Under the pieces are notes generated by a model. The model saw nothing but the letters and a program-made list of their open reading frames with translations. It ran no database searches and was not told the DNA's origin. Shown piece by piece: positions 1 to 64,000 of a stretch of 64,000 nucleotides of DNA. The translations under genes and the position numbers were made by a program. Positions within the stretch are counted from its first letter, which is position 1, and each line of letters begins with the position of its first letter. The stretch is from Pseudogymnoascus verrucosus. Its lineage: Eukaryota. The stretch lies in assembly GCA_001662655.1 (NCBI GenBank), contig KV460251.1. One strand, written 5' to 3'.

Positions 1-742
1 CTCGCGCGCATCCAGGACCCGCAGATGACGGGCTACGTGTCGACGCGGTACTATCGCGCGCCCGAGATCATGCTGACGTGGCAGAAGTACGATGTCGAGG
101 TGGATATCTGGAGCGCGGGGTGCATCTTTGCGGAGATGTTGGAGGGGAAGCCGCTGTTTCCGGGGAAGGATCATGTTAATCAGTTTTCGATTATTACGGA
201 GCTGTTGGGGACGCCGCCGGACGACGTTATTCATACTATTGCGAGCGAGAATGTGAGTGTGGATGGATCCAGAACTGGCCCTCTGTTCGCATTGCTAACT
301 TCTTCTTCTTCTTCTTCTAGACCCTGCGATTTGTTCAATCCCTCCCTAAGCGCGAAAGAAAGCCATTAACAGACAAATTCACGAACGCCGGTCCTGAAGG
401 TACGTCTCCTCTCCTCCCCTCCCCCACCCTTCTCTATCCACCATACGCGCACATATCTAACACCCCCCTCCAGCCGTCGACCTCCTCGAACAAATGCTCG
501 TCTTCGACCCCCGCAAGCGCGTCAAGGCCACCGACGCCCTAGCCCACGAGTACCTCTCCCCCTACCACGACCCCACCGACGAGCCCGCCGCGGACGAGAA
601 ATTCGATTGGTCGTTTAACGATGCGGATCTGCCGGTTGATACTTGGAAGATCATGATGTACTCGGAGATCCTCGATTATCATAACGTGGATGATGCGGGG
701 GGGGAGGGGGAGGTGAAGATGGATGAGCAGGTGCCGGTTTAG
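1..742 (+). CDS. HOG1: Stress-activated MAP kinase HOG1/SakA/OS-2, 3' part (5' end outside window)
   Basis: [25 protein letters not shown] with the TGY activation motif; C-terminal [34 protein letters not shown] introns 253-320 and 400-473 join the ORF pieces in frame. Confidence 0.97.
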
Positions 743-1788
743 GAGCGCTCTATGAACCATGGTGGAGGAGGGGGTTGGTCGCGGTGGCGGAGTAAAGCGA
801 GTTCAGAGCATGGGGGGGAAGAAGTGGGAGGCGTGGAGGGGGTGGTGATAATCTTTTAGATATTAAAGATCTAAAAGATATATCTACGAAGCGAAGCGGC
901 GAATGGGCGCTCAGCGGGGTGTGCCGAAGCTGTAGATGTGTGCAGGTGCGGGGGAGCAGTTGGATGTGAGCGGGAGAAAGGGAGTGGGCATAGTACGCGT
1001 TTTTTACTTTTGTATAAGGACGGATTTACGTTTTGGTCCTATAGGCGCACACAGTACACATTCATACGTTTATTTTTATTTATTTTTATAAAGGGATATA
1101 TATAGCAAAGAAGGGACATATCACATCATCATTACCATCATCACCATCACTACCAATATTTTTTTGAGGTGTAAATACAGAAAGGATAGGGATGGGTGTT
1201 TATTTGTACAGCTTGTAGGGAGGGGGGGATGAATCGTACGATACCCCTCCCCAAACACACCCCACATACATCCCCAGCCCCCTTGGTCAAGACACCATCA
1301 CAGCGTATAAAATCCCTAAACTCAACCACAGAAAATAAGTTATTGATTCCCCATTTTTCTATATCTGGAGGTTGGATGCGCACCATCCCACCCCCCTCCC
1401 CTCCCTTGTAGTTAAAAAACCCTGTCCCCCCCCTTCCCCTCCCGCGGTATCATCCGATCTAATTACGCGCAGCAAGCAGCAGCACAACCTAGGCGCATAC
1501 ACCCTCTCTTCTCGTGCCCCAGCCCCAGATGTCAATATTCCTCCCTCTCTCCTCTCCGCAGTCTGGTGCTGGCTGTCCCCAGCCCCGAATACAGTCTCTA
1601 CGCCCCTGCCCCCGTCCCGGGATGGACGCCGTGCTGTCAATGTCATAAGTCGTGTTGTTTGTGTGTAGATAGATAAGTAGAGTAGATCCGGACCACGCCC
1701 CGACGGCGCGGAGGTGATAGATACGGTTGAGTGGATTCGGGTAGTAGGAAAGGGAGGGGGGTTTGTGAAGCTTGTCGGGAGGGGGAGA

Positions 1789-4391
1789 TTAAGCAAGGTA
1801 TCCCAACTCGTCGTCGTCGAGGCGCTCGAGGTACTCCTTCTCGAGGAGGATCTCGATGCACTTCTTGATATCGGGGATGTTGGGGACGAAGCGCGATTTG
1901 ATTTGGTCGATGGTGTCGCTGACGAGGAGTCGGTGCTTCATCTTCTTGCGGGACTTCATGATGCGGACGATTGCGGACTAAAAGGGGGGTGGGTTGTTAG
2001 CTTTCATTAAATTTCGGCAGGGGGTGAATGGATGAGGGGAATCAGTGGGAGTACGAACCTGCATGAGCAACTTCCTGTCCTCCTCAATAGTCTTGTGCGT
2101 ATCCTCCGCCTCCTGTTTCTGCTCCGACTTGACCTGGATGTTGAGGTTGACACGGATCTTCTTATTCTTGAAGTCGTAGTTTAAGGAGAATTTGGTGTCG
2201 GGGGTGTAGCTCGGTCCCGCGGGGGACTGGAGGAGGACCTTGGCGCGGACAAAGATGGCCATTTGCGGGTCGAGGACCTCTTGGCTCAGTTGCGTCGCCT
2301 TCATGATCTCGTCGTACGTGTTGACGTCGCGCTCGTTGAAGAGGAGGAGAATGGCCATCTGGTATGTTGATACCTGGAACGTATACGGGATCTTGCTCGT
2401 CTTGGTGTAGTTTGCCTTGACCTCGCCCTTGCCAAGCTGCCACAACCAAGTCAACTTGCGGCCACTGTGCTTCTGGTTGTAGAACTTCTGGAAGCGCTCG
2501 TATGCCTTTACAATCTCCGGCGGCGGCGAGAATGATGTGGTGGGTGCGCTCAGCGGCCAGAATCCCGTGCCTAGAATGGAGTAGGTGGCATCAATGACAC
2601 CCGTCGCATCGTCGCTCTCAACCAGCTTGGCCTCGAACGCCTTGTACCCGCTATTTAAATCCTTCGAGATCTGCATGTCCTGGAACATGCGCTGGAGCTT
2701 ATTCGTGTATTCGAACCCGCAAGCTTCTTTCAGCTTGCTGATCATGCTCGTCTCGGCATCGTCCGATGATGAGGTGGTTTGGACTAACCGCCTTGCAAGC
2801 ATGCGAGAGTAAAACTTTTGGAATACATCCTTGTCCTCGATGTACTTGAAAACCGTCATGATCTGTGTCAGGGTCTCCTCAAGATCGCTCTCTTCAGCGC
2901 TGCTGGAGCTCTTCCTTAATAATGCGTCGGTATATTTTGCTAGGAGCTCCGGGGACTTGTTTGTGCCGGACTTGCACACAGAGTTTCGGTTCACAAACTC
3001 TCTGCACGCATTGTCCAGTGAGCGTGTGAACTCGGGCTCATCCTTGAAGGCTTTCTTGACAAGCGCCTGATACTGTGTGTGGATTTCCAGTAAGGCGTCC
3101 ACGTAAATCTTCGGCTCCATTTTGTCCGCATCTGCTGCAACCTTTGCTATGGCTGCAAGACCTGCTTTCCGCACATGTGCCTCGAACCTTATCCTTAACG
3201 GATCAAGACCATCGGGTATCCTTGCGAGAAGGTTATACATGCGTTGCATATCTTCCACGCGATCATCGTCCAGAAGCGACTGGAACTCGTCTCGAAGGAC
3301 TGCGGAGTGGTCGCCAATCAGGGCAGTATTGCAAACCTTCCGTAATGCCGCGATGATGTCGGGATGCAGATACATATTCACCCGCTCCTCCTCTTCATCC
3401 AGTCGGATCTCGGCCTTCTTCATGTACTCGACAATGCTGTTTTCAGCCACAAACTGTTTCGACTCCTTCTGGTAGAATTCCATGGTTGCCTCCAGGAATG
3501 GTTTCTCAAATCTGAACCTGTAGACATCCAGAGTTCCCTTGGTAGAGTCTGCCTCGTCCAGACCCAACGAGACGAAAGAGTCGACTATGCTCTTGATCTG
3601 ACTGTGCTCAATGGTTTCTCCATTGCGTTGTTTCTCTACCATCTTCAGCACTGCTGCCATTACCTTCTTGTGGACTGCCTCAAACAAATATGCGCGCCAT
3701 TGTACCAAGTGCAACGTATAAACGTCATAAACGTCCTTCTTCCCCTCGTCCATTTCGCGCTTCACCCAATGCCGGTTGAGATACCGGAAGAGATGGTTGA
3801 TGTACTTTGCTGCCGTCGTGTACCGGTCCCATTCCCGAATGTAAAACGTAAGAAGGGCTTCGTCAACGTGCTTTTGTGACTCGGCAATGAGGCTTTCCAG
3901 ATAATGGACGAGATATGTCTTGAGATTCTTGTATAGTTCCTCGCCGAGAAGGTGGGCTGACATCCGTTAGCTGAAGAAAAACACTCGCCGTCGAAATGCT
4001 TACCGCCACGATGCGCACCACCAATAACGCCGGTGGTTGTGGAACTGATAGCTTTTTGAGATGTACAGAAGTTATGGACGGCCCTGCTATAGTCAGTATG
4101 TGCCCACTTCGTACGGATCTCCTGTTCTCACGTATAAACGCCCATGTACTGCCCAAAGAGTTAGTGCGTTCCGGGCCAGACCTGGATGCTCACTTACAGT
4201 ATTCATGTCGATACCGCTTTGCAGGTCAATCATTATCTTGGATATGCCAGCCTCGAGATATGCCCATCTTTGGAGGAAATCCGCGTCAGTAATGCTGCGC
4301 CCACAGTGTCTACCAAATTTACTCACGTTGCATGCAAATCCTCTCTATTCGGCATAGGCGGCATCAGCAAACTTCGTGTTGCGACCGACAT
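1789..4391 (-). CDS. CUL1: Cullin-1 (SCF scaffold, Cdc53/CulA)
   Basis: Cullin motifs YLNRHWVKRE, KSPELLAKYTD, EDKDVFQKFY, SAIVRIMKSRK and C-terminal LLEKEYLER. Exons 4391-4327, 4267-4198, 4148-4132, 4083-4004, 3956-2059, 1977-1789 splice in frame. Confidence 0.96.
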
Positions 4392-5158
4392 ATTGCCGGA
4401 TATCGAATGAACGTGGCAGCGTGCCTTTTGGAAATGTGAGGTTGGCGACAAGATATGGTGGCCCGCTCCCCTCTATTATATCTGTCTTCCAGTCGTACGT
4501 TCGGGAGCGATCTGTTGGGCTACAGGCTGGTTCAAACCAGAGACCTTGCAGGAGAGGCTTCTCGATTCTTCTTGGTGAAATGTAGACTCGGGCTGTATTG
4601 CTCGTGGTCGTCGAGGGGTGTAATGAATGCCCCGATGACCTATAATGAACGAGCTTGTCAATGACGTTTCATGGTAAAAAGCGCACTTGGGCGTTCTTTG
4701 CGATAGTGGCGGTAAAATAAAGCAAGTGAACTCAAGTAAACTTACAAATTCTGTAAAGACTTTGGATTCGAGGGTATAGACCGAGTTCTGTTGGAAATGA
4801 TATGTCACGATAGCCCCAGTCACTCAAGTACTCAAGTGCAAGGCGGCGGCGGCTGTCAGGCAGCCGCAAGGTTCCCGCCCCTCCGTTTAGGCGCGCGGGC
4901 TTGGCATCCAAGTGAGGACCACATACATCAGTCTTAACGTGAGAATCGCATTTTTATTGAAACAACCTCAGATTAAACATTGAATTTTTGATATTATTTC
5001 CATAATACTCAGTTAACCTTGATTTGTCTATTCCCCCATTCCATCCAGGTTGACGAAAACAGGAGCAGGCTCTTTTCGTCCTTTCCTCTATCATTGGCTG
5101 TTGTCCACCTAGGTCACGCCATAAGTTGATCAGGAAAGACACCACCATCACTCACGCC

Positions 5159-6340
5159 ATGGTGCAGGGCGATGCTGAAAGCGGCTCAGGCTCGGACCTT
5201 GATGTATTCCCCTGGCATCTGGGGGTCTTCGACGCCCACTGCCACCCTACCGATACGATGAGCTCCATCGACACAATTCCTCATATGAAGGCAAATGTTC
5301 TGACAGTAATGGCCACAAGAGCACAAGACCAAAAGCTTGTGGCCAAAATTTCTGAAGCATATGGTGTCGACTTGGAAAGTTTCAAGCAACATGGAAAGAT
5401 CACCGGACGTGTTATTCCGTGCTTTGGTTGGCACCCGTGGTTCTCTCATCAAATGTATGATGACGTTGGAAACGCTTATGAGCCTACGGACTTGATCCAA
5501 AGAAAAATCAAACACTATCAATCTGCTTTATTACCAGCCCCTGAAGATTTGGATTATATTGCGTCTCTTCCGGAACCTTTTTTGCTGTCCAAGTTCCTCA
5601 AGGAGACGAGAGCATACCTGGAAATGTATCCCCTAGCACTTGTTGGAGAGATAGGTTTAGATAAGTCATTTAGGATCCCAGAGGAGTGGGAATCCGAGCT
5701 CGAGAAGTCTAGAGATATGGAAATCACTCCTGGGGGAAGGGAAGGCCGCCGCCTTACTCAATATCGAGTGAACATGGGGCATCAGAAGCAGATCTTACTT
5801 GCGCAGCTCGGATTAGCAGGCGAGCTCCAGAGGGCAGTATCTGTTCACGGAGTTGGGGCACATGGTTTTCTTTATGACGCTCTGGAAGAAACATGGAAAG
5901 GTTATGAAAACAAGGTTGTCAGCAAACGGAAGAAAAAGCTCACAAAGGGTCTTGAGTTCTTACCAGACGAAGAGGAGGATGAGATCCAATCGGACGCTCA
6001 AACCTCTAAGCCATTTCCTCCACGAATATGCCTGCATTCATATTCTGGCAGCCCACAGCTTCTGAAGCAGTACTTTCATCCTTCCGTGCCTATTGCGGTT
6101 TACTTTTCATTCTCATCGGCCATAAATATGTCATCGGCGGGCTCAGAAAAGGCAATTGAGGTTATTAAGCAAGTCCCAGATGATCGAATACTTCTTGAAA
6201 GCGACCTGCATACTGCTGGCGAAGAAATGGATAGGAGACTTGAGGAGATGGCTCGGAAGATATGCAATATCAAGGGCTGGAGCTTGGAAGATGGCGTTAA
6301 GCGGCTTGGGGAAAATTGGCGTCGTTTTGTCTTTTCCTGA
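5159..6340 (+). CDS. scn1: TatD-family metallo-dependent hydrolase (Cut9-interacting Scn1-like)
   Basis: [37 protein letters not shown] and ILLESD motifs; first ATG at 5159; intronless. Confidence 0.85.
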
Positions 6341-7508
6341 GATATCACAATGCACTAAAACTGTTGATCTCTATACATTGAAATACAGATGATATTCAAC
6401 CCTTTTCGTGCTGGAACTTGCCTCCACAGCCGTTCAGAGTAGGTGTTTTGTTTTGGCCCTTCTTTCGTCTTGAAGTATTTTTCTCCTCATCTTCAAGTAT
6501 TGCTGCCAGCATGACAAGGAGTGCTCCCACATAGAAGCCCGACAGGACGGTGCTACCACGAAGGTATTGTTCCCTTGGTAAGTTGCAGCTTTCTCATGTC
6601 CGATGCATAACCATCATACTTTTCAACACATACTTTGCCATTTACCCTGGAGGCTATTATCGGCTCAAATGAGTAAACTTCTATGTCATGATGCTGATTT
6701 CTGTGGGACCTACCCGGCAAACTGAGAGACCGAGAGGCTTTCTTATTCTTGCATAAATTCCTGTCACCGTTGCCAATTCCTCCTTCTTTCCTACACAACG
6801 CAACAACAGCAATATCAACAACAACAACGGCAACACAACAGCAACAATACTTCGACACCCAACACAACACCACTTGACAGTAAGAAATACAGCTACACTC
6901 AACTGCAAGGAACCTTCGAACTGCCGCGTTCACTGCAACCTACCATCTGAGTAAGTACAGGCTTCACTCATAGTGTTGGCTACGTTTTGTTTACTTCAAT
7001 GTCATTTACGTTGTGCACCATTTCATGCCCATCGCTTTGCCAAATCTCTCCCGATGGCACAAGAGTTTCAAGCTGTGTGCTCAAATACCACTGTTATCAG
7101 CTTTGACCACCTTCCGAGTATCGTGCCAGTGGAGTTCAGTTTTAGGGTGTCCCAGAAGTGAAATCAACTTGCTTTGGGCTTCAACGCCTTCCAGAATGGT
7201 ATCAAGCTGCTTTTGGGCTTTGAACTTCGAGATCTTTGACTACCTACACCCTCTTTGTACAAACTCACCTCATATTCAATTTCCTTTGGCATATTGATTT
7301 TCATGCTACTTTATGTCCATTCTGTCTCTTCTTGTGTATCTTCCGAGTTGGATAAAGCACCCATGGTCCGCATGACCCCTTTCGTCAACTAGAGCATGGC
7401 TCTGATGATCTGGCCCGTTTATTGAGCAACTTCGATTTTCACATTCGTCTTGTTCACATGGCTTTGTGACTAACTGCGAGCCAGACACTGACAGGTGATT
7501 CAGCCACA

Positions 7509-9213
7509 ATGTCTATCAACAAAGGGTGTCATTTTGTCGCCGGCGACAACAACCTGAGTAATGTTTTTGGCGGTAAGAAACTAATTCCTGTCTTCTATAT
7601 ACCTCTGACATGACGTTAATGGCATTTTAGATCAACTCCACGTGGGCTACCAAGGAGCCATGGATCATGTCTCTCTCGCGAATCAATATGGCAACCAGAC
7701 CGACCCATCAGGTGCAATGAACAGCATTTCTCTCCCAGAAAATGCATATGAGGGGCAAGCCTCCGAGGCCCGCCACGTTTCTGTTGGCCAAGGTGGTGGA
7801 CTTGGGTCCAATCCCTATGTGCGCCACCAAATTGGTGAGGGGCCACTTCAAAGCTATACGTCAACGCCAACTCCAATGGTTGACAACAACTCCCTCCAGC
7901 ATTCTTATCCCACCGCATATTCTCAAAATCAAACCTTTCAACCAAGACAAAATGTTGGTATGAACCAAAATCTTCGCTCGCTTCCTTCGCCATCTGATAT
8001 GGGGATGGGATCTCGCACTGGGAGAGGTGCTTTGCCGCCAAGACTCTCTGAATCAAGCATGGGATTTGGTCTCAATCACTTCAATAGTGGTAATGGAGAC
8101 ATGGCCTCTTACAATTCTCAAGTCCCTACTCCCATGCACGCATTTGGCAACGGCTATTCCGGAACAACCAATACGGCTCAGGCGCGCAATGTGAGAAGCA
8201 CGTTTCGCAGAAGCCCCTTGGATATGGCAGAACCCCGATATGATATCCAGAACGGTTTTGCACCGGTGCAGCATCCCGATATGCAACCTAACAATTCCGC
8301 GAATATGATTCCGAACATGGGCCACCCTGGCAGTGTTTTTCAGCCCCATCCTGAAGCTGAAGGTTGGACCAGAGATCAGATCAGCAAACACGGAGATTCT
8401 CTTTCTTCTAAGCGTACACGAAGGCAATCCACGGTGCTGGCGGATCATGAAGCTGATACGCCGGATGGCAGCGATATGAGTGAAGACTCCGATGGTACAG
8501 TCTGCTCACCGGCTGATCAAGAGTTGTCGACTCTTCAAGGTTCAACTACCGGCCAAGAGTCGTCGACTGTTCAAGGCTCAGCAACTGGTCAAGAGTCATT
8601 GACTGTTCAAGGACCAATGACCTCTCAAATCAACGAACGTTTGGCTGGTGATGACCGCACATCGCGTTCAGGGACGCGCGGACCTGGCGAAGAACCGATG
8701 TCAAGCAGGCAATTTAGAGGTCATTTTGATCGCGCTGCACACCGAGTTGGAAGTTCTCAGCAGATGGTCGGGAAACTCCCCGGAAGGAGATCAAAGGGCG
8801 CCAACGATCCGGAAAACATCGCGATTGTCAATTGGTATGATAACTACAACATGTCATTCGTGGAAATTGCACAGCGGTTAAACAGCAGGCAAGAGGCAAC
8901 CGGCAAGCCAGGAACCTTCACACCAAACTCCATACATAACAGATACAACCGCTGTGCGCCGATCATCTATCGGGCCAATGGAAGAGTGTTTGTTGCCATC
9001 AAAGATCGGAGGAAGCACGCGCCGGAGGAGCTGGACGCCATGAGTTATGGCGCTTACTCCATTGAGTGGACGCCGAACAAGGACCAGCTCCTCAGGCGCA
9101 CGGTGCAGGAAGACGAGGCCAACAAGTGGCGCAGGGTCGCTGAGGCATTCACGACATCGACGGGGGAGAGGGTTGGCGAAGGCGCGGTATCGACTAGGTT
9201 TCTCTTGATATGA
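7509..9213 (+). CDS. Hypothetical protein with a low-complexity N-terminus and C-terminal Myb/SANT-like helices
   Basis: ATG at 7509; intron 7573-7630 joins in frame to the 523-aa ORF. C-terminal MSFVEIAQRLN...SIHNRYNR and WTPNKDQLL...KWRRVAEAF resemble HTH/Myb repeats. Confidence 0.65.
8518..8625 (+). repeat. Coding tandem repeat, 36 nt x3 (QExxTxQGxxTx)
   Basis: Three units starting CAAGAGT at 8518, 8554 and 8590. Confidence 0.85.
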
Positions 9214-9870
9214 TGTGCCCTCGATGTCGGATTTGGGTCATCAGCCACTTTGTATTATTGGCTCTTCACTCTTTGCTCTTTGCTCGCTGATTTCTACGTT
9301 TGCTTGCTATATTCTCTCTTGTTACTCTCTACCTTTTTGCGACGGAGTTTTTTAGACCTATGGATATCTCTGTTTGCTTGTCGTTGCCTCTGCCGTTTGG
9401 TTACTTCATAGATAGTGCAGCAGCCGGGAATGATAGAGCTGGCGCCGCCGAGCAGAGCATGTACATGTAAATATTACCCAGAATTCGTTCTGAAGAAGAC
9501 AATGATATAAATTGCTATGAAAACACCTTGACTGTGATATATTACCATCTGCATAAAAGTAGTTGCTGTAACAGATGACCTGGAGTCTCAAATTGTGGTC
9601 AATGAGAGTCAATAACCAAAGGAACAAACCCACTTTACAAATTCTAATGTGCATGTACTATCTATTAAATATATCGAAGGCGTCGAAGTAATGCCACACC
9701 ACATGGATAACGGACTGTATTGAAGTTGAGAGACTCTGTGGAGGGCGGCAAGTCGTTGAAGGTGCACGGACCCTTTCCTGAGATAAAGCCTTGGGATTCC
9801 TTATCGTAGTGGAAATAAACATGGCTGCTTGACCACAAGACAAAGCAAAGGAGCAGCCAAAAGTAATGCC

Positions 9871-11904
9871 ATGCTGCGAGCTTCGAGGGGTCTCGTCACA
9901 GGGACACTGTCGAAGCTTCAATATCGGGTCTCATTTTTTAAAAGATGCCTAGCGACGGCAGCGTCACCGCCTGAAGATGCACTCGAGCCAGTGATCAACC
10001 CCCCATCGGGAATCCGTTTGCGCCAGTATCAAGAGGAATGCATACAATCCGTCCTCTCATACCTTGACAGAGGCCATAAGAGACTGGGCATCTCACTGGC
10101 CACTGGTAGTGGAAAGACGGTAAGTACGGTATGATCAAGACATTGAAGGGATACTGACTTCTGATCCAAGGTCATCTTTACCCAACTTATCGATCGCGTT
10201 AAGCCTCTACCATGTGGCGCGGACCAAACTCTCATCCTGGCCCATCGCCAGGAACTCGTCGAACAAGCCGCGAAGCACTGTATCAATGCATACCCGACAA
10301 AGAGCGTCGATGTTGAAATGGGCAACATCCATGCGAGTGGCGCGGCAGACATCACCATCGCAAGCGTGCAGAGCATTATATCCAAGGACCGCATTCAAAA
10401 ATTCAACCCAAGCCGCTTTAAGCTGATATTGGTGGATGAGGCCCACCATATCGTAGCCCCAGGATATTTGAAGACCCTCGCTTACTTTGGACTCTCGAAG
10501 GCGAAGGCAGACGGCCCAGCTTTGGTGGGTGTCTCTGCGACTCTTTCTCGATTCGATGGGTTACGGCTAGGCGCCGCAATAGATCAAATTGTATATCATA
10601 AGGATTATATCGACATGATCGGCGAAAAATGGCTGTCAGACGTCATTTTTACTACAGTGGAGTCGACAGCAGACATCTCTAAAGTGAAGAAAGGGGCAAC
10701 GGGAGATTTCCAAACTGGGGAGCTATCTCGCGCTGTCAACACGGATCAGATCAACGAAATCACAGTCCGAACATGGTTAGCGAAGGCACAAGAGAGGAAG
10801 TCAACACTGGTATTCTGTGTGGACTTGGCCCACATCGCCGGCCTGACAAAGGCCTTTCGAGACCGAGGGGTCGACGCTCGATTCGTGACAGGGGATACTC
10901 CGAAAATTGCGAGAAGCGAGACGCTCGACGCATTTCGGGCCGGCGAGTTTCCAGTGCTGATCAACTGCGGTGTCTTTACAGAAGGAACAGACGTGCCAAA
11001 CATCGATTGTGTCCTTCTTGCACGCCCAACAAAATCTCGAAATCTTCTCGTCCAGATGATTGGTCGAGGGATGAGGCTCTTCCCAGGAAAGGAGAACTGC
11101 CATATAATTGATATGGTGGCTAGCCTTGAGACTGGTATCATATCGACTCCGACGCTATTTGGGCTGGACCCGTCAGAGCTTGTCGCCGAAGCCACAGTAG
11201 ACGACATGAAGGAGATCAAGGAGGCAAGAATGGGCCAGGCATCCATAGATCCCGAATTTCTGAGCCCCATGCCAGGCACGTCGCACCCTATAAAAGTCAC
11301 ATTTACAGATTATGATTCGGTTTTTGACCTCATCGAGGATTCCTCGGGTGAGCGACATATCCGTGCCATCAGCCGGTACTCCTGGGTGGAGGTTTCCGAT
11401 CGCAAGTATATCCTCACCACTCCGAGTGGCAAATACTTGAAGATAGAACTAAACACCGAGGAGAAAGACGAAGATCCTGCCTTCGTTGTCTCCGAGATCG
11501 TTCCCTACACTGGTCCCCTGAAGAAACAACCCTACAAGCCTCCGCGTGAGATAGCACGACATACAGGCTTCGAGGATGCAGTCCATGCAGCGGACACGTT
11601 CGCGTCTCTTAGATACCCGAAGCCGTTCATTGTTACTACACAAAGATGGAGAGATAAGCCAGCGACTGAGGGGCAGTTGATGTTCTTGAATAGGTTCCGC
11701 CTTCAAAGCGATCCTTTGACTCCGGATATGATAAATAAAGGGAAGGCGGGAGACATGATTACGAAAGTTAAGCATGGTGCGAGGGGCCGCTTTGCGAAGG
11801 TGGAAGCTACGAGGAGAAAACTCGGGAGACAGGCTTTGAAGTTGGAACAGGAGGAGGAGTTAAAGAGGAGAGAGAATGTAAGTGTAGGGCCGCTGTTGGA
11901 TTAA
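9871..11904 (+). CDS. IRC3: Mitochondrial DExH-box helicase IRC3-like
   Basis: Basic presequence, [31 protein letters not shown] and QMIGRGMR; intron 10120-10170. Confidence 0.9.
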
Positions 11905-12413
11905 GGCTTCATTGTACGTTTCCTGGGGGGTTTTGTATAATATGGTATGTGGCGTTCTGGATAGTTTGTACGATACTCCTGGATCATCAACATTGGGGCA
12001 ATGGGACAATGATGACCACCATGGTGACAGTATAGTCATTGTTGTAGTTATATACTGTTATAGTTGAGCACAATGGGTACGTATGGTTGCTCTAAAGAAG
12101 AGCAGCACAATGGAGTTGCTTGTCTTGCTAGAATTCATTAAAAAACGTACTCGCCCCTTTGTGCTGTAATAAGCGGACACTATACTATTACATCTCCACG
12201 TTGATATACTACAACTACTCTTACAACGTCCTCGAACCCAAGCTTGTTCAATATCCGCCTGGCAACATAGACCTAATCGCCCTCCACTCCTTCCTAACCA
12301 CCAGAACCCAATACCACGGAAGGAAGGACCTTGGTCAGAGCGGAGCCAGGAATTCGCCCATACTCTCGTCAACATACATCAGCCATTGAACCTGAAATGT
12401 TCTTTTCTGCAGG

Positions 12414-14025
12414 ATGTCTCAAGCACCATTCCCTTCTGCCAGCCTCCTCACAGACGGTCTCCTCGAGCAGCGGTTGAAAGCTAGGCAGATCCCTGAAGCT
12501 CCTACTGAGGAAGAGAGCCTATATGATGACGTGAAGCCCGAATTGGCCGTCAATATTCAGTCGAGCCTTCCGCATTCTCAGAAAGAAGCGATTGTCCTAA
12601 AAGAGACACCTCCCATTGGCGCCGCTGATACAAGTGATGATACCGGCGCTCTGCCACTGGATATTACTAGTGAAACAAAACTACCAGAACCACCAGAACC
12701 ACCAGAGTCGACTGACAGCGGTACACCAAAGCCCATCGATATCCCTCGTCCATCTCACAAAAGTGATGAGTGGGCAACGACCCATACAGGGGGACCAGAT
12801 AACGAGACACTGAACTGGCTAGAAAAAGAGATAGCAAAGCAAGACCTGGAGAAAGACACGATCGCATCCAAGAGAGCCTCCGCCCCGAAGCAGAAACATG
12901 GTACCTGGCCACTATTACCTAGCGAGAAAGAGAGGTCGCCCCGGAAGATTATTTATTCGGAGCCAGATCGTAATGTGATCGTTCACAGAGGATTCGGTGA
13001 TTTTGCAAGACCCCGATCCGCCGCCCTTGAGGAGACGCGCACAGCCTTCCCCCCTCTCTCAAACGAATCCTACCACCTGGATACGTATGGCCTCGATCCG
13101 AACGCCCCAAAATTGACGAGAATGATTTGGTTGGGTAAAAAAAAGTTCCTAGTCGCACTAACGGACCCGACGGGAGCAGATGGCGAGCCGCTCACATTAG
13201 ATGGGAACGTATCCAGTATGTTAGAATGACCCAACATGGGATAGAACGTAAACTCTTAGCTTGGTGGGATTTGGACTAATAAAAAAGGTAGGCCCTTCGA
13301 GTGTCTATTCAAACAGCCTGCTCACAGGGAGCTTTGCACCATCTGAAGCGGCTACAGAGAGTGTTTTCTTGAACGGCAATCTCGAATTGTGCACAAAGTG
13401 CCAGAAGAGACACATTAAACCGGGCACGCCAGAAACATTGGATGCTCGTGACACATGCCGGAGCATGCTACCGGATTGGTTTCCAAAGGAAAGATATGAG
13501 AAGCCATGGGATGCCTTCACCGACCTAATTAATAAATATGTCCGAGCCAGCCAAATGTTGGAGGACAAAGAAGCAAATCCAGAAACCAAGATTCCTTGGG
13601 ACAAGGAGTATCATGACCCATCGCCTGAGTGGAAGGAAGTTGGAAGGTTTGGTGGTTGGTGGAAGTGCAGGATAGAAGTAGAAAGCGGAGAAGACGCAGA
13701 AGGCGGAGAAGGCCCAGAAGGCCCAGAAGGCCCAGAAGGCCCAGAAGGCGGAGAAGGTAGAGAAGACCCAGAAGGCGGAGAAGGCGAAGAAGACGCAGAA
13801 GGCGGAGAAGGTGAAGCAGGCAAATCTGACGTCCCAGCCATTGAGAGAAACTGCCGGTTATGTCACAGACGGAAGGCGGAAAATGATAAGTTGGCAGCAA
13901 AGAAAGTCGAGAGTCTTGCAGAGAAGAAGCAGTCCATAGAGGATTGGATCAACAAGCATATGAAGAAAGAGATGTTGAAGGATAAAGCATATGTGAAAGC
14001 TCGGTTGGCGAAGGAAGGATTTTGA
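12414..14025 (+). CDS. Hypothetical protein (~511 aa) with Cys-rich motifs and an acidic Gly/Glu repeat
   Basis: Two ORFs are joined in frame by intron 13216-13291 (GTATGT...CTAAT...TAG). Contains CTKCQKRH and WWKCR...NCRLCH. Confidence 0.65.
13687..13821 (+). repeat. Coding 9-nt tandem repeat x15 (xEG/xED)
   Basis: Units such as CCAGAAGGC, GGAGAAGGC and GCAGAAGGC encode GEDAEGGEGPEGPEGPEG... Confidence 0.9.
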
Positions 14026-14169
14026 CAAGTACCATCTGCAAAGAGCCTGGCTATCAACGAAGCATGGAATGCTGGGTATTTGCTGAGAATCGGATAGTTC
14101 TGATCAAGTAGGGACGAGGTGACCACCGCTTCCACGCGTCAAGTGCGGTTGCAAATTGACAAGAGCCAT

Positions 14170-14889
14170 TCACGGCTCCGTTTCCATATTTTCGCCCTTG
14201 AAAGTGAGGTGGATTTCTTCTTCGTTCAAATTGCCGCCCTTATATCGGATTCCAACGCCAACCCCGGTAAGGCCTTCTTCATTGGCCCTGTTGTTCCACA
14301 GCATCTGGACGAGCCTCCCTTCACCCGTACACGTGATCGCCCCCATCGGCCAGCGGCTCCTAGCTAAGGCTTCTCTCATGCCCTTTGTGGCCGGCTTTTG
14401 ACTGACTAGCAGTCCAATAACTCCGTTTCCCTGCCATCCGGATGGGGCTCCTGCGAAGGCACCCTCGAGCTCCCTAACAAAATTGGGTCCAGATTTCTTC
14501 GCCAGGGCCTTGCATTGCACCAACACCCTTAAGTTTAAGGGAACCGCGGGTAGTTTCCACTCGCCTAGAAGATCAATACCATAATCTGAAGCCCCTCCAG
14601 TCTGCTGGAGAGAGAAGCCAAGGCGCTTTAGGACCTCCTGGACGGTGTATTCATAATGGGTGCCAACATAAACGGTGCTTTTGGAATCAAGCCCGGAACG
14701 TGAGGCATAAGCTAAATAAGTTTCCAAGTCATGGTGATTGGCGTTCAATCTATCTGGGTATACAATCTCCTTTTCCGTATATTCCCTTGGCTGCTCCTTT
14801 AGCTTTTCCGCCGCCGTTGAGTAACTGTATTTTGAGATCCGGAGCAGGCAAGACCGATGTTGTCGATATAACGGCTGCAGGAGCATCAT
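14170..14889 (-). CDS. RRG7: DUF2034 / RRG7-like mitochondrial PD-(D/E)xK-fold protein
   Basis: STVYVGTHYEY, GGASDYGIDLLGEW, VLVQCK and VRELEGAF; N-terminus resembles a presequence. Confidence 0.8.
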   Translation of the reverse strand: MMLLQPLYRQHRSCLLRISKYSYSTAAEKLKEQPREYTEKEIVYPDRLNANHHDLETYLAYASRSGLDSKSTVYVGTHYEYTVQEVLKRLGFSLQQTGGASDYGIDLLGEWKLPAVPLNLRVLVQCKALAKKSGPNFVRELEGAFAGAPSGWQGNGVIGLLVSQKPATKGMREALARSRWPMGAITCTGEGRLVQMLWNNRANEEGLTGVGVGIRYKGGNLNEEEIHLTFKGENMETEP

Positions 14890-15184
14890 AAAACTGGCTG
14901 GGTATATAAACGGCTTATAATAAAACAACAACTCTCCAACAAGACTTATTTTATTGGACTTCACAAAGCACGGTATTTGGTTTGGAGATAGTAGTCAAGG
15001 GTCACCCAAAAGGAGGCTCCAGCTCTCATGCAAGGCTACCAGTGAACTGCAATCGCCGTTATGCTAAGCCAAGTGCGGCTAGCCTCGTACATCGGACCGC
15101 ACCTTGTCGCAGCCTCACCATCCATCTACCACAGGCAGCTCACAATTGATCGACCAAGGGTTTATATGCCCACCTTGAGAAAAG

Positions 15185-15714
15185 ATGGCTGATCGATTGA
15201 CGCAACTACAAGATGCTGTGGACCAGGTACGGCGCCTTTTTCTGGCTCCCGATTAACCCCGCTAACCCTGATAGCTGGCGCATCAATTTGTTGCCTCGAT
15301 ATACTACGTTCACAGACACCACGAGCTCACGCCTGTCAACCCCACAGACAAGCCAAGGGAGGGACCTATGGACTCTGATGGAAGTCAGTTGCCCCATTTT
15401 TCCCCTTCTACAATCCACCAAGCTTTGGCAGTACGTGAGACTAACTGGCCGCAGTTGAACCATACCCAACAGCGCAGTTCCTTGACGGCCAGCGCGAGCT
15501 CGCAAAGGACCTCATTGTCAGAGAGCAGCAAATCGAGCTCTTGATATCGGCGCTACCGGGGCTTGAGCACAGTGAGCAGAATCAACAGGAGCGCATAAAG
15601 GCGCTGGAAGAAGAACTGGAGAAAGAGGAGAAGAAGAGGCAGGCTGCTGTGAAGGAGAAGGATGTCTTACTGGCAAAGCTGGACGAGGTCATACGGAGCG
15701 TGAGACGACCCTGA
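15185..15714 (+). CDS. MED21: Mediator subunit 21 (Srb7)
   Basis: Manual splicing (introns 15227-15274 and 15384-15454) gives [19 protein letters not shown]...[42 protein letters not shown]...VRRP. Not present in the ORF track. Confidence 0.93.
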
Positions 15715-15947
15715 AATACGGAAATACATGGCATATTAGGGACAGGCTCTATCAATGGCGTTTGGGATACCCCGGTTTGCATCATAGCTATAATTCAACG
15801 GTCTTCGACAATTATAGTAACTCAAAAGGTTCATCCATGGCACTAAATATTGGCTATAGATATTTCTATCAGGCATTGCAACAGCGATTATGTCTATGAA
15901 TGCATCTAAAGCCATCACCAGATTGCTCGGACCCATCTGTCCCTCTT

Positions 15948-16790
15948 CTAATTATCCTCCTTGAAAAATTGTGGGAATATTCTCCGAAGCTCTTCTAAAT
16001 TCGCAACCTGATACTTGCACACCTGCTGCGGCGGGGAAGTGACGCTCGGTTCAACAAGATGGACAGTAGTCCAGCCTAACCGCTGTGATTCTCGACAATT
16101 TAACGCGGAGTCGTCTATAAACCTTCAGTTAAGTCTTCACCAAATGATGAACGAAGACTCACCAACAAAGTAACACTTATTCACGTCACTGATGCCCGCT
16201 TCTCTCATTGCCTTTCGGAACATTTCTTCTGCGGGTTTGCAAATCAACGGTCGTCCAGCATAGTCACAATACGTCAGCCCCTCAAAGAGATCGTCAACCC
16301 CAAGGATTTTCACAACCCTTTTGCCATGGTTGACATAGGCATTAGTAAATAGCCAAAGCTTCACCTTGGTCGTGTCGATGCTTTGGAGGAGCTTCCGTAG
16401 CTGCGGGTCTGGAGACAGGATCTTTTCAAGTGGCAGGGCATCGTCCACCTTCTCGTTGTACTCCAGAGGATCAATCTCGTGGTTGCGCACCAACCCTTCA
16501 ATGGCTAGACCGTACGTCGTGTAATACTCTTGGTGAAGCCTGTATGCTTCGGCGCGGTCCAGTGAAAGGTGTTTCATGAAATAGTCGTCTATCAATTCAG
16601 ACATGTGATCATGAACATTCTTGTCTGTGAAGAACGGTCAGCGATGTGCTTTTCTCACATATGATACATACTAACTCTTTGAATAAAGCTAAGAGACAAA
16701 GATTAGCAATGGCCTGGCATCTAATAACGAGAGACTTACACAGTTGTCAATATCAAAAAAGAAAACTGGCCTTGTGTCTTCTTCCGCCAT
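15948..16790 (-). CDS. SDT1: Pyrimidine 5'-nucleotidase, HAD family (Sdt1/Phm8-like)
   Basis: FFFDIDNCLYSK, YGLAIEGL, WLFTNA, CKP and FVDDS motifs. Exons 16790-16740, 16688-16676, 16624-16163, 16114-15948. Confidence 0.9.
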
Positions 16791-17261
16791 TGCTATAAAG
16801 GTCAGATAGCAGCAAACTCTACTGTGATACCTTTTGCCTCACAAAAAAATACTATAATAGATACGGTTGTCAATAAATATTCCGCAAGGCGACGTCTATG
16901 ATGATATTTATACGTCTGAGCATCGAGCATCCCAGTGACTCCATCGGGGTATCGGTACTCAAGTACTTGGCCACAGACACCAAGGTTGGCGTTTGTCATC
17001 AGCGAATAAGACGTCTCCGCTTACTAGCGGCAATTTGCATCTCGACGGATGCTAGCGTGCGGCTTGCCAAGCGTAGTAGGTTTGGTTGAAGCATCTCGAT
17101 CAGGAAACTCCTCGATATCGCCAAACTTTTTATTGTTTTCTCAACTCTTCACATATTGCAATGCGCACTTGTCCTTGCTTTACCTTGTCTTAGCCATTTG
17201 GCCATTATGTTTGTATTAGTTTGCTTCACATAAACGAACCTTAATCTTTTGAGAAAATCGA

Positions 17262-20060
17262 ATGGCTCAAGGGGCCATAACAACGGCGCCGTCAGTCGCC
17301 GTGGCAGGCTTGACAAGAGACGAACTGCACGAGATACAGGAATATGAAAAAATCATTCGATTTCGCGATATTGTATACTCAGGGGCACATCCTCGGATAC
17401 AGATCCCGCCACACTTGGCTGGGAAGTCGTTGGTGAAGCCGTTATCTCCAAGTACAGTTGTAACGCCATCAAACCAGCCACCGACTCCATACTCGTCAAC
17501 AGCACCAGCTGCGAAAACATATACAGGCAGGGAAAATGGAGGTGATGGAGACAGATTGCTAGATGGGAAGCGATTAATGGCTGGGCGGCCAACAGTTGCC
17601 TTGGGCAAGACTAACAAATCAGCGATCAATCCTATTTTGCTTGAAAAGTCGGCAGACCTCATCAAAGCAGAGATCCAGTTGCACAGGCAGCGTCTCGAAA
17701 GAAGCTTGAGGGATCAAGTTGATCAACGGCGCATTTCTATGAAGGCTGCCTCCCAGACTTCAGAGTCTCTCCCTGATTTCGACCTGTCAGATGTGCTTTC
17801 CAAGGCGTTCACAATTGTGCACCCTTCAACGGCTAGTGAGGCCGGGCAGTCCCAAGGTGGTCGCACGTCAGCAAGTGATTCCTTTGATGATAATACGTTT
17901 TATTCAAGCCAGCATAATACTCCAGAGCACGGAAGAAGTCCTCGCGGGCGCAGAGAGTCTGGTGAGGTCTATACAAGTGCTGTTGCTCCTCTCAATGCTC
18001 CTGATAGTGGACCATCAGTGGTTCGCTATCAAGACGAGTCTCCAAGTTTTATTTCAAAGGATGTCACCCCGTCTAATGTTGTTCCTGGATTACAAGAGCT
18101 TGCTCGTAGCCAGATATCCGCACCTCCACAGTCAACAAGCACTCTTGGTGCTGTTGGCGTAAACCAAAGCAATGAGCTCCTGAAAGCAGCTACTTCCAAC
18201 AAGCCAGCAACTGATATTGCCCGGCCAGTCGCAGAAAAACAAGACTTTGCTCTAACTCCCCACAGCAATGTATCAACGCCACAAGGAGCAACCCCATCGC
18301 GAACTGAAGCCGATGAAAGGAACAGGATTGCTCAGGGCGGCCCTGATGCTGTACCTTCACAGGTGGCAAGCGCCACTTCCCAGAAACGGCGATTAACGCT
18401 GGAGGAACCCGAAACGGTGCGAAATTTCAACCTCTCCCCTGTCGCACCTCAACCAGCGCGTGTATCTCCTCTCGCCACTGCTCGGGCACCGGTGATATCC
18501 CAAGAAGCGTTTACGTTACAGGAGGAACCTATACTCTCCCCGGTGCACGAAGCAGGACCCAGTTCAGCAACTGGCGGAATGCCTAAGATCTCCAAGCGGG
18601 CCGAACGCAGAAAGGGGAAGGGCAAAAGCGTTGACACAGGTAATAACCCAGCTTCTGCAATTGCTACCCCAGCCTCTCCCTACATAAAACCCGAGCCAAA
18701 GTCTCCATCGCCATTCCAGTCGGCACCATTGCCACGTCCACACAAAAGGCAGAGGCAGACAATGCAGCAAGGTGCCGGACTCGACTACGATGAGCCGGCA
18801 GAAGATACGATTATGATGCAGCCTGTCGCCCCTCGCACCAGAGATGTAAGACCAAGGCCAGTCCAGAGAAGCGGCGAGCGACTTGGCGAAGCAATGGAAA
18901 TCGATCAACCCCAACGTCACCGAATGGCCAGAGACGAAGCGCCCAGCCGCCGAATTATCAGCCAAGAAATATACAGGGATCCACCATCTCCTGCGATGTA
19001 CGCGGTGCCTTATCCACAATACGAACAGCGGCCCGTGAGAGCTAGTTCGCGAATGGTGGCGGATACATATTATCAGGAACCTCCTGCATACTACAGAGAG
19101 CCACCAGCCGCGCCTGGAGCTGTTATTGAAATCGATCCCAGCGACAGGTCCTTGTCCCCTATTCTCATGGCGCCGCCGCCCCGAATGGCACCCTCTCGCA
19201 TCGTCGTCGATGAGTACGGCCGCCAGTATTACACAGCTGCACCGAACCCGCCTCGACAGTCTGTCGCGCCACAGCCAAGGATTATCGACGACAATTACTA
19301 CTACGATCGTCCCCCACCAAGGGCAATTCGCCGTCCGGTCCAACATGCATACGAAGACGACGGAGTTATCTACCGGCGCGCATCCCCGCAATACGTGCCC
19401 CAACGCCGCGTCATCACCCTACCTGAGAACCTGGCAGAACCCCAATATCGCCAGAGGGAATACTCGACACGCCCAGTAGCCACACGACCACCACCAGAAG
19501 AATACGCCGCGCCTGGAGATAGAGAACCCATTGAGATCCGCCAGAGGGAATATTCTACAAGACCACCTCCAGCCAGACAACCCATCGACGACTACCTGCG
19601 CGTCGCGGAAGCCCCGCCGCGGCGCCAACCTACGCATTTCGAGGACCAACCACCGCACGAGTACCTCCCCCAACGCGTAGCAAGTGTCCGCCCTGAGTCC
19701 TTCCGCCACGAGATGCGCGGCGAGTACATACCGCGCGCCCAGAGCATCCGTCCAGAGCCCATTCACCGTGAGTACGCGGGTAGTGTGCGGCCCGAGGGCC
19801 GGAGAGGGGGTGGGGAAGTCCAATCTCAGATTCTTAGGGAGTATAGTGTTCGGCCTGGTGAACAGGAGGTGGTGAGGCGTGAGTATTTGCCCGCGAGGAC
19901 AATGGATGAGTATCAGCATCAGCAGCAGCCGATGGGGAGGCCGATGGCGAGGAGGGTGGTGGAGGAGCAGGAGTATATACCGTGGCGCCCGCAGGAGAGG
20001 GAGGTGTATGGCGGCGGTGGTGGTGGTGAGGATACCCAGCGGGATGTGATCTACAAGTAA
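17262..20060 (+). CDS. Hypothetical 932-aa Pro/Arg/Tyr-rich, largely disordered protein
   Basis: Long uninterrupted ORF with a short helical block (INPILLEKSADLIKAEIQLHRQRLERSL) and repeated REYS(T/V)RP motifs. Confidence 0.8.
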   Translation: MAQGAITTAPSVAVAGLTRDELHEIQEYEKIIRFRDIVYSGAHPRIQIPPHLAGKSLVKPLSPSTVVTPSNQPPTPYSSTAPAAKTYTGRENGGDGDRLLDGKRLMAGRPTVALGKTNKSAINPILLEKSADLIKAEIQLHRQRLERSLRDQVDQRRISMKAASQTSESLPDFDLSDVLSKAFTIVHPSTASEAGQSQGGRTSASDSFDDNTFYSSQHNTPEHGRSPRGRRESGEVYTSAVAPLNAPDSGPSVVRYQDESPSFISKDVTPSNVVPGLQELARSQISAPPQSTSTLGAVGVNQSNELLKAATSNKPATDIARPVAEKQDFALTPHSNVSTPQGATPSRTEADERNRIAQGGPDAVPSQVASATSQKRRLTLEEPETVRNFNLSPVAPQPARVSPLATARAPVISQEAFTLQEEPILSPVHEAGPSSATGGMPKISKRAERRKGKGKSVDTGNNPASAIATPASPYIKPEPKSPSPFQSAPLPRPHKRQRQTMQQGAGLDYDEPAEDTIMMQPVAPRTRDVRPRPVQRSGERLGEAMEIDQPQRHRMARDEAPSRRIISQEIYRDPPSPAMYAVPYPQYEQRPVRASSRMVADTYYQEPPAYYREPPAAPGAVIEIDPSDRSLSPILMAPPPRMAPSRIVVDEYGRQYYTAAPNPPRQSVAPQPRIIDDNYYYDRPPPRAIRRPVQHAYEDDGVIYRRASPQYVPQRRVITLPENLAEPQYRQREYSTRPVATRPPPEEYAAPGDREPIEIRQREYSTRPPPARQPIDDYLRVAEAPPRRQPTHFEDQPPHEYLPQRVASVRPESFRHEMRGEYIPRAQSIRPEPIHREYAGSVRPEGRRGGGEVQSQILREYSVRPGEQEVVRREYLPARTMDEYQHQQQPMGRPMARRVVEEQEYIPWRPQEREVYGGGGGGEDTQRDVIYK

Positions 20061-20701
20061 TAGTGGAGCGGCGGCGGCAAGAGAGGCGAGGCGAGTCGAG
20101 GCGAGACGCCGCTGGCGTAGGTGTGTATTGTAGGAGATACTGTGCCGGGAAGGGGCTTGTAGTGTTATGTACAGTACTGTGTGTGGTATAGGTTTAAGAA
20201 ATAACATGAGAGTCGTGAGAGAAAGATTTATGTTTATTGTGTATGTGTGTATGTATTGTCTACTGGTTTATGGAAATTGTTCTGTGTATGTGTATGGAAT
20301 TGTTATCGTAGCCCATGATGGTGAATGTCTGTTTACCAATAGTACGTGTTTAGAACATCAGTATGCCGGGATCCACAGGTGTCATTGGGCTTCGGGGCCG
20401 CTGCGTGCAGCGAGAGGTCTCAAACATTGCTTCTTACCATGCGTGCGTGCGTGTGTGCGTACATGTGTGGGGATAACAATGCAAATGGCATGACAACGCA
20501 TGGTGATTGATGCGCGCGCCGTTGGAGGAGGGGGAGGGAGGGAGGGACTGAGTAGCCTGACTTGACTTGACTGACTGACTCTTAGTGATACCAGAGTTTG
20601 GAGGAGGGGTGGAAATACCAGACTTGAAGTGGTAACCAAAGTTTTTAGGCATGTAGATATAGGCTCTACTCCAGCCCGTTAAATAGCTTGACGCTGACCG
20701 T

Positions 20702-20741
20702 GAAGAAGAAAAGAAGAAGAAGAGGAAGAAGAAGAAGAAGA
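20702..20741. repeat. (GAA)n microsatellite
   Basis: Imperfect GAA run seen directly in the sequence. Confidence 0.85.
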
Positions 20742-21710
20742 TCCGGCTTACAGCATCGCATACACTGGTCTACATACAGCCCATCTACTCCCTCTAGTAC
20801 CTTTATAGTGGCAGTTTTCCCGTCGTGTTCAGCTGCTATGGTCTCAGAATCTCAGTGCGGTCTCTCCAGTGGTCTGGGTTCATTCCTCCGCGGCCGCCGC
20901 GTCAAGCTCCGATCCATCCCAAAGCCTGGAGCTAGGGTTAGACACACCCGGACACAGCAGGTTTAGGAGGATTTAGCAGGATTGGCGGCGTGGGCTAGTT
21001 GTTCGCTACGGTCGGGGGGATTGTTATTGGTTGGATTTGAGGAGTGGGGACTGTCAACCTTTCTTGCTTGGGGGGGTGAGAGGAGTTGTGAGAGGATGGG
21101 ATGGGGTGGATGGATGGATCTGAGAGGATGGTGGTGGGTGGATGTGAGAGGATGGATGGATGGGTCCTTACTGTATGTATGGTTATGGTGTGGTGTGGTT
21201 TTTTGTGGTTTTGTGGTGGTAGTGGTAGTAGTGTTAGTAGTTAGGTGTGGAAGTGGGAGTGGAGTAAGTAATACTGGTACCATACTCTTATATGGTGGTT
21301 ATACTGTAACTCAAAGTACTTTCCTTTTACTTTGCTTGCTTTACTTTGCTACTAACTACCTACCTACTACACTTTACTATAGCCTTCCTTCTCTTACTGC
21401 CCTTTCTGCCCTTCTGCCGTTGACCCGCATTTCGATATTCCCAAGCGATCAAGCGAGGATTACATACCTTCGTATAATTCCCATTCTCCATATCACATCT
21501 ATCTCTATCTCTTGTCACTCACCCCCAGCCGCCCATCCGCCCAGCCCTTATCCACGCCCGCTCCTCTATCTACAACTCCCATCCCCCCCATCCCGACAAA
21601 TAAAAGAGCGAGCGAGCGAGCGAGTCCGCCAGCTAGCGAGCTAGAGCACACGACGAAATCCTTCCAACAACCACCCACCCCAACCATCACCACCACCACC
21701 CTCCCTCGCC

Positions 21711-24700
21711 ATGAACAAACTCGCCAACATGCGGCATTGGTCCGAGAAGATGGGACCCGGCTTCGGCATGTCGCGCCCCAACCCCAACATGCCTCCCAAC
21801 ATGCCTCCCGGCGTGGCACCACCCGCACAACACCACAAGGGCTCACACAACGGCGGTCCCTCGCCCATCCCCCAAACCGCCGCCGACGCATTCATCCACT
21901 ACTCGTTCAACGTGCCCTTCGCCTCGGATCTCGAGGGTCCCATAATAGAGGATATCGTGCACGCGACGCCGGATGCCTGCGAGAGGTGGACGCACCCGGA
22001 GTCGGCGCCGGATGGGGTGCCGGTGCATGAGCTGCCGGTGCATGCGATGAATGTGTTGAATCTGAGGAAGCTGTGTAGGGAGATTACGAATGGGCCGTTG
22101 CCGATTGAGGCGCATGTTATTTGCTCGGAGCCGAAGAGGGTGAAGGGCGAGATTGTGAATGTGTGTCTCTCGGGTAGCCCGGAGTTGGTGCAGAAGAGTC
22201 GGGAGACGATATTGAATGATATTCCGCTGGCATTGGTAGGTAGCGGATGGGACTGACTGTTGGCTGCATCTGAGCTAATTTTTTTGGTGTAGCGGTGCTC
22301 GGTGGTGGATATTGATGGCGAGTTGGTGCTTGATCAGGCGGGGACGGCGTTGAAGACTTTCGTGATCGAGCATCTGGATGAGGTGTCGGAGTTCTGTGGT
22401 GTCGATATCTTTCTTCTAGGGCCGAAGTTCAATACCATTGCGTCGGGGATCAACGGGAACGGCGAGGCGGGTCAGGATCAGAGGTGGAGGGTTGCGATAT
22501 ACGGCGATATGGAGAGTGCGGAACATGCAAAGACACGAGTTCTGGTCTTCATCGACAGACTACTGAGGCGAAGCGTTGACGCCATGCTGCTGGAGCTCTC
22601 GTTACACACCGTCATCTGCGGCAGGTCGAGGAAGAATATCAAGCATATTGAGTCGACGACGAATACGGCTATTTATTTCCCGCCGCCGTTTTCGCAGGTC
22701 TATAGATACTGTCATCCTGGTGCGAAACGCAGGAATCCGGAGGAGATATTCATTACGGGGGAGACGCCACAGGATATTGCGTTGGCGAAGCAGAAGATCC
22801 ATGAGTTGGTGCAGCGGACGAGGCTGTTCATGAAGGACTGCATGGTCTCGCCGGCCAAGATCGATAGCATCCTGCTTGGTCGGCTCGATAAGGTCCGGAA
22901 GATCATGGAGACGAACGGCACTTTCGTTTTGTTCCCGCAGCTTGGGGCTCAGCGCAACTTGGTGCGGATTCAAGGTGTTGAAGGTCTTCATGTCGAGAGG
23001 ACCATTCGCGATATTATGGGACTCGTAAGTGCTACTCGCGGTTCATATTTTCACGTTTACTAACGTCCTACAGACTGGCCAGTTCTACAGTGCATCGTGG
23101 TGGATTCAAGCACCACACGGTGGACGCATGCCATCTCCACAAGAGACACGGTCCATGCTACCTGACATCTGCGCCAACTCCGACGCCGACCTAACGCTGG
23201 ACAAGTTAACGTTTTCCATCACTGGCTCCGACGATGCCGTCAAGGATGCACTAGCTGTTATCTCCGAAATCCCCTTCGTGGCCCGCTCCCAGTACCAGAT
23301 CCGAGTGAAGATCGAGCTCGCAAACGAGCACAAGGAGTTCGTCAGCGGCAAGAAGAACGGCAAGATCAACAAGATCATGGGCCAGAGCAGCGTGCAGATC
23401 ATCTTCGACGGCTTCAACGAGTACAACTTCAACATCGATGTCTGCTCGAGCCAGTACGAGGCTATGAAGACGGGACTATCTCTTGTTGAGCAAGAAATGC
23501 CCGCTTCGATATCCTTCCACGTTCCCGACCAGTATCACAAGCGCATTATCGGAATCGGCGGCCAACATATCCAGCGTATTATGAAGAAGCACTCCGTCTT
23601 TGTCAAGTTCTCGAATGCCATGGATCGTGGAGGCATCGGTCGCGACGAGGACGACATCAAGGTCGACAACGTCATCTGCCGTACGCCCGCTCGCAATGCT
23701 GGAGCACTTGAGCTCGTCAAAGCCGAGATTCTGGACATGGTCGACCGTGTTGATTCCGAGTTCACCAACCAGACTGTCAACGTCAACAGACTGTACCATC
23801 GCCAGCTCATCGCACGTATGGGCCAACTCGACGAGCTCGAGAAAAAGTGGAACTGCAAGATCATGTTCCCTAGCACCGAGCAGGCCAGCGACGACGTCAT
23901 TGTGTCCGGCCCGGAATGGCAGGTCCCACACTGCGTGGACGAGTTCTTAGGCATGGTTCCCGATACCCACGACCTTGTCCTCGCCAGCTCGCCCGAGCTG
24001 CTCAAGTTCCTCGAGTCAGAGGAATTCGTCAAAGAGACGATCCCCAAGATGAAAGCCCAATACGTCGTCGAGCTACAAGTCAAAAAGGACCCCGCCGAGG
24101 TGACCGAAGACGGCAAGCCCACCGTAACCCTCATGTGGTCCTTCACGCGCAACAACGCCGGCGGCGTCCGCGACGCAATGGACTACCTAATCCAACTCCT
24201 CCTCCCCGCCGGCGCCGAAGTCAACATCGTCAAGGGCGCCATCCCCCGCCCCAAATCCGACTCCTTCGAGGAATCCCTCCGCTTCTTCGACTCCAAGCTC
24301 CTGCAACACGCACCCGCACCCGTCGCTGGCACTGACTCCCCTACTAAATCCGCGTTCAACGAAGATGTCTCCCGGGAACGCAGTAATATCTTCGATAAGC
24401 TGCGGAAGCCGGGGAGTATGACGTCTATCTCGGCGTTTTTGGATCGCCGCAAGAACTCCTCGCAGTCTCCTGCTGCGACGAGTAGTTTCTTCAAGAATGG
24501 ATCGAGCAATGTGTCGAAGTCGTCGTTGATCTCAGTCGAGTCCACGAGGAGCTTTAATGCGAATCGCGATCCGTGGAATGATAGTGGTGTTAACCTCCCC
24601 GACGATGAAGGGGGGGCGACGTGGTCGAGGCCCTTCTCTAATGGGAATGGGAGTATTCACCTTAACCAATCTGGGCATCATGGTGATACGACGCCAAAGC

Positions 24701-24792
24701 ACAATATGAGGATCTCGACGGATAGCGGGAGGCCTTCGACTTCGAATTCGACGAACTCGGGGTTCCCGGGCCCGATTGGGACGCCTCGTTAA
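21711..24792 (+). CDS. Multi-KH-domain RNA-binding protein (Mug60/YLL032C-like)
   Basis: GxxG KH loops VSGKKNGKINKI and IIGIGGQHIQRI, plus the variant ICGRSRKNIKHI; introns 22236-22292 and 23025-23073. Confidence 0.85.
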
Positions 24793-25182
24793 ATTTGTTT
24801 CTCTACTCATCTTCTCACCACCGTTTTTTTCTCACTTGATGGAAATGGTGTGTGTTGTGTGATGAGAGAATTTTTATTTTCACACCAACTCGACTCTCTC
24901 CTCTTTACTCTATTCTCAGTCTCTCTTCCTTACCGGCTGGATATACCCTGGGAAAACTCGCGTACAACTCAAAATACCCCCCCCAAACATTTGGTTTTTG
25001 TTCTGCTTTTTATTTCGGATATCATCTCTTTTTTCTCCCTCTTTGGTGTTTATGCTTGATTTTTTTCGTGCTTTTTACAGTTTTGTTTTTGTGTGTGTCG
25101 GTGCTACTCTACTCGTTTATACCTTGGTCGTCGTCGAAGTCCTTTTTTCTTCGTTGAAAAAAAAAAGCTGCTGTGTAGACCG

Positions 25183-25203
25183 GTGTGTGTGTGTGTGTGT
25201 GTG
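25183..25203. repeat. (GT)10 microsatellite downstream of the KH gene
   Basis: Seen directly in the sequence. Confidence 0.9.
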
Positions 25204-26292
25204 CGGCATGTTAAGTTGATACCAGTGGACGGTGTGTGGGTGCAGAGGGAATACCTATTTGCTTGTTATTTGCGCAAAGGCGGACGGAAATGGATGGGTG
25301 CGGGCGGATGGGGTATCCGCGTCGCCTGGGGTCATGATGCATGATGGGGAAGGATACGCTTCTTATGAGAGGGCGATGGGACGGGGAAGGGGATGCGGAT
25401 GAAGACGCTGGCGGAGAACATTTACGAACGGGGTGATAGAAATGAGCAGCACTCCATCCATAGTCAAATGATAGATGCACGTCTAGACTCGTCATGAAAT
25501 ATAAAAATCCCATGTTTTCGAACTCATCTGCTGAAGGCTTACTTTATTTCCTGTCTCTATGCGAAGATGCTTGGTGCAAACTTAGAAGACCATCGAGCGC
25601 TGAGAAGAGGAATGCCTGCTTTCAATTAATCTCTAGGAACGTCTCAATATAAAATCCCCTTCGTAAATCTCCGACGAAGTCTGATCTCGACATAACACAA
25701 CTCACTATATGTCACGTGTCAATTTACTCATCCCAGCCTGAACAACCAACTATGACGTATCCCCGACAGGGATCCACAATCCCAGCTCTCCACAACTTTC
25801 TACAGAAAAAAAAAGTCCCAGCCCGCCGCCCTGCACTGCCCTGTTAGGAACCCATCCCGAATTAAATTTCTGGTCTAATTAGGTATATCTATCACCAACG
25901 CACCTATCAGCACGGTCAATATCGATGTAGTGGGTAAGTGGAATGCGACCTTTACGCCGCGGGCTGTGCCTCGGTATGTGTGGGTTGTGGATTTGATGTG
26001 GTTTCTTTGTTGGCATGGCTTGCTTTGTGACAGCATGAGCGCTGGCGGCCAGGGGGGCAGATCCGGTTTTCGTGGGTCTTGTTGATCTCTCAAGGTATAT
26101 AGGATAGTCACATATATATCTACGCGTTCTTTCTTAGTTTGTGTATTATGACTCCGTAATTCAGAAACTATCCAAACTCTGCTGGGTGTGATAGTAATCT
26201 TTTATCTATCTATCGACGGCCAAACCGATCTCTGCTCTGCGCGCATCTATTAGTATTCACAGTGAGGTCGATAGGTCCTGCCACTACCCAAG

Positions 26293-27352
26293 ATGCGCTT
26301 CTCAGTTATCGTCCCCCTCATCTGCACGCTCGCGGCTTTCGTGCTGTCGATGCTCTGTCTTTTTGCGGGTTCGAAACCGAACTTCATGCAAGACTTTGAG
26401 ATTATCACTGTACTTCCCCCCTCTCTCCTTCCCCCCCCCCCTTTTTCCCCCTGCCATCCCTCAATAAACACAATAACTAACCTTTCCCCCCCCAGCTCAA
26501 CACCTCCAGCCTCGGCCACGACACCTCTCCCACAACCTCCAGCACCTCCTCCTCACCAACCTCAATCGGGTCATGGCTCAACAACATCGCCGGCGATCCC
26601 AAGGGGGATATCATGAACGAATTCAACGAGATCCGTGGTGATGTGGCGGATAAGCTCGCGGAGAAGCTGGGGATCCATCAGTGGTATAACTTGCACATGA
26701 CGGATATGTGTATGGGCACCTACACGCCGAGGGCGACGGATAGGGGGGCGAAGATGAATGTTAGTGGGTGTACGCCTATGAAGGCTATGTGTATGTCATC
26801 TCCCTTCCCCCTTTTCCGTAAAGTAGTACACCGGCGAACAGTGGCTGATTCCGACGTATAGACCACTTCGACCCAACCTCCCAACTCCAGAAAGAACTTG
26901 ATTCCGGCCCCCTAGCAGGAAAAATCAACCTCGCCGACCTCGGCTACTCAGACGACATCAAGAACGGCATCAAAGCCTTCAACATAGCCATGACCGCCAT
27001 GTTCATCCTCTACTGCATCGGCGCCGCCGCCTCCGGGCTCTGCATCATCCTCGCCTTGATCTCCTTCTTCTCCACAGGCCGCTTGACATCATGTCTCAAT
27101 TTCCTGTTGGCGATCGTGGCGTTCCTGGCGCTGGCGATATCGAGCGCGATCGTGACGGCGATTATTGTCAAGGCGACGGAGGTGGTGAATCAGTATGGTA
27201 ATGATGTCGGGTTGTATGCGTATAAGGGACACAAGTTTTTGGCGATGACGTGGGGGGGGACGGCGGCGATGGGGGTGGCGATGGGGGCGTGGGTGGTTAT
27301 TTTTTGTATGGGGAGGAAGGATTCAAGGAGGGCTAGTGAGAAGCCTTATTAG
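26293..27352 (+). CDS. SUR7/PalI-family membrane protein
   Basis: N-terminal TM (LAAFVLSMLCLFAG), luminal GIHQWYNLHMTDMCMGTY...C motif and three C-terminal TMs; two introns at about 26410-26495 and 26791-26861. Confidence 0.82.
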
Positions 27353-27532
27353 GGGTTTTGGGGGGAAGAGGCGCGGGAGATGAGAGTTGCTGAGAATCCC
27401 CTTTATTTGTTTGGAATGAGGGGTTTGGGGAGATAGGTTGTCGAGAAGTCTCCTGAAGGCCGTGGAGGATGAAGAGTAGACGAAGAAACGTTGTCGTAGG
27501 AGTTAGATAGATACCCATTAGTAATTAACCAG

Positions 27533-28861
27533 TCATGAAAATAAATCACCGATGTCTCTCCCGTAAGGTGAGGGGCCGCTGTGCACAACATATTCCTCGA
27601 AGCGCTGAGCCATCACACTCGGTGAACCTGTGTGCTGTTTGACGGGTTCCCAGTTCTCATCGTACAGCCCCGTTTCATGGAACCAGAAAATCTCGGCGGG
27701 CTGGCAAAGGACTGATGGGTGACCGCAGACATCCAGCTTTTCTAGCTGGAGGTGCTCCTTCATCTCGTCTATGAGCAGCTCAAGGTCGGCGGGCTGGTCG
27801 ACAGTGTTCCCCTTCAAGTCCTTTTTGCTCACGAATGCCCAGACTCGAAGACGTCTGAGTGTGGCCGCATGAGATTTGAGGAATGAACTTAGCTCTTCCG
27901 GGTGCCATGCTATCTTTTCCAGTATGAGAGTGTGTAGGTGTGGTAGCATCAGCCCATCTAGGAGGGGAGGGCAGTCCAAAACTGCCGAGAACGACAATTT
28001 GAAGCCTACGTGTAGTTCCCGAAGATTTGTGGCTCCTTTCAAGGCTTTGTTCAACTTGTTTGCCCAAGAGTCGCGGCTGTCGGTGGCATGATGATCCCTG
28101 AGGTTCTTGCATCCCATAACCAGTTTCAGGGTCGTCAGACCGTGGAACGCCGCTTCCAGGCCAGGGCGGTAGCAGTCCATATCCCAGATGCCAAAAGGTA
28201 AGAGGTCATTCGTTAGAACTCGCAGATTTAACGCTGACGCAGCGCGAAGGATCGCCATGAAGTGGACGATTTCGGCGTCGCCCGGCTCTGCTTTTGATAA
28301 GCCCATTTTCCAAGCATCCCACAAGACGAGGTCGTTGTATAGGCATTCTTCCATTTTGATGTCGATAGCCTCCAGATTTTTCATATTGGGGAAAGCTAGC
28401 TCCAAAATTTCCGGGTTGCAGAAGTCGTCTGCGAATGCCTCCTCCAGTCCTTTCTGCTTTTGATACTTGGCCATCGACTTCTCCATCGTCTCGGCGCTTC
28501 CTGTCCTTTCTTTAGCGCATTGCTGGAGACACAGGTTATTTCGAAAGTGAAAGTCATCAGCCTTCGCCATGTAGATTTCTACTCGATGGATCTGAGACGA
28601 GAAGTAGGGATGCTGAGATATTTCCATGAGCTTGGTGAAGTCGTCCCTATGGGGAAACAGTTTCAGCCGCGGGCTTAGTATGTATGGTTGGCCAAGAATT
28701 GCACATCGTTTGGACGTTAAACGGAACGATTTGCAGGAATCGACTCCAAGGTCTTGGAATATGGCTTCTATCAGCTCGGCAGGCAAGTATTGTAAGCCGA
28801 CTGGGTTCTTGTCGCCGTTGGCAGTCAAGGAATCCATGATACCGTTGAGGGACTCCATCAT
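27533..28861 (-). CDS. F-box-like protein with a leucine-rich C-terminal region
   Basis: LQYLPAELIEAIFQDL...KSFRLTSKR F-box pattern followed by LRR-like LRELHV, LHTLILE and LRRLRV; 442 aa, intronless. Confidence 0.7.
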   Translation of the reverse strand: MMESLNGIMDSLTANGDKNPVGLQYLPAELIEAIFQDLGVDSCKSFRLTSKRCAILGQPYILSPRLKLFPHRDDFTKLMEISQHPYFSSQIHRVEIYMAKADDFHFRNNLCLQQCAKERTGSAETMEKSMAKYQKQKGLEEAFADDFCNPEILELAFPNMKNLEAIDIKMEECLYNDLVLWDAWKMGLSKAEPGDAEIVHFMAILRAASALNLRVLTNDLLPFGIWDMDCYRPGLEAAFHGLTTLKLVMGCKNLRDHHATDSRDSWANKLNKALKGATNLRELHVGFKLSFSAVLDCPPLLDGLMLPHLHTLILEKIAWHPEELSSFLKSHAATLRRLRVWAFVSKKDLKGNTVDQPADLELLIDEMKEHLQLEKLDVCGHPSVLCQPAEIFWFHETGLYDENWEPVKQHTGSPSVMAQRFEEYVVHSGPSPYGRDIGDLFS

Positions 28862-29255
28862 GATGATTGAAGGTTGATAGATTTAAAGAAAGTCAGGCAC
28901 AAGTCAAGAAGTGGAAAGACAGCAGAATAACTCCATATACTCCTAATATGCTAAACCCACGCGCCATTCTTCTAAATAATGGCGGTAGCTGGTTAGTTTG
29001 CAAATTCCGTGGTTAGTAAATACCGGCGTCATTTGGTTTGAGGACGTTGACGTAAGGTACGTGCCGTAGTGCAGGGGCATGGGCCGTTCACGTAAACGAA
29101 GATAATTTACACGGGCAGTGGTCTGACACAGTAGATGCAACGACTTCAGTGGCAGCACCCCGCCATTAGCGCCGAATTGCAATTCTAGAAACCCAGGCTA
29201 TATTCCACATAGCGTCTGCTTTGAGTCCCTGGCTTTTGGCCTTTCACTCTCAAGA

Positions 29256-29515
29256 ATGCCGTCCCCAATTAGGTTCGTTCCGGCGCCTCATACCCCCAAG
29301 TGTGCTTCTGGTTCTAACATCTGCATTATAGTTGGTTTCGCGCCCTGACGCCGAAAGCACAAGGCCTCATCGGCATGGGCTTGCTATCATGGGGGGCAAT
29401 CGGGCTATACGCTTCGGATGCTGCAGAAGAAAAGCTCGGCTTTAAGCCGTCAGAAGAAGAAAAGGCGGCATTACGAGCCGCAACACCGAGAATCTCCGTC
29501 GTTGATCGCGAATAA
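29256..29515 (+). CDS. 66-aa single-pass membrane microprotein
   Basis: Exons 29256-29272 and 29332-29515 (GTTCGT...CTAAC...TAG) encode MPSPISWFRALTPKAQGLIGMGLLSWGAIGLYASDAAEEKLGFKPSEEEKAALRAATPRISVVDRE. Confidence 0.75.
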
Positions 29516-29946
29516 GCCTACCCTATTCTCCGACAAATGCGATATTCAAATGGACCCCAGATAATGGAAGGCGTTCAGGGGTTACAGGACCCATATTCAG
29601 GATCTGCGGACATGGCGCGGCGTTCTTTGGACGCGGCCGCATGAAGCTATCCAGAGTGCAAAGCGGGGATAGAACGAACAGACATGTATACCAATACGAT
29701 ATACCACTACAGGTGCCTAAATAGAAAAAAAAGAGTTACGGTGGGTTATGGGTGGGGGTTGAGGTGGCGATTCAAGATTTACAACGGCGTACATGGCGGG
29801 GCATCTTTTGCATTTCAGATCACCAAGGGATTGTAGGATTAGATGGACACTTCATATAATTAATCGTTGGAAGAGCTCTTCATTCATAATGCCGTAGTCT
29901 TTATCTCTATCGAAACACACGTCAAGTAAATGCAAATTAAGACCCT

Positions 29947-30940
29947 TTAAGTAGCCTTCTTGGCAAACTCGACCCTGAGAATGAGATGCTTGAAACCGAA
30001 ACCATCCATCGCCGAACATGCCTTCGCAGCATCGTCGCGGTTTGTGAAAGAAATGAAAGCAAATCCCTTCGCCATGCCCGTCTCCCTGTCCTTCGCGAGG
30101 AAAACCCTTGTGACGTGGCCAAATCTCTGGAACATAGCGCGTAACTCGTCCTCCTCTGCCAGCTCGGAAACCTAAGACAAAACGTTAATAGAGGCCAAAA
30201 CAACCCGTCGAGTAGGATATGCTTACGTTGGTAACACGGAGAGTGGCCAGGTCGTCCCTCTCTGCGTACTTTCCGCCACCCATGCGCTCGCCACCAGCCG
30301 CCGCACCGCCCGCGCCATTCCTCATATGTGGGGGGACATATGAGCTCTTTCCTGTCCCTAAGCCTCCTGGGCCCTCGGCCACATCGCCAGCGCCGGCAGC
30401 AACATCAGCTGTGCCCTCCTCGCCAACTGGTGCCATGGTGTCCTTGTAGGGACACTTGGCTGTGAAATGCTCTCCAGTACAGATTCTGCACTTGACTTTC
30501 TTGTCCTTCAGCTTATCCTTCATGCTTCCGACCTCGACCTTCTCCTCTTTCGCGTCCTTGCGCCAGTTGACGCTGGGCTTGAAAATGATGTTCTCGCCGA
30601 CGGTCGTTGTGTCCACAGCTGGTCCTGCCTTATCCTTTGCCGACAGTCCAAATTTGCTCCATCCCTTGCGTTCCGCCACACGAGGGTTGACGACCTCCTT
30701 CACAACGGTTGTGCGGATCCGGCGCGTCGTCTTGACCTTCTTGCCTTCATCGTTGATACGGTATGTGGTGATAGTCTTCGTTCCATCCTTGTTGGTCGTG
30801 ATTTGTTGCGGTGGCAGCTCGAGGGCGTTATCATCAAGCTCTTCATCGTCAGCCCAGTCGGGGCGGCTTGAGTGGGGTTAGTAGGGTTCACCGCATCCAA
30901 ACGCGAACATATATACTTACTTTGCTACTTTGGAGGCCAT
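29947..30940 (-). CDS. TIF35: Translation initiation factor eIF3 subunit G
   Basis: DWADD N-terminus, [16 protein letters not shown] zinc knuckle, YVPPHMR and a C-terminal RRM (KGFAFISF). Exons 30940-30921, 30866-30227, 30171-29947. Confidence 0.96.
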
Positions 30941-31544
30941 GTTGAGGCTGGATTCTGCGATGTTTGGGCAGAAATAGTCTCAGTTGTCTGAAGGGTTTCA
31001 AGGCGCAAACGGTTGGTGGCCTCGATGGGGTCGAATTTCGGATATAGAAATGTTCGTGGGGCTCGTTAGCGGCAGAACATTTCGCGATGTGGTATGTGGT
31101 CACGTGATCTACTGATTGCAATCGTAATCCAAGGCACTAACACATACCATCAGATTCTAAATATACTCAAGCCTCTACTGTACAAAAATAGCCCACAGGA
31201 GTCACACTTCAAACCCATGATACAATCACAATATCGTAAAAAGATATGTATACAATGAGAGGGGATTTCATCATATTATTCGTTTTTAATCTGTTTTTAC
31301 ACTAAGAGCCGTGCTCCATATCTCGAAATGCCCCCGTATGCTCTGTCTGTATAATACAACGCCTCCGTCCCGAGCTTGATAAACCTGTGCCCAATTGGGA
31401 GAACTAATACAACAAAGAATACCGCTTAAACCGCGATTTACGAGTACAAATGGTACAACAACCTGATGAGCCGCATCTATGCAACATCAAAGCTTCTGTG
31501 ACATAAAAAAAAATGGTAGTTTTCGATCCTGGTAGTGACATCCC

Positions 31545-33738
31545 TTACTCCTTCTTCTCACCCTCCTTTGGCTCCTCTGGCTTGGCCTCACCGGCCTGGC
31601 CAGACTCAGAACGGGCCTTGTGCATCTTATCGAACAGGTTCAAGCTGGCCATCTGGAGCTCGTCGGACTTCTCCTTGAGCTCAGCAGCGGTGGCGGTACC
31701 CTCACCAGACTGGCTCTTGGCGACGAACTCGCGAAGGGCTGCAATCTTCTCGCGGATCTGATCAGCCTCGGTCTTGTCGAGTCTGTCGGCAAACTCGTTG
31801 AGTGCCTTCTCGGTATCGTTCAGGACGCTGTCCGAGCGGTTGGCGGCCTCAATGGCAGCCTTGCGCTCCTTATCAGCCTCAGCGTACTTCTCAGAGTCGT
31901 TGACCATGTTCTGGATCTCCTCATCGGAGAGACCAGATCCGGAAGCCAGGGTGATAGACTGGTCCTTGTTGGTAGCCTTGTCGGTGGCGTGGACGTGGAC
32001 AATAGAATCGGCATCAATGTCGAAAGTGACCTCAATTTGAGGAACACCACGGTGTGCTGGTGGGATACCAACAAGCTGGAAGTTTCCGAGCAGCTTGTTG
32101 TCGCGGACAAGCTCACGCTCTCCCTGGTAGACCTTGATCTCGACAGCAGTCTGGAAATCAGCGGCGGTGGAGAAGATCTGGGACTTCTTGGTGGGGATGG
32201 TGGTGTTGCGGTTGATGAGACGGGTGAAGACACCTCCGAGGGTCTCGATACCAAGAGAGAGAGGGGTGACATCAAGGAGGAGCACATCCATGACCTCACC
32301 GGCCAGGACAGCACCCTGGATAGCAGCTCCGATGGCAACAGCCTCATCGGGGTTGACAGACTTAGCTGGGTCACGGCCGAAGATGCTCTTGACGGACTCG
32401 GCAACCTTGGGCATACGGGTCATACCACCAACGAGGATAACCTCCTGGATGTCCTTAGCCTGGAAGTTGGCATCCTTGAGTGCCTTGCGGACTGGCTCAA
32501 TGGTGCGGTTGATAAGAGGGTCAACGAGGCCCTCAAGCTGGGTCCTGGTCATCTTCATGTTGATGTGCTTTGGTCCGGAAGAATCGGCAGTGATGAAAGG
32601 AAGGTTGATATCGGTCTGCATGGAAGAAGACAGCTCAATCTTGGCCTTCTCGGCGGCCTCACGGATTCTCTGGATGGCCATGCGGTCACCCTGCAGATCG
32701 ATGCCAGAAGTCTTCTTGAAGTCCTGGACAAGGTGGCGAACAAGGGTGATATCGAAATCCTCGCCACCCAAGTGAGTGTCACCGTTGGTGGACTTAACCT
32801 CGAAAACGCCCTTCTGGATCTCGAGAACGGAGATATCGAAGGTTCCTCCTCCAAGATCGTAGACAGCGATGATTCTGTCCTCCTCCTTCTCAAGACCGTA
32901 TGCAAGAGCAGCGGCAGTAGGCTCGTTGACGACACGGAGAACGTTCAGGCCAGCAATTTGACCGGCATCCTTGGTGGCTTGGCGCTGGGAGTCGTTGAAG
33001 TAAGCTGGGACAGTGACAACGGCGTTCTTGATTGGCTTGTTGAGGAAGGCCTCGGCGGTCTCCTTCATCTTCTGGAGGACGAATCCACCAACTTGCGATG
33101 GCGAGTACTTCTCACCGCGAGCCGAGACCCAGGCATCACCGTTTGTGTGTTGGACGATCTTGTATGGGACCTCCTTAATATCGCGCTGCACCTCAACATC
33201 GGTGAACTTCCTTCCGATCAATCGCTTGGTGGCGAACAGGGTGTTCTCGGGGTTGACAACAGCCTGACGCTTTGCGGACACACCGACCAAACGCTCACCG
33301 TCTTGTGCAAATGCTACGACGGAGGGAGTTGTGCGGGCACCTATTGAATAATGTTAACATTGGACCTAATGGATAAAATAGCATATTATCATCAATGCTT
33401 ACCTTCAGAGTTCTCGATAATCCTTGGGACCTTGCCCTCCATCACGGCAACGGCAGAGTTTGTAGTTCCTTTGGGTAAATGTTAGTACGTGCCGATATCG
33501 CATAGTATCGGAGCATTCTTACCCAGATCAATACCGATCACCTGTCCCTTGACCTTCTCCTCGGCACCGGCAGCGGTAGACTCATAGCGAGCGAATTTAG
33601 ATAGTAATGGTGCGCGGTTGGCTGTGCGTGTGAAGGAGGTGGTTGCCCGGGGAAGCTGGAAAAGACGGAGTCAGTAAAAAAGATTCGGCCCAGATCGATC
33701 CAGTTACTTACAGCTCTGGAAAATTTAGAAGCCAACAT
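31545..33738 (-). CDS. SSC1: Mitochondrial Hsp70
   Basis: Presequence [17 protein letters not shown]..., [29 protein letters not shown] and [13 protein letters not shown]; three introns in the 5' part. Confidence 0.96.
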
Positions 33739-34383
33739 CGTTGACGTTAATGGTATTATCAATGAACTCCGAATATATTATTACAAAATGAGGATGAAAT
33801 GGTCGTAAGGTAGAAGGGTGAATTGGAGATGGTTGTTGAAGATTGAAGGGGATGATGGGAGGAAAAAGTTCAGAACGTCTCGAGAATTTTAGAAGACGAG
33901 AGAACGCGCTAGTCCGGTACTGGGCCCGCTGCATGCCTTAACCCGAGGGGGCGCGGTAATTTAGTAATTTAACGAGTTAGCGGAATTTGACGCACGTGAT
34001 GGGGTTAGTTCTCCGGACTTTGCGGGTAGTGGGTTGACGGTTGACGTAGTAGGACCGTAGTAGCACGACCTGCATATCCGACTCCAATGATCATGATCCA
34101 TTTCATGACTAGAGCATCTTAGAAGTACCCTTATCTCGTTGTAATGCGCCATTTGAAGCTCCAGACTCCAACATCTCTCTCAACGTAACCCGATCAACGA
34201 ACTCAGATCTCACATACGGCTTCATTGAATCGATCAGCTTCAGCAGAACAAAGAGAGGAGCCTAAATGGCTTCATGTGAGCGCGCTTCTGCCCTCTGAGC
34301 TCCGCAATCTCTCTCTCACATGCACGTTGTGCTATGATTTGATTCATGACAACAACGGCCATACTGTTGGACGAATGGCAGCT

Positions 34384-36528
34384 ATGGCTGTGAAATATGA
34401 CTCCTTGTGAGTTCATACTGGGCTCTGACCCCGCTAATAACCATGACCTCTTCTGACTGACTGCGAAAGATACCATGCCACCGACAACTTGATATTGCCC
34501 TGTCCGAGAAAGCAGTACCGTGCGTTTATGCTCGCAGGCCATTGGCAGCTTCGATCGTTTGTCCACTCGCCCAGCTTGGGAAAGGTCCATTATCTAGGCG
34601 TCCGAGATATTTATGAAATCGACACCTCGAAACGAACCCGGCGCATTGTGGATACATTATCATTTAAACCAAAGTGCCTCGTGTCCTCAAACGGATGGAT
34701 ATGCTGCGGAGGTGAGAAGGGGAGATTTGCAGCGCTCCACCTGGATTCGAATGAAGGTGGTGTTGGTCCTCCCAGCGAGGCTGACGTCCGGTTACCTCTG
34801 GACCTTGATCCGTTCAGACGGTTGCATCTAAGCTTGCAAAATCGCGATTCTAGGCCCGGGACCAGCGCTGATGCAAATCGGAATCGATCTCAAATGAGAA
34901 TTATCGGCGATGAGATCCTAAACTGCATAACATTATGGTTTCCCGGATCCGAGGTCACAGAAGGTGCATACTCAAAGCCCGTTGCTGTTGTCGCAAGTAA
35001 CGATCTTTCCGCTTATATCGTCGACCTGGAAAGTTTGGAAGTAATAGACAGTGTAGAGCAGGTTGATCCAGTTAACCTGGGCCGAATCTCGCCCGACGGC
35101 TCCGTTCTTATCGTGGTGGGCGATGACCCTTACATGCACGTGTATAAAAGGACTCTTGAAAGCGGCTCTAGAAAGAACGAAGAGGAATACTCATGGACCA
35201 AATGCCATGCTGTGCAACTCCCAGGACAGCGCATTAGTGATGAAGGGGATATGCGAGGGAGCTTTGCTGGCGACTTTTCTGACAGGTATCTGGCGGTTGG
35301 GACACAACATGGAATGATTGCTGTCTATGAGACTGCCCATCTTATTCGACCGGAAAAACCACGTCCAATCGTGACTTTTCCAACAACGCGCCCAAACACA
35401 AAACACGGTGCAGTGAGGTCGCTTCAATTTAGCCCTTCAAGCCCATATGACCTCCTCGCAGTCACTGAAGATGGGGGGCGAGTAATCGTGGCAGACGTCA
35501 GAAGTTTAAATACTCGTCAGGTTATGGATGTAGGCGAAAGTGTTGAGGGATTTGAACTTGTCACCCTTACAGAAAGTACTGGTGACGATGTTATCGACCC
35601 ACGCCTTCAGGCTGATCTTGATGCTAGAGGTGATGAGTCTACAGATTTCTTCGACTCCTTCCTAGACAGTGGTCAGCGACGTGCGGCTCCCCAATTGATC
35701 AACCACGGCACTCATCAGCTCACTCGCGACGAAACAGCGGTCTTGGAGGCTCTGCAAATCGAAAGGAGGCGACGGGAAAGAGAAACAAACCCAACCGCCT
35801 CGAATAACCCATGGAACAGTGTCGCGGATGAACTTCGCGCAAGAACTCGAACTGGCGAACGCAGGTCGCCCAATACCAATCTTCCGGGGCCCCTCAGGGA
35901 CCTACTTAGCAGCAGAAATACTGATTCACTGCGCGCGTTGGTCCTGGAGCGGAATCAAGACCGAGAGCAGAGAGGGTTGCCACCACGAAGACGCGGTGTT
36001 ATGACCGCCGCTCGCGCGGGACTAGATCCTGAATCAAGAGACCCCACCAGAGTTCCGGATAACCAGCCCATTGATGGCGACGCCATGCCCCGAATATCCC
36101 TCCACTTGCCATCGTCACTGAGCATCCATTCATCACCAAGCTCGGCTGAAGTAGATGCAATATATAGCATGGCCATGGACTCGCAAGACCCATCTGCCCG
36201 TTTACAGCTTGGGGTCGATGACGAAGTCCGTAGAGAAACCATCAGGCAGGCCGATGAACTAGCCTCGATGCGTCGACGCCAGAATGAACCTTGGACTAGT
36301 TCTCCCGTACAAGCAAGGTACTCGGGACAGCGTGATCCACCGGAAGAGAATCAAACTACCGGCTGCACGTGGAGCCGAGATAGCCGCACATTGTAAGTTG
36401 TCTCTCGAGATGCGTTCTGTCGATTCGTAGCTAACCAGGACAGATATGTCGGTACCGAAGGGGGAATGTACGAGTTTCCGGTGAACATCACTAACCGCAA
36501 GATCTTCCCCAGCATCAAGTGGAGATAG
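34384..36528 (+). CDS. DUF2415 / WD40-like beta-propeller protein
   Basis: HWQLRS and GAVRSLQFSPSSPYDLLAVTEDGGRVIVADVR; C-terminal TGCTWSRDSRTLYVGTEGGMYEF; introns 34407-34469 and 36393-36443. Confidence 0.82.
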
Positions 36529-37303
36529 GCCTTAATGCTTCCGGTTTGGCGTACGGCGAGGGACAGGCGTGACTTCTGGTTGCTTTTGGATGACGGCTAC
36601 GAATGCATGGACATACGGGAATACATTAGCCATTGATGGCTTCTACTAGGCGTTACTGTGTCGGCTTTGGAGGTACCTCGTACCTACATTTGGGGGGAGG
36701 GGGCCTGGCGCAGTTTGGACATCTTTATGAACCCGACGACTCAGGCAGCAAGGTCTGATGGAGACCTATTTTTGAGGCAATGAACGAATATATATTATGA
36801 CCTATGCTTTTGCTTTCAACGTGATCATGTTTGTCTGCAAGGGTTGGATCACTGCAGTAAATCTATCATTCTTGACTTGATCTATGCTACATATAACGTT
36901 GCAGATGTCTTAAAACTCCAATATCAGCTTGAAGTATTTATACACATCATTGATATGTAGATAGGTCCAAGCTAGCAAATGGAGCAAGTGCAATAATACC
37001 AGGCTGTAAAAAATTGAATGGACTGCAGACCTCCCCCAAACCCAACCTCAAAACAACGCTCAAGCACAGCAAACCCACCCAAATCACTCCACCCCAAACT
37101 CCACCGTGACAATAATCCTCCAGCTCCGGGATTTGAGGCCTTTCTATTTACAATTGGCCCAATATTCGTAATGGCGTCTAAGAACTTGCTGATTACAGCA
37201 CCGACTCACGCGCTATCGGCCCAAACTTGAGGCATAAACTGGGTATGTGGTCATAATTTCGTTGCTGATGGCAAATACTTTGTATCTCCATGCAAGTATG
37301 CCA

Positions 37304-39593
37304 CTAGCCCATGGGCAGTAGAAGCTTAGAGCAGAACCGCAACTCGTAGCACCTTGAATCCGCAGGGTCGAATGTTGCATTATTTTGTTTATCGAGAACC
37401 TCCGCATCTAACAAATAGTCAGCATTCATATCATAACAATCGAAAACACAGGTTTAGTGAGTAGTGAAATGTAGGACTTACGGCTCAGATTAAGTTTCTC
37501 AAAGTAGTTTTGTACCGTCGAATCCAATTCCGTGGCCAGTATCCCGTCCGGCATCCTCGCATAGGTCTTTGGTGGAATATTCCGCATCCGCAGCAACATC
37601 TGTAGCATATCCGTGATGCGATCGCCCTGGCTCCCATACCAGATCGGTGTCTTGTCGAGCGGCCAGCGAGCCTTCAGGTAGTCTTGTTCCCAGGACTTGA
37701 AGAGCCATGTCGACTTCTCGACGCAATTCAAGAGGATGATCGCGACAAGGAATGTCTCGAAGGATGAGGTAGAAGAGCGCTGGAGCAGACGTCGTTCGAG
37801 GTCGTTCAAAACAAGTTTGCTGGTCTGTGCAGCTTTCTTCTCCACTGCCGCGCTGAGCTGCATGCAGAGCAGCTGGTAAGTAGTTCCTTGCGGATCGATG
37901 GGATGGCTTTCTGAAGTTTCATCGCCCATGGTTCTGCGTTCCGATAAGCTCCATTTCAACTCGTGGTCGACAAGGATGTGCACCGTGGCCCAGAGCTCGA
38001 GGGCGCGACTCAAAAGGCTATCCTGCTTTTGGATGGAGAGTTCCATGGCGACACTGAGCGTGACGTTCATGAAATGTGAAGGCTCTTTTTCGAAGAATAT
38101 TGGGGACATCCGCTGCGCATACCCTTCAATTTTCATTGGCAGATCATCATTGTCATTATCGAGGATCCGAAGACTCTCGCTGGTGAAATCTATATTCAGG
38201 CCTAGGATCGGGTCGATATTCTTCTCTGACGGCAAATCTTGTCCCTCTAGAGCGTTGAATCCCGCGTATATGTTTGTTTCCGGATAATGAGAGGCCTCGA
38301 TCTGATTTACAGATGCTGTGAAGTTGACGCGGCTTTTCACGGCGTTGACCTCATGGTACGCGAGAACAGCATGTAGACCAGCAGAATACATGTCCAATTC
38401 GTCGGCAAGGCGGGTTCTCATACATGGCTGCTTCCATAAGCGCGCACTTTCAACATTTCGGCATGTATTGCACGGGGTCTCTCCGGAGCAAGGCTTCTTC
38501 AACATTCTGCAGCGAATGCAGGCCCCTCTTTTACGGACTTCCTGTACCTCCTTCCTGCGGTTTGGAGTGAATCTGCCCCGGACCTTTGGCTTATTAGCTC
38601 TTTGGCCATTTCCATACTCAGCACTGAATTCCGTTGTCATGCCCGTGTTAATGGCGATGGCCCGAGGGAAATTCTGCTGCTGCTGGGCTCTAGGCTCCTC
38701 TACGTGGCTTTCGAACCCTTCTGGGTCTGGGTACATGTTTCCGCCGGATCCATCCAGCATCGGCCAAGTTGGCTGATCTGCTGGACGATGGACGAAATAT
38801 TGGTCGCTTATAGTGCTGTCTTTCAGGCTGTTTATGTCCGACGCAAGACTTTCTGAGATCTCCTGTGGAAGGCCTTCGCCGAACAGCTGTGGGTCGACCA
38901 TAGACGATGTGAATCTGGCCGAGGCTGCAACAGCCATGCTAGTTGCGGCCGCCATGTTCAGTGGCGGGGGTGGGGACGTCGACGGGGCATTTTCTTGGGC
39001 AAAGTTGACGGGAGGGAGTGTAGATTCGCTATCTCGACGAGGGGTAAGTTTCTGGCTCAAGACTGAATTATTAGCATAACTATTGGAGGTATTAGAGGCC
39101 AGTTCCTACGTTTCTTATCGCGTTGGACACGGGCTTCATAGCTAAGTGGAGGGTTGTCTGGAGTCCATTGTTCTTGTAGCTCAAATCGATCAATCCTTGG
39201 TGTCTCCTCAGGCCGCGGGTCGGCACTGTGATTATGTTGGGTTCGATCATCTTGTTTTTCGCTCAGATCAATCTGTCTTGATACCTCTGCGAGTGTTTCG
39301 AGGGCTGTCCAGTTGCGATTGCCGACGGGTAACTCGACAGAGGACGGGTTGGCCTGATTGCGAGCATCGGTAATATCGGGAAGATCGTTGAGCTGGAGCA
39401 GAGCCTTCTGCCTATCCCGGAGAGAAATAGCAGGGCATTTTTTAACAAGATGCGTAGTGAGGCTGTCGATTCGTCCCTTGGGGAACTTTTCGCCGCATGC
39501 TCGGCAAGTGTGCTGGTATCGATTGCTCGAGTCCTCGAGTTTTTGGCCGCGTTCGAAAAATTCAAGGATAAGCTGGTTGGGTTTCCTACCCAT
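37304..39593 (-). CDS. Zn2Cys6 transcription factor with an N-terminal BED-like zinc finger
   Basis: N-terminal CRAC...LTTHLVKKC; internal RKRGACIRCRMLKKPCSGETPCNTC; introns at about 39109-39063 and 37481-37408; last exon ends ...RFCSKLLLPMG*. Confidence 0.85.
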
Positions 39594-40029
39594 TTTGGAG
39601 GCAGGTGAAACCAGGCAAAACAGTTATATCGGATATACTAAGAGGATTCGAAGTATTTCAAATGGGTTGTGCTTGGCTAAGTTGTTGGTTCGAGGCTTTC
39701 CCAACGGCCAAGACCAGGATGGTGCGATGCGACGGTACTGCGCACCTTCCGCGAGTCAATTGGGAATGCAGTTAAGTCGAGGATTCGAAGCTCGAGGCGT
39801 CTGATAAGTATGCAACCCCAAACATTCGGAATGGCTCTTCTGTGGACGAGTATGTCGCGTCGATTATGATGCTCATAGAAATTCGAGTGGCCACAAAGAG
39901 TAATGCCAGTTCTATGTAGGCGGTGTCGTGAGATGATGATTAGGCGGTGTCGAAAACACGCTAGTGCGGAAGTAATACGTCCGTGCACGGGCCATCATTC
40001 GCCGATCTTTTTTGCCTCTCAAATGAAAT

Positions 40030-40230
40030 TATATCAGGCCATTATGAGAGAGTGGAGTTTATAAGGATGTTTTAAGATAGATGACGGGCATCTTCAGGTA
40101 GTCTACATTATTAGTCTATATTATTATACAACAAAGATAAATATTAATAATGATTAGTTGGGATTTAGTTTCCAGTTATTAATTAATTGAATTATAATTG
40201 TTAATTATTATTCTCACTATCAAGTTCTCA
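40030..40230. other. AT-rich tract at the core/accessory transition
   Basis: TpA-rich stretch (e.g. TTATTAATTAATTGAATTATAATTGTTAATTATTA) contrasting with the roughly balanced composition of the upstream genes. Confidence 0.6.
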
Positions 40231-40469
40231 CCCCCCGATCTCTTGTTTCTCATGTGAGTTGCTACATGAAAATATGTCCCAATTATTGAACCTTGAGAAT
40301 TTAACTGAAGGTCTATAAGAAGACCATAATTCCCCACAGAAGTAGAAGCGTGTCTCTAGGCCTATCAAGCTTGATGGTCTCAAATTCGTGGATTTGGCTC
40401 TCCATTGGGCACCAAACGATGATATTCGTCATAAAACAAGCAGAAAACCCTCCAAATCGCGCTTAATGC

Positions 40470-40740
40470 CGATAACCCATGGAAACACAAAGATTTAATA
40501 ATTTTGCCGCTCTCCTGGATAAGGGTAGGAAAGTCCTTCTGACCCGTGCCATGGATGTTAACCAACAAGTGCTTCGTTTTGAAAATTTAAAACATCGCAA
40601 CCTCATCACCAATTTAGGCTTTCTTGGATGTATACCGGAGAGTCTCGAAGCTCGATGAAGTTATTTTCCTGAGGATGAAATTTCTCAAATTGGGAATTGT
40701 ATAAAGGGGGTGGATTCAGATACCAGGAGACGTCTAGAGT
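40470..40740 (+). pseudogene. Possible decayed protein-kinase-like fragment
   Basis: Broken frames read DNPWKHK..., LDKGRKVLLTRA and QQVLRFENLKHRNLITNL, which resembles the kinase LxHxNIV segment. Weak support. Confidence 0.25.
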
Positions 40741-41149
40741 AACGACGCATTTTCAGTTTTGTTACTGATCAACAAGGTGAAAGCAGGCAAGAGAGCTAGG
40801 AAGTACACCTGAAGGCGATGTTTGTTTCATAGAGAGATCATTGCAGCCACGAGCCCCAACTTGTGTGACTCGGCTCTGACAGAGCCTAATATTGACATGG
40901 ACTTCATTACAATTGGTTACAACTGGGCGTCAGCTTTCTGTTGTCAAAGTTGAGCATATGTGCACTTGCTTGCTATCAAAAGCTGAATTTGCTAAGTGGC
41001 TTGGGATATAGTCGCATGCAAAAGTTTTCACGTCTATCAAACCCGACGAACACACTATAATGGATGAAACGTATATGTATTTAGACCATATACTGCAGCT
41101 CTCAAATTGCTATGTAGACGCTCTCCTGGCGTTTCTAATGGACCATGAA

Positions 41150-42417
41150 CTACAATTTTGTGCTGGTGTTAAGAAAATGTTTCGGATCCAAGCTGCTGCA
41201 ATCTGCGCTGTGGGCTTTGCCTTCGAGGATCATCTCACTCATGACCAGGCCCGTTCCGGGTCCATTCTGAATACCCCACTCATCATGGCCAGTTGCGAGC
41301 CATAGGCCATGAATCCCGACAGGTCCGACCATAGGACCGACCTCCTCATCTTCTTCATGCTGCCGTATCTGAGGCTTATAGCAAGCTTGCTTCTTAACAA
41401 GTGCCCCATCATGGATTTCTTGTGAAACGCTTCCGATTGCTTTCAAAATGTCGGCGCATTTCTGGTCAACCAGCTCGATATCTCCAGTATCAGAGGGTAG
41501 GCTAGTTTCGCAGTCATCGAGTCCGATGGCGTAGACGGTGTCAAATTCATAGAGGTGGTCAGCAGGCCGAGGGTAGATATCTGGTGAGAGTAACTCGTCG
41601 AATGGGCTGGCTGGAGCTGGTTGGATATTGCGGAAAAGTATGTATGGTGACAGCGGCCTTGTTGGCTTAACAATAACACTATGTCCTCGAGGAGTCAACA
41701 AGGACACAGAAGGAAGTATATTGGGAGTTCATGGTCCCGCAGCAACGAGTATGTCAGTTGCATCAATCGTATGGGTGCCTTCATCATCCTCGAACTCGAC
41801 AGATTTGACAACCTTCCTATCTCATCTAAATTGATCTTGGTTGCAGATGCTTTGAGTTTGAACATAACGCCTTTCGACTCAGCGAGTTTGGCGAGTGTCT
41901 TGGTGAACATGTAAGGGTTCACCTGGCCAGAATTTCCTGGAACGCCTATCTCACCATACTGCTGTGTACTTCCAGGCAGAAGCCAATCCAGAGATGAAGG
42001 TGCATCACCATTGCCCTTCAGCTCGGGAGAGTCGGTCGCTTTGAGAATTTGTCTAAGGAGTTTGACATCAGCTGCAAACACATTTCTGTGCCCCCAAATC
42101 TTATCTCCACCATGTTCTTTTGCAAGGTCATTGTGAAGCCTGAAGCTAAGAGGTGCAAGGCATTTTGGAGTAGCCTAGTCTGCGATGAACCCTCCTCCCT
42201 TTCCACTAGAGCCTTCCGCAATATTGTTGGCCTCGAGAACGGTAACTGAGTGTACTTTGGAGTCGTAGAGCGGATGGTGCGACAGATAGTAAGCAGTTGA
42301 CGTGCCAACAATACTGCCGCCTACATATCGTGATTAACCTAGATTCACCAAGCATAAATCATGATCTTTACCAATGACAACAATTATCTGTTTTGTTTCG
42401 CCTTGCTGAGCAGCCAT
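41150..42417 (-). pseudogene. FAD-dependent oxidoreductase (DAO/Tda3-like) pseudogene
   Basis: IVVIGGSIVGTSTAYYL, SSGKGGGFIAD*AT (TAG 42177-42175), GQVNPYMFT, a frameshift near 41820, VAAGP*T (TGA 41731-41729) and ATGHDEWGIQNGPGTG; intron 42371-42321. Confidence 0.85.
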
Positions 42418-42886
42418 CTTTGCTATTTGTGTAAATGGAAGTAAACGATGAATGAGTGATGTCTGCGTAAGAATGTATACGAAGGCTAGCAAAACCAGAA
42501 AGGAGGTAGCAGAACCCACGTTTTGAAGGAGAGGCATGCTTCGTCCACTCCGAAAATTATACAAGGCTTTGTATGATTTTGGGGAAGATAATTAGGCTAT
42601 AGGCTGGGCTATCAAAATCTCGGCCGAATGAGTAATAGTTAAAAAGACAGATGGGGGTGGACTTGTCGATGACCTTGCTAACCCTCCCACATGAGTTTGT
42701 GTTGACTTGAGCGCTTGACTGGTGGCGAGATTTCTAAACCTGTAGGGCTGCAAGGTAATAACTAAGATTACCTGTAGTACACGCTCGACTGGTCTGCGAG
42801 GTTACCCATGTATTCACAACTTCATAGAACACCAAAGCCCGTGCTAACAACGCCATTGCTACATTTTCAACAAAAACCAAACCATT

Positions 42887-43094
42887 GAATATCACCATCT
42901 CGTACCGAAGATGGAGCCAAAGAAAGAGTACGATGATCGCATGGATCTTTATGAACTGTAAGTTCCTGTATCAATTTATACTTGATCCATGCTAATGATA
43001 CTTCAGGTACCATTTCCTTAATCACTATGCTATATACAGCGGTGGATATCGCGACGACGCGATTCGATGCATGAAGAAATTGTGTACGCTGTAG
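42887..43094 (+). pseudogene. 3'-terminal relic of a fructosamine/ketosamine-3-kinase gene
   Basis: Spliced (intron 42958-43006) EYHHLVPKMEPKKEYDDRMDLYELYHFLNHYAIYSGGYRDDAIRCMKKLCTL* resembles the FN3K-family C-terminus; no upstream kinase core was found. Confidence 0.7.
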
Positions 43095-43562
43095 ATTGAT
43101 TTAATCCACAGACAATTTCGTTTTATTGTTTATCAACCACAGGAGTAAAGTGGCAATTTGCTTATTCGGGTCCATGTTAATGGTCCAGGGGTGTTTTAAC
43201 TCCTTCATCTGTTTCTTAGTTTGAGCGTCTGTTTTTTTTGATACCCTCTTTCTGATCAGGATAGTGGTCACGACTATATAACGTCCTGTTGCCGTCACAA
43301 AATCCTCTTATCAGCTATTATTATTAGTTTTACAATGAAACAGATAATGCTGCATCACTGCGCTCGCAAGGGTAGATACATATCGTTCAAAACCATTGCC
43401 AAATGCAGGGAACATGAGAAAGGAAAATGTGAGCGCATACAGGGAACAATTCAGAAAAGATAAAGTACAAGCAAAGCGCTGCTAACAACCTAAGCATAGC
43501 TAATCCAACTCTCAAAGTAGGACAGCCTGATCAACCCTCAAACCTCCCCTCGAAAACCCGGA

Positions 43563-44487
43563 CTACTCGTCATCCTCGAGATCATATGCTGCGGCTCCCT
43601 CGTAAATATCACGACATCCATATTCCTCATCGTCACCGCATGGGGCCAGATGCTCTCCGTCACGGTCCATCACAAAAACACGCCCACCATCCTCCTCATC
43701 TTCGTTGTCATTATCCCAAGAATTAGCATAGCGATGTTCTGAGAACAAAGCCGGTTCAGCGCATTGATAGCCCCTTCTATGGTCTGGTAACTCATTCTCT
43801 TCAGCAAGGTCATCCCACAAAGACTCCTCGAGCGCGACATCAGTGACTCCACGATTTCGCTGTCTGAGACTGCTCCCCAAGAAAATTTGATGACCGCGTC
43901 GAACATCCGCTTCATCAACTTTATCAAATTCATCGTCATACTCTCCTTCATCTTCATCTTCATCTTCNNNNNNNNNNNNNNNNNNNNNNNNNNNNNNNNN
44001 NNNNNNNNNNNNNNNNNNNNNNNNNNNNNNNNNNNNNNNNNNNNNNNNNNNNNNNNNNNNNNNNNNNNNNNNNNNNNNNNNNNNNNNNNNTCATCTTCAT
44101 CTTCATCTTCGTCATCGTCATCGTCATCGCTGCGTCCTCTCAGCGCACCTTCCACCCACAACGAGCCCATGGCACCAGCCTGTCGTCTCGCACCAACACC
44201 ATCACGCTCCCATGCCTCGCGCATATCTTCGAGTGCATTATACGTCAGGACTCTCTGAGCTTCCTCTGGCATTTCTTGGGCAAAGGCAACACCACCACCA
44301 AGGCCGGCATAGGCATTGTAGTCTTCGTTGTGTGCTGCATGTTCGCCGGAACCGATCTGTACAAGAGACGGATGGTAGTCATAGCCGTCTTCATAGATTT
44401 CGCTCGGGCCGCCGAAGATGATCCTTTGAGAAATAGTGAGAGGTGAGCTCGGAGATTGCTTCTCGATGCGGGTGCGTAGTTGACTCT
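43563..44487 (-). CDS. Acidic hypothetical protein spanning an assembly gap; 5' end uncertain
   Basis: Asp/Glu-rich frames on both sides of the N run, with (GAAGAT)n repeats at both gap edges; ends ...AAAYDLEDDE*. Confidence 0.5.
43968..44090. other. Assembly gap inside a (TCATCT)n repeat
   Basis: N run flanked by the same hexamer repeat. Confidence 0.98.
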
Positions 44488-44699
44488 GTATGTATATGTA
44501 GTGGAGATTGATAGGATAGGGGGTGAAGAATATAGAGATAGATGGAGTGTGAGGCTGCTGGCTTTCGAACAATTGTACCAATAGGATGTCGACGCCCCCC
44601 TCCTCAACTGCTCAAGTAGGATTCTCAAAACTTCCCAGGTTATAGGTCAACATTTGTCAGTACTCGCATTTCAGTCGCTCGAAGCGTCTTTTCTCGCAG

Positions 44700-45190
44700 A
44701 CACGGGATACAGCCTTACGAGGGCCCGAGGCAAATTTTTGGAAATTCTAAGATCAGCCAACCATCTCCTGTATTATAGTACGCGCAAACACTTTTCAGCA
44801 CACAGGATGCAGCCTTCATGGCAGCCGCGAGGCAGTTTTAAGAAACTGGCCCAACCATTTCTCGTTTTCAACCGGCCATTGCCACACTCCGGTCCGCTGG
44901 CGGCTGCACTACAAGGTCGATGGTGGAAGATATCAAAACAAGCCAAACATCTCTCGTCTATGAGCGTTCGTACACCCTGCTCATTCCGAGTGTAGGGCCA
45001 TGGTCACTTGCAGAGTACGGGAAACAAGACGCCGTGTTGTACATAAATTCTAAAAACAGTTTTGTACAAGGCTGGAAACTGGAGTCGGGGAGGCTGGAAA
45101 CTTGGGAACGCAGGCATCACAAAACCCCGACTCCGAAGCCAGTGATTAACATTTGGGCTACTGGGGGAAAATTGACAAAACGCAGCATAC
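44700..45190 (+). repeat. Dispersed non-coding repeat, copy A
   Basis: Shares CAGCCAACCATCTCCTGT (44754-44771) with 48571-48588 and CCCGACTCCGAAGCCAG (45126-45142) with 57154-57170. The 44930-45030 segment aligns loosely with 60120-60225. Confidence 0.75.
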
Positions 45191-45981
45191 ATCAATCTCG
45201 AAGAACACTGTTGCCTTCAGTTACTGCTAGTGATGTGCAAAATATGCAGTTGGTTTGCTGCGCCTAAGACATTGATGCAGGACCAACACTCCTAGTTGTG
45301 CCACGATAAACGAACCCAGCCTCGCTCGGTGAGCGGAAAGAGACGCCAGCCAGGTTCACCCAATTGCCTCTTATATCTCTCCTGAAAATGGCGTTGACCC
45401 GGTACGTTGTAGAGCTCAAGTATGCAAACTCGCTCAATTTCAGCCTATGAAATCTCATTGTTTCTTTATACTTCCGCCCAGTACATCATCAGTCTGCCTT
45501 GTAATAACCGGTCAAGATGCGCTACATTGGCACGTTTCCCTTTCAAGCATCAAGAGCATAAACGAGCCGCGTTGGGTTGCAAACATCTACACACTGCCAC
45601 TCTCGTCTTTCGAGTAAGGCTATGAGATGGCCATCTCATATATTATAACCTTTGTCCTACCTAGACTATGAAATAGAAAGAGAACATTTCAAATCAAGAT
45701 TCTATTACAATTATTCATGACAATCTATACTTTCCGTCTTCATGGGTTATTTCTTCCAAGGTGCCAAAGGGTTCAAGGAATCTTGTCTTAAACTCCGTAC
45801 TTGCCCTCGTTTACAGACTAGACTGTCACCAACGCAGCAAGTGGCTGATACGTCACTAAACAAGTCACTTCAAACCTCACATAGCATCTGCCCAGTGGAT
45901 CAAGTACTAGAGCTATCAACGAGCAATACAAACGCTACTTGTATAGTAAGCGCAGTATCAGAGCTACCAGCAAACAATACA

Positions 45982-46915
45982 ATGCCGTTGAACGAAGGAT
46001 TAGTGAACATTCTTCGTGACGAGTCGCCTTCATTTAAGGGTATGAACCAAATCAAATAAAACTTGTTTTAAGACTAAGACTAAGAGTTATGGCCAGACCG
46101 TTGGTTAGGTCGTAAACTCCTCGACATTGCTATTGCTACTGTAGCTGCAAGATCGGTTTCTGCACAAGCTTCGGAGAAAGTGGTCAAGGTATGCCCTAGT
46201 CATTTTAATATCGATTCATGCATTGTGGTATACTTTTATGTCTAACTTGACTAACTTGCATTAGGATTTATACCAAGACATGAAAGCCGCTTTTCCATAT
46301 GACAATTGCTTCAGAGAATTACCTGGTAGAAGAGAAGCTGAACCAGAAGACCCTGATTACTGCTATCTTCTTGAGAGCTTGCTAGGTCACATTTACCTCC
46401 GGGGACAAGACGATGCCCCAGGCATTGTATCTATTTTAGAACGGAATGTCAGAGACCCTCGTCGATCCCAGGACGAAAAGTACCTAAAAAGCCCGCCATT
46501 ACCACCACAGATTAGCCAATCCACTCAAGAGGAACGAATCTTAGATAATGCTTCTAATGGTATGGCTACAGAGGTAGGGTCTGTCTTTGGTTCAAACCAA
46601 TATATTGGTAGCATCCCAAAGTTTACCCCACCTCAAGAAGTCAGTAACGGAAACGTGAGGCAGCTTCAAGAGCATGCCGATCTGGGAGATCTAGCGATAT
46701 ATACAGTGTTTTTCGAGGAGCATGGTACAATCAAAGGTACCAAGCCATCATATACGTGGCGCCAAACCCAATTAAAGCCTACAAGCAGGTTTCTGTTCAC
46801 AGTCACCTTTGAAGGGGTAGAGGTTGCTGGGTTGGAATGCAGTTCAAAGCAGAACGCAAAGCATGAGGCTTCAAAAGCTCTTTGGGAAGAACTGCATCTA
46901 AGAAAACAGTTGTAG
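45982..46915 (+). CDS. Degenerate RNase III-like domain plus C-terminal double-stranded RNA-binding domain (266 aa)
   Basis: Exons 45982-46039, 46097-46188, 46265-46915. DRWLGRKLLDIAIA and YLLESLLGHIYLRG resemble the RNase III helices; RFLFTVTFEGVEVAGLECSSKQNAKHEASKALWEEL is dsRBD-like. Confidence 0.7.
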
Positions 46916-47111
46916 ATACCTAGGGTTACTTTATGTTAGGTTTATGCTTAGTTTTGCATGTTAATTTGTGGTTTTATTATTCCAAAGTTTGTGAAAATTT
47001 TACCCTTACAGGATAAAATAAGTTGGTTCCTGCTTAGGAAGTTGTACTTCGGATTTATCGACATCGGAGATAGCCTAGCAGGCCTTCAACAACGACGACT
47101 TAACTAGCGCA

Positions 47112-48277
47112 ATGAATCGTTTACCAATAGAAATTCTGGCTAAAATAGCATCGCAGGCATTCCAAGAGAAACGAATAGGCCCAGGCAGATTGAGACTCGC
47201 GCCCTTCTTGACAATCAATAGGACATGCCAGGTGGTGATTGAGCGCGAGATATTTCGCCATATAGGCGTCGACACAGACAGCCTCCCCCAGCTCACAGCG
47301 ATTCTCAGCGGTTCAGCGGGTGATCGACGCATCCGCTTAATACAAAAACTAGAGTTTCATTATCTTCGTAACCTGGTGCCCTTCCTAACTCCCACCAAGC
47401 TCAGTGAGCTAAGAGAGCAGCAACGGCAGGCAAACGAGTCCTTTTCTGAAAGTATGAAGGCACTGTTCGGTCATCTCAAGGGCTGGGAGGAGAGATTGGA
47501 TGCGAGTGGGACAGTGGCCGCAAGTCAGCACCAGATGCGTCTCCTTCTGGGAAAAGAATTCTGCCAGAAGGAGGCGGTCCCGCCGATGCCGCCTTCTCAT
47601 ACAGAGGATATTGCAGTTCCGCCCTTGCCGGCACAGTCGCCGGCAAATGTGCCACTAGAGGCCCCCGGCCGACATTTTGCAAGGAGGCCATGGTTAGGAT
47701 ATGCTCCAGAGCCAGTTCTGGCCCGCCCCCTCTGATTGATGTGCGATATTTTGGCGAAGAGAAGCTGCTAGAACTTTGTATCGTGTCTTCGATGATATTA
47801 TACGAAAATCACGGCATCCGTCCGGATAGTCTGATGCAGACTCTCTCCCAGATGAAGTGTTTAGATCACTTTCAGGGGAATATTTTTGGTGAGATGAAGA
47901 ATTTGGATCGTACTCGTGAATACCGACAAGGTTTGTGACTATAGGTGTCTCTCATCAGACATATGTACTTTTCGGTTCGGGTCCTAACTTCCTTAGTTTT
48001 AGCTTAATCTCTGCACCCTCTGCCAGGATCGCTCGGTCTATTCTTCTGTGAGTTTCAGCCCTCGGATCCCGACCCGCGGACATCGTATTCAGTACTTGTT
48101 GGTAAATGTCTTTATACTTTTGGCATAATTGAAATTAATACACGTCTAACGAGAATCGAAGCTAGTGGTTGCCAGCGGTCAGACTATGCCCACCTCTGTG
48201 TCGTCAAACCGCCGCAAGAATCTATAGAATACTGGTCGAGGATTTCTCGGCTGCAGGAGGCGTTAGTGGACCCGTGA
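47112..48277 (+). pseudogene. F-box-type gene, disrupted (3' end approximate)
   Basis: MNRLPIEILAKIAS...LAPFLTINRTCQVVIEREIF F-box-like start; apparent frameshift near 47730; in-frame TAA at 48005-48007 after intron 47931-47996. Confidence 0.6.
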
Positions 48278-48519
48278 AGCTTGCGGGAGGTGCAGCTTGC
48301 AGTAGCCGCAGTGCGCTCATCATGAAATTCAGTGCGACGGATAAGAGTGAAATTTTACTGTTGAACAAGCTAGACAAGACAGGAGGCGGCATTCTGTTAT
48401 TTGTTGTCGATGTTGTTACCTTCGCGAATTGGAACCCAGCGTCGCTGATGGAACAGAGTTCTCTCGTTCTAAGCATTAGCCACTATTAAGCCATACAGCG
48501 TTAGCCATGACCCTGATCA

Positions 48520-49111
48520 GCTTGGCTTCCGTGGCGGCCCTTCAAACAGAAGATAGACAGATACCGAAGCCAGCCAACCATCTCCTGTTTCTGTGAATCC
48601 AATATCAGGATCGAAGATAGAGGGATGCAGCCATTCGAGAGGCCCGAGGCGGATTTTAGAACTCGACTAACAGTTTCGCGTTTCCATGAAGCTGTTATCG
48701 TGATCCTAGACAAAGAATGCGGCCTTTCGGCAGGCCCTAGGCAGATTTGAGTATCGACCAACCGTTACGTGTTTTTTATGGGCTTTCAGGCCGCTATAAA
48801 TGGAGAAGTGCAGAGGTCAGCCTCAGCTGCCTAATCGTTTGTGCTCTGTAAGTGCGCTCAAAAATCTATCATTTCTAAGCGCAGGGCTATGGCGACACAA
48901 AGAAGGAAACCGTGTTAGACGGGCTAATGACCACCCACAGTAGGCGGGGAGCAAGGGGCTGTGTTGTGCATTGGTTTTTTGTACTAACGAGAAACTGGGC
49001 TCAGGATGTAGAGAATGATAAAACCCGACTCTGAAGCCAGGCATCAACTTTTAGGTTACTAGCTCCGGAAAAACTGACGAGAAGCAGCTCCAGTTCTTGT
49101 AACCCGTTACA
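48520..49111 (+). repeat. Dispersed non-coding repeat, copy B
   Basis: 48986-49098 aligns without gaps to 57116-57228 with 97/113 identities by manual count, including a 24-nt exact match CATCAACTTTTAGGTTACTAGCTC. Confidence 0.85.
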
Positions 49112-49866
49112 GACCGGCGGTTTGGAACCGTCGGTCCCCCGTGACGCACGCTACCTGCATTTGTGAATATACCTCCGGACAAGCATACAAACTGCCACGG
49201 CGATCCTTCTCCTTTCACAACTGCTGCGGAAATGACATAGGCGAAGACCTGGGGAATGAGGGGAAACCCCAGATGCCACTGGCAATAGTTGCTGATCCTG
49301 AATCATTCAAGGATGACCGATGCTGGCGACCCCGCGATTCGCTCATGGATAGTCGTACAACGTTACGCCATCACCGTTAGAGCTGCATTAAAGGTGCAAT
49401 ATGAGAGAGTGCGGGGTCAAAATGTAGTTCCTCAGAGGCCAAATTGTAGAAATTTGATCCCTGATGATTTGCCCTTTGGCTATAGATTCAGTATAACGTT
49501 AGACTCTCCGGTTCCACCTTGTTTGGCTAGAAACCAACTTTGGATGTATTTCGATAAAAAGCTTTGGCCGTGCGGGTTAGTGGGATAAAATGTCTCTAGA
49601 GAAGCTCGGAGAGTGGGGAGCCCTGTCTCAGTCCGCGTCTTCCTAAGACATTGCATCGAAGGAAGAGGGCCACCGCGTGTGTCCGAGAACTCGACATGTT
49701 TCCGAGCACTCTTACCTGTCCCTCTCATTTTTTGATCTGCAATATCATCCTGGTGAGTTGGTGTCACTCGCCATGTCGGTGAGGTAGCTAGCCTTGGCTG
49801 CTTGCTGCGAGCAGAATCCCTGCTAATCTTATAAAATTTAAATTTATAAATGCTCTAAGCAATTAC

Positions 49867-51495
49867 CTATAGCTGGTATCTAAACGTTGGGGCCCTGTCT
49901 CCCATCTCACTTAACTGTTGATCTGTATGTTCGCTCCCATCATTATGCAAAGCATCTCTCTTCTCATTAATCCGCATATAACTATATCTCAACGCAGCTA
50001 AAGCAATCATCCCAATAACACAGAACATGAGTTCGAGCCCGTGGCCTAGCAGGAACTTAGGAGAATCGACTTTGCGGTAGAAGTTCGAGGCCATTGCGCC
50101 TCCTAAATTTCCAACGCCAATGTGTAACGCCATACCGGCTGCACGCTTGTAGGAACCGGCGAGATTGTTAGACATCCAAGTAATGTTTCCTGGGAAGGCT
50201 GGGTAGATTCCACAGGTGGCAATGAAAACGCCGGCGTAGACGACGCCAGGGACAGTGCCTGCCGCAGATCCAGCGATGGCCATAATAAAACCGACGAGGA
50301 TTGCACACATCGGAAAGAAGACGTATGGCGAGCGGCTCCTCCCTGCTTTTGCGGCCTTGTCCGAGAAGTAGCAGACCACCAATGTCACGACGGCCGCTGT
50401 GATGTAAATCGGGATTGTGAGCAGTTGAGCAATTGTCGCAGTGTAACCCAATTGAGAAATGATGGTAGGCAGGAAGAGGCTGATTCCGTAGAGGGGGCAG
50501 ACAATACCCCAGTACATCAGAATTCCGAGATATAGCTGCCAATCAGTCATAGCCTGGAAAACATATTTCCACTTGAACTTGTCATCCTCAGCAACCATCC
50601 TGTCAGAGCGATTAGATCCTTGGTACTTGAGACGATGAGCAGCCCAAGCTCTCTCCTCCGGCGTTAAGAACGAAGCAGTTTCTGGGAAATCATGGAGCAG
50701 AAAGAAAGCGGCAATAGCGACAACGACGGTAAGGAGGCCCTCGAGGATAAAAATCCATCTCCAGCCCTCGTATTCGCCAACGCCGTTCATCTTAACGATG
50801 AGATAAGCAAGAAGCCCAGAGAAAGCTCCAGCCATCGAAGCCGCACTGAAGAAGAGACCCTGTCGAAGAGCCATTTCGTTCGTGCAGTACCACATTGTCA
50901 GGTAGTACGCCACACCAGGGTAGAGACCAGCTTCCGTGACGCCAAGAAAGATGCGGATGACGACTAACGCGTGGTAACTCTGGACGACTCCTAGACACAC
51001 GGTGCAGGTTCCCCAGGCGATCATAATGGAAGGCAGCCAGATCTAGGAATACATTAGATCTGAGTTATCTACAAAAGAGAGAAGACTCACAGATGGGCGG
51101 AGGCGTTTGAGAAGAAGATTCGAAGGGACCTCGAAGGCGCAGTATGTTAGAAAGAAGCTGTTTCAAATCATTAGATCGTGCGTCTTAAACTTTCATACTA
51201 GGCAACCAGCAACTCACACAGTCGACGCAATATTGTATCCGTTATCTGATAGATGAAGGTCTTTGGTGAGGCCTTGAATTTTCGCATTGCCAATATTTCC
51301 ACGATCAAGAAAAGCCAGCAAATACAAGACTGCGAGAGCTGGAATGAGTCTGACGTCCATCTTTCTTAGCGTCTTCTTCTCATCAATCCCCGAGAAATCG
51401 GCATCGTGTCCCTCAGAATTTAAATCATGCTCAAGCTCTTTCTCGACGGCATCTTCTTGGCCAACAGAAACAGGCTTATCAGTTAGAGACGACAT
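49867..51495 (-). CDS. MFS transporter, anion:cation symporter family (Tna1/Dal5-like)
   Basis: RKMDVRLIP...FLDRGNIGNAK, FEVPSNLLLKRLRPS, GWRWIFILEG and C-terminal GDRAPTFRYQL. Exons 51495-51218, 51157-51091, 51042-49867. Confidence 0.93.
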
Positions 51496-51726
51496 TTTGA
51501 GAGAATCAGGAGTGGATGCATGAAAAACTGCACAGTCTTGGTGACTTCAGATTTGAACAACACAATACTCGACGACAATCAAAACAATGAAGATACTAAT
51601 CCAAAGTAGTGAAGGATATTTAAGTAACTATTTAATTAGAAGATTATCTCTCTACGTATTTTAATGCTTATATATCTTTGTAGAGTCTTGCTCTGCCCAT
51701 CCCACGACTTAGGAAAACCCCGCATC

Positions 51727-51923
51727 TCGGATCCGANNNNNNNNNNNNNNNNNNNNNNNNNNNNNNNNNNNNNNNNNNNNNNNNNNNNNNNNNNNNNNNN
51801 NNNNNNNNNNNNNNNNNNNNNNNNNNNNNNNNNNNNNNNNNNNNCTCGGATCCGATAATTGGAAGATCGTTCTACACAAATAGTACGGATCGGATCCGAC
51901 TTCAACCATTAATAAGGATCCGA
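51727..51923. promoter_or_regulatory. Cluster of CGG-N2-CCG palindromes upstream of the MFS gene (candidate Zn2Cys6 sites)
   Basis: TCGGATCCGA at 51727, 51846 and 51890; near-match AGGATCCGA at 51915. The first two flank an N gap (51737-51844) and may be one site. Confidence 0.7.
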
Positions 51924-52399
51924 CTCAACCAGTATAGCGCTTTCAGATGGCCCCCCCACTCTACGTCTAACCCCGCTACCATGGATGCCAACTAGATCCA
52001 CTGTGGCAAGCAACTCGCTCCAGTTGCGATGCATGCCGGCAATCTTGAGCGGCATGTGACCTGTGCGAGGGCATTCAAGCACAGATATTACCAGTTCTAG
52101 TAGTGTGCCCAAGGTGTGCAAACCGTAATAAGCGCCATAGCTTTGAGGTAGGTAGTCCACCTCTGGATTAACTCCGTTCTGTCTCCTTTCTGTTTAAAAT
52201 TCTCGCTAACGAGGCTAACACGGTGATTGCTCTATAGTGGACAAAGAGAGACTCGAATGATCAGGCTTTGTTTCTTTTCGCCGGGATCTGTTCATCACAG
52301 CGGGGGGCCTTTTCCAATATCCAAGTGTTCGATTCGGTCATGATTCCTAGCCTACGAAGTCCTACGCTTAGATCTTCTACTAGGAGAAGTACAAACTAT

Positions 52400-54618
52400 C
52401 TACAGCTCTGAACCAGGAATTTCCCTATGTATAACTGATAGTCGAGCCTGTTCCTTTGCATTTCTGACTGATTTTGAAGTTTGTGGGAGCAGATCTAGGG
52501 TCCGAAGCAAGGTCGACTGGAGATTCTCTAAGGTACCGAGGTCCAGTTTGCCAGTTTCATAGTCTCGCTCAATCCCCAGCCACAGAAGTCGTACGGCTGC
52601 GACTACGTGATGGGGATAGGGATCAATTGCAACGAGTGGAACTGTGACAAAGCTGTCTTCCGTCTCCCCCTTTCGCTGAGGTATAACAAAATGATTGCTA
52701 AGCCCGAACACCAGGCAGTTCATAGTACTGCCTTCAGCTTCCGATCGTGTAATTATCAGCCGATCTAATATATCTGTCCGTCCTGCAGTTTCAATGGCGT
52801 CAATCATGATTAAAATGCACAGATGGTAATGTAACATCACTTCGTCTTCAGTTGGACAGCAAGAGTTAGTACAATTATCCTGTGACAGATGATCTTGATG
52901 CAAAGAGCTGTGTAGTAGGGAAGAACTCACACCAGCGAAGCTTTGTATGCTGAGAAAGAAACTGAATGCGTCTCTCGCAAGCTACCAGGAGGGGGCGATA
53001 GGTCATATTGAACTGCTTTATCGCATCGACAGCGCTCGTATATACACGGTGAACGGCATCTTCCTCGTGACCTTCTCGAAGGGCTTCCTTCAAAACAGCA
53101 GCCACCTTCCAAACACGTAGTTTCCATGCTGATGCGGCTGCGATGATTCGGTTGGCGTTTTCTTCTGTAACAATTACCCCACGAAGTCGCCAGTCCTCTG
53201 TCTGGTTGTGGAAAATATCTGTGCACGTCTTAACTAGGCGCCATGATGATTCTGACTCCCACCCCAGAAGCCCTGACGAAAGTAAAGATTTAGTGTTGAA
53301 GGTCAGTGAAGAAGAAGTATCATAAGTAAGCGCGGCCCAATAAATAATGCTCTCCATACTCATAAAATCAATCTGGAACTGATCCAGACTAGTCATAATT
53401 GCTACCCGGTCTGAAATTGGGCAGACCTTCGAGCCGTTGAACTCAAGGCTCCTTTGTCGGGCACGTAGGTGCTGTACATGTTGTAGAGCAGCTTGGACAC
53501 AGAACTGAGCTGGAATGCCGCTATCTTCCTCCTCTTCTGATATTCCTGCTGGTATCGGGACCATAGCAAAAAGAAACAGACACAGCATCGACCGATAGCA
53601 TGGCCGATTGATAATTTTTATCAGGTCCTTCCGTAGGCCTCGCCAGAGACTCTCGATCAGCTCAGTCTGTGCCGCCTTGTGCAATGGTGACTCAAACGTT
53701 AGAGGTAACCATCGAGCGGAAAATGTTTGAATTGCTTGATTCAGACAGTGATCAATTTGCTGCTCCTTCTTAACCTCGGCTTGAGTTGGGGCCTGGTCAC
53801 TAGCAACGTCATTCCCTTGAGCTTCTAAATCCTTCATCCATTGATCGAATTGCCTACAAAGAGAAGAAATACTAATGGACAATGCAAGCGGTGTCCGCTC
53901 GCTAGAACCATTTTCCAAGTGCCTATGCTCCCCAAAACTGACACGTCATTAGCCTTCCCTCAAAGGCGGAGATATCCTCCCTACTTACACAAATGGACAA
54001 CTATAATTCCCTAACCAGGAACCGAAGACCGCCTCAAAAACATCTTCATACATAGTATATAGCCAGTCCGCTATATCTGTGTTCACAGCTGGTGCGGGCG
54101 TAAATGGTGTAGGAGATCCGTACCAGTTGTCGTCGGAGGCATCTTCTTCCTCTCTAGGTCTCGTATTGTTAGCAAGGTTACGACTGCAATCATTAAGAGT
54201 CGATTAATTTACCTCTCAGAAGGAGACCCAAGCATAGAATTTTGTTGTCTAGGAATCAGGCTCCCTTCAACAACTTGGATAGGTGAAGAATCTGTTAGCG
54301 GTGATGGACGCTGATCCCTGCGATTAGAAATCAAAGTCCGATTATTTGACGAAACTGCGGCTCTCTCCATCCACTGAAGCTCAATTTGCACGTTAACATG
54401 TTGGTCAAAGTCGTCATTAGGGGGAAAGACAAAATGGAATTAACCCGCAGATGGTCTCCTACCTCAAAGCTACAACGTCGATTGCGGTTTGCGCACCTCG
54501 TGCATGCGGCCAGACCTGTGGCTGAACGTCCTCGTACTGCGTCACATGCCACACGAGATTTTCGACATGCATCGCAACTCGAAAATTGCTTGCGACGGTG
54601 AATCAGACCAGCATTCAT
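52400..54618 (-). CDS. AlcR-like Zn2Cys6 transcription factor
   Basis: RRKQFSSCDACRKSRVACD-(long loop)-CTRCANRNRRCSFEW and LYTMYEDVFEAVFGSWLGNYSCPF parallel the AlcR zinc cluster and its downstream conserved block; four introns splice in frame. Confidence 0.85.
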
Positions 54619-54894
54619 GACAATGGAGCTGGATGTATAGCAATAGTTGGTTTGGAAGGCAGTGCAAGTGTTTGGTCTTAATAGCAGCTTGGTTTGATCC
54701 GCAAACTGGACACAGAGGACTAACGTCGATGAGGGCGCCATCCAACCCCGCGTTCTAGCCTAATTGAGCAGAACCAAGGCAACAATCTTTCGGAATATTC
54801 TCATGTAACAATTATACGAACACTATAAATATGCCCTTTTCGCAGTAAACGAGCGCGGTGCATGTAGGAATACAGCAAGGCTATATTTAACAAA

Positions 54895-56086
54895 TCAAAG
54901 TCTATGCTTCTCGTCGAGAGTCCCTGTATAATTGTAAAAACCCCGTCCACTTTTTATTCCTAAATGACCGTTCTGGATCATTTTTTGGACATAATCTCGT
55001 GGCTCTGGAGGGATGCCGATCCGTGAGTCTGCATAATGATTTTCAATGTCTAGCACGACATCTAATCCAACAATATCCATGAGCTCACACGGCCCCTTTG
55101 GCGTCTTCAAGACATCTTTGAAAATGGCATCGATCTCTTGTGGCGATCCAACGCCCTCGGAGAGAGCGAGAAGAGTTTCACGTTTGATGGCGGCCCAAAT
55201 CCTAGACCATGGCGCAATTCAGCCTTTGGTCGCGATTGCAAGAATACATAGGGGCGTACCTGTTGTATATATAGCCTATGGAGCTTTGTTTAACATGGAA
55301 TGGTGAAAATCCATGAGCCTTACATTGCTCTAAGAGCAGAGCGATGAGTGAAGGATCTGTTTCGTTGTGGCCCATAATTTCAATTGCTAGCAAAGGAAGT
55401 TTAATGAAACAAGATCGTATAATGCAATATACAGCATAAATGCATACCTGTGGTCTCTGGCGGCCAGTCTAATAATTTCTCCTAATTAGCACTGCCCTTA
55501 GAATTATGTTAGAAAAGGCCACCTACAACAGTGTGCGCTTAATGCCCTCTTCTTATGACGCAAATTTACCCCATCCAAGATCTCTGAAATTCCGTAGCTG
55601 CTGGAATTAGATGCAATAATTGTGCCTTCAGGAGCAAGTTTATCAAGCTGAATGATTATTTTTCGCTTTAATGCCAAGTTCTCCGGCACACACTATTCCC
55701 AGTATATATTGTTAGGCATTTGCTCTCTCTCCTCCCAGAGCTAGGTCATACCTCAACAACTAACCATGAGTCTTTTAACCAGGACTCTAACGAGTTCGGT
55801 GTTGATGCCATGATCTCCCCCCAGTTTGAGTCATCGCTAGTTGATTTAGCACGAAGTTGCTGGATATACAGTAGAGCTTCTTGCTGTTTTCGTTCCTCTA
55901 GGTCGACTAAGTGAACAGGACTACCTCTGCTTGACCACTTTGAGGCATTCGCACGTTAGCGTCGGTGTACCAGCGAATTTATTACGGCGACACGCCCATA
56001 GTGCTTACCATGTAAGCCAGCCGCCGGCCCTGAGCACCGGCACCGATGACGACAACGGTCCGCGGAAGAGGTCTGGATACTTCCAT
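54895..56086 (-). CDS. 3-hydroxyacyl-CoA (3-hydroxybutyryl-CoA type) dehydrogenase
   Basis: VVVIGAGAQGRRLA, VVECVPENLALK, IIASNSSS, AHCYWPP, GYIYNRIWAAIKRE, GPCELMDIVGLD and LGIKSGRGFY; six exons including the 21-nt exon 55468-55448. Confidence 0.92.
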
Positions 56087-56311
56087 TAATATAGTCTCGT
56101 GTGGAGTCAATGATATGATGTCGTTTTAAAGGCGGTGCCCATAAGGTTGATCAGGCCTGACGCCGTGTTTTATACTATCGAGTCTCTGGCGAGGTCAATA
56201 GAATGGTAGTGTCAAGTTCTTAGTTTGTAGGCCTAAATACAAAATAGCCAACCTTACGCTAGTTGAGATCGAACCTCTAGCTTAATGATAGTAGAAATAG
56301 TGGCTCCCCCT

Positions 56312-56532
56312 GCATCCTCGGATCCGTCCTTTCAGGCGGCTCTCTTGGCACTATAGGAGTGTTTACGAGGGAGATACAGGACTGATCCGTAACACTCACA
56401 TGTTTACTTGCGGAACTAACAAGGCGCATGGCGGCGGCTTACTCTTGTCTCACTCATAAGTTGACACTACTCTCTAATGCTAGGTAGCTTGGCTGATCGG
56501 CTAAACAAATCGGATCCGATGAATCGGATCCG
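56312..56532. promoter_or_regulatory. Cluster of CGG-N2-CCG palindromes upstream of the dehydrogenase gene
   Basis: CGGATCCG at 56319, 56511 (inside the 12-bp palindrome ATCGGATCCGAT) and 56525. Confidence 0.7.
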
Positions 56533-57044
56533 CCCCAAGTCCAAAAACCCACCAAGTTTAAGAGTTGCATCTCTTGTTACTAAAAAGCTCTCTAGGCTCT
56601 CTAACTTTAATTCCGGAAGCCGTTGCCTAATTTGCAAAGGGGGGCAGAGGTTTTATACACCAACTTGCTCTTTTAAAGTTAGAGAGCTAGATCCTCCGAG
56701 GGTAGATGGATGCTCTTACTGTTTCCCCCCCTGGAATGATTGTAGCCAGGATGTTTTCTTGCAATGGTGGAGCATGGACACAGGCTACCGATCTTGAAGG
56801 CGAGGTCAATGGGCTCTTGACGTATGATTGTAGAATCCTTAGGACGGACGTCAAGTAGTGGAAGACGGATATTCAGAATCTGTATGACGCTGCTGAAGCC
56901 CGAGGCACCACTGGAGGCACAGATTTTTGGGCCTAAAGATAGTTACACTGCGCCATATGGCTTAATAATCTCAGTGTATTCGTTCGAACCTGAAAATATA
57001 TGTATGGTTTCGAGGATCACGACTACTTGGTATCTTGTTGGCAT

Positions 57045-57245
57045 TGGTGACCACCCACAGTGACGGAAAGCGAGAAGCCGTGTTGTGCATAGTTCTAAAA
57101 ACAGTCTTTTGTGCAAACGAGAAACTAGGCTTAGTAAGCAGAGAATGGCAAAACCCGACTCCGAAGCCAGACATCAACTTTTAGGTTACTAGCTCTAGAA
57201 AAACTGACAAAAAGCAGCGCTGGTTCTTAGTCCCCATTATACATT
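57045..57245 (+). repeat. Dispersed non-coding repeat, copy C
   Basis: TGACCACCCACAGT is shared with 48928-48941; about 86% identity with copy B over 113 nt; GCCGTGTTGT...TTCTAAAAACAGT is shared with copy A. Confidence 0.85.
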
Positions 57246-57669
57246 TCCCGTCAACAATTCTTTGATGTTCTAACGGTCATTTGGACCATCCACAATCTTG
57301 GTGCATCCGGGTTCGTGTTTCCTAGATGCTGCTTTTGGGGTTTGTGATTTCGGGTCCCAAAATCGGAGTATTATTTCCCGCTTGCTACAAATAGTGCCTT
57401 ACTTTATACTATTGCTGTTTCCCAAATTCACGAAACTGTTTCCTGAATCTAAAATGTAAATTTAACAATCCTTTCCCCTATTTTTTAATGCACCCTTAGC
57501 TAGTGTATAGTAGTGTAACGCTGCGTCCAAACATATAGACACGCAAAGGTGTGAAATGTTAGCTAAATAAGGCAGGGATCAGACACAAATGCTTCAAGTA
57601 AGACGTTACAGTATATGACACATACTATATTGAGTTGAGCAGAAAGCTTCTATCTGCTGAAAAATAATA

Positions 57670-57889
57670 TCTACTTATATAGAGGCGTTGTGCTAAAGAG
57701 AACTGCGAGGAACTGTTAGAACTACAACAGTTCCCACAGATCCTACAGATCTACCACATTTGTGCTAATAAGAGGTACCACACTTAATAAGGTGCTTCTC
57801 TGTACAAATGTCTTTCAAAGTAGCACTTCTTGTTTAGGGATGTCTTTCTCGAGCGGTACCGTTCCGGAGCGGCACCCCTTTTATGCTAG
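57670..57889 (+). mobile_element. Candidate non-autonomous Helitron (~220 bp)
   Basis: Starts A|TCTACTTATATA; GC-rich imperfect palindrome GGTACCGTTCCGGAGCGGCACC (57855-57876) lies 9 nt before CTAG (57886-57889). The next base is C, not the canonical T. Confidence 0.5.
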
Positions 57890-57982
57890 CTACCTATAGA
57901 CTTATTAACCCCTAAAACCTGCTGCTACAACCGCAGTCAAGCAAAGTGCTTTGAGCAGAGGTGCTGTAACAATCTAGTGCTT

Positions 57983-59839
57983 CTATCCTATTTTAATTGT
58001 CTGGATAAGTGCGGAACCCTCTAATGCTTCACCATCCATAATCCCGTGCACATATGCGTCCCCAATAAGCTGCAGCATATTACCCTGGGGTTGTTGCCGA
58101 AAGATGTATGGGACATCGGCGTTGGAAATGACAAAGACAGAGTCTCCAGGTTTTGTCTCGGAAGGTACAATGCCAATATAGCCACCAGATGCAAGCATCG
58201 GTCGCCGGCCACGAGCAATCTCTTGAAGCTGCTGGTTATAGTCACCCAAACCTGCTTCCGTGAAAGTTTGTGAGTCTAAGTGGCCCAGATCTCTATTTGT
58301 CAAGAACTCATGCACTTTACGAATCGTGCTTTCCGAAAGTCGAGGTTTCTCTGTCCCGTGCCATATCTCTTGGTCTGCAACGGCGGTACGCCAGGTAACT
58401 TGCGCTTGCTTAGAACCTTCAACTGCTCTAGATGATAGTTGCGATAGGTTGTTCAAATCACACAACCACCTGGTTACACCTTCATGTTCCCAAATCGCGC
58501 CGACTGATTGCACTTCACCTACGAAAGTCCCAGAAAGAGACAACGTCTTATTATCACCTTCGTTGCAGCCTGAAGCTTGGCCTATTATGAAATTATGGGT
58601 ACCTGATGCTGAGAAACGAGGTTGCAGGAGAGTTGTAGGGTAATTTGTGTCTCTATTAAGCGTACGTCGTTGTAGAGGACAACGGTAAGTCTCGCGTGAC
58701 CAGTCAGGAACCCACGATGGAAGCTCAGGTATCCTCTGTAGGGACTCGCAAAGAGAGAGAATTTCGATGTATCCGGCCTGAAAAAGGGTGTGCGCAGTAT
58801 TGATATAAACTTCAGCACACGACTTGCTATAGTTGGGACGAAGATTGAGCACTTGTCTGTCTTCAGCGATGCCCACTAATGCAAAGACTTTGTCCCGAGG
58901 ATCGGTTGCTTTATCTTGTCGAAGACTTCGCAGAAGACGAATGAGCGGCACTGGTCTAGCTGCTCTTCTAACTTTAAGCAGTTCAATTGCGTTCCGTGTA
59001 TCAATTGAAATAATAGACTCGTCATATGGCCTAAGTTGTGCATCGTGACTTGATGTTAGGAGCCGATAATGTCTAAAGTTTCTCAACACCCTCAAGCCGT
59101 AGTGAAGTTCATTCTCTGTGACAATTTTCTCGCCACATACGAACAATGTCTTTGCTGTAGTGCTCAGCTCTTGAACCACCCATATGCGGCCCCAGTAGTC
59201 GCGTTTGAAGAAGTCAGATAGCGCAGAAATGACCTTACTATATTGCGGATGTGTTGGCGACAGTTGGGCCTTCAGATCCTTGATAAATTGCTTGACGGCC
59301 CCCTCACTGCTCGAGAAGTCTTTCTCGTCTGCTTGGCAGAGATAGCGGAGTCGCAGATTAGGCTTCGTCCCAATGCCTAGTTCAACAGAACGTGCCCCAA
59401 ACTCTGCGATCCATGCCATGGCGATGTCACTATACCCTGCGGCTGGACCTAACCAAGCCAGAACTGAAGCAGCTCGCGAATATATCTCGTGCATTTGTCC
59501 CACTTGCTCACTCTTCTCTAACTCATCACTTTGATTGATACACAGAGCATCTACCCACAGAGTAATCGTTTTGTCTGGTAGCCTTACATGCCGAAGTGCG
59601 TTTTCAAGGTTCTCTGTAACCATTAAAATCGCCCCGTTAACGTAAATTGAACTTCTCGGAGTTGTATCTCCCCAGTTATACGAAAGTGCGATATACGGGG
59701 GGGGATTGTCGAGTGAGACATGAGAAACGTTACAGAAGACATGGTTGATTGAGGAGATATAAGGCTTTCCAGGTAAAACATGAACAACACGGATTGTCTT
59801 CTTATCTGGAGTCAGTGACCGGTATATGAAGCAGGACAT
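57983..59839 (-). CDS. HET-domain (HET-6-like) heterokaryon incompatibility protein
   Basis: YIALSYNWG, LWVDALCINQSDELEKSEQVGQMHEIYSRA, YWGRIWVVQE, ATDPRDKVFAL, LPSWVPDWS and LIGDAYVHGIMDGE; 618 aa, intronless. Confidence 0.95.
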   Translation of the reverse strand: MSCFIYRSLTPDKKTIRVVHVLPGKPYISSINHVFCNVSHVSLDNPPPYIALSYNWGDTTPRSSIYVNGAILMVTENLENALRHVRLPDKTITLWVDALCINQSDELEKSEQVGQMHEIYSRAASVLAWLGPAAGYSDIAMAWIAEFGARSVELGIGTKPNLRLRYLCQADEKDFSSSEGAVKQFIKDLKAQLSPTHPQYSKVISALSDFFKRDYWGRIWVVQELSTTAKTLFVCGEKIVTENELHYGLRVLRNFRHYRLLTSSHDAQLRPYDESIISIDTRNAIELLKVRRAARPVPLIRLLRSLRQDKATDPRDKVFALVGIAEDRQVLNLRPNYSKSCAEVYINTAHTLFQAGYIEILSLCESLQRIPELPSWVPDWSRETYRCPLQRRTLNRDTNYPTTLLQPRFSASGTHNFIIGQASGCNEGDNKTLSLSGTFVGEVQSVGAIWEHEGVTRWLCDLNNLSQLSSRAVEGSKQAQVTWRTAVADQEIWHGTEKPRLSESTIRKVHEFLTNRDLGHLDSQTFTEAGLGDYNQQLQEIARGRRPMLASGGYIGIVPSETKPGDSVFVISNADVPYIFRQQPQGNMLQLIGDAYVHGIMDGEALEGSALIQTIKIG

Positions 59840-60109
59840 AATTAGTATAGGCAGAATTCTACTGAAGGAGTTGGCTGATTGCTAAGGTTTCTGAACGAAA
59901 TTTAGGTGCGCTTTATAAGAGGCAAAGGCCGAACCTGCCTAAATGCAAACGGACTGGTGGAGGCTGGTTAAACGTATAGGAGAAGCGCATTTTGGTTACA
60001 GTAGAACAGTGAAACAGGGACCTGTTCTCCGCTGTCCCGCTCTGTGGCGTAAGCTCCGAACTTACCTCTTGCACGTTCGGTGCATATACAAGAAACAGAT
60101 TTCATGCAG

Positions 60110-60235
60110 CTTCTAAGGCAGACATCAGAATCAGCCAACTATCTCTCGTTTGTACGCCCTCGAGACCTTGCTCATTTTCAAGTGCAGGGACCCTGGCCAG
60201 TTACAAAGAACGGGAAATAAGGGCGGCGTTGACTT
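60110..60235 (+). repeat. Dispersed non-coding repeat, copy D (middle segment only)
   Basis: GACATCAGAATCAGCCAACTATCTCTCGT...TGCTCATT...AGTGCAGGG...ACGGGAAATAAG aligns with 44929-45028. Confidence 0.6.
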
Positions 60236-60719
60236 TCCCCGTTTACCACAAATGGTGCCTAAATAACGACATCAAATTTCCCAACCGCATTTTCCAGGAA
60301 TCAGAGTAGTTGAAGCTTTTGAAGCTTTTGAGCACCTTTGAGAGCTATCTTCCCAGACTCCTCTCAACCTTCTGCAGAGGTCATCATTATCTCTCGTGCC
60401 TCGAGTCATAAAGTGACAGGGATGGTACGACTAGATAAATACCCAACCATTTCTACAAGGCAGACATACAAGTAATGCAAGGCGAACCGAGGCGCAATTC
60501 ATGCAGAATTGTTTGGCCATGATTCGCCCTCGCCATTTTCAAAGAGCCTTGCGCTAAACCGGTAACTTTATAACACACTTATTAAGTTATTTCACAGTGG
60601 CGTGATGATAGATTCCTTAAATGCGTAGCTGCCCAACTTTACACCTTTAAATGACTTCCCAGCCCTCATTACGATAATTAATAACAGATAAACAACAAGA
60701 TACCTACAATTGGGCTCTG

Positions 60720-62820
60720 ATGGCTGAGGTTGTAGGCATATTGGGAAGTGGTGCTGGAATCGCTAGCCTTGGATGCCAAATCTTTAAAAGCATTTACAAA
60801 TTGCAGCAGGTTTTAACAGACATTCGGAATGCTCCACAGGAACTAAAAACTATTTTAGAGGAGATTGCTCTGGTTACAACTATCCTTATCCAGATTTCGG
60901 AACGTCCACACCTTTACACTATTGGCCGAAGCCAGAGTGTGGCTAGAGACCAGGCTGTCATTTACTGTGAAACAGCGTGTAGGCAATTATTTACCGTCGT
61001 CTCTGAGATAGAAAACGAGATAGGAGAATCGAAATGTCGCTCCCGGTGGCACTGCTTCCTAACAGTACTAAAAGCAAAAAAGATTACAGACCTTGTTAAT
61101 AGGCTAGAGAGAGCAAAATCAATTCTTGCACTTGCACAGCTCATGTATCTCCAGTAAGGCGCTTACTTCTCTTGACAATTATTGTAAGCTAACAACAACA
61201 AATAGATCCTTTGAGATTGAGAGGCTAAACCAGAAAACAAAGATCTCATCGATTTCTACCGCAGAAAATCCTGAACCCCGCATGTCAACCACGCCTATAC
61301 GCCAAAATGAAAATGGCCATATCAGTGCCCCTTATAACCAGACAACTTTTCAACTAGGGATTGGCGTACTTGTGGTGCGCCAGGTGCCAAATGGCAGTGG
61401 AAAAACTCGCACTTCTCTAGAAGAAACCATAATTCAGTTTCGATTTGCAGACTGGTTCCTACGATGGGCAATTAGTATCGCGATTTGCCCAGAAATCGAG
61501 AACGTAAAAATAACGATAAGAACCTACCACCTCGTTCCTAGTAGCTCAGCCATATTTCAGGCCTGTGCCTTGGGCGACGACCAGACAGTGGCCCGGCTCA
61601 TCCGAGAAGGTAGAGCTTCTGCATTTGATATGACTAGCAACGGGGTAACTCCTCTGCATGTAAGAAAGTCCAAACTCGCTATCCGCTATGAGTCCAGTCC
61701 TCTTGTGCTCAATTATGGTTATTGTCCAACCTATCTGACGTGTCGGTTTAGGTGGCCGCCGCTTGGCACCATCCTAGTACGTGCAAGCAGCTTTTGGAAC
61801 ATGGCGCAAATAGTTCGTTGTTGATGCAATATAGTACAATCTCGTGGTTAGTGACTTATCAACTCAGTCAACAAACAAATATCCTACTAACAGTATTTTC
61901 CAAGGAACGCCCTAGGCTTGGCCTCCGAATACGCCGGTTACTACCGTTGTTTCTTGTTTCCAGGACTGGAGGAACATCGCCCTGGGCCCAAAGAAGACCT
62001 TAGTCAAAAGCGCGAGACGATGCGTATACTGACTGATCACAATAGTTGCGAAGTGCATCAAGGTTATAGGCCAGGCCATACCGGCTATTGGAATGGGTCT
62101 ACGTCCGCTCTGCACATGTTTCGAGGCACTTCTGACGACTTCTTGTGGTTATACAAGCGTGAAAATGTGTTAATGGACGTTAAAGACTCAGAGGATTATA
62201 TTGCGTCCATTGTCATTCAACAGACTCAGATGTTTCCAAATGCCTCTTTTCCAGCAGCTTTCAGCCTAGTGTCGAGTATGGAACATTTGGCAAAGTACAG
62301 AGACTCTTCTGGATCAACCCTATTGCACCATCTTCTTAACACAAGTTCTGACATAAAACCTGGTTTTTGGATGAATGGAATCGATACTTTTGATATAGCA
62401 AGGACACTACTTGAACATGGTGCAGACCCAACATCTCGCAATGACCAAGGCTACACTCCATTAATGGGTGCCGCAAGGGATAGCCTACTCTACTTACATA
62501 GTAAGGCTTTATTCTGGACGGCTGAATCAGCTGCTAAGATGTACTCTGGATATTTAACTCGTTGGATAAAGACGCTAGAGTCTTGCCTTGTTGACGCCCG
62601 TGAGTACCGCTCTCGAGAAATTGAATTAGGCGCAGAGAGCTTTGTGCTATGCCGGCAGTTTCAGCACTCCAACGACGGACTTAGCGGGACAGGACAATGG
62701 TCCGTAAGACTTGTGTTTGGGCTGGATGATATTCACCATGGCCTTCAAATTAAATTCCAGTTCCAATCTGAAGAGAAGAACGAGAGAATGCCTGGATCTT
62801 GGCCCAAAGAAATAATATAA
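60720..62820 (+). CDS. Fungal STAND-type N-terminal (HeLo-like/SesA-like) domain plus ankyrin-repeat protein
   Basis: MAEVVGILGSGAGIASL...IRNAPQELKTILEEI N-terminus; ankyrin motifs GVTPLHVAA...LLEHGAN, GSTLLH and LLEHGADPTSRNDQGYTPLMGAA; introns 61154-61205, 61660-61751, 61847-61904. Confidence 0.8.
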
Positions 62821-62870
62821 CATTAATCGCCAAACATTGACGCGCTCTTGGCGGCGCAGAGCTTGGGAAT

Positions 62871-62895
62871 GGGGATGGGATGGGGATGGGATGGG
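62871..62895. repeat. (GGGAT/GGGGAT)n simple repeat
   Basis: Seen directly, downstream of the ankyrin gene. Confidence 0.75.
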
Positions 62896-63671
62896 GAAGG
62901 GGGGTTCTCATGATTCTCTAACTGCTGACTGTATGTGATGGGATGGATTGATGCGGTATGGTAACATGCGATGGCATTGGATGGGATGGATTTCTATAAT
63001 AGCGAATAGATGCCTGTCTGTAGTAATGTCGCTAGCCTGGAATTATTGCGCCCTCCCATTCTTGCAAATATCAAGAGAGAGGCTTGTGTCGTACTCATAG
63101 CAAAAGAAGTCATAGGCAAAGCAATAAAAAACATTCAACAGTGTACATTCGCTTATAGTCAATATGGTCAGATTCTGTACTAATTACAGCTTGTAATAGA
63201 GATGTCTTAAACACTGAAGTAAATTCACCGAAGGACAATCTGGTCTCTTATGCCTTAAGACAGACCTAAAAGTGATGCGAACTTATACATGAACTAGATC
63301 CCTACGTTTTGAGTCGATATGCACTGTTAGTATACAACTGCTTTGATCTCCCTATAAATTCACGCTTAAATAAGGCAGATGAATAGGTTATGGGAGTTGC
63401 GAAATCTTATTAAACGAGATGACTTCTGAGGAGGATGACACAGCTCTAGGGTTCTGCAACTTGTAGCCTGTCTTCAGAGATGTAACGATAAAACTACTCT
63501 ACTCTATATACTAGGTTCGCTTAACGACTGTGCATCAGACATATGATCTGCGTCCTCAATCCCAACAAGTGGCGTCACATATGATGTTAGCTACTACTAG
63601 TATAAAACCAACTGCAGAGTCTTTCACCTCTCAAATAACCGCACCTTTTATGTATCTGACAAGTTTCTGAT

Positions 63672-64000
63672 TTATACATGATGTGAACAAGCACCTCCTT
63701 CTTCAGTTTTGCTAGCCTCATTCATCGGAGAAGGGTTGTCCTCGTCCTTGGGCCTCGGCTCGAGATTCGAGCCGTCTTTTTGCGCTTCACCTCCACAAGG
63801 TTCTTGCTCCGGAAACACTAAAATGCTCTCGTGGAGAGAAGTGTGGATCTGCGCAGATAGTCTTTCCAGATATGGATGGCGAAGGACCTCACCAATAGAG
63901 CATATCTTGGCCTTTTCCGTCTTGTAGCCCTCGAGCATCGGCGATACTGGTCCCTTCGGCTCAGGCGGGCATCCGCAAGATCCTAGATCTGCAGCACACT
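63672..64000 (-). CDS. Probable 3' end of a gene starting beyond the window; product unknown
   Basis: The frame is open from the window edge to the stop at 63672; no recognisable motif. Confidence 0.35.
   Translation of the reverse strand, partial: CAADLGSCGCPPEPKGPVSPMLEGYKTEKAKICSIGEVLRHPYLERLSAQIHTSLHESILVFPEQEPCGGEAQKDGSNLEPRPKDEDNPSPMNEASKTEEGGACSHHV

What the first reader, a model, noticed from the sequence alone, without database searches (positions are those of the whole stretch)
45982..46915. Compact RNase III-like plus dsRBD protein with a degenerate catalytic signature in the accessory region
Seen: splicing two canonical introns gives an intact 266-aa protein; the ORF track shows only its last exon. 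FKDRWLGRKLLDIAIA lines up with the RNase III signature ERLEFLGDAVL, and YCYLLESLLGHIYLRG lines up with ADxxEALIGAIYLD. A dsRBD-like C-terminus follows (SSKQNAKHEAS). Established: RNase III needs an acidic E/D and D/E cluster for metal binding, and here only the last Glu appears to be retained. Inference: a catalytically dead or repurposed dsRNA-binding protein, unlike Dicer or Rnt1, that has stayed intact among pseudogenes. It could act as an RNAi modulator, antiviral sensor or silencing suppressor carried by accessory DNA.
Basis: partly seen in the sequence, partly recalled or inferred. Interest (0 to 1): 0.7.

Follow-up and report, generated by a model that had tools for sequence, protein, structure and literature searches.

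The report
Fungal dead RNase III dsRNA binder
This fungal gene encodes a protein built like the RNA-cutting enzyme RNase III that has lost its cutting site and probably just grips double-stranded RNA as a pair, and it belongs to a scattered family of mould proteins whose job is still open.

Summary
The two introns give a 266-aa protein identical to an annotated Pseudogymnoascus protein, and one contig from a related organism lacks both introns. The C-terminal dsRBD is certain (Pfam E 1e-6). The N-terminal domain has no Pfam RNase III hit, but its model matches RNase III folds: 21 of the top 28 of 48,161 chains are titled RNase III-family. It is predicted to homodimerise through the signature helix (0.62 against best control 0.15). 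It is not the genome's Dicer, Rnt1, mL44 or mL57. Relatives occur in three ascomycete classes. None of 15 has all four catalytic acids. The 'retained' Glu87 is confined to one clade, while dimer-contact residues are conserved. Two corrections: an in-frame ATG at 45742 adds 80 conserved residues with a basic, presequence-like start (346 aa), and the tree looks like an old, patchily kept host family, not mobile cargo. Best reading: a non-catalytic, dimeric dsRNA binder, possibly with a mitochondrial long form. RNAi, antiviral or suppressor roles are untested.

The parts
45742..45981 (+). 80-codon N-terminal extension from an upstream in-frame ATG: basic, acid-poor first ~22 residues, then an ELP motif just before the second Met
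   Evidence: Open frame. Homologous extension in annotated P0016, in L024 and in Helotiales proteins. X1 contig reaches 5' of 45742.
45982..46039 (+). Exon 1 from the second ATG (start of the annotated 266-aa form; A at -3)
46040..46096 (+). Intron 1, 57 nt, GT..AG, phase 1, contains in-frame stops
   Evidence: skipped in X1 contig; same position in L024
46097..46188 (+). Exon 2: degenerate RNase III signature helix (D20 R21 W22 L23 G24 R25 K26 .. D29), the predicted dimer helix
   Evidence: interface residues 17-50
46189..46264 (+). Intron 2, 76 nt, GT..AG, phase 0
   Evidence: net 76 nt skipped in X1 contig; same position in L024
46265..46483 (+). Exon 3, rest of the RNase III-like domain (residues 51-123); Y84 (46364-46366) and E87 (46373-46375) at the D114 and E117 positions; invariant G91
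46484..46678 (+). About 65-residue low-confidence, poorly conserved linker
   Evidence: pLDDT under 50 for residues 123-178; 11-25% identity to non-Pseudogymnoascus members where scorable
46688..46915 (+). dsRNA-binding domain (alpha-beta-beta-beta-alpha) and stop codon; KQNAK at the KKxAK position
   Evidence: Pfam dsrm E 1e-6; family profile hits TRBP/Loquacious/PACT dsRBDs at about 1e-15 to 1e-14; Z 11.3, rmsd 1.7, 70 aligned to HYL1 dsRBD

Best explanation
A pseudo-RNase III: a non-catalytic, homodimeric dsRNA-binding protein of a patchily retained Pezizomycotina family. SHOWN: spliced gene, dsRBD, RNase III-like fold (predicted model), loss of the four-acid metal site across the family, separate identity from the core RNase III proteins. 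PREDICTED: the dead domain dimerises through the antiparallel signature helices. INFERRED: the dimer carries two dsRBDs on flexible linkers of about 65 residues, so it binds long or structured dsRNA bivalently without cutting, much like TRBP/DRB-type binders. It would thereby shield, sequester or hand on dsRNA. Its most likely dispensable role is handling foreign or aberrant dsRNA. Two conserved in-frame starts probably give a short cytosolic form and a long form with a targeting peptide; which compartment matters is open.
For: Fold: the ten best Foldseek hits of the full model are bacterial RNase III (E 3.2e-4 to 1.4e-3). For the N-domain alone, 21 of the top 28 VIA rows are titled RNase III/Dicer/Drosha/R3B2/Mini-III/RTL (best Z 8.0, rmsd 3.7, 117 aligned); the first clearly unrelated row has Z 4.6 with 57 aligned. 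Catalytic loss: of 15 members with both motifs, none has 4 acids, 1 has 3, 2 have 2, 7 have 1 and 5 have 0. The essential E110/E117 position (review PMC3867540, passages) is non-acidic in all 12 non-Pseudogymnoascus members. Different lineages keep different remnants, as expected of decay. Dimer: score 0.62 against best control 0.15; runs agree in at least 96% of contacts; partner pLDDT at least 78. The mark was reached by 21 of 30 solved pairs and 0 of 23 single chains in microbes, and 17 of 29 and 0 of 30 in eukaryotes. Contact residues W22, L23, K26, D29, A33 are among the best conserved (12, 11, 12, 12 as D/E, 13 of 13-14). dN/dS against L024 is 0.29 in the dead domain. The dsRBD keeps helix-1 Glu and a KKxAK-like motif in most members. 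Precedents for non-catalytic RNase III domains: RNC1, KREPB4/5.
Against: No binding, cleavage or localisation experiment. Z 8.0 is within the range the tool calls common for helical folds; Foldseek on the N-domain alone had no hit at E <= 0.001 (best 0.17). No Pfam Ribonuclease_3 match in any of 23 members, and the HH probability is low. The dimer pass may come from likeness to solved RNase III dimers (only 1 of 7 eukaryotic pairs without an older solved relative passed). dsRBD dN/dS is 0.75 in the one pair tested, so RNA binding may be weakly constrained, and the query has KQNAK rather than KKxAK. R3B2 shows that an odd signature can still cut RNA.
Confidence: 0.62

Rival explanations
1. Organellar RNA factor: the 346-aa form is the main product, is imported into mitochondria and binds structured mitochondrial RNA (intron splicing, RNA maturation, or dsRNA of mitochondrial viruses), like RNC1 or KREPB4/5 in other organelles. 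Compatible with the best explanation's mechanism but a different job.
For: 9 of 12 long-form N-termini have at least 3 K/R and at most 1 D/E in the first 22 residues, as do the genome's mL44 and mL57. Background: 730 of 6708 internal windows (11%) and 15 of 646 linker windows. Seen in both Leotiomycetes and Chaetothyriales. A second Met follows the ELP motif in 9 of 9 long Leotiomycete-type forms; ATG1 has a weaker context than ATG2. Dead RNase III domains are known from organelles.
Against: The threshold was set after seeing the sequences, members are related, and the background is internal sequence, not N-termini. No targeting predictor was available. Four members with shorter N-termini (P0044, P0051, P0061, P0064) start acidic and were left out of the 12. 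A basic amphipathic N-terminus with Gly2 and Cys could equally be a membrane anchor. Extension dN/dS is 0.76.
Confidence: 0.25
2. Atypical active ribonuclease like Mucor R3B2, cutting ssRNA or nicking through a rebuilt site around D20/E87.
For: R3B2 is rank 2 for the N-domain (Z 7.9, rmsd 3.5, 113 aligned; tied with the other top rows). E87 is present in 13 of 13 members of its clade and D20 in 12 of 13 across the family. One Chaetothyriales member has 3 of 4 acids.
Against: R3B2 keeps three acids plus Asn at the four positions (PMC8136814 section 20); the query has one acid, two Arg and a Tyr. The 3-acid member lacks the essential Glu. D20 is listed among dimer contacts.
Confidence: 0.07
3. 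Dominant-negative or partner subunit: the dead domain heterodimerises with an active single-domain RNase III (Rnt1-like at C12, or the small intact RNase III at C38) and inhibits it or turns it into a nickase, as proposed for KREPB4/5.
For: The genome has two single-domain RNase III genes with intact-looking signatures. The dimer surface is what is conserved. Precedent.
Against: No heterodimer was tested. The homodimer model explains the conserved symmetric K26-D29 contact. No sequence affinity to either partner (about 0 bits).
Confidence: 0.1
4. Fast-diverged duplicate of the mitoribosomal subunit mL44 acting as an alternative ribosome subunit or assembly factor.
For: Same layout: presequence-like start, dead RNase III domain, dsRBD. 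Mitoribosome chains appear among the fold hits.
Against: The family profiles score the genome's mL44 and mL57 at about 0 bits for both domains, while E. coli RNase III scores 11.1 (best of 240 shuffles 9.4) and the genome's double-dsRBD protein 14.3. Chaetothyriales members keep EW[LI]G[DE], closer to active enzymes than to mL44. Distribution appears patchy.
Confidence: 0.06

Closest known systems
Class 1 RNase III (Aquifex, E. coli)
   Same: RNase III domain followed by one dsRBD; best Foldseek hits; predicted dimer through the signature helix.
   Different: Three of four catalytic acids replaced; linker about 65 residues against about 7; domain compact; 11-17% identity; N-terminal extension.
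Mucor R3B2 (NCRIP RNase; PMC8136814)
   Same: Fungal, atypical signature, single RNase III-like domain plus dsRBD, homodimer; rank 2 fold hit.
   Different: R3B2 has two dsRBDs, keeps three acids plus Asn and cuts ssRNA; it is described from Mucorales; 11% identity; no R3B2-like protein was recognised among the sequence hits.
Mitoribosomal mL44 (MRPL3) and mL57 (MRPL15)
   Same: Catalytically degenerate RNase III fold, presequence-like start, dsRBD in mL44.
   Different: Both have separate genes in this genome (names assigned from recalled architecture and Pfam hits) and score about 0 bits with the family profiles.
Non-catalytic organellar RNase III proteins RNC1 and KREPB4/5
   Same: Dead RNase III domains used for RNA binding or dimerisation (review PMC3867540).
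   Different: RNC1 has tandem domains in chloroplasts; KREPB4/5 carry PUF domains and are proposed to pair with active partners; neither is fungal.
TRBP/PACT/Loquacious/DRB4 dsRNA-binding cofactors
   Same: The family's dsRBD is most like theirs (E about 1e-15 to 1e-10); a dimer would present two dsRBDs as they do.
   Different: They have tandem dsRBDs and no RNase III fold; no Dicer interaction shown here.

Membership tests
RNase III superfamily (fold) | All-alpha RNase III domain fold | tested here: met
   Model pLDDT mostly above 85 over residues 21-110; 21 of top 28 VIA rows titled RNase III-family, Z 8.0-5.2; predicted model only
RNase III superfamily (fold) | Pfam Ribonuclease_3 match | tested here: not met
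   0 of 23 members at E <= 1; locus not among the genome's PF00636 or PF14622 matches
Class 1 RNase III enzyme | RNase III domain followed by dsRBD | tested here: met
Class 1 RNase III enzyme | Four acidic metal ligands (E41, D45, D114, E117) | tested here: not met
   R21, R25, Y84, E87; 0 of 15 members have four
Class 1 RNase III enzyme | Homodimer through the signature helix | tested here: inconclusive
   Model supports it, 0.62 against 0.15, but may reflect likeness to solved dimers
Class 1 RNase III enzyme | Mg2+-dependent dsRNA cleavage | not testable with these tools
   needs an assay
dsRBD proteins (PF00035) | dsrm above the curated cut-off | tested here: met
   29.6 bits against 23; 21 of 23 members match
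Dicer | Tandem RNase III domains with helicase/DUF283/PAZ | tested here: not met
   Single domain in 266/346 aa; tandem-domain genes lie on contigs C10 and C29
Rnt1/Pac1 | Orthology and intact signature | tested here: not met
   Rnt1-like gene with intact signature on C12; family profile scores it -0.9 bits
mL44 / mL57 | Orthology to the mitoribosomal subunit | tested here: not met
   Separate genes on C77 and C53; about 0 bits
R3B2 family | Three acids plus Asn at the catalytic centre; two dsRBDs | tested here: not met
   One acid and one dsRBD here
R3B2 family | ssRNA cleavage | not testable with these tools
   needs an assay
Mitochondrially imported proteins | Cleavable presequence | tested here: inconclusive
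   Crude charge test only, 9 of 12 against 11% background; no predictor available

The most novel reading that the evidence does not exclude
A fungal pseudo-RNase III made from two starts, one form cytosolic and one imported into mitochondria, that acts as a dimeric dsRNA sensor or sponge in both compartments. It would be a host factor against RNA viruses, including those replicating in mitochondria where Dicer-based silencing is not thought to act (recalled).
Probability: 0.12. Interest if true: 0.8.

Novelty: new variant of a known kind. Interest (0 to 1): 0.45.

Why it matters
Filamentous ascomycetes are usually described with Dicers, Rnt1 and two mitoribosomal RNase III-fold proteins (general knowledge). 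This is an additional family, labelled only 'hypothetical' or 'DRBM domain-containing' in the records seen, whose RNase III domain is invisible to Pfam. It offers a concrete candidate for a dsRNA-binding cofactor or modulator in fungi, and a natural series showing an enzyme site decaying differently in each lineage while the dimer surface is kept. If the long form is mitochondrial, it points to dsRNA handling in fungal mitochondria. Dead RNase III domains as such are known, so the concept is not new; the family and its possible dual targeting are.

Tried and rejected
phmmer of P0001 against PDB sequences: 0 hits at E <= 10. The family profile found only dsRBDs strongly; its one N-domain RNase III hit (E. 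coli, 7r97) had E 1.4. The Pfam Paramyxo_P_V_N (E 0.04) and HEPN_SAV2148 (E 0.2) matches are below cut-off and fall on the linker or a single member; rejected. Atlas hits were all under 0.9 and count only as leads; the best was an unnamed Ascomycota dsrm cluster. Viral origin: 11 pattern matches in IMG/VR, none confirmed (finds close relatives only); BFVD hits are mostly dsRBD-level matches, and full-length viral RNase III rows are weak. No bacterial genome scan was run. Sequencing runs: no RNA holder listed as RNA on record with a large share; X7 gave two short exon-3 pieces and X11 only upstream sequence. Synteny could not be tested: only one related locus of 1.6 kb was found. No telomere repeat or RIP signature near the gene. 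No earlier scan findings. Four plant, insect or alga-like dsRBD-only hits (P0045, P0053, P0058, P0071; origin judged by eye) were dropped from the alignments, as were P0030, P0043 and P0065. Literature: ten searches of open-licence PMC and bioRxiv listed no paper on this family by title or abstract start; subscription papers and supplements were not seen.

Full report
Gene model. The window is fungal DNA. Splicing 46040-46096 and 46189-46264 gives an uninterrupted 266-aa frame from ATG 45982; both introns are GT..AG, AT-rich and contain stops. The product is identical to P0008, which public sources list for Pseudogymnoascus as hypothetical or DRBM-domain protein. Of 14 runs listed four were laid. 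One contig of run X1 (RNA status is a guess; 90-95% alike) lacks exactly intron 1 and a net 76 nt at intron 2, whereas the X12 contig spans the region unspliced. This is one contig of one study, from a related organism. A metagenomic homologue, L024, has introns at the same two places. The gene is single-copy in the genome at the sensitivity.

A longer form. The frame is open to an ATG at 45742, adding 80 residues. The extension is annotated in P0016, present in L024 and alignable with Helotiales proteins, including an ELP motif followed by a second Met in 9 of 9 long Leotiomycete-type forms. The X1 contig reaches upstream of 45742, and the listed X1 and X12 differences create no stop there (22 differences were not shown). 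The first 22 residues are basic and acid-poor in 9 of 12 long forms, like the genome's mL44 and mL57, against 11% of internal windows. The test is crude and post hoc, and four members with short acidic N-termini were not among the 12. A mitochondrial presequence is therefore a lead; a membrane anchor is an alternative. Two starts with leaky scanning is inference from context.

Domains. The C-terminal dsRBD passes Pfam (E 1e-6), and the family profile hits TRBP, Loquacious and PACT dsRBDs at about 1e-15 to 1e-14. The N-domain has no Pfam RNase III hit in 23 members. The AlphaFold model (56 rows) has two confident domains and a disordered linker. Its ten best Foldseek hits are bacterial RNase III, and VIA aligns residue 17 to Aquifex residue 36, the start of the signature. 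A separate model of the N-domain, built on the natural fragment P0007 (91% identical), gave 21 RNase III-titled chains in the top 28 of 48,161 (best Z 8.0, rmsd 3.7, 117 aligned). The other seven are four mitoribosome chains, an editosome chain, FN1578 and a Toxoplasma ring protein; most are RNase III-fold by my recall. The first clearly unrelated row has Z 4.6. Z values are modest and Foldseek gave nothing under E 0.001 for this domain; the evidence is the uniform ranking.

Catalytic site. Against E. coli E41/D45/D114/E117 the protein has R21/R25/Y84/E87. The four-acid cluster is described in PMC8136814 (abstract, passages and section 20 read) and the essential E110/E117 in PMC3867540 (passages). 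Among 15 members with both motifs none has four acids; Chaetothyriales keep the first two, several Helotiales keep the third, and only the Pseudogymnoascus-like clade has the fourth. In a 26-row tree that clade (7 rows, 98/95) sits among rows with L, F, C, M or I at that site (midpoint root, two long branches, basal forks open). So Glu87 is more simply a clade-specific regain, perhaps pairing with R21/R25 (inference), than a family remnant. R3B2 is the caution that odd sites can be active, but it keeps three acids plus Asn.

What is conserved instead. D20, W22, G24, K26, D/E29, A33, F60, C65 and G91. A two-copy prediction of residues 10-125 scored 0.62 against a best control of 0.15, with at least 96% contact agreement and pLDDT at least 78. 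The interface is the antiparallel helix 17-39, with K26-D29 across the axis and W22 against residues 33, 37, 46, 49 and 50 of the partner. That resembles the RNase III ball-and-socket (motif named; residue identities recalled). The mark was reached by 21 of 30 solved pairs and 0 of 23 single chains in microbes and 17 of 29 and 0 of 30 in eukaryotes, and the pass may reflect likeness to solved dimers. Pairwise dN/dS against L024 is 0.29 for the dead domain, 0.54 for the linker, 0.75 for the dsRBD and 0.76 for the extension (one pair, few sites). The gene is under constraint, most clearly in the dead domain; the dsRBD value could mean relaxation or rapid change.

Not a core orthologue. The genome holds two tandem-RNase III (Dicer-type) genes, an Rnt1-like gene, mL44, mL57, a small RNase III with intact motifs and a double-dsRBD protein on other contigs (names from architecture and recall). 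Family profiles score mL44, mL57 and Rnt1 near 0 bits; E. coli RNase III scores 11.1, just above the best of 240 shuffles (9.4). The parent gene cannot be assigned.

Distribution. The profile search of 1.84 billion representatives gave 54 hits, and two word-index searches added 7 more proteins. Named members come from Pseudogymnoascus, Stipitochalara, Phialocephala, Tricladium, Coleophoma, Venustampulla, Exophiala, Rhinocladiella, Fonsecaea and Polychaeton, spanning Leotiomycetes, Eurotiomycetes and Dothideomycetes (lineages checked for four, the rest recalled). Many members are unnamed metagenomic proteins, and I looked up only 26 of the hits. The named Leotiomycetes and the Chaetothyriales each group together, which fits vertical descent with frequent loss; absence from other fungi was not tested. 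No viral contig encodes a close relative.

Neighbourhood. Left of about 40 kb lie core genes (cullin, TatD, helicase, eIF3g, Hsp70). The gene sits in the right part with a stop-interrupted DAO-family gene, a frameshifted gene at 47112, an MFS transporter, a Zn-cluster factor, a HET-domain gene and SesA/ankyrin frames.

Mechanism and verdict. Most likely a non-catalytic homodimer that presents two dsRBDs on long linkers and binds dsRNA without cutting (0.62). Rivals or refinements: a mitochondrial RNA factor (0.25), an inhibitory or partner subunit for an active RNase III (0.10), an R3B2-like nuclease (0.07) and an mL44 duplicate (0.06); these overlap partly with the best reading. Non-catalytic RNase III domains are known (RNC1, KREPB4/5), and plant RTL1 is an active siRNA suppressor (PMC5714217, title, abstract and outline). 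PMC12663654 on fungal Dicers (passages) showed nothing on this family in the passages seen. Ten literature searches listed no description of it; no supplements were read and subscription papers are not covered. Verdict: real, a new variant of a known kind, interest 0.45.

Noticed in passing
window 41150-42500 (-): DAO-family FAD oxidoreductase with two in-frame stops (41729-41731, 42175-42177) and a frame change; probable pseudogene.
   Followed up: partly
window 47112-47938 (+): Gene with an F-box-like start (by eye; no Pfam hit) that shifts frame at 47714-47720 relative to an uninterrupted 45-59% identical paralogue on contig C8.
   Followed up: partly
window 57986-62817: HET-domain gene (E 9e-31) next to SesA N-terminal and ankyrin frames: a fungal non-self-recognition type neighbourhood.
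   Followed up: no
L012 1423-2026 (-) (G000 contig C38): Small two-exon RNase III with intact-looking motifs and no dsRBD detected, a Mini-III-like stand-alone enzyme separate from Rnt1 and the Dicers.
   Followed up: no
L004 1127-2088 (+) (G000 contig C3): Protein with apparently two dsRBD-like units and no RNase III domain; best own-genome match to this family's dsRBD profile (14.3 bits). Candidate DRB-type cofactor.
   Followed up: partly
window 37426-39623 (-): Conserved-looking gene with a BED-like zinc finger and a Zn2Cys6-like cluster, both below Pfam cut-off.
   Followed up: no
protein P0030: 482-aa protein in which a dsRBD of this family is fused behind an unrelated N-terminal region; could be a real fusion or a gene-calling artefact.
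   Followed up: no
L028 5089-6804 (+), about 5 kb beyond the window's right end: 572-aa frame that looks like a DNA-transposon transposase by eye; not searched.
   Followed up: no
window 46902: Run X12's contig has one extra A in a homopolymer four codons before the stop, which would change only the extreme C-terminus.
   Followed up: no

What the first reader, a model, noticed from the sequence alone, without database searches (positions are those of the whole stretch)
49867..56532. Self-contained three-gene regulon: AlcR-like regulator with matching CGGATCCG operator clusters on both neighbours
Seen: co-oriented genes for a 3-hydroxyacyl-CoA dehydrogenase, a Zn2Cys6 factor and a Tna1/Dal5-type anion permease. 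Both outer genes have three CGGATCCG palindromes upstream (51728, 51847, 51891; 56319, 56511, 56525). The proximal site is exactly 233 nt from the ATG in both cases and shares the context CCCCC(T)GCATC(C)TCGGATCCG. Elsewhere I noticed only two isolated coding-region hits (30714, 34944). Established: Zn2Cys6 factors bind CGG triplets, and Aspergillus nidulans AlcR recognises inverted repeats spaced by 2 bp. Inference: this is an uptake plus oxidation module for an unidentified carboxylate or hydroxy-acid, and its operator can be read directly from the sequence.
Basis: partly seen in the sequence, partly recalled or inferred. Interest (0 to 1): 0.75.

Follow-up and report, generated by a model that had tools for sequence, protein, structure and literature searches.

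The report
Fungal three-gene module with shared palindromic operator
A dehydrogenase gene and a transporter gene flanking a zinc-cluster regulator gene in a Pseudogymnoascus-like fungus both carry clusters of the same 10-base palindrome upstream, which looks like an ordinary but unusually legible pathway-specific fungal regulon for an unknown small organic acid.

Summary
CGGATCCG occurs 8 times in the window against 0.74 expected. Six copies lie in two patches of about 200 bp, upstream of the dehydrogenase and permease genes. The proximal copy is 233 nt from each ATG. All six read TCGGATCCG, and four are the perfect 10-mer TCGGATCCGA (4 found, 0.11 expected). All three genes are on the minus strand.

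The regulator's DNA-binding exon matches the AlcR DNA-binding domain far better than any other solved structure (E 1.7e-5, next 1.4). An AlcR target quoted in print has the same CGG-N2-CCG geometry.

The regulator-dehydrogenase pairing recurs across Eurotiomycetes and Sordariomycetes. In 23 of 66 regulator homologues the gene model is fused to a dehydrogenase, and 5 more have adjacent locus tags. The permease is linked in some of them.

Not shown: binding, co-induction, the substrate, and motif conservation in orthologous promoters, because no fungal DNA collection was available. The regulator's own 5' region lacks the motif. A decayed inverted copy of its first exon lies beside the permease promoter.

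Verdict: a real, conserved, uncharacterised member of a well-known kind of fungal regulon.

The parts
54895..56086 (-). HADH-family NAD dehydrogenase gene. 294 aa in 6 exons: 56086-56009, 55937-55752, 55692-55527, micro-exon 55468-55448, 55386-55260, 55201-54895 (includes the stop).
   Evidence: Pfam 3HCDH_N and 3HCDH on exons. Model built from GT-AG sites and orthologue alignment. 71-73% identical over the full length to Penicillium and Emergomyces proteins of 293-300 aa.
52400..54618 (-). Zn2Cys6 regulator gene. 644 aa in 5 exons: 54618-54463, 54373-54213, 54153-53989, 53937-52931, 52845-52400. Cysteine pattern C-X2-C-X6-C-X13-C-X2-C-X6-C in exon 1.
   Evidence: Model. 408 of 637 aligned residues identical to the Penicillium canariense protein P0001. 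Zn_clus E 0.0019, 18.7 bits, below the 21-bit cut-off. Best solved match is the AlcR DNA-binding domain 1F4S, E 1.7e-5.
49867..51495 (-). MFS permease gene. 506 aa in 3 exons: 51495-51218, 51157-51091, 51042-49867.
   Evidence: Pfam MFS_1, E 6.7e-25. Model. 503 of 506 residues identical to a 506-aa protein of Pseudogymnoascus sp. VKM F-103. 6 of the 120 listed homologues are named nicotinic acid transporter or Tna1 by their sources.
51727..51736 (.). Permease-proximal palindrome TCGGATCCGA, 233 nt from the permease ATG. It is part of a composite element 51718-51736 with a G-rich box (gene sense CGGATCCGAGATGCGGGG).
51737..51844 (.). 108 masked bases (N) between permease sites 1 and 2. Content unknown; further sites may be hidden here.
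51846..51855 (.). Permease middle palindrome TCGGATCCGA.
51886..51899 (.). Permease distal palindrome TCGGATCCGA (51890-51899), with an overlapping extra CGGATC half site at 51886.
51914..51923 (.). Degenerate copy AAGGATCCGA (one intact half site).
56306..56327 (.). Dehydrogenase-proximal composite element. Palindrome at 56318-56327 (TCGGATCCGT), 233 nt from the ATG, plus a G-rich box (gene sense CGGATCCGAGGATGCAGGGGG).
56510..56533 (.). Two distal dehydrogenase palindromes 14 bp apart: TCGGATCCGA at 56510-56519 and TCGGATCCGC at 56524-56533.
54619..54894 (-). The regulator's own 5' intergenic region (276 bp, directly after the dehydrogenase stop). No copy of the 10-mer within 2 mismatches; only one lone GATCCG half site at 54696.
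51981..52188 (+). Decayed, inverted copy of the regulator's ATG, exon 1 and the first ~40 nt of intron 1. It carries an in-frame stop, an indel, and His in place of the last Cys. It points away from the permease and lies about 85 bp from the distal palindrome.
   Evidence: tblastn 58% identity, E 1.4e-6. DNA alignment. 142 of 194 aligned bases identical, with no RIP-type bias.

Best explanation
This is a pathway-specific fungal regulon. It lies in a genome closely related to Pseudogymnoascus sp. VKM F-103 (99% identity over the main permease exon).

Proposed mechanism. A Zn2Cys6 activator with an AlcR-type DNA-binding domain recognises the palindrome (A/C)TCGG-AT-CCGA, that is, two inverted CGG half sites 2 bp apart. 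By analogy with AlcR, one zinc module probably sits on each half site. The sites occur in triplicate upstream of the two neighbouring structural genes. When an inducer is present, the permease and the NAD-dependent HADH-family dehydrogenase would be switched on together. The permease imports a small organic anion, and the dehydrogenase oxidises a beta-hydroxy group on it or on a close derivative.

Shown: the genes, the sites and their enrichment, the identical -233 position, the AlcR-like domain, and conserved linkage of regulator and dehydrogenase across fungal classes.

Inferred: that this regulator binds these sites, that it activates rather than represses, that the two genes are co-induced, that the substrate is a free hydroxy-acid, and that the module is catabolic.

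The regulator itself seems to have lost direct access to the sites. A relic of its first exon beside the permease promoter suggests it once shared that promoter divergently and was later inverted.
For: Motif enrichment.
- 8 CGGATCCG against 0.74 expected, with 0 of 100 shuffles reaching 8.
- 4 exact TCGGATCCGA against 0.11 expected.
- 6 of the 8 lie in the two 5' regions flanking the regulator gene.
- Of 25 CGGNNCCG octamers in the window, only the AT-spacer form is over-represented.

Site architecture.
- The proximal site is at -233 in both genes, inside a shared ~20-nt element. The promoters are otherwise unalignable, so this is not a recent promoter duplication or a dispersed repeat.
- In gene sense all 6 sites read CGGATCCGA(G/T).

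DNA-binding domain.
- AlcR is the only significant solved match (E 1.7e-5 against 1.4 for Leu3). The Sordariomycete orthologue P0043 gives 1.3e-5.
- The Cys3-Cys4 loop is long: 13 residues here, and 10-20 in the 38 of 66 homologues whose N-terminus is intact.
- 18 positions of the 52-residue exon are invariant in 33 sequences, including the R-x-Q-F-S-S-C-D arm.

Geometry. The AlcR site printed in PMC13606033 contains GCGGAACCGC, which is CGG-N2-CCG.

Conserved linkage.
- 23 of 66 regulator homologues are annotated as fusions with 3HCDH domains, and 2 of 66 as fusions with MFS_1.
- tblastn shows these are neighbouring co-oriented genes.
- Adjacent locus tags for regulator and dehydrogenase occur in P. 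diatomitis, P. oxalicum, Emergomyces pasteurianus, F. falciforme and F. nematophilum.
- In Neonectria ditissima, AK830_g225 (regulator-dehydrogenase fusion) sits next to AK830_g226 (permease homologue, 318 of 495 identical).

Enzyme. The Ser, His, Glu and Asn motif positions of the HADH family are present when the window protein and the orthologue are compared with the diketoreductase alignment.
Against: - No binding or expression data exist.
- Motif conservation in orthologous promoters could not be tested, because no fungal DNA collection was available.
- The half site here is TCGG in 10 of the 12 half sites (one of those 10 runs into the masked stretch). AlcR's is (A/T)GCGG (PMC6265462), so AlcR's specificity cannot simply be transferred.
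- The regulator's own 5' region lacks the motif, unlike autoregulated alcR (recalled).
- Gene order differs between taxa. The order is TF then HADH in Sordariomycete fusions, MFS then TF in Talaromyces amestolkiae, and HADH-TF-MFS here.
- The MFS linked in T. amestolkiae is only 267 of 458 identical, less than some unlinked homologues. Permease membership may therefore not be ancestral.
- Pfam Zn_clus is below its curated cut-off (18.7 against 21 bits), and no Fungal_trans domain was detected.
- The substrate is unassigned. Solved relatives range from CoA-dependent Hbd to diketoreductase and lambda-crystallin, at similar E-values of 1e-21 to 5e-26.
- 108 bases inside the permease site cluster are masked.
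Confidence: 0.55

Rival explanations
1. The palindromes are genuine cis-elements that co-regulate the two genes, but they are read by a different, unlinked factor, for example another zinc-cluster protein or a global regulator. The adjacent regulator would recognise something else or act indirectly.
For: - The regulator's own promoter has no copy.
- CGG-N2-CCG is embedded in motifs of other zinc-cluster factors. Examples are Sef1 CGGnnCCGnnnnCGG (PMC8557406) and Leu3 CCGGNNCCGG (PMC2065891).
- The half site differs from AlcR's GCGG.
- A second shared box (ATGC[G/A]GGGG) abuts the proximal site, which implies further factors.
Against: - The sites flank the regulator gene on both sides and occur nowhere else in non-coding DNA of the 64-kb window.
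- The regulator's domain is of the one structurally known class that uses 2-bp-spaced inverted CGG sites.
- The Leu3 reading needs C before CGG, and here it is T.
- Linkage of regulator and target is conserved.
Confidence: 0.2
2. The genes are co-regulated, but the dehydrogenase acts on a CoA thioester in a beta-oxidation-like route, as a true 3-hydroxyacyl or 3-hydroxybutyryl-CoA dehydrogenase. The permease would import something only indirectly related, such as a vitamin like nicotinate. The module would then not be a simple 'import then oxidise the same molecule' pair.
For: - The window's C-terminal exon scores best against 3-hydroxybutyryl-CoA dehydrogenases (E 2e-11).
- Sources name many homologues 3-hydroxybutyryl-CoA dehydrogenase.
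- Some permease homologues are named Tna1 nicotinic acid transporter.
Against: - No CoA ligase or transferase, hydratase or thiolase lies in the module or its flanks.
- For the full-length orthologue, the best solved match is a non-CoA diketoreductase (5e-26), and lambda-crystallin ties with Hbd.
- No conserved PTS1-like C-terminus was seen among 98 unfused homologues.
- The names are automatic annotations.
Confidence: 0.2
3. The palindromes are not regulatory. They would be remnants of a repeat or mobile element, or a cloning or assembly artefact. CGGATCCG is the sequence of a commercial BamHI linker (recalled).
For: - The motif contains a BamHI site.
- Two copies flank a masked stretch of 108 N with identical 11-mers.
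- The region shows past rearrangement, namely the relic exon.
Against: - Six copies sit in varied natural contexts in two separate 5' regions. They share no flanks of 12 nt or more, and no transposon-like repeat family was found.
- The -233 position is identical in both genes, with a shared adjacent box.
- The neighbouring coding sequence is 503 of 506 identical to an independent Pseudogymnoascus record, which argues against a chimeric assembly. That record's DNA could not be compared.
Confidence: 0.05

Closest known systems
AlcR and the ethanol (alc) regulon of Aspergillus nidulans
   Same: - Zinc-cluster domain with an unusually long Cys3-Cys4 loop and a basic arm just upstream. AlcR is the only significant solved match.
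- Targets include inverted CGG half sites 2 bp apart (GCGGAACCGC), present in multiple copies upstream of a dehydrogenase gene clustered with the regulator.
- AlcR binds as a monomer (PMC6265462). No obvious coiled coil follows the cluster here (read from the sequence; inference).
   Different: - Not an orthologue. It is 644 aa with no detectable similarity tested beyond the DNA-binding exon.
- The loop is 13 residues, not 16.
- The half site is TCGG, not (A/T)GCGG.
- The targets are an HADH-family enzyme and an MFS permease, not alcohol and aldehyde dehydrogenases.
- There are no sites in its own promoter, whereas alcR is autoregulated (recalled).
Clustered fungal catabolic regulons with regulator, permease and oxidising enzyme, such as prn (proline), qa/qut (quinate) and hxn (nicotinate). 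Recalled, not tested here.
   Same: Same logic: a pathway-specific regulator gene physically linked to a permease and a first oxidative enzyme, with repeated regulator sites in the structural-gene promoters.
   Different: Different protein families and motifs. The substrate here is unknown. The module is smaller, with two structural genes in this window.
Leu3 (CCGGNNCCGG) and Sef1 (CGGnnCCGnnnnCGG) sites
   Same: Both contain the string CGG-N2-CCG (PMC2065891 and PMC8557406, passages).
   Different: - Leu3 reads everted CCG-N4-CGG and needs C/G outside the core, where this motif has T/A.
- Leu3 is a non-significant match to the domain (E 1.4).
- Sef1 needs a third CGG 4 bp away, which is not seen here.
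HADH-family enzymes acting on non-CoA substrates: diketoreductase 4DYD, lambda-crystallin/L-gulonate 3-dehydrogenase 3ADO, and FHMPC dehydrogenase 4OM8
   Same: Same two-domain fold family. Orthologue P0043 matches them at E 5e-26, 2e-21 and 2e-17. Catalytic motif positions are conserved in the printed alignment.
   Different: Identity is low, none is an orthologue, and CoA-dependent Hbd enzymes score equally. The fungal family has its own conserved His-x-Tyr-Trp-Pro-Pro-Glu segment, partly encoded by a 21-nt micro-exon.

Membership tests
Zn2Cys6 binuclear-cluster transcription factors (Pfam PF00172) | Six cysteines spaced C-X2-C-X6-C-X5-16-C-X2-C-X6-8-C near the N-terminus | tested here: met
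   Exon 1 reads C-X2-C-X6-C-X13-C-X2-C-X6-C. All six Cys are invariant in 33 aligned family members.
Zn2Cys6 binuclear-cluster transcription factors (Pfam PF00172) | Score above Pfam's curated gathering threshold | tested here: inconclusive
   Window exon: 18.7 bits against a cut-off of 21, E 0.0019. Orthologue P0001: 21.0 bits, exactly at the cut-off. The long loop depresses the score.
AlcR-type DNA-binding domain | Sequence likeness to the AlcR domain, including the extended Cys3-Cys4 loop and the upstream basic arm | tested here: met
   1F4S at E 1.7e-5, 28 bits, aligned over residues 8-51. The next hit, Leu3, is at E 1.4. Reproduced with P0043.
AlcR-type DNA-binding domain | Extra alpha-helices between and after the zinc-binding helices (PMC6265462) | tested here: inconclusive
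   The AlphaFold2 model of exon 1 with a 33-row alignment had mean pLDDT 58.4 and showed only the two zinc-binding helices. That is too poor to judge, and no fold search was run on it.
AlcR-type DNA-binding domain | Monomeric binding to (A/T)GCGG half sites | not testable with these tools
   Needs EMSA or NMR. The half sites here are TCGG in 10 of 12.
AlcR orthologue (ethanol regulon activator) | Full-length orthology and linkage to alcA/aldA-type genes | tested here: not met
   The neighbours are an HADH-family gene and an MFS gene. The homologues found are unnamed Zn(2)-C6 proteins, none called AlcR. Full-length comparison with AlcR was not possible, because only its DNA-binding domain is in the PDB.
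3-hydroxyacyl-CoA dehydrogenase family (PF02737 + PF00725) | NAD-binding N-domain plus C-terminal domain above the curated cut-offs | tested here: met
   3HCDH at 68.1 bits (cut-off 22.1) and 3HCDH_N at 41.5 bits (cut-off 22), on single exons.
3-hydroxyacyl-CoA dehydrogenase family (PF02737 + PF00725) | Catalytic Ser, His, Glu and Asn motif positions (roles recalled from human HADH) | tested here: met
   The positions are aligned and conserved between orthologue P0043 and diketoreductase 4DYD. The same motifs are present in the window protein. The His-containing motif occurs in 62 of 98 unfused homologues.
3-hydroxyacyl-CoA dehydrogenase family (PF02737 + PF00725) | Substrate is a CoA thioester | not testable with these tools
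   Solved relatives with and without CoA substrates score alike. The Atlas gives only generic names.
Anion:cation symporter-type MFS (Tna1/Dal5 group) | MFS fold | tested here: met
   MFS_1 at E 6.7e-25, 88.2 bits against a cut-off of 33.4.
Anion:cation symporter-type MFS (Tna1/Dal5 group) | Closer to Tna1/Dal5-type permeases than to other MFS subfamilies | tested here: inconclusive
   The only evidence is names given by sources. 6 of the 120 listed homologues are called nicotinic acid transporter or Tna1, and a Talaromyces fusion is called 'putative transporter C11D3.18C'. No curated subfamily model or tree was run.
Pathway-specific regulon (regulator plus cognate operator in target promoters) | The same over-represented motif in the promoters of two or more linked genes | tested here: met
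Pathway-specific regulon (regulator plus cognate operator in target promoters) | Linkage of regulator and targets conserved in other genomes | tested here: met
   For regulator and dehydrogenase: 23 of 66 fused models plus 5 adjacent locus-tag pairs. For the permease the evidence is partial: 2 of 66 fusions and one adjacent pair.
Pathway-specific regulon (regulator plus cognate operator in target promoters) | Motif conserved in orthologous promoters; regulator binds it; targets co-induced and regulator-dependent | not testable with these tools
   No fungal genomic DNA collection is available (genome contigs holds bacteria and archaea only). There are no expression or binding data.

The most novel reading that the evidence does not exclude
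The regulator-dehydrogenase pair, often with the permease, would be an old, widely conserved AlcR-class regulon of Pezizomycotina for a nutrient nobody has yet identified. It seems to be missing from the usual model species. Its operator (A/C)TCGGATCCGA can be read from sequence. In this Pseudogymnoascus-like genome the module would have arrived by horizontal transfer from a Eurotiomycete into an accessory-type region rich in HET and NLR genes. An inversion then tore the regulator away from a formerly shared, autoregulatory bidirectional promoter and left a fossil first exon behind.
Probability: 0.25. Interest if true: 0.55.

Novelty: new member of a known kind. Interest (0 to 1): 0.4.

Why it matters
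If confirmed, it would give a function-ready handle on a regulator family conserved in many Penicillium, Talaromyces, Fusarium, Trichoderma, Clonostachys, Metarhizium, Exophiala and Onygenales genomes. The handle has three parts: a defined operator, two target genes and a testable inducer screen. No characterisation of this family turned up in the paper searches.

It would also add a second natural example of AlcR-type recognition of 2-bp-spaced inverted CGG sites, with a different flanking-base preference. That is useful for understanding zinc-cluster specificity and for building orthogonal inducible promoters.

Beyond that, it is an ordinary kind of fungal catabolic cluster.

Tried and rejected
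**Literature searches**
- The motif strings returned 3,077 papers, essentially all primers carrying BamHI sites. Nothing was usable.
- Six orthologue locus tags returned 0 papers.
- 'AlcR-like', 'AlcR homolog' and similar returned only 2 papers, both about bacterial siderophores.
- CGGNNCCG-type strings returned 6 papers. Only the Sef1 and Leu3 passages were relevant.

**Protein and structure searches**
- A Pfam scan of 20 ORFs in the flanks (44.2-49.9 kb and 56.5-60.3 kb) found no family. No further cluster genes were identified.
- Atlas look-alikes of the dehydrogenase gave only generic '3-hydroxyacyl-CoA dehydrogenase' clusters.
- PDB comparison could not discriminate the substrate class.
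- The AlphaFold2 model of the DNA-binding exon had pLDDT 58.4. It was too poor, so no fold search was run.

**Sequence checks**
- Peroxisomal targeting: the window protein ends in a PTS1-like tripeptide, but the C-termini of 98 unfused homologues are not conserved. This idea was dropped.
- RIP as the cause of relic decay: transitions run equally in both directions, 19 against 21. Rejected.
- The 64-nt 'inverted repeat' at 51727-51855 is an artefact of N pairing with N.
- A lone GATCCG half site in the regulator's 5' region is not meaningful. There are 49 such hexamer hits in the window.
- A CreA-like reading of the G-rich box fits only one of the two promoters (consensus recalled). It is not claimed.

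**Not used**
- The genome-contig scan, because that collection holds no fungi.
- Complex prediction.
- The metagenome and viral collections, which were closed.
- Supplementary files of papers.

Full report
**1. The observation**

The expected count from 100 dinucleotide-preserving shuffles is 0.74, the largest shuffle count is 3, and none reaches 8.

Two hits lie inside coding ORFs: 30714 in an eIF3g ORF and 34944 in a DUF2415 ORF. The other six fall in two short patches, 51728-51898 and 56319-56532.

Each of the six is preceded by T. Four are the perfect 10-base palindrome TCGGATCCGA, which has 4 hits against 0.11 expected. Of the 25 CGGNNCCG octamers in the window, only the AT-spacer form is over-represented: 8 copies, with the next most frequent form at 4. 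Copies of the 10-mer with up to two mismatches are barely above chance (38 found, 29 expected). The signal therefore rests on exact or near-exact copies.

**2. The genes**

All three genes lie on the minus strand, so 'upstream' means higher coordinates. I built gene models from GT-AG introns and alignment to homologues.

- **Permease.** 506 aa in 3 exons, 51495-49867. It is 503 of 506 identical to a 506-aa protein of Pseudogymnoascus sp. VKM F-103. This places the window in that genus or very near it.
- **Regulator.** 644 aa in 5 exons, 54618-52400.
- **Dehydrogenase.** 294 aa in 6 exons, 56086-54895. One exon is a 21-nt micro-exon at 55468-55448, directly after the codon of the presumed catalytic histidine.

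Pfam finds MFS_1, 3HCDH_N plus 3HCDH, and a sub-threshold Zn_clus.

With these start codons, the proximal palindrome begins 233 nt from the ATG in both genes.

The stretches between site and ATG do not align (98 of 288 columns identical). The two 5' regions share no word of 12 nt or more, and every shared 9- to 11-mer contains the palindrome. The only extended similarity is about 20 nt at the proximal site, in gene sense CGGATCCGAG(G)ATGC(G/A)GGGG. This argues against a duplicated promoter or a dispersed repeat. It favours selection on the site and its position, with the caveat that n = 2.

One limitation: 108 bases between the first and second permease sites are masked (51737-51844), so three sites is a minimum there.

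**3. The regulator**

Its first exon carries C-X2-C-X6-C-X13-C-X2-C-X6-C. Among all solved structures, the only significant match is the AlcR DNA-binding domain (1F4S, E 1.7e-5). The next is Leu3 at E 1.4. A Sordariomycete orthologue gives the same result.

The long loop between the third and fourth cysteine is a family trait. It is 10-20 residues in the 38 of 66 homologues whose N-terminus is intact. In 33 aligned members, 18 of the 52 exon positions are invariant, including the basic arm and the first recognition segment. A conserved DNA target across the family is therefore expected.

From passages I read:
- AlcR binds as a monomer to (A/T)GCGG and has extra helices in its domain (PMC6265462).
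- An AlcR target used in expression vectors contains GCGGAACCGC, which is two inverted CGG 2 bp apart (PMC13606033, figure legend).

The geometry is the same as here. The base before CGG differs: it is T in 10 of the 12 half sites, and one of those 10 is cut off by the masked stretch. The reading 'AlcR-like domain, AlcR-like site geometry' is therefore supported. 'AlcR orthologue' is not.

An AlphaFold2 model of the exon was too poor to test for the extra helices (pLDDT 58.4).

**4. Conservation of the linkage**

No fungal DNA was available, so I used annotation accidents and locus tags.

- Of the 66 homologues of the regulator's main exon (624-2000 aa searched), 23 carry 3HCDH Pfam domains, 2 carry MFS_1, and 1 carries an aminotransferase domain.
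- tblastn of such fusions onto the window shows they are merged neighbouring genes. The order is regulator then dehydrogenase in Emericellopsis and Dactylonectria, and permease then regulator in Talaromyces amestolkiae.
- Unfused regulator and dehydrogenase homologues have consecutive locus tags in Penicillium diatomitis, P. oxalicum, Emergomyces pasteurianus, Fusarium falciforme and F. nematophilum.
- They lie 2-3 tags apart in F. decemcellulare, Malbranchea cinnamomea and P. angulare.
- In Neonectria ditissima, the fused regulator-dehydrogenase model g225 is followed by g226, a permease homologue.

So the regulator-dehydrogenase pair is conserved across Eurotiomycetes and Sordariomycetes despite changes of order. 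The permease is linked in several taxa but not demonstrably in all. The T. amestolkiae permease is only 267 of 458 identical.

**5. What the enzymes do**

The dehydrogenase has the family's catalytic motif positions (the residue roles are recalled).

Its substrate cannot be assigned. For the orthologue, the best solved relative is a diketoreductase (5e-26). Next come 3-hydroxybutyryl-CoA dehydrogenases and lambda-crystallin/L-gulonate 3-dehydrogenase, all near 2e-21, and a pyridine-carboxylate dehydrogenase at 2e-17. The Atlas gives only generic names.

No CoA ligase, hydratase or thiolase lies nearby, and no conserved peroxisomal signal exists. I therefore favour oxidation of a free beta-hydroxy acid or similar anion imported by the permease. 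This is inference.

**6. An unexpected feature**

Between the regulator's stop (52400) and the permease sites lies a decayed copy of the regulator's start codon, first exon and the first ~40 nt of intron 1. It is on the opposite strand (51981-52188) and points away from the permease.

- It is 58% identical at the protein level within the window (E 1.4e-6).
- 142 of 194 aligned bases are identical.
- It carries an in-frame stop and an indel.
- There is no RIP-type bias.

The regulator's present 5' region is only 276 bp, directly after the dehydrogenase stop, and contains no copy of the motif.

The simplest reading is that the regulator once shared the palindrome-bearing promoter divergently with the permease, which would have made it autoregulated. 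It was later inverted, leaving a duplicated boundary. This is inference. It may now depend on a weak promoter of its own or on read-through from the dehydrogenase gene.

**7. Context**

The module sits in the lower-GC half of the window (44-47% against 50-57% in most of the first 40 kb). Its neighbours are a HET-domain gene and a SesA/ankyrin gene.

I ran a quick tree of the dehydrogenase with 40 of the 98 unfused homologues, chosen by me for named taxa. It places the window protein in a group of 19 Eurotiomycetes (SH-aLRT 91, not starred). That group is away from the only other Leotiomycete row. This hints at horizontal transfer or patchy retention, but no more than that.

**8. Comparison with the known, and verdict**

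This works like the classic clustered catabolic regulons of filamentous fungi, and most like the alc system in its domain type and site geometry. It is not a member of the alc regulon.

CGG-N2-CCG also occurs inside the Leu3 and Sef1 motifs, but the flanks here fit neither. Paper searches found no characterisation of this regulator family: searches returned nothing relevant, and one search was uninformative because of primer noise. Supplementary tables of transcription-factor deletion collections were not searched and could hold phenotypes for orthologues.

I rate it a new member of a known kind. It is real, neatly legible and easy to test. It is not surprising to a specialist unless the substrate or the evolutionary history turns out to be unusual.

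Noticed in passing
window 51981-52188 (+): Inverted, decayed duplicate of the regulator's ATG, exon 1 and the start of intron 1. 142 of 194 nt are identical, and it carries a stop codon and an indel. It lies between the regulator's 3' end and the permease promoter, which suggests a past inversion away from a bidirectional promoter.
   Followed up: yes
window 51737-51844 and 43968-44090: Two masked runs of N (108 and 123 bases). The first lies inside the permease site cluster and is flanked on both sides by the same 11-mer CTCGGATCCGA. The second lies inside a 313-codon minus-strand ORF (43670-44611) with no Pfam hit.
   Followed up: no
window 55448-55468 (-): A 21-nt micro-exon in the dehydrogenase gene, encoding the residues just after the catalytic His. 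36 of 98 unfused database homologues lack the corresponding motif. Automatic gene models may have skipped the micro-exon, or those proteins may be paralogues.
   Followed up: partly
window ~40000-64000: GC drops from about 50-57% to 43-48% at ~40 kb. The low-GC part holds a HET-domain gene (57986-59881, -), a SesA/ankyrin NLR-like gene (60678-62820, +), split DAO-type oxidoreductase ORFs (41153-42174, -) and the module. It looks like an accessory-type region.
   Followed up: partly
window 54895-56086 versus homologues: In a quick tree the dehydrogenase groups with 19 Eurotiomycete sequences (SH-aLRT 91), not with the one other Leotiomycete row. The regulator's best hits are also Penicillium (64-70%), while the permease's nearest non-congeneric hit is the Leotiomycete Oidiodendron (85%). 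This could reflect horizontal transfer or mosaic origin.
   Followed up: partly
P0187 (Pseudogymnoascus sp. 24MN13), P0029 (Penicillium angulare): In another Pseudogymnoascus strain the dehydrogenase is annotated as fused behind a SesA-NACHT-ankyrin NLR, so its upstream neighbour differs from this window. In P. angulare a fragment of the regulator is fused to a class I/II aminotransferase, which may be an extra pathway gene.
   Followed up: partly
window 31539-33344 (+) / 31548-33353 (-): A 602-codon ORF matching Pfam 'NAD-GH' runs exactly antisense to an Hsp70 gene. This is the well-known spurious antisense frame of Hsp70 (recalled), not a second gene.
   Followed up: no
window 56596-56610 / 56673-56687: A perfect 15-nt inverted repeat with a 62-nt spacer, 60-150 bp beyond the distal dehydrogenase palindromes. 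Function unknown.
   Followed up: no
window 56306-56318 and 51718-51727: A G-rich box (gene sense ATGC[G/A]GGGG) directly abuts the proximal palindrome in both promoters. It may be a site for a second factor. The permease copy fits the CreA consensus as I recall it, but the dehydrogenase copy does not.
   Followed up: partly
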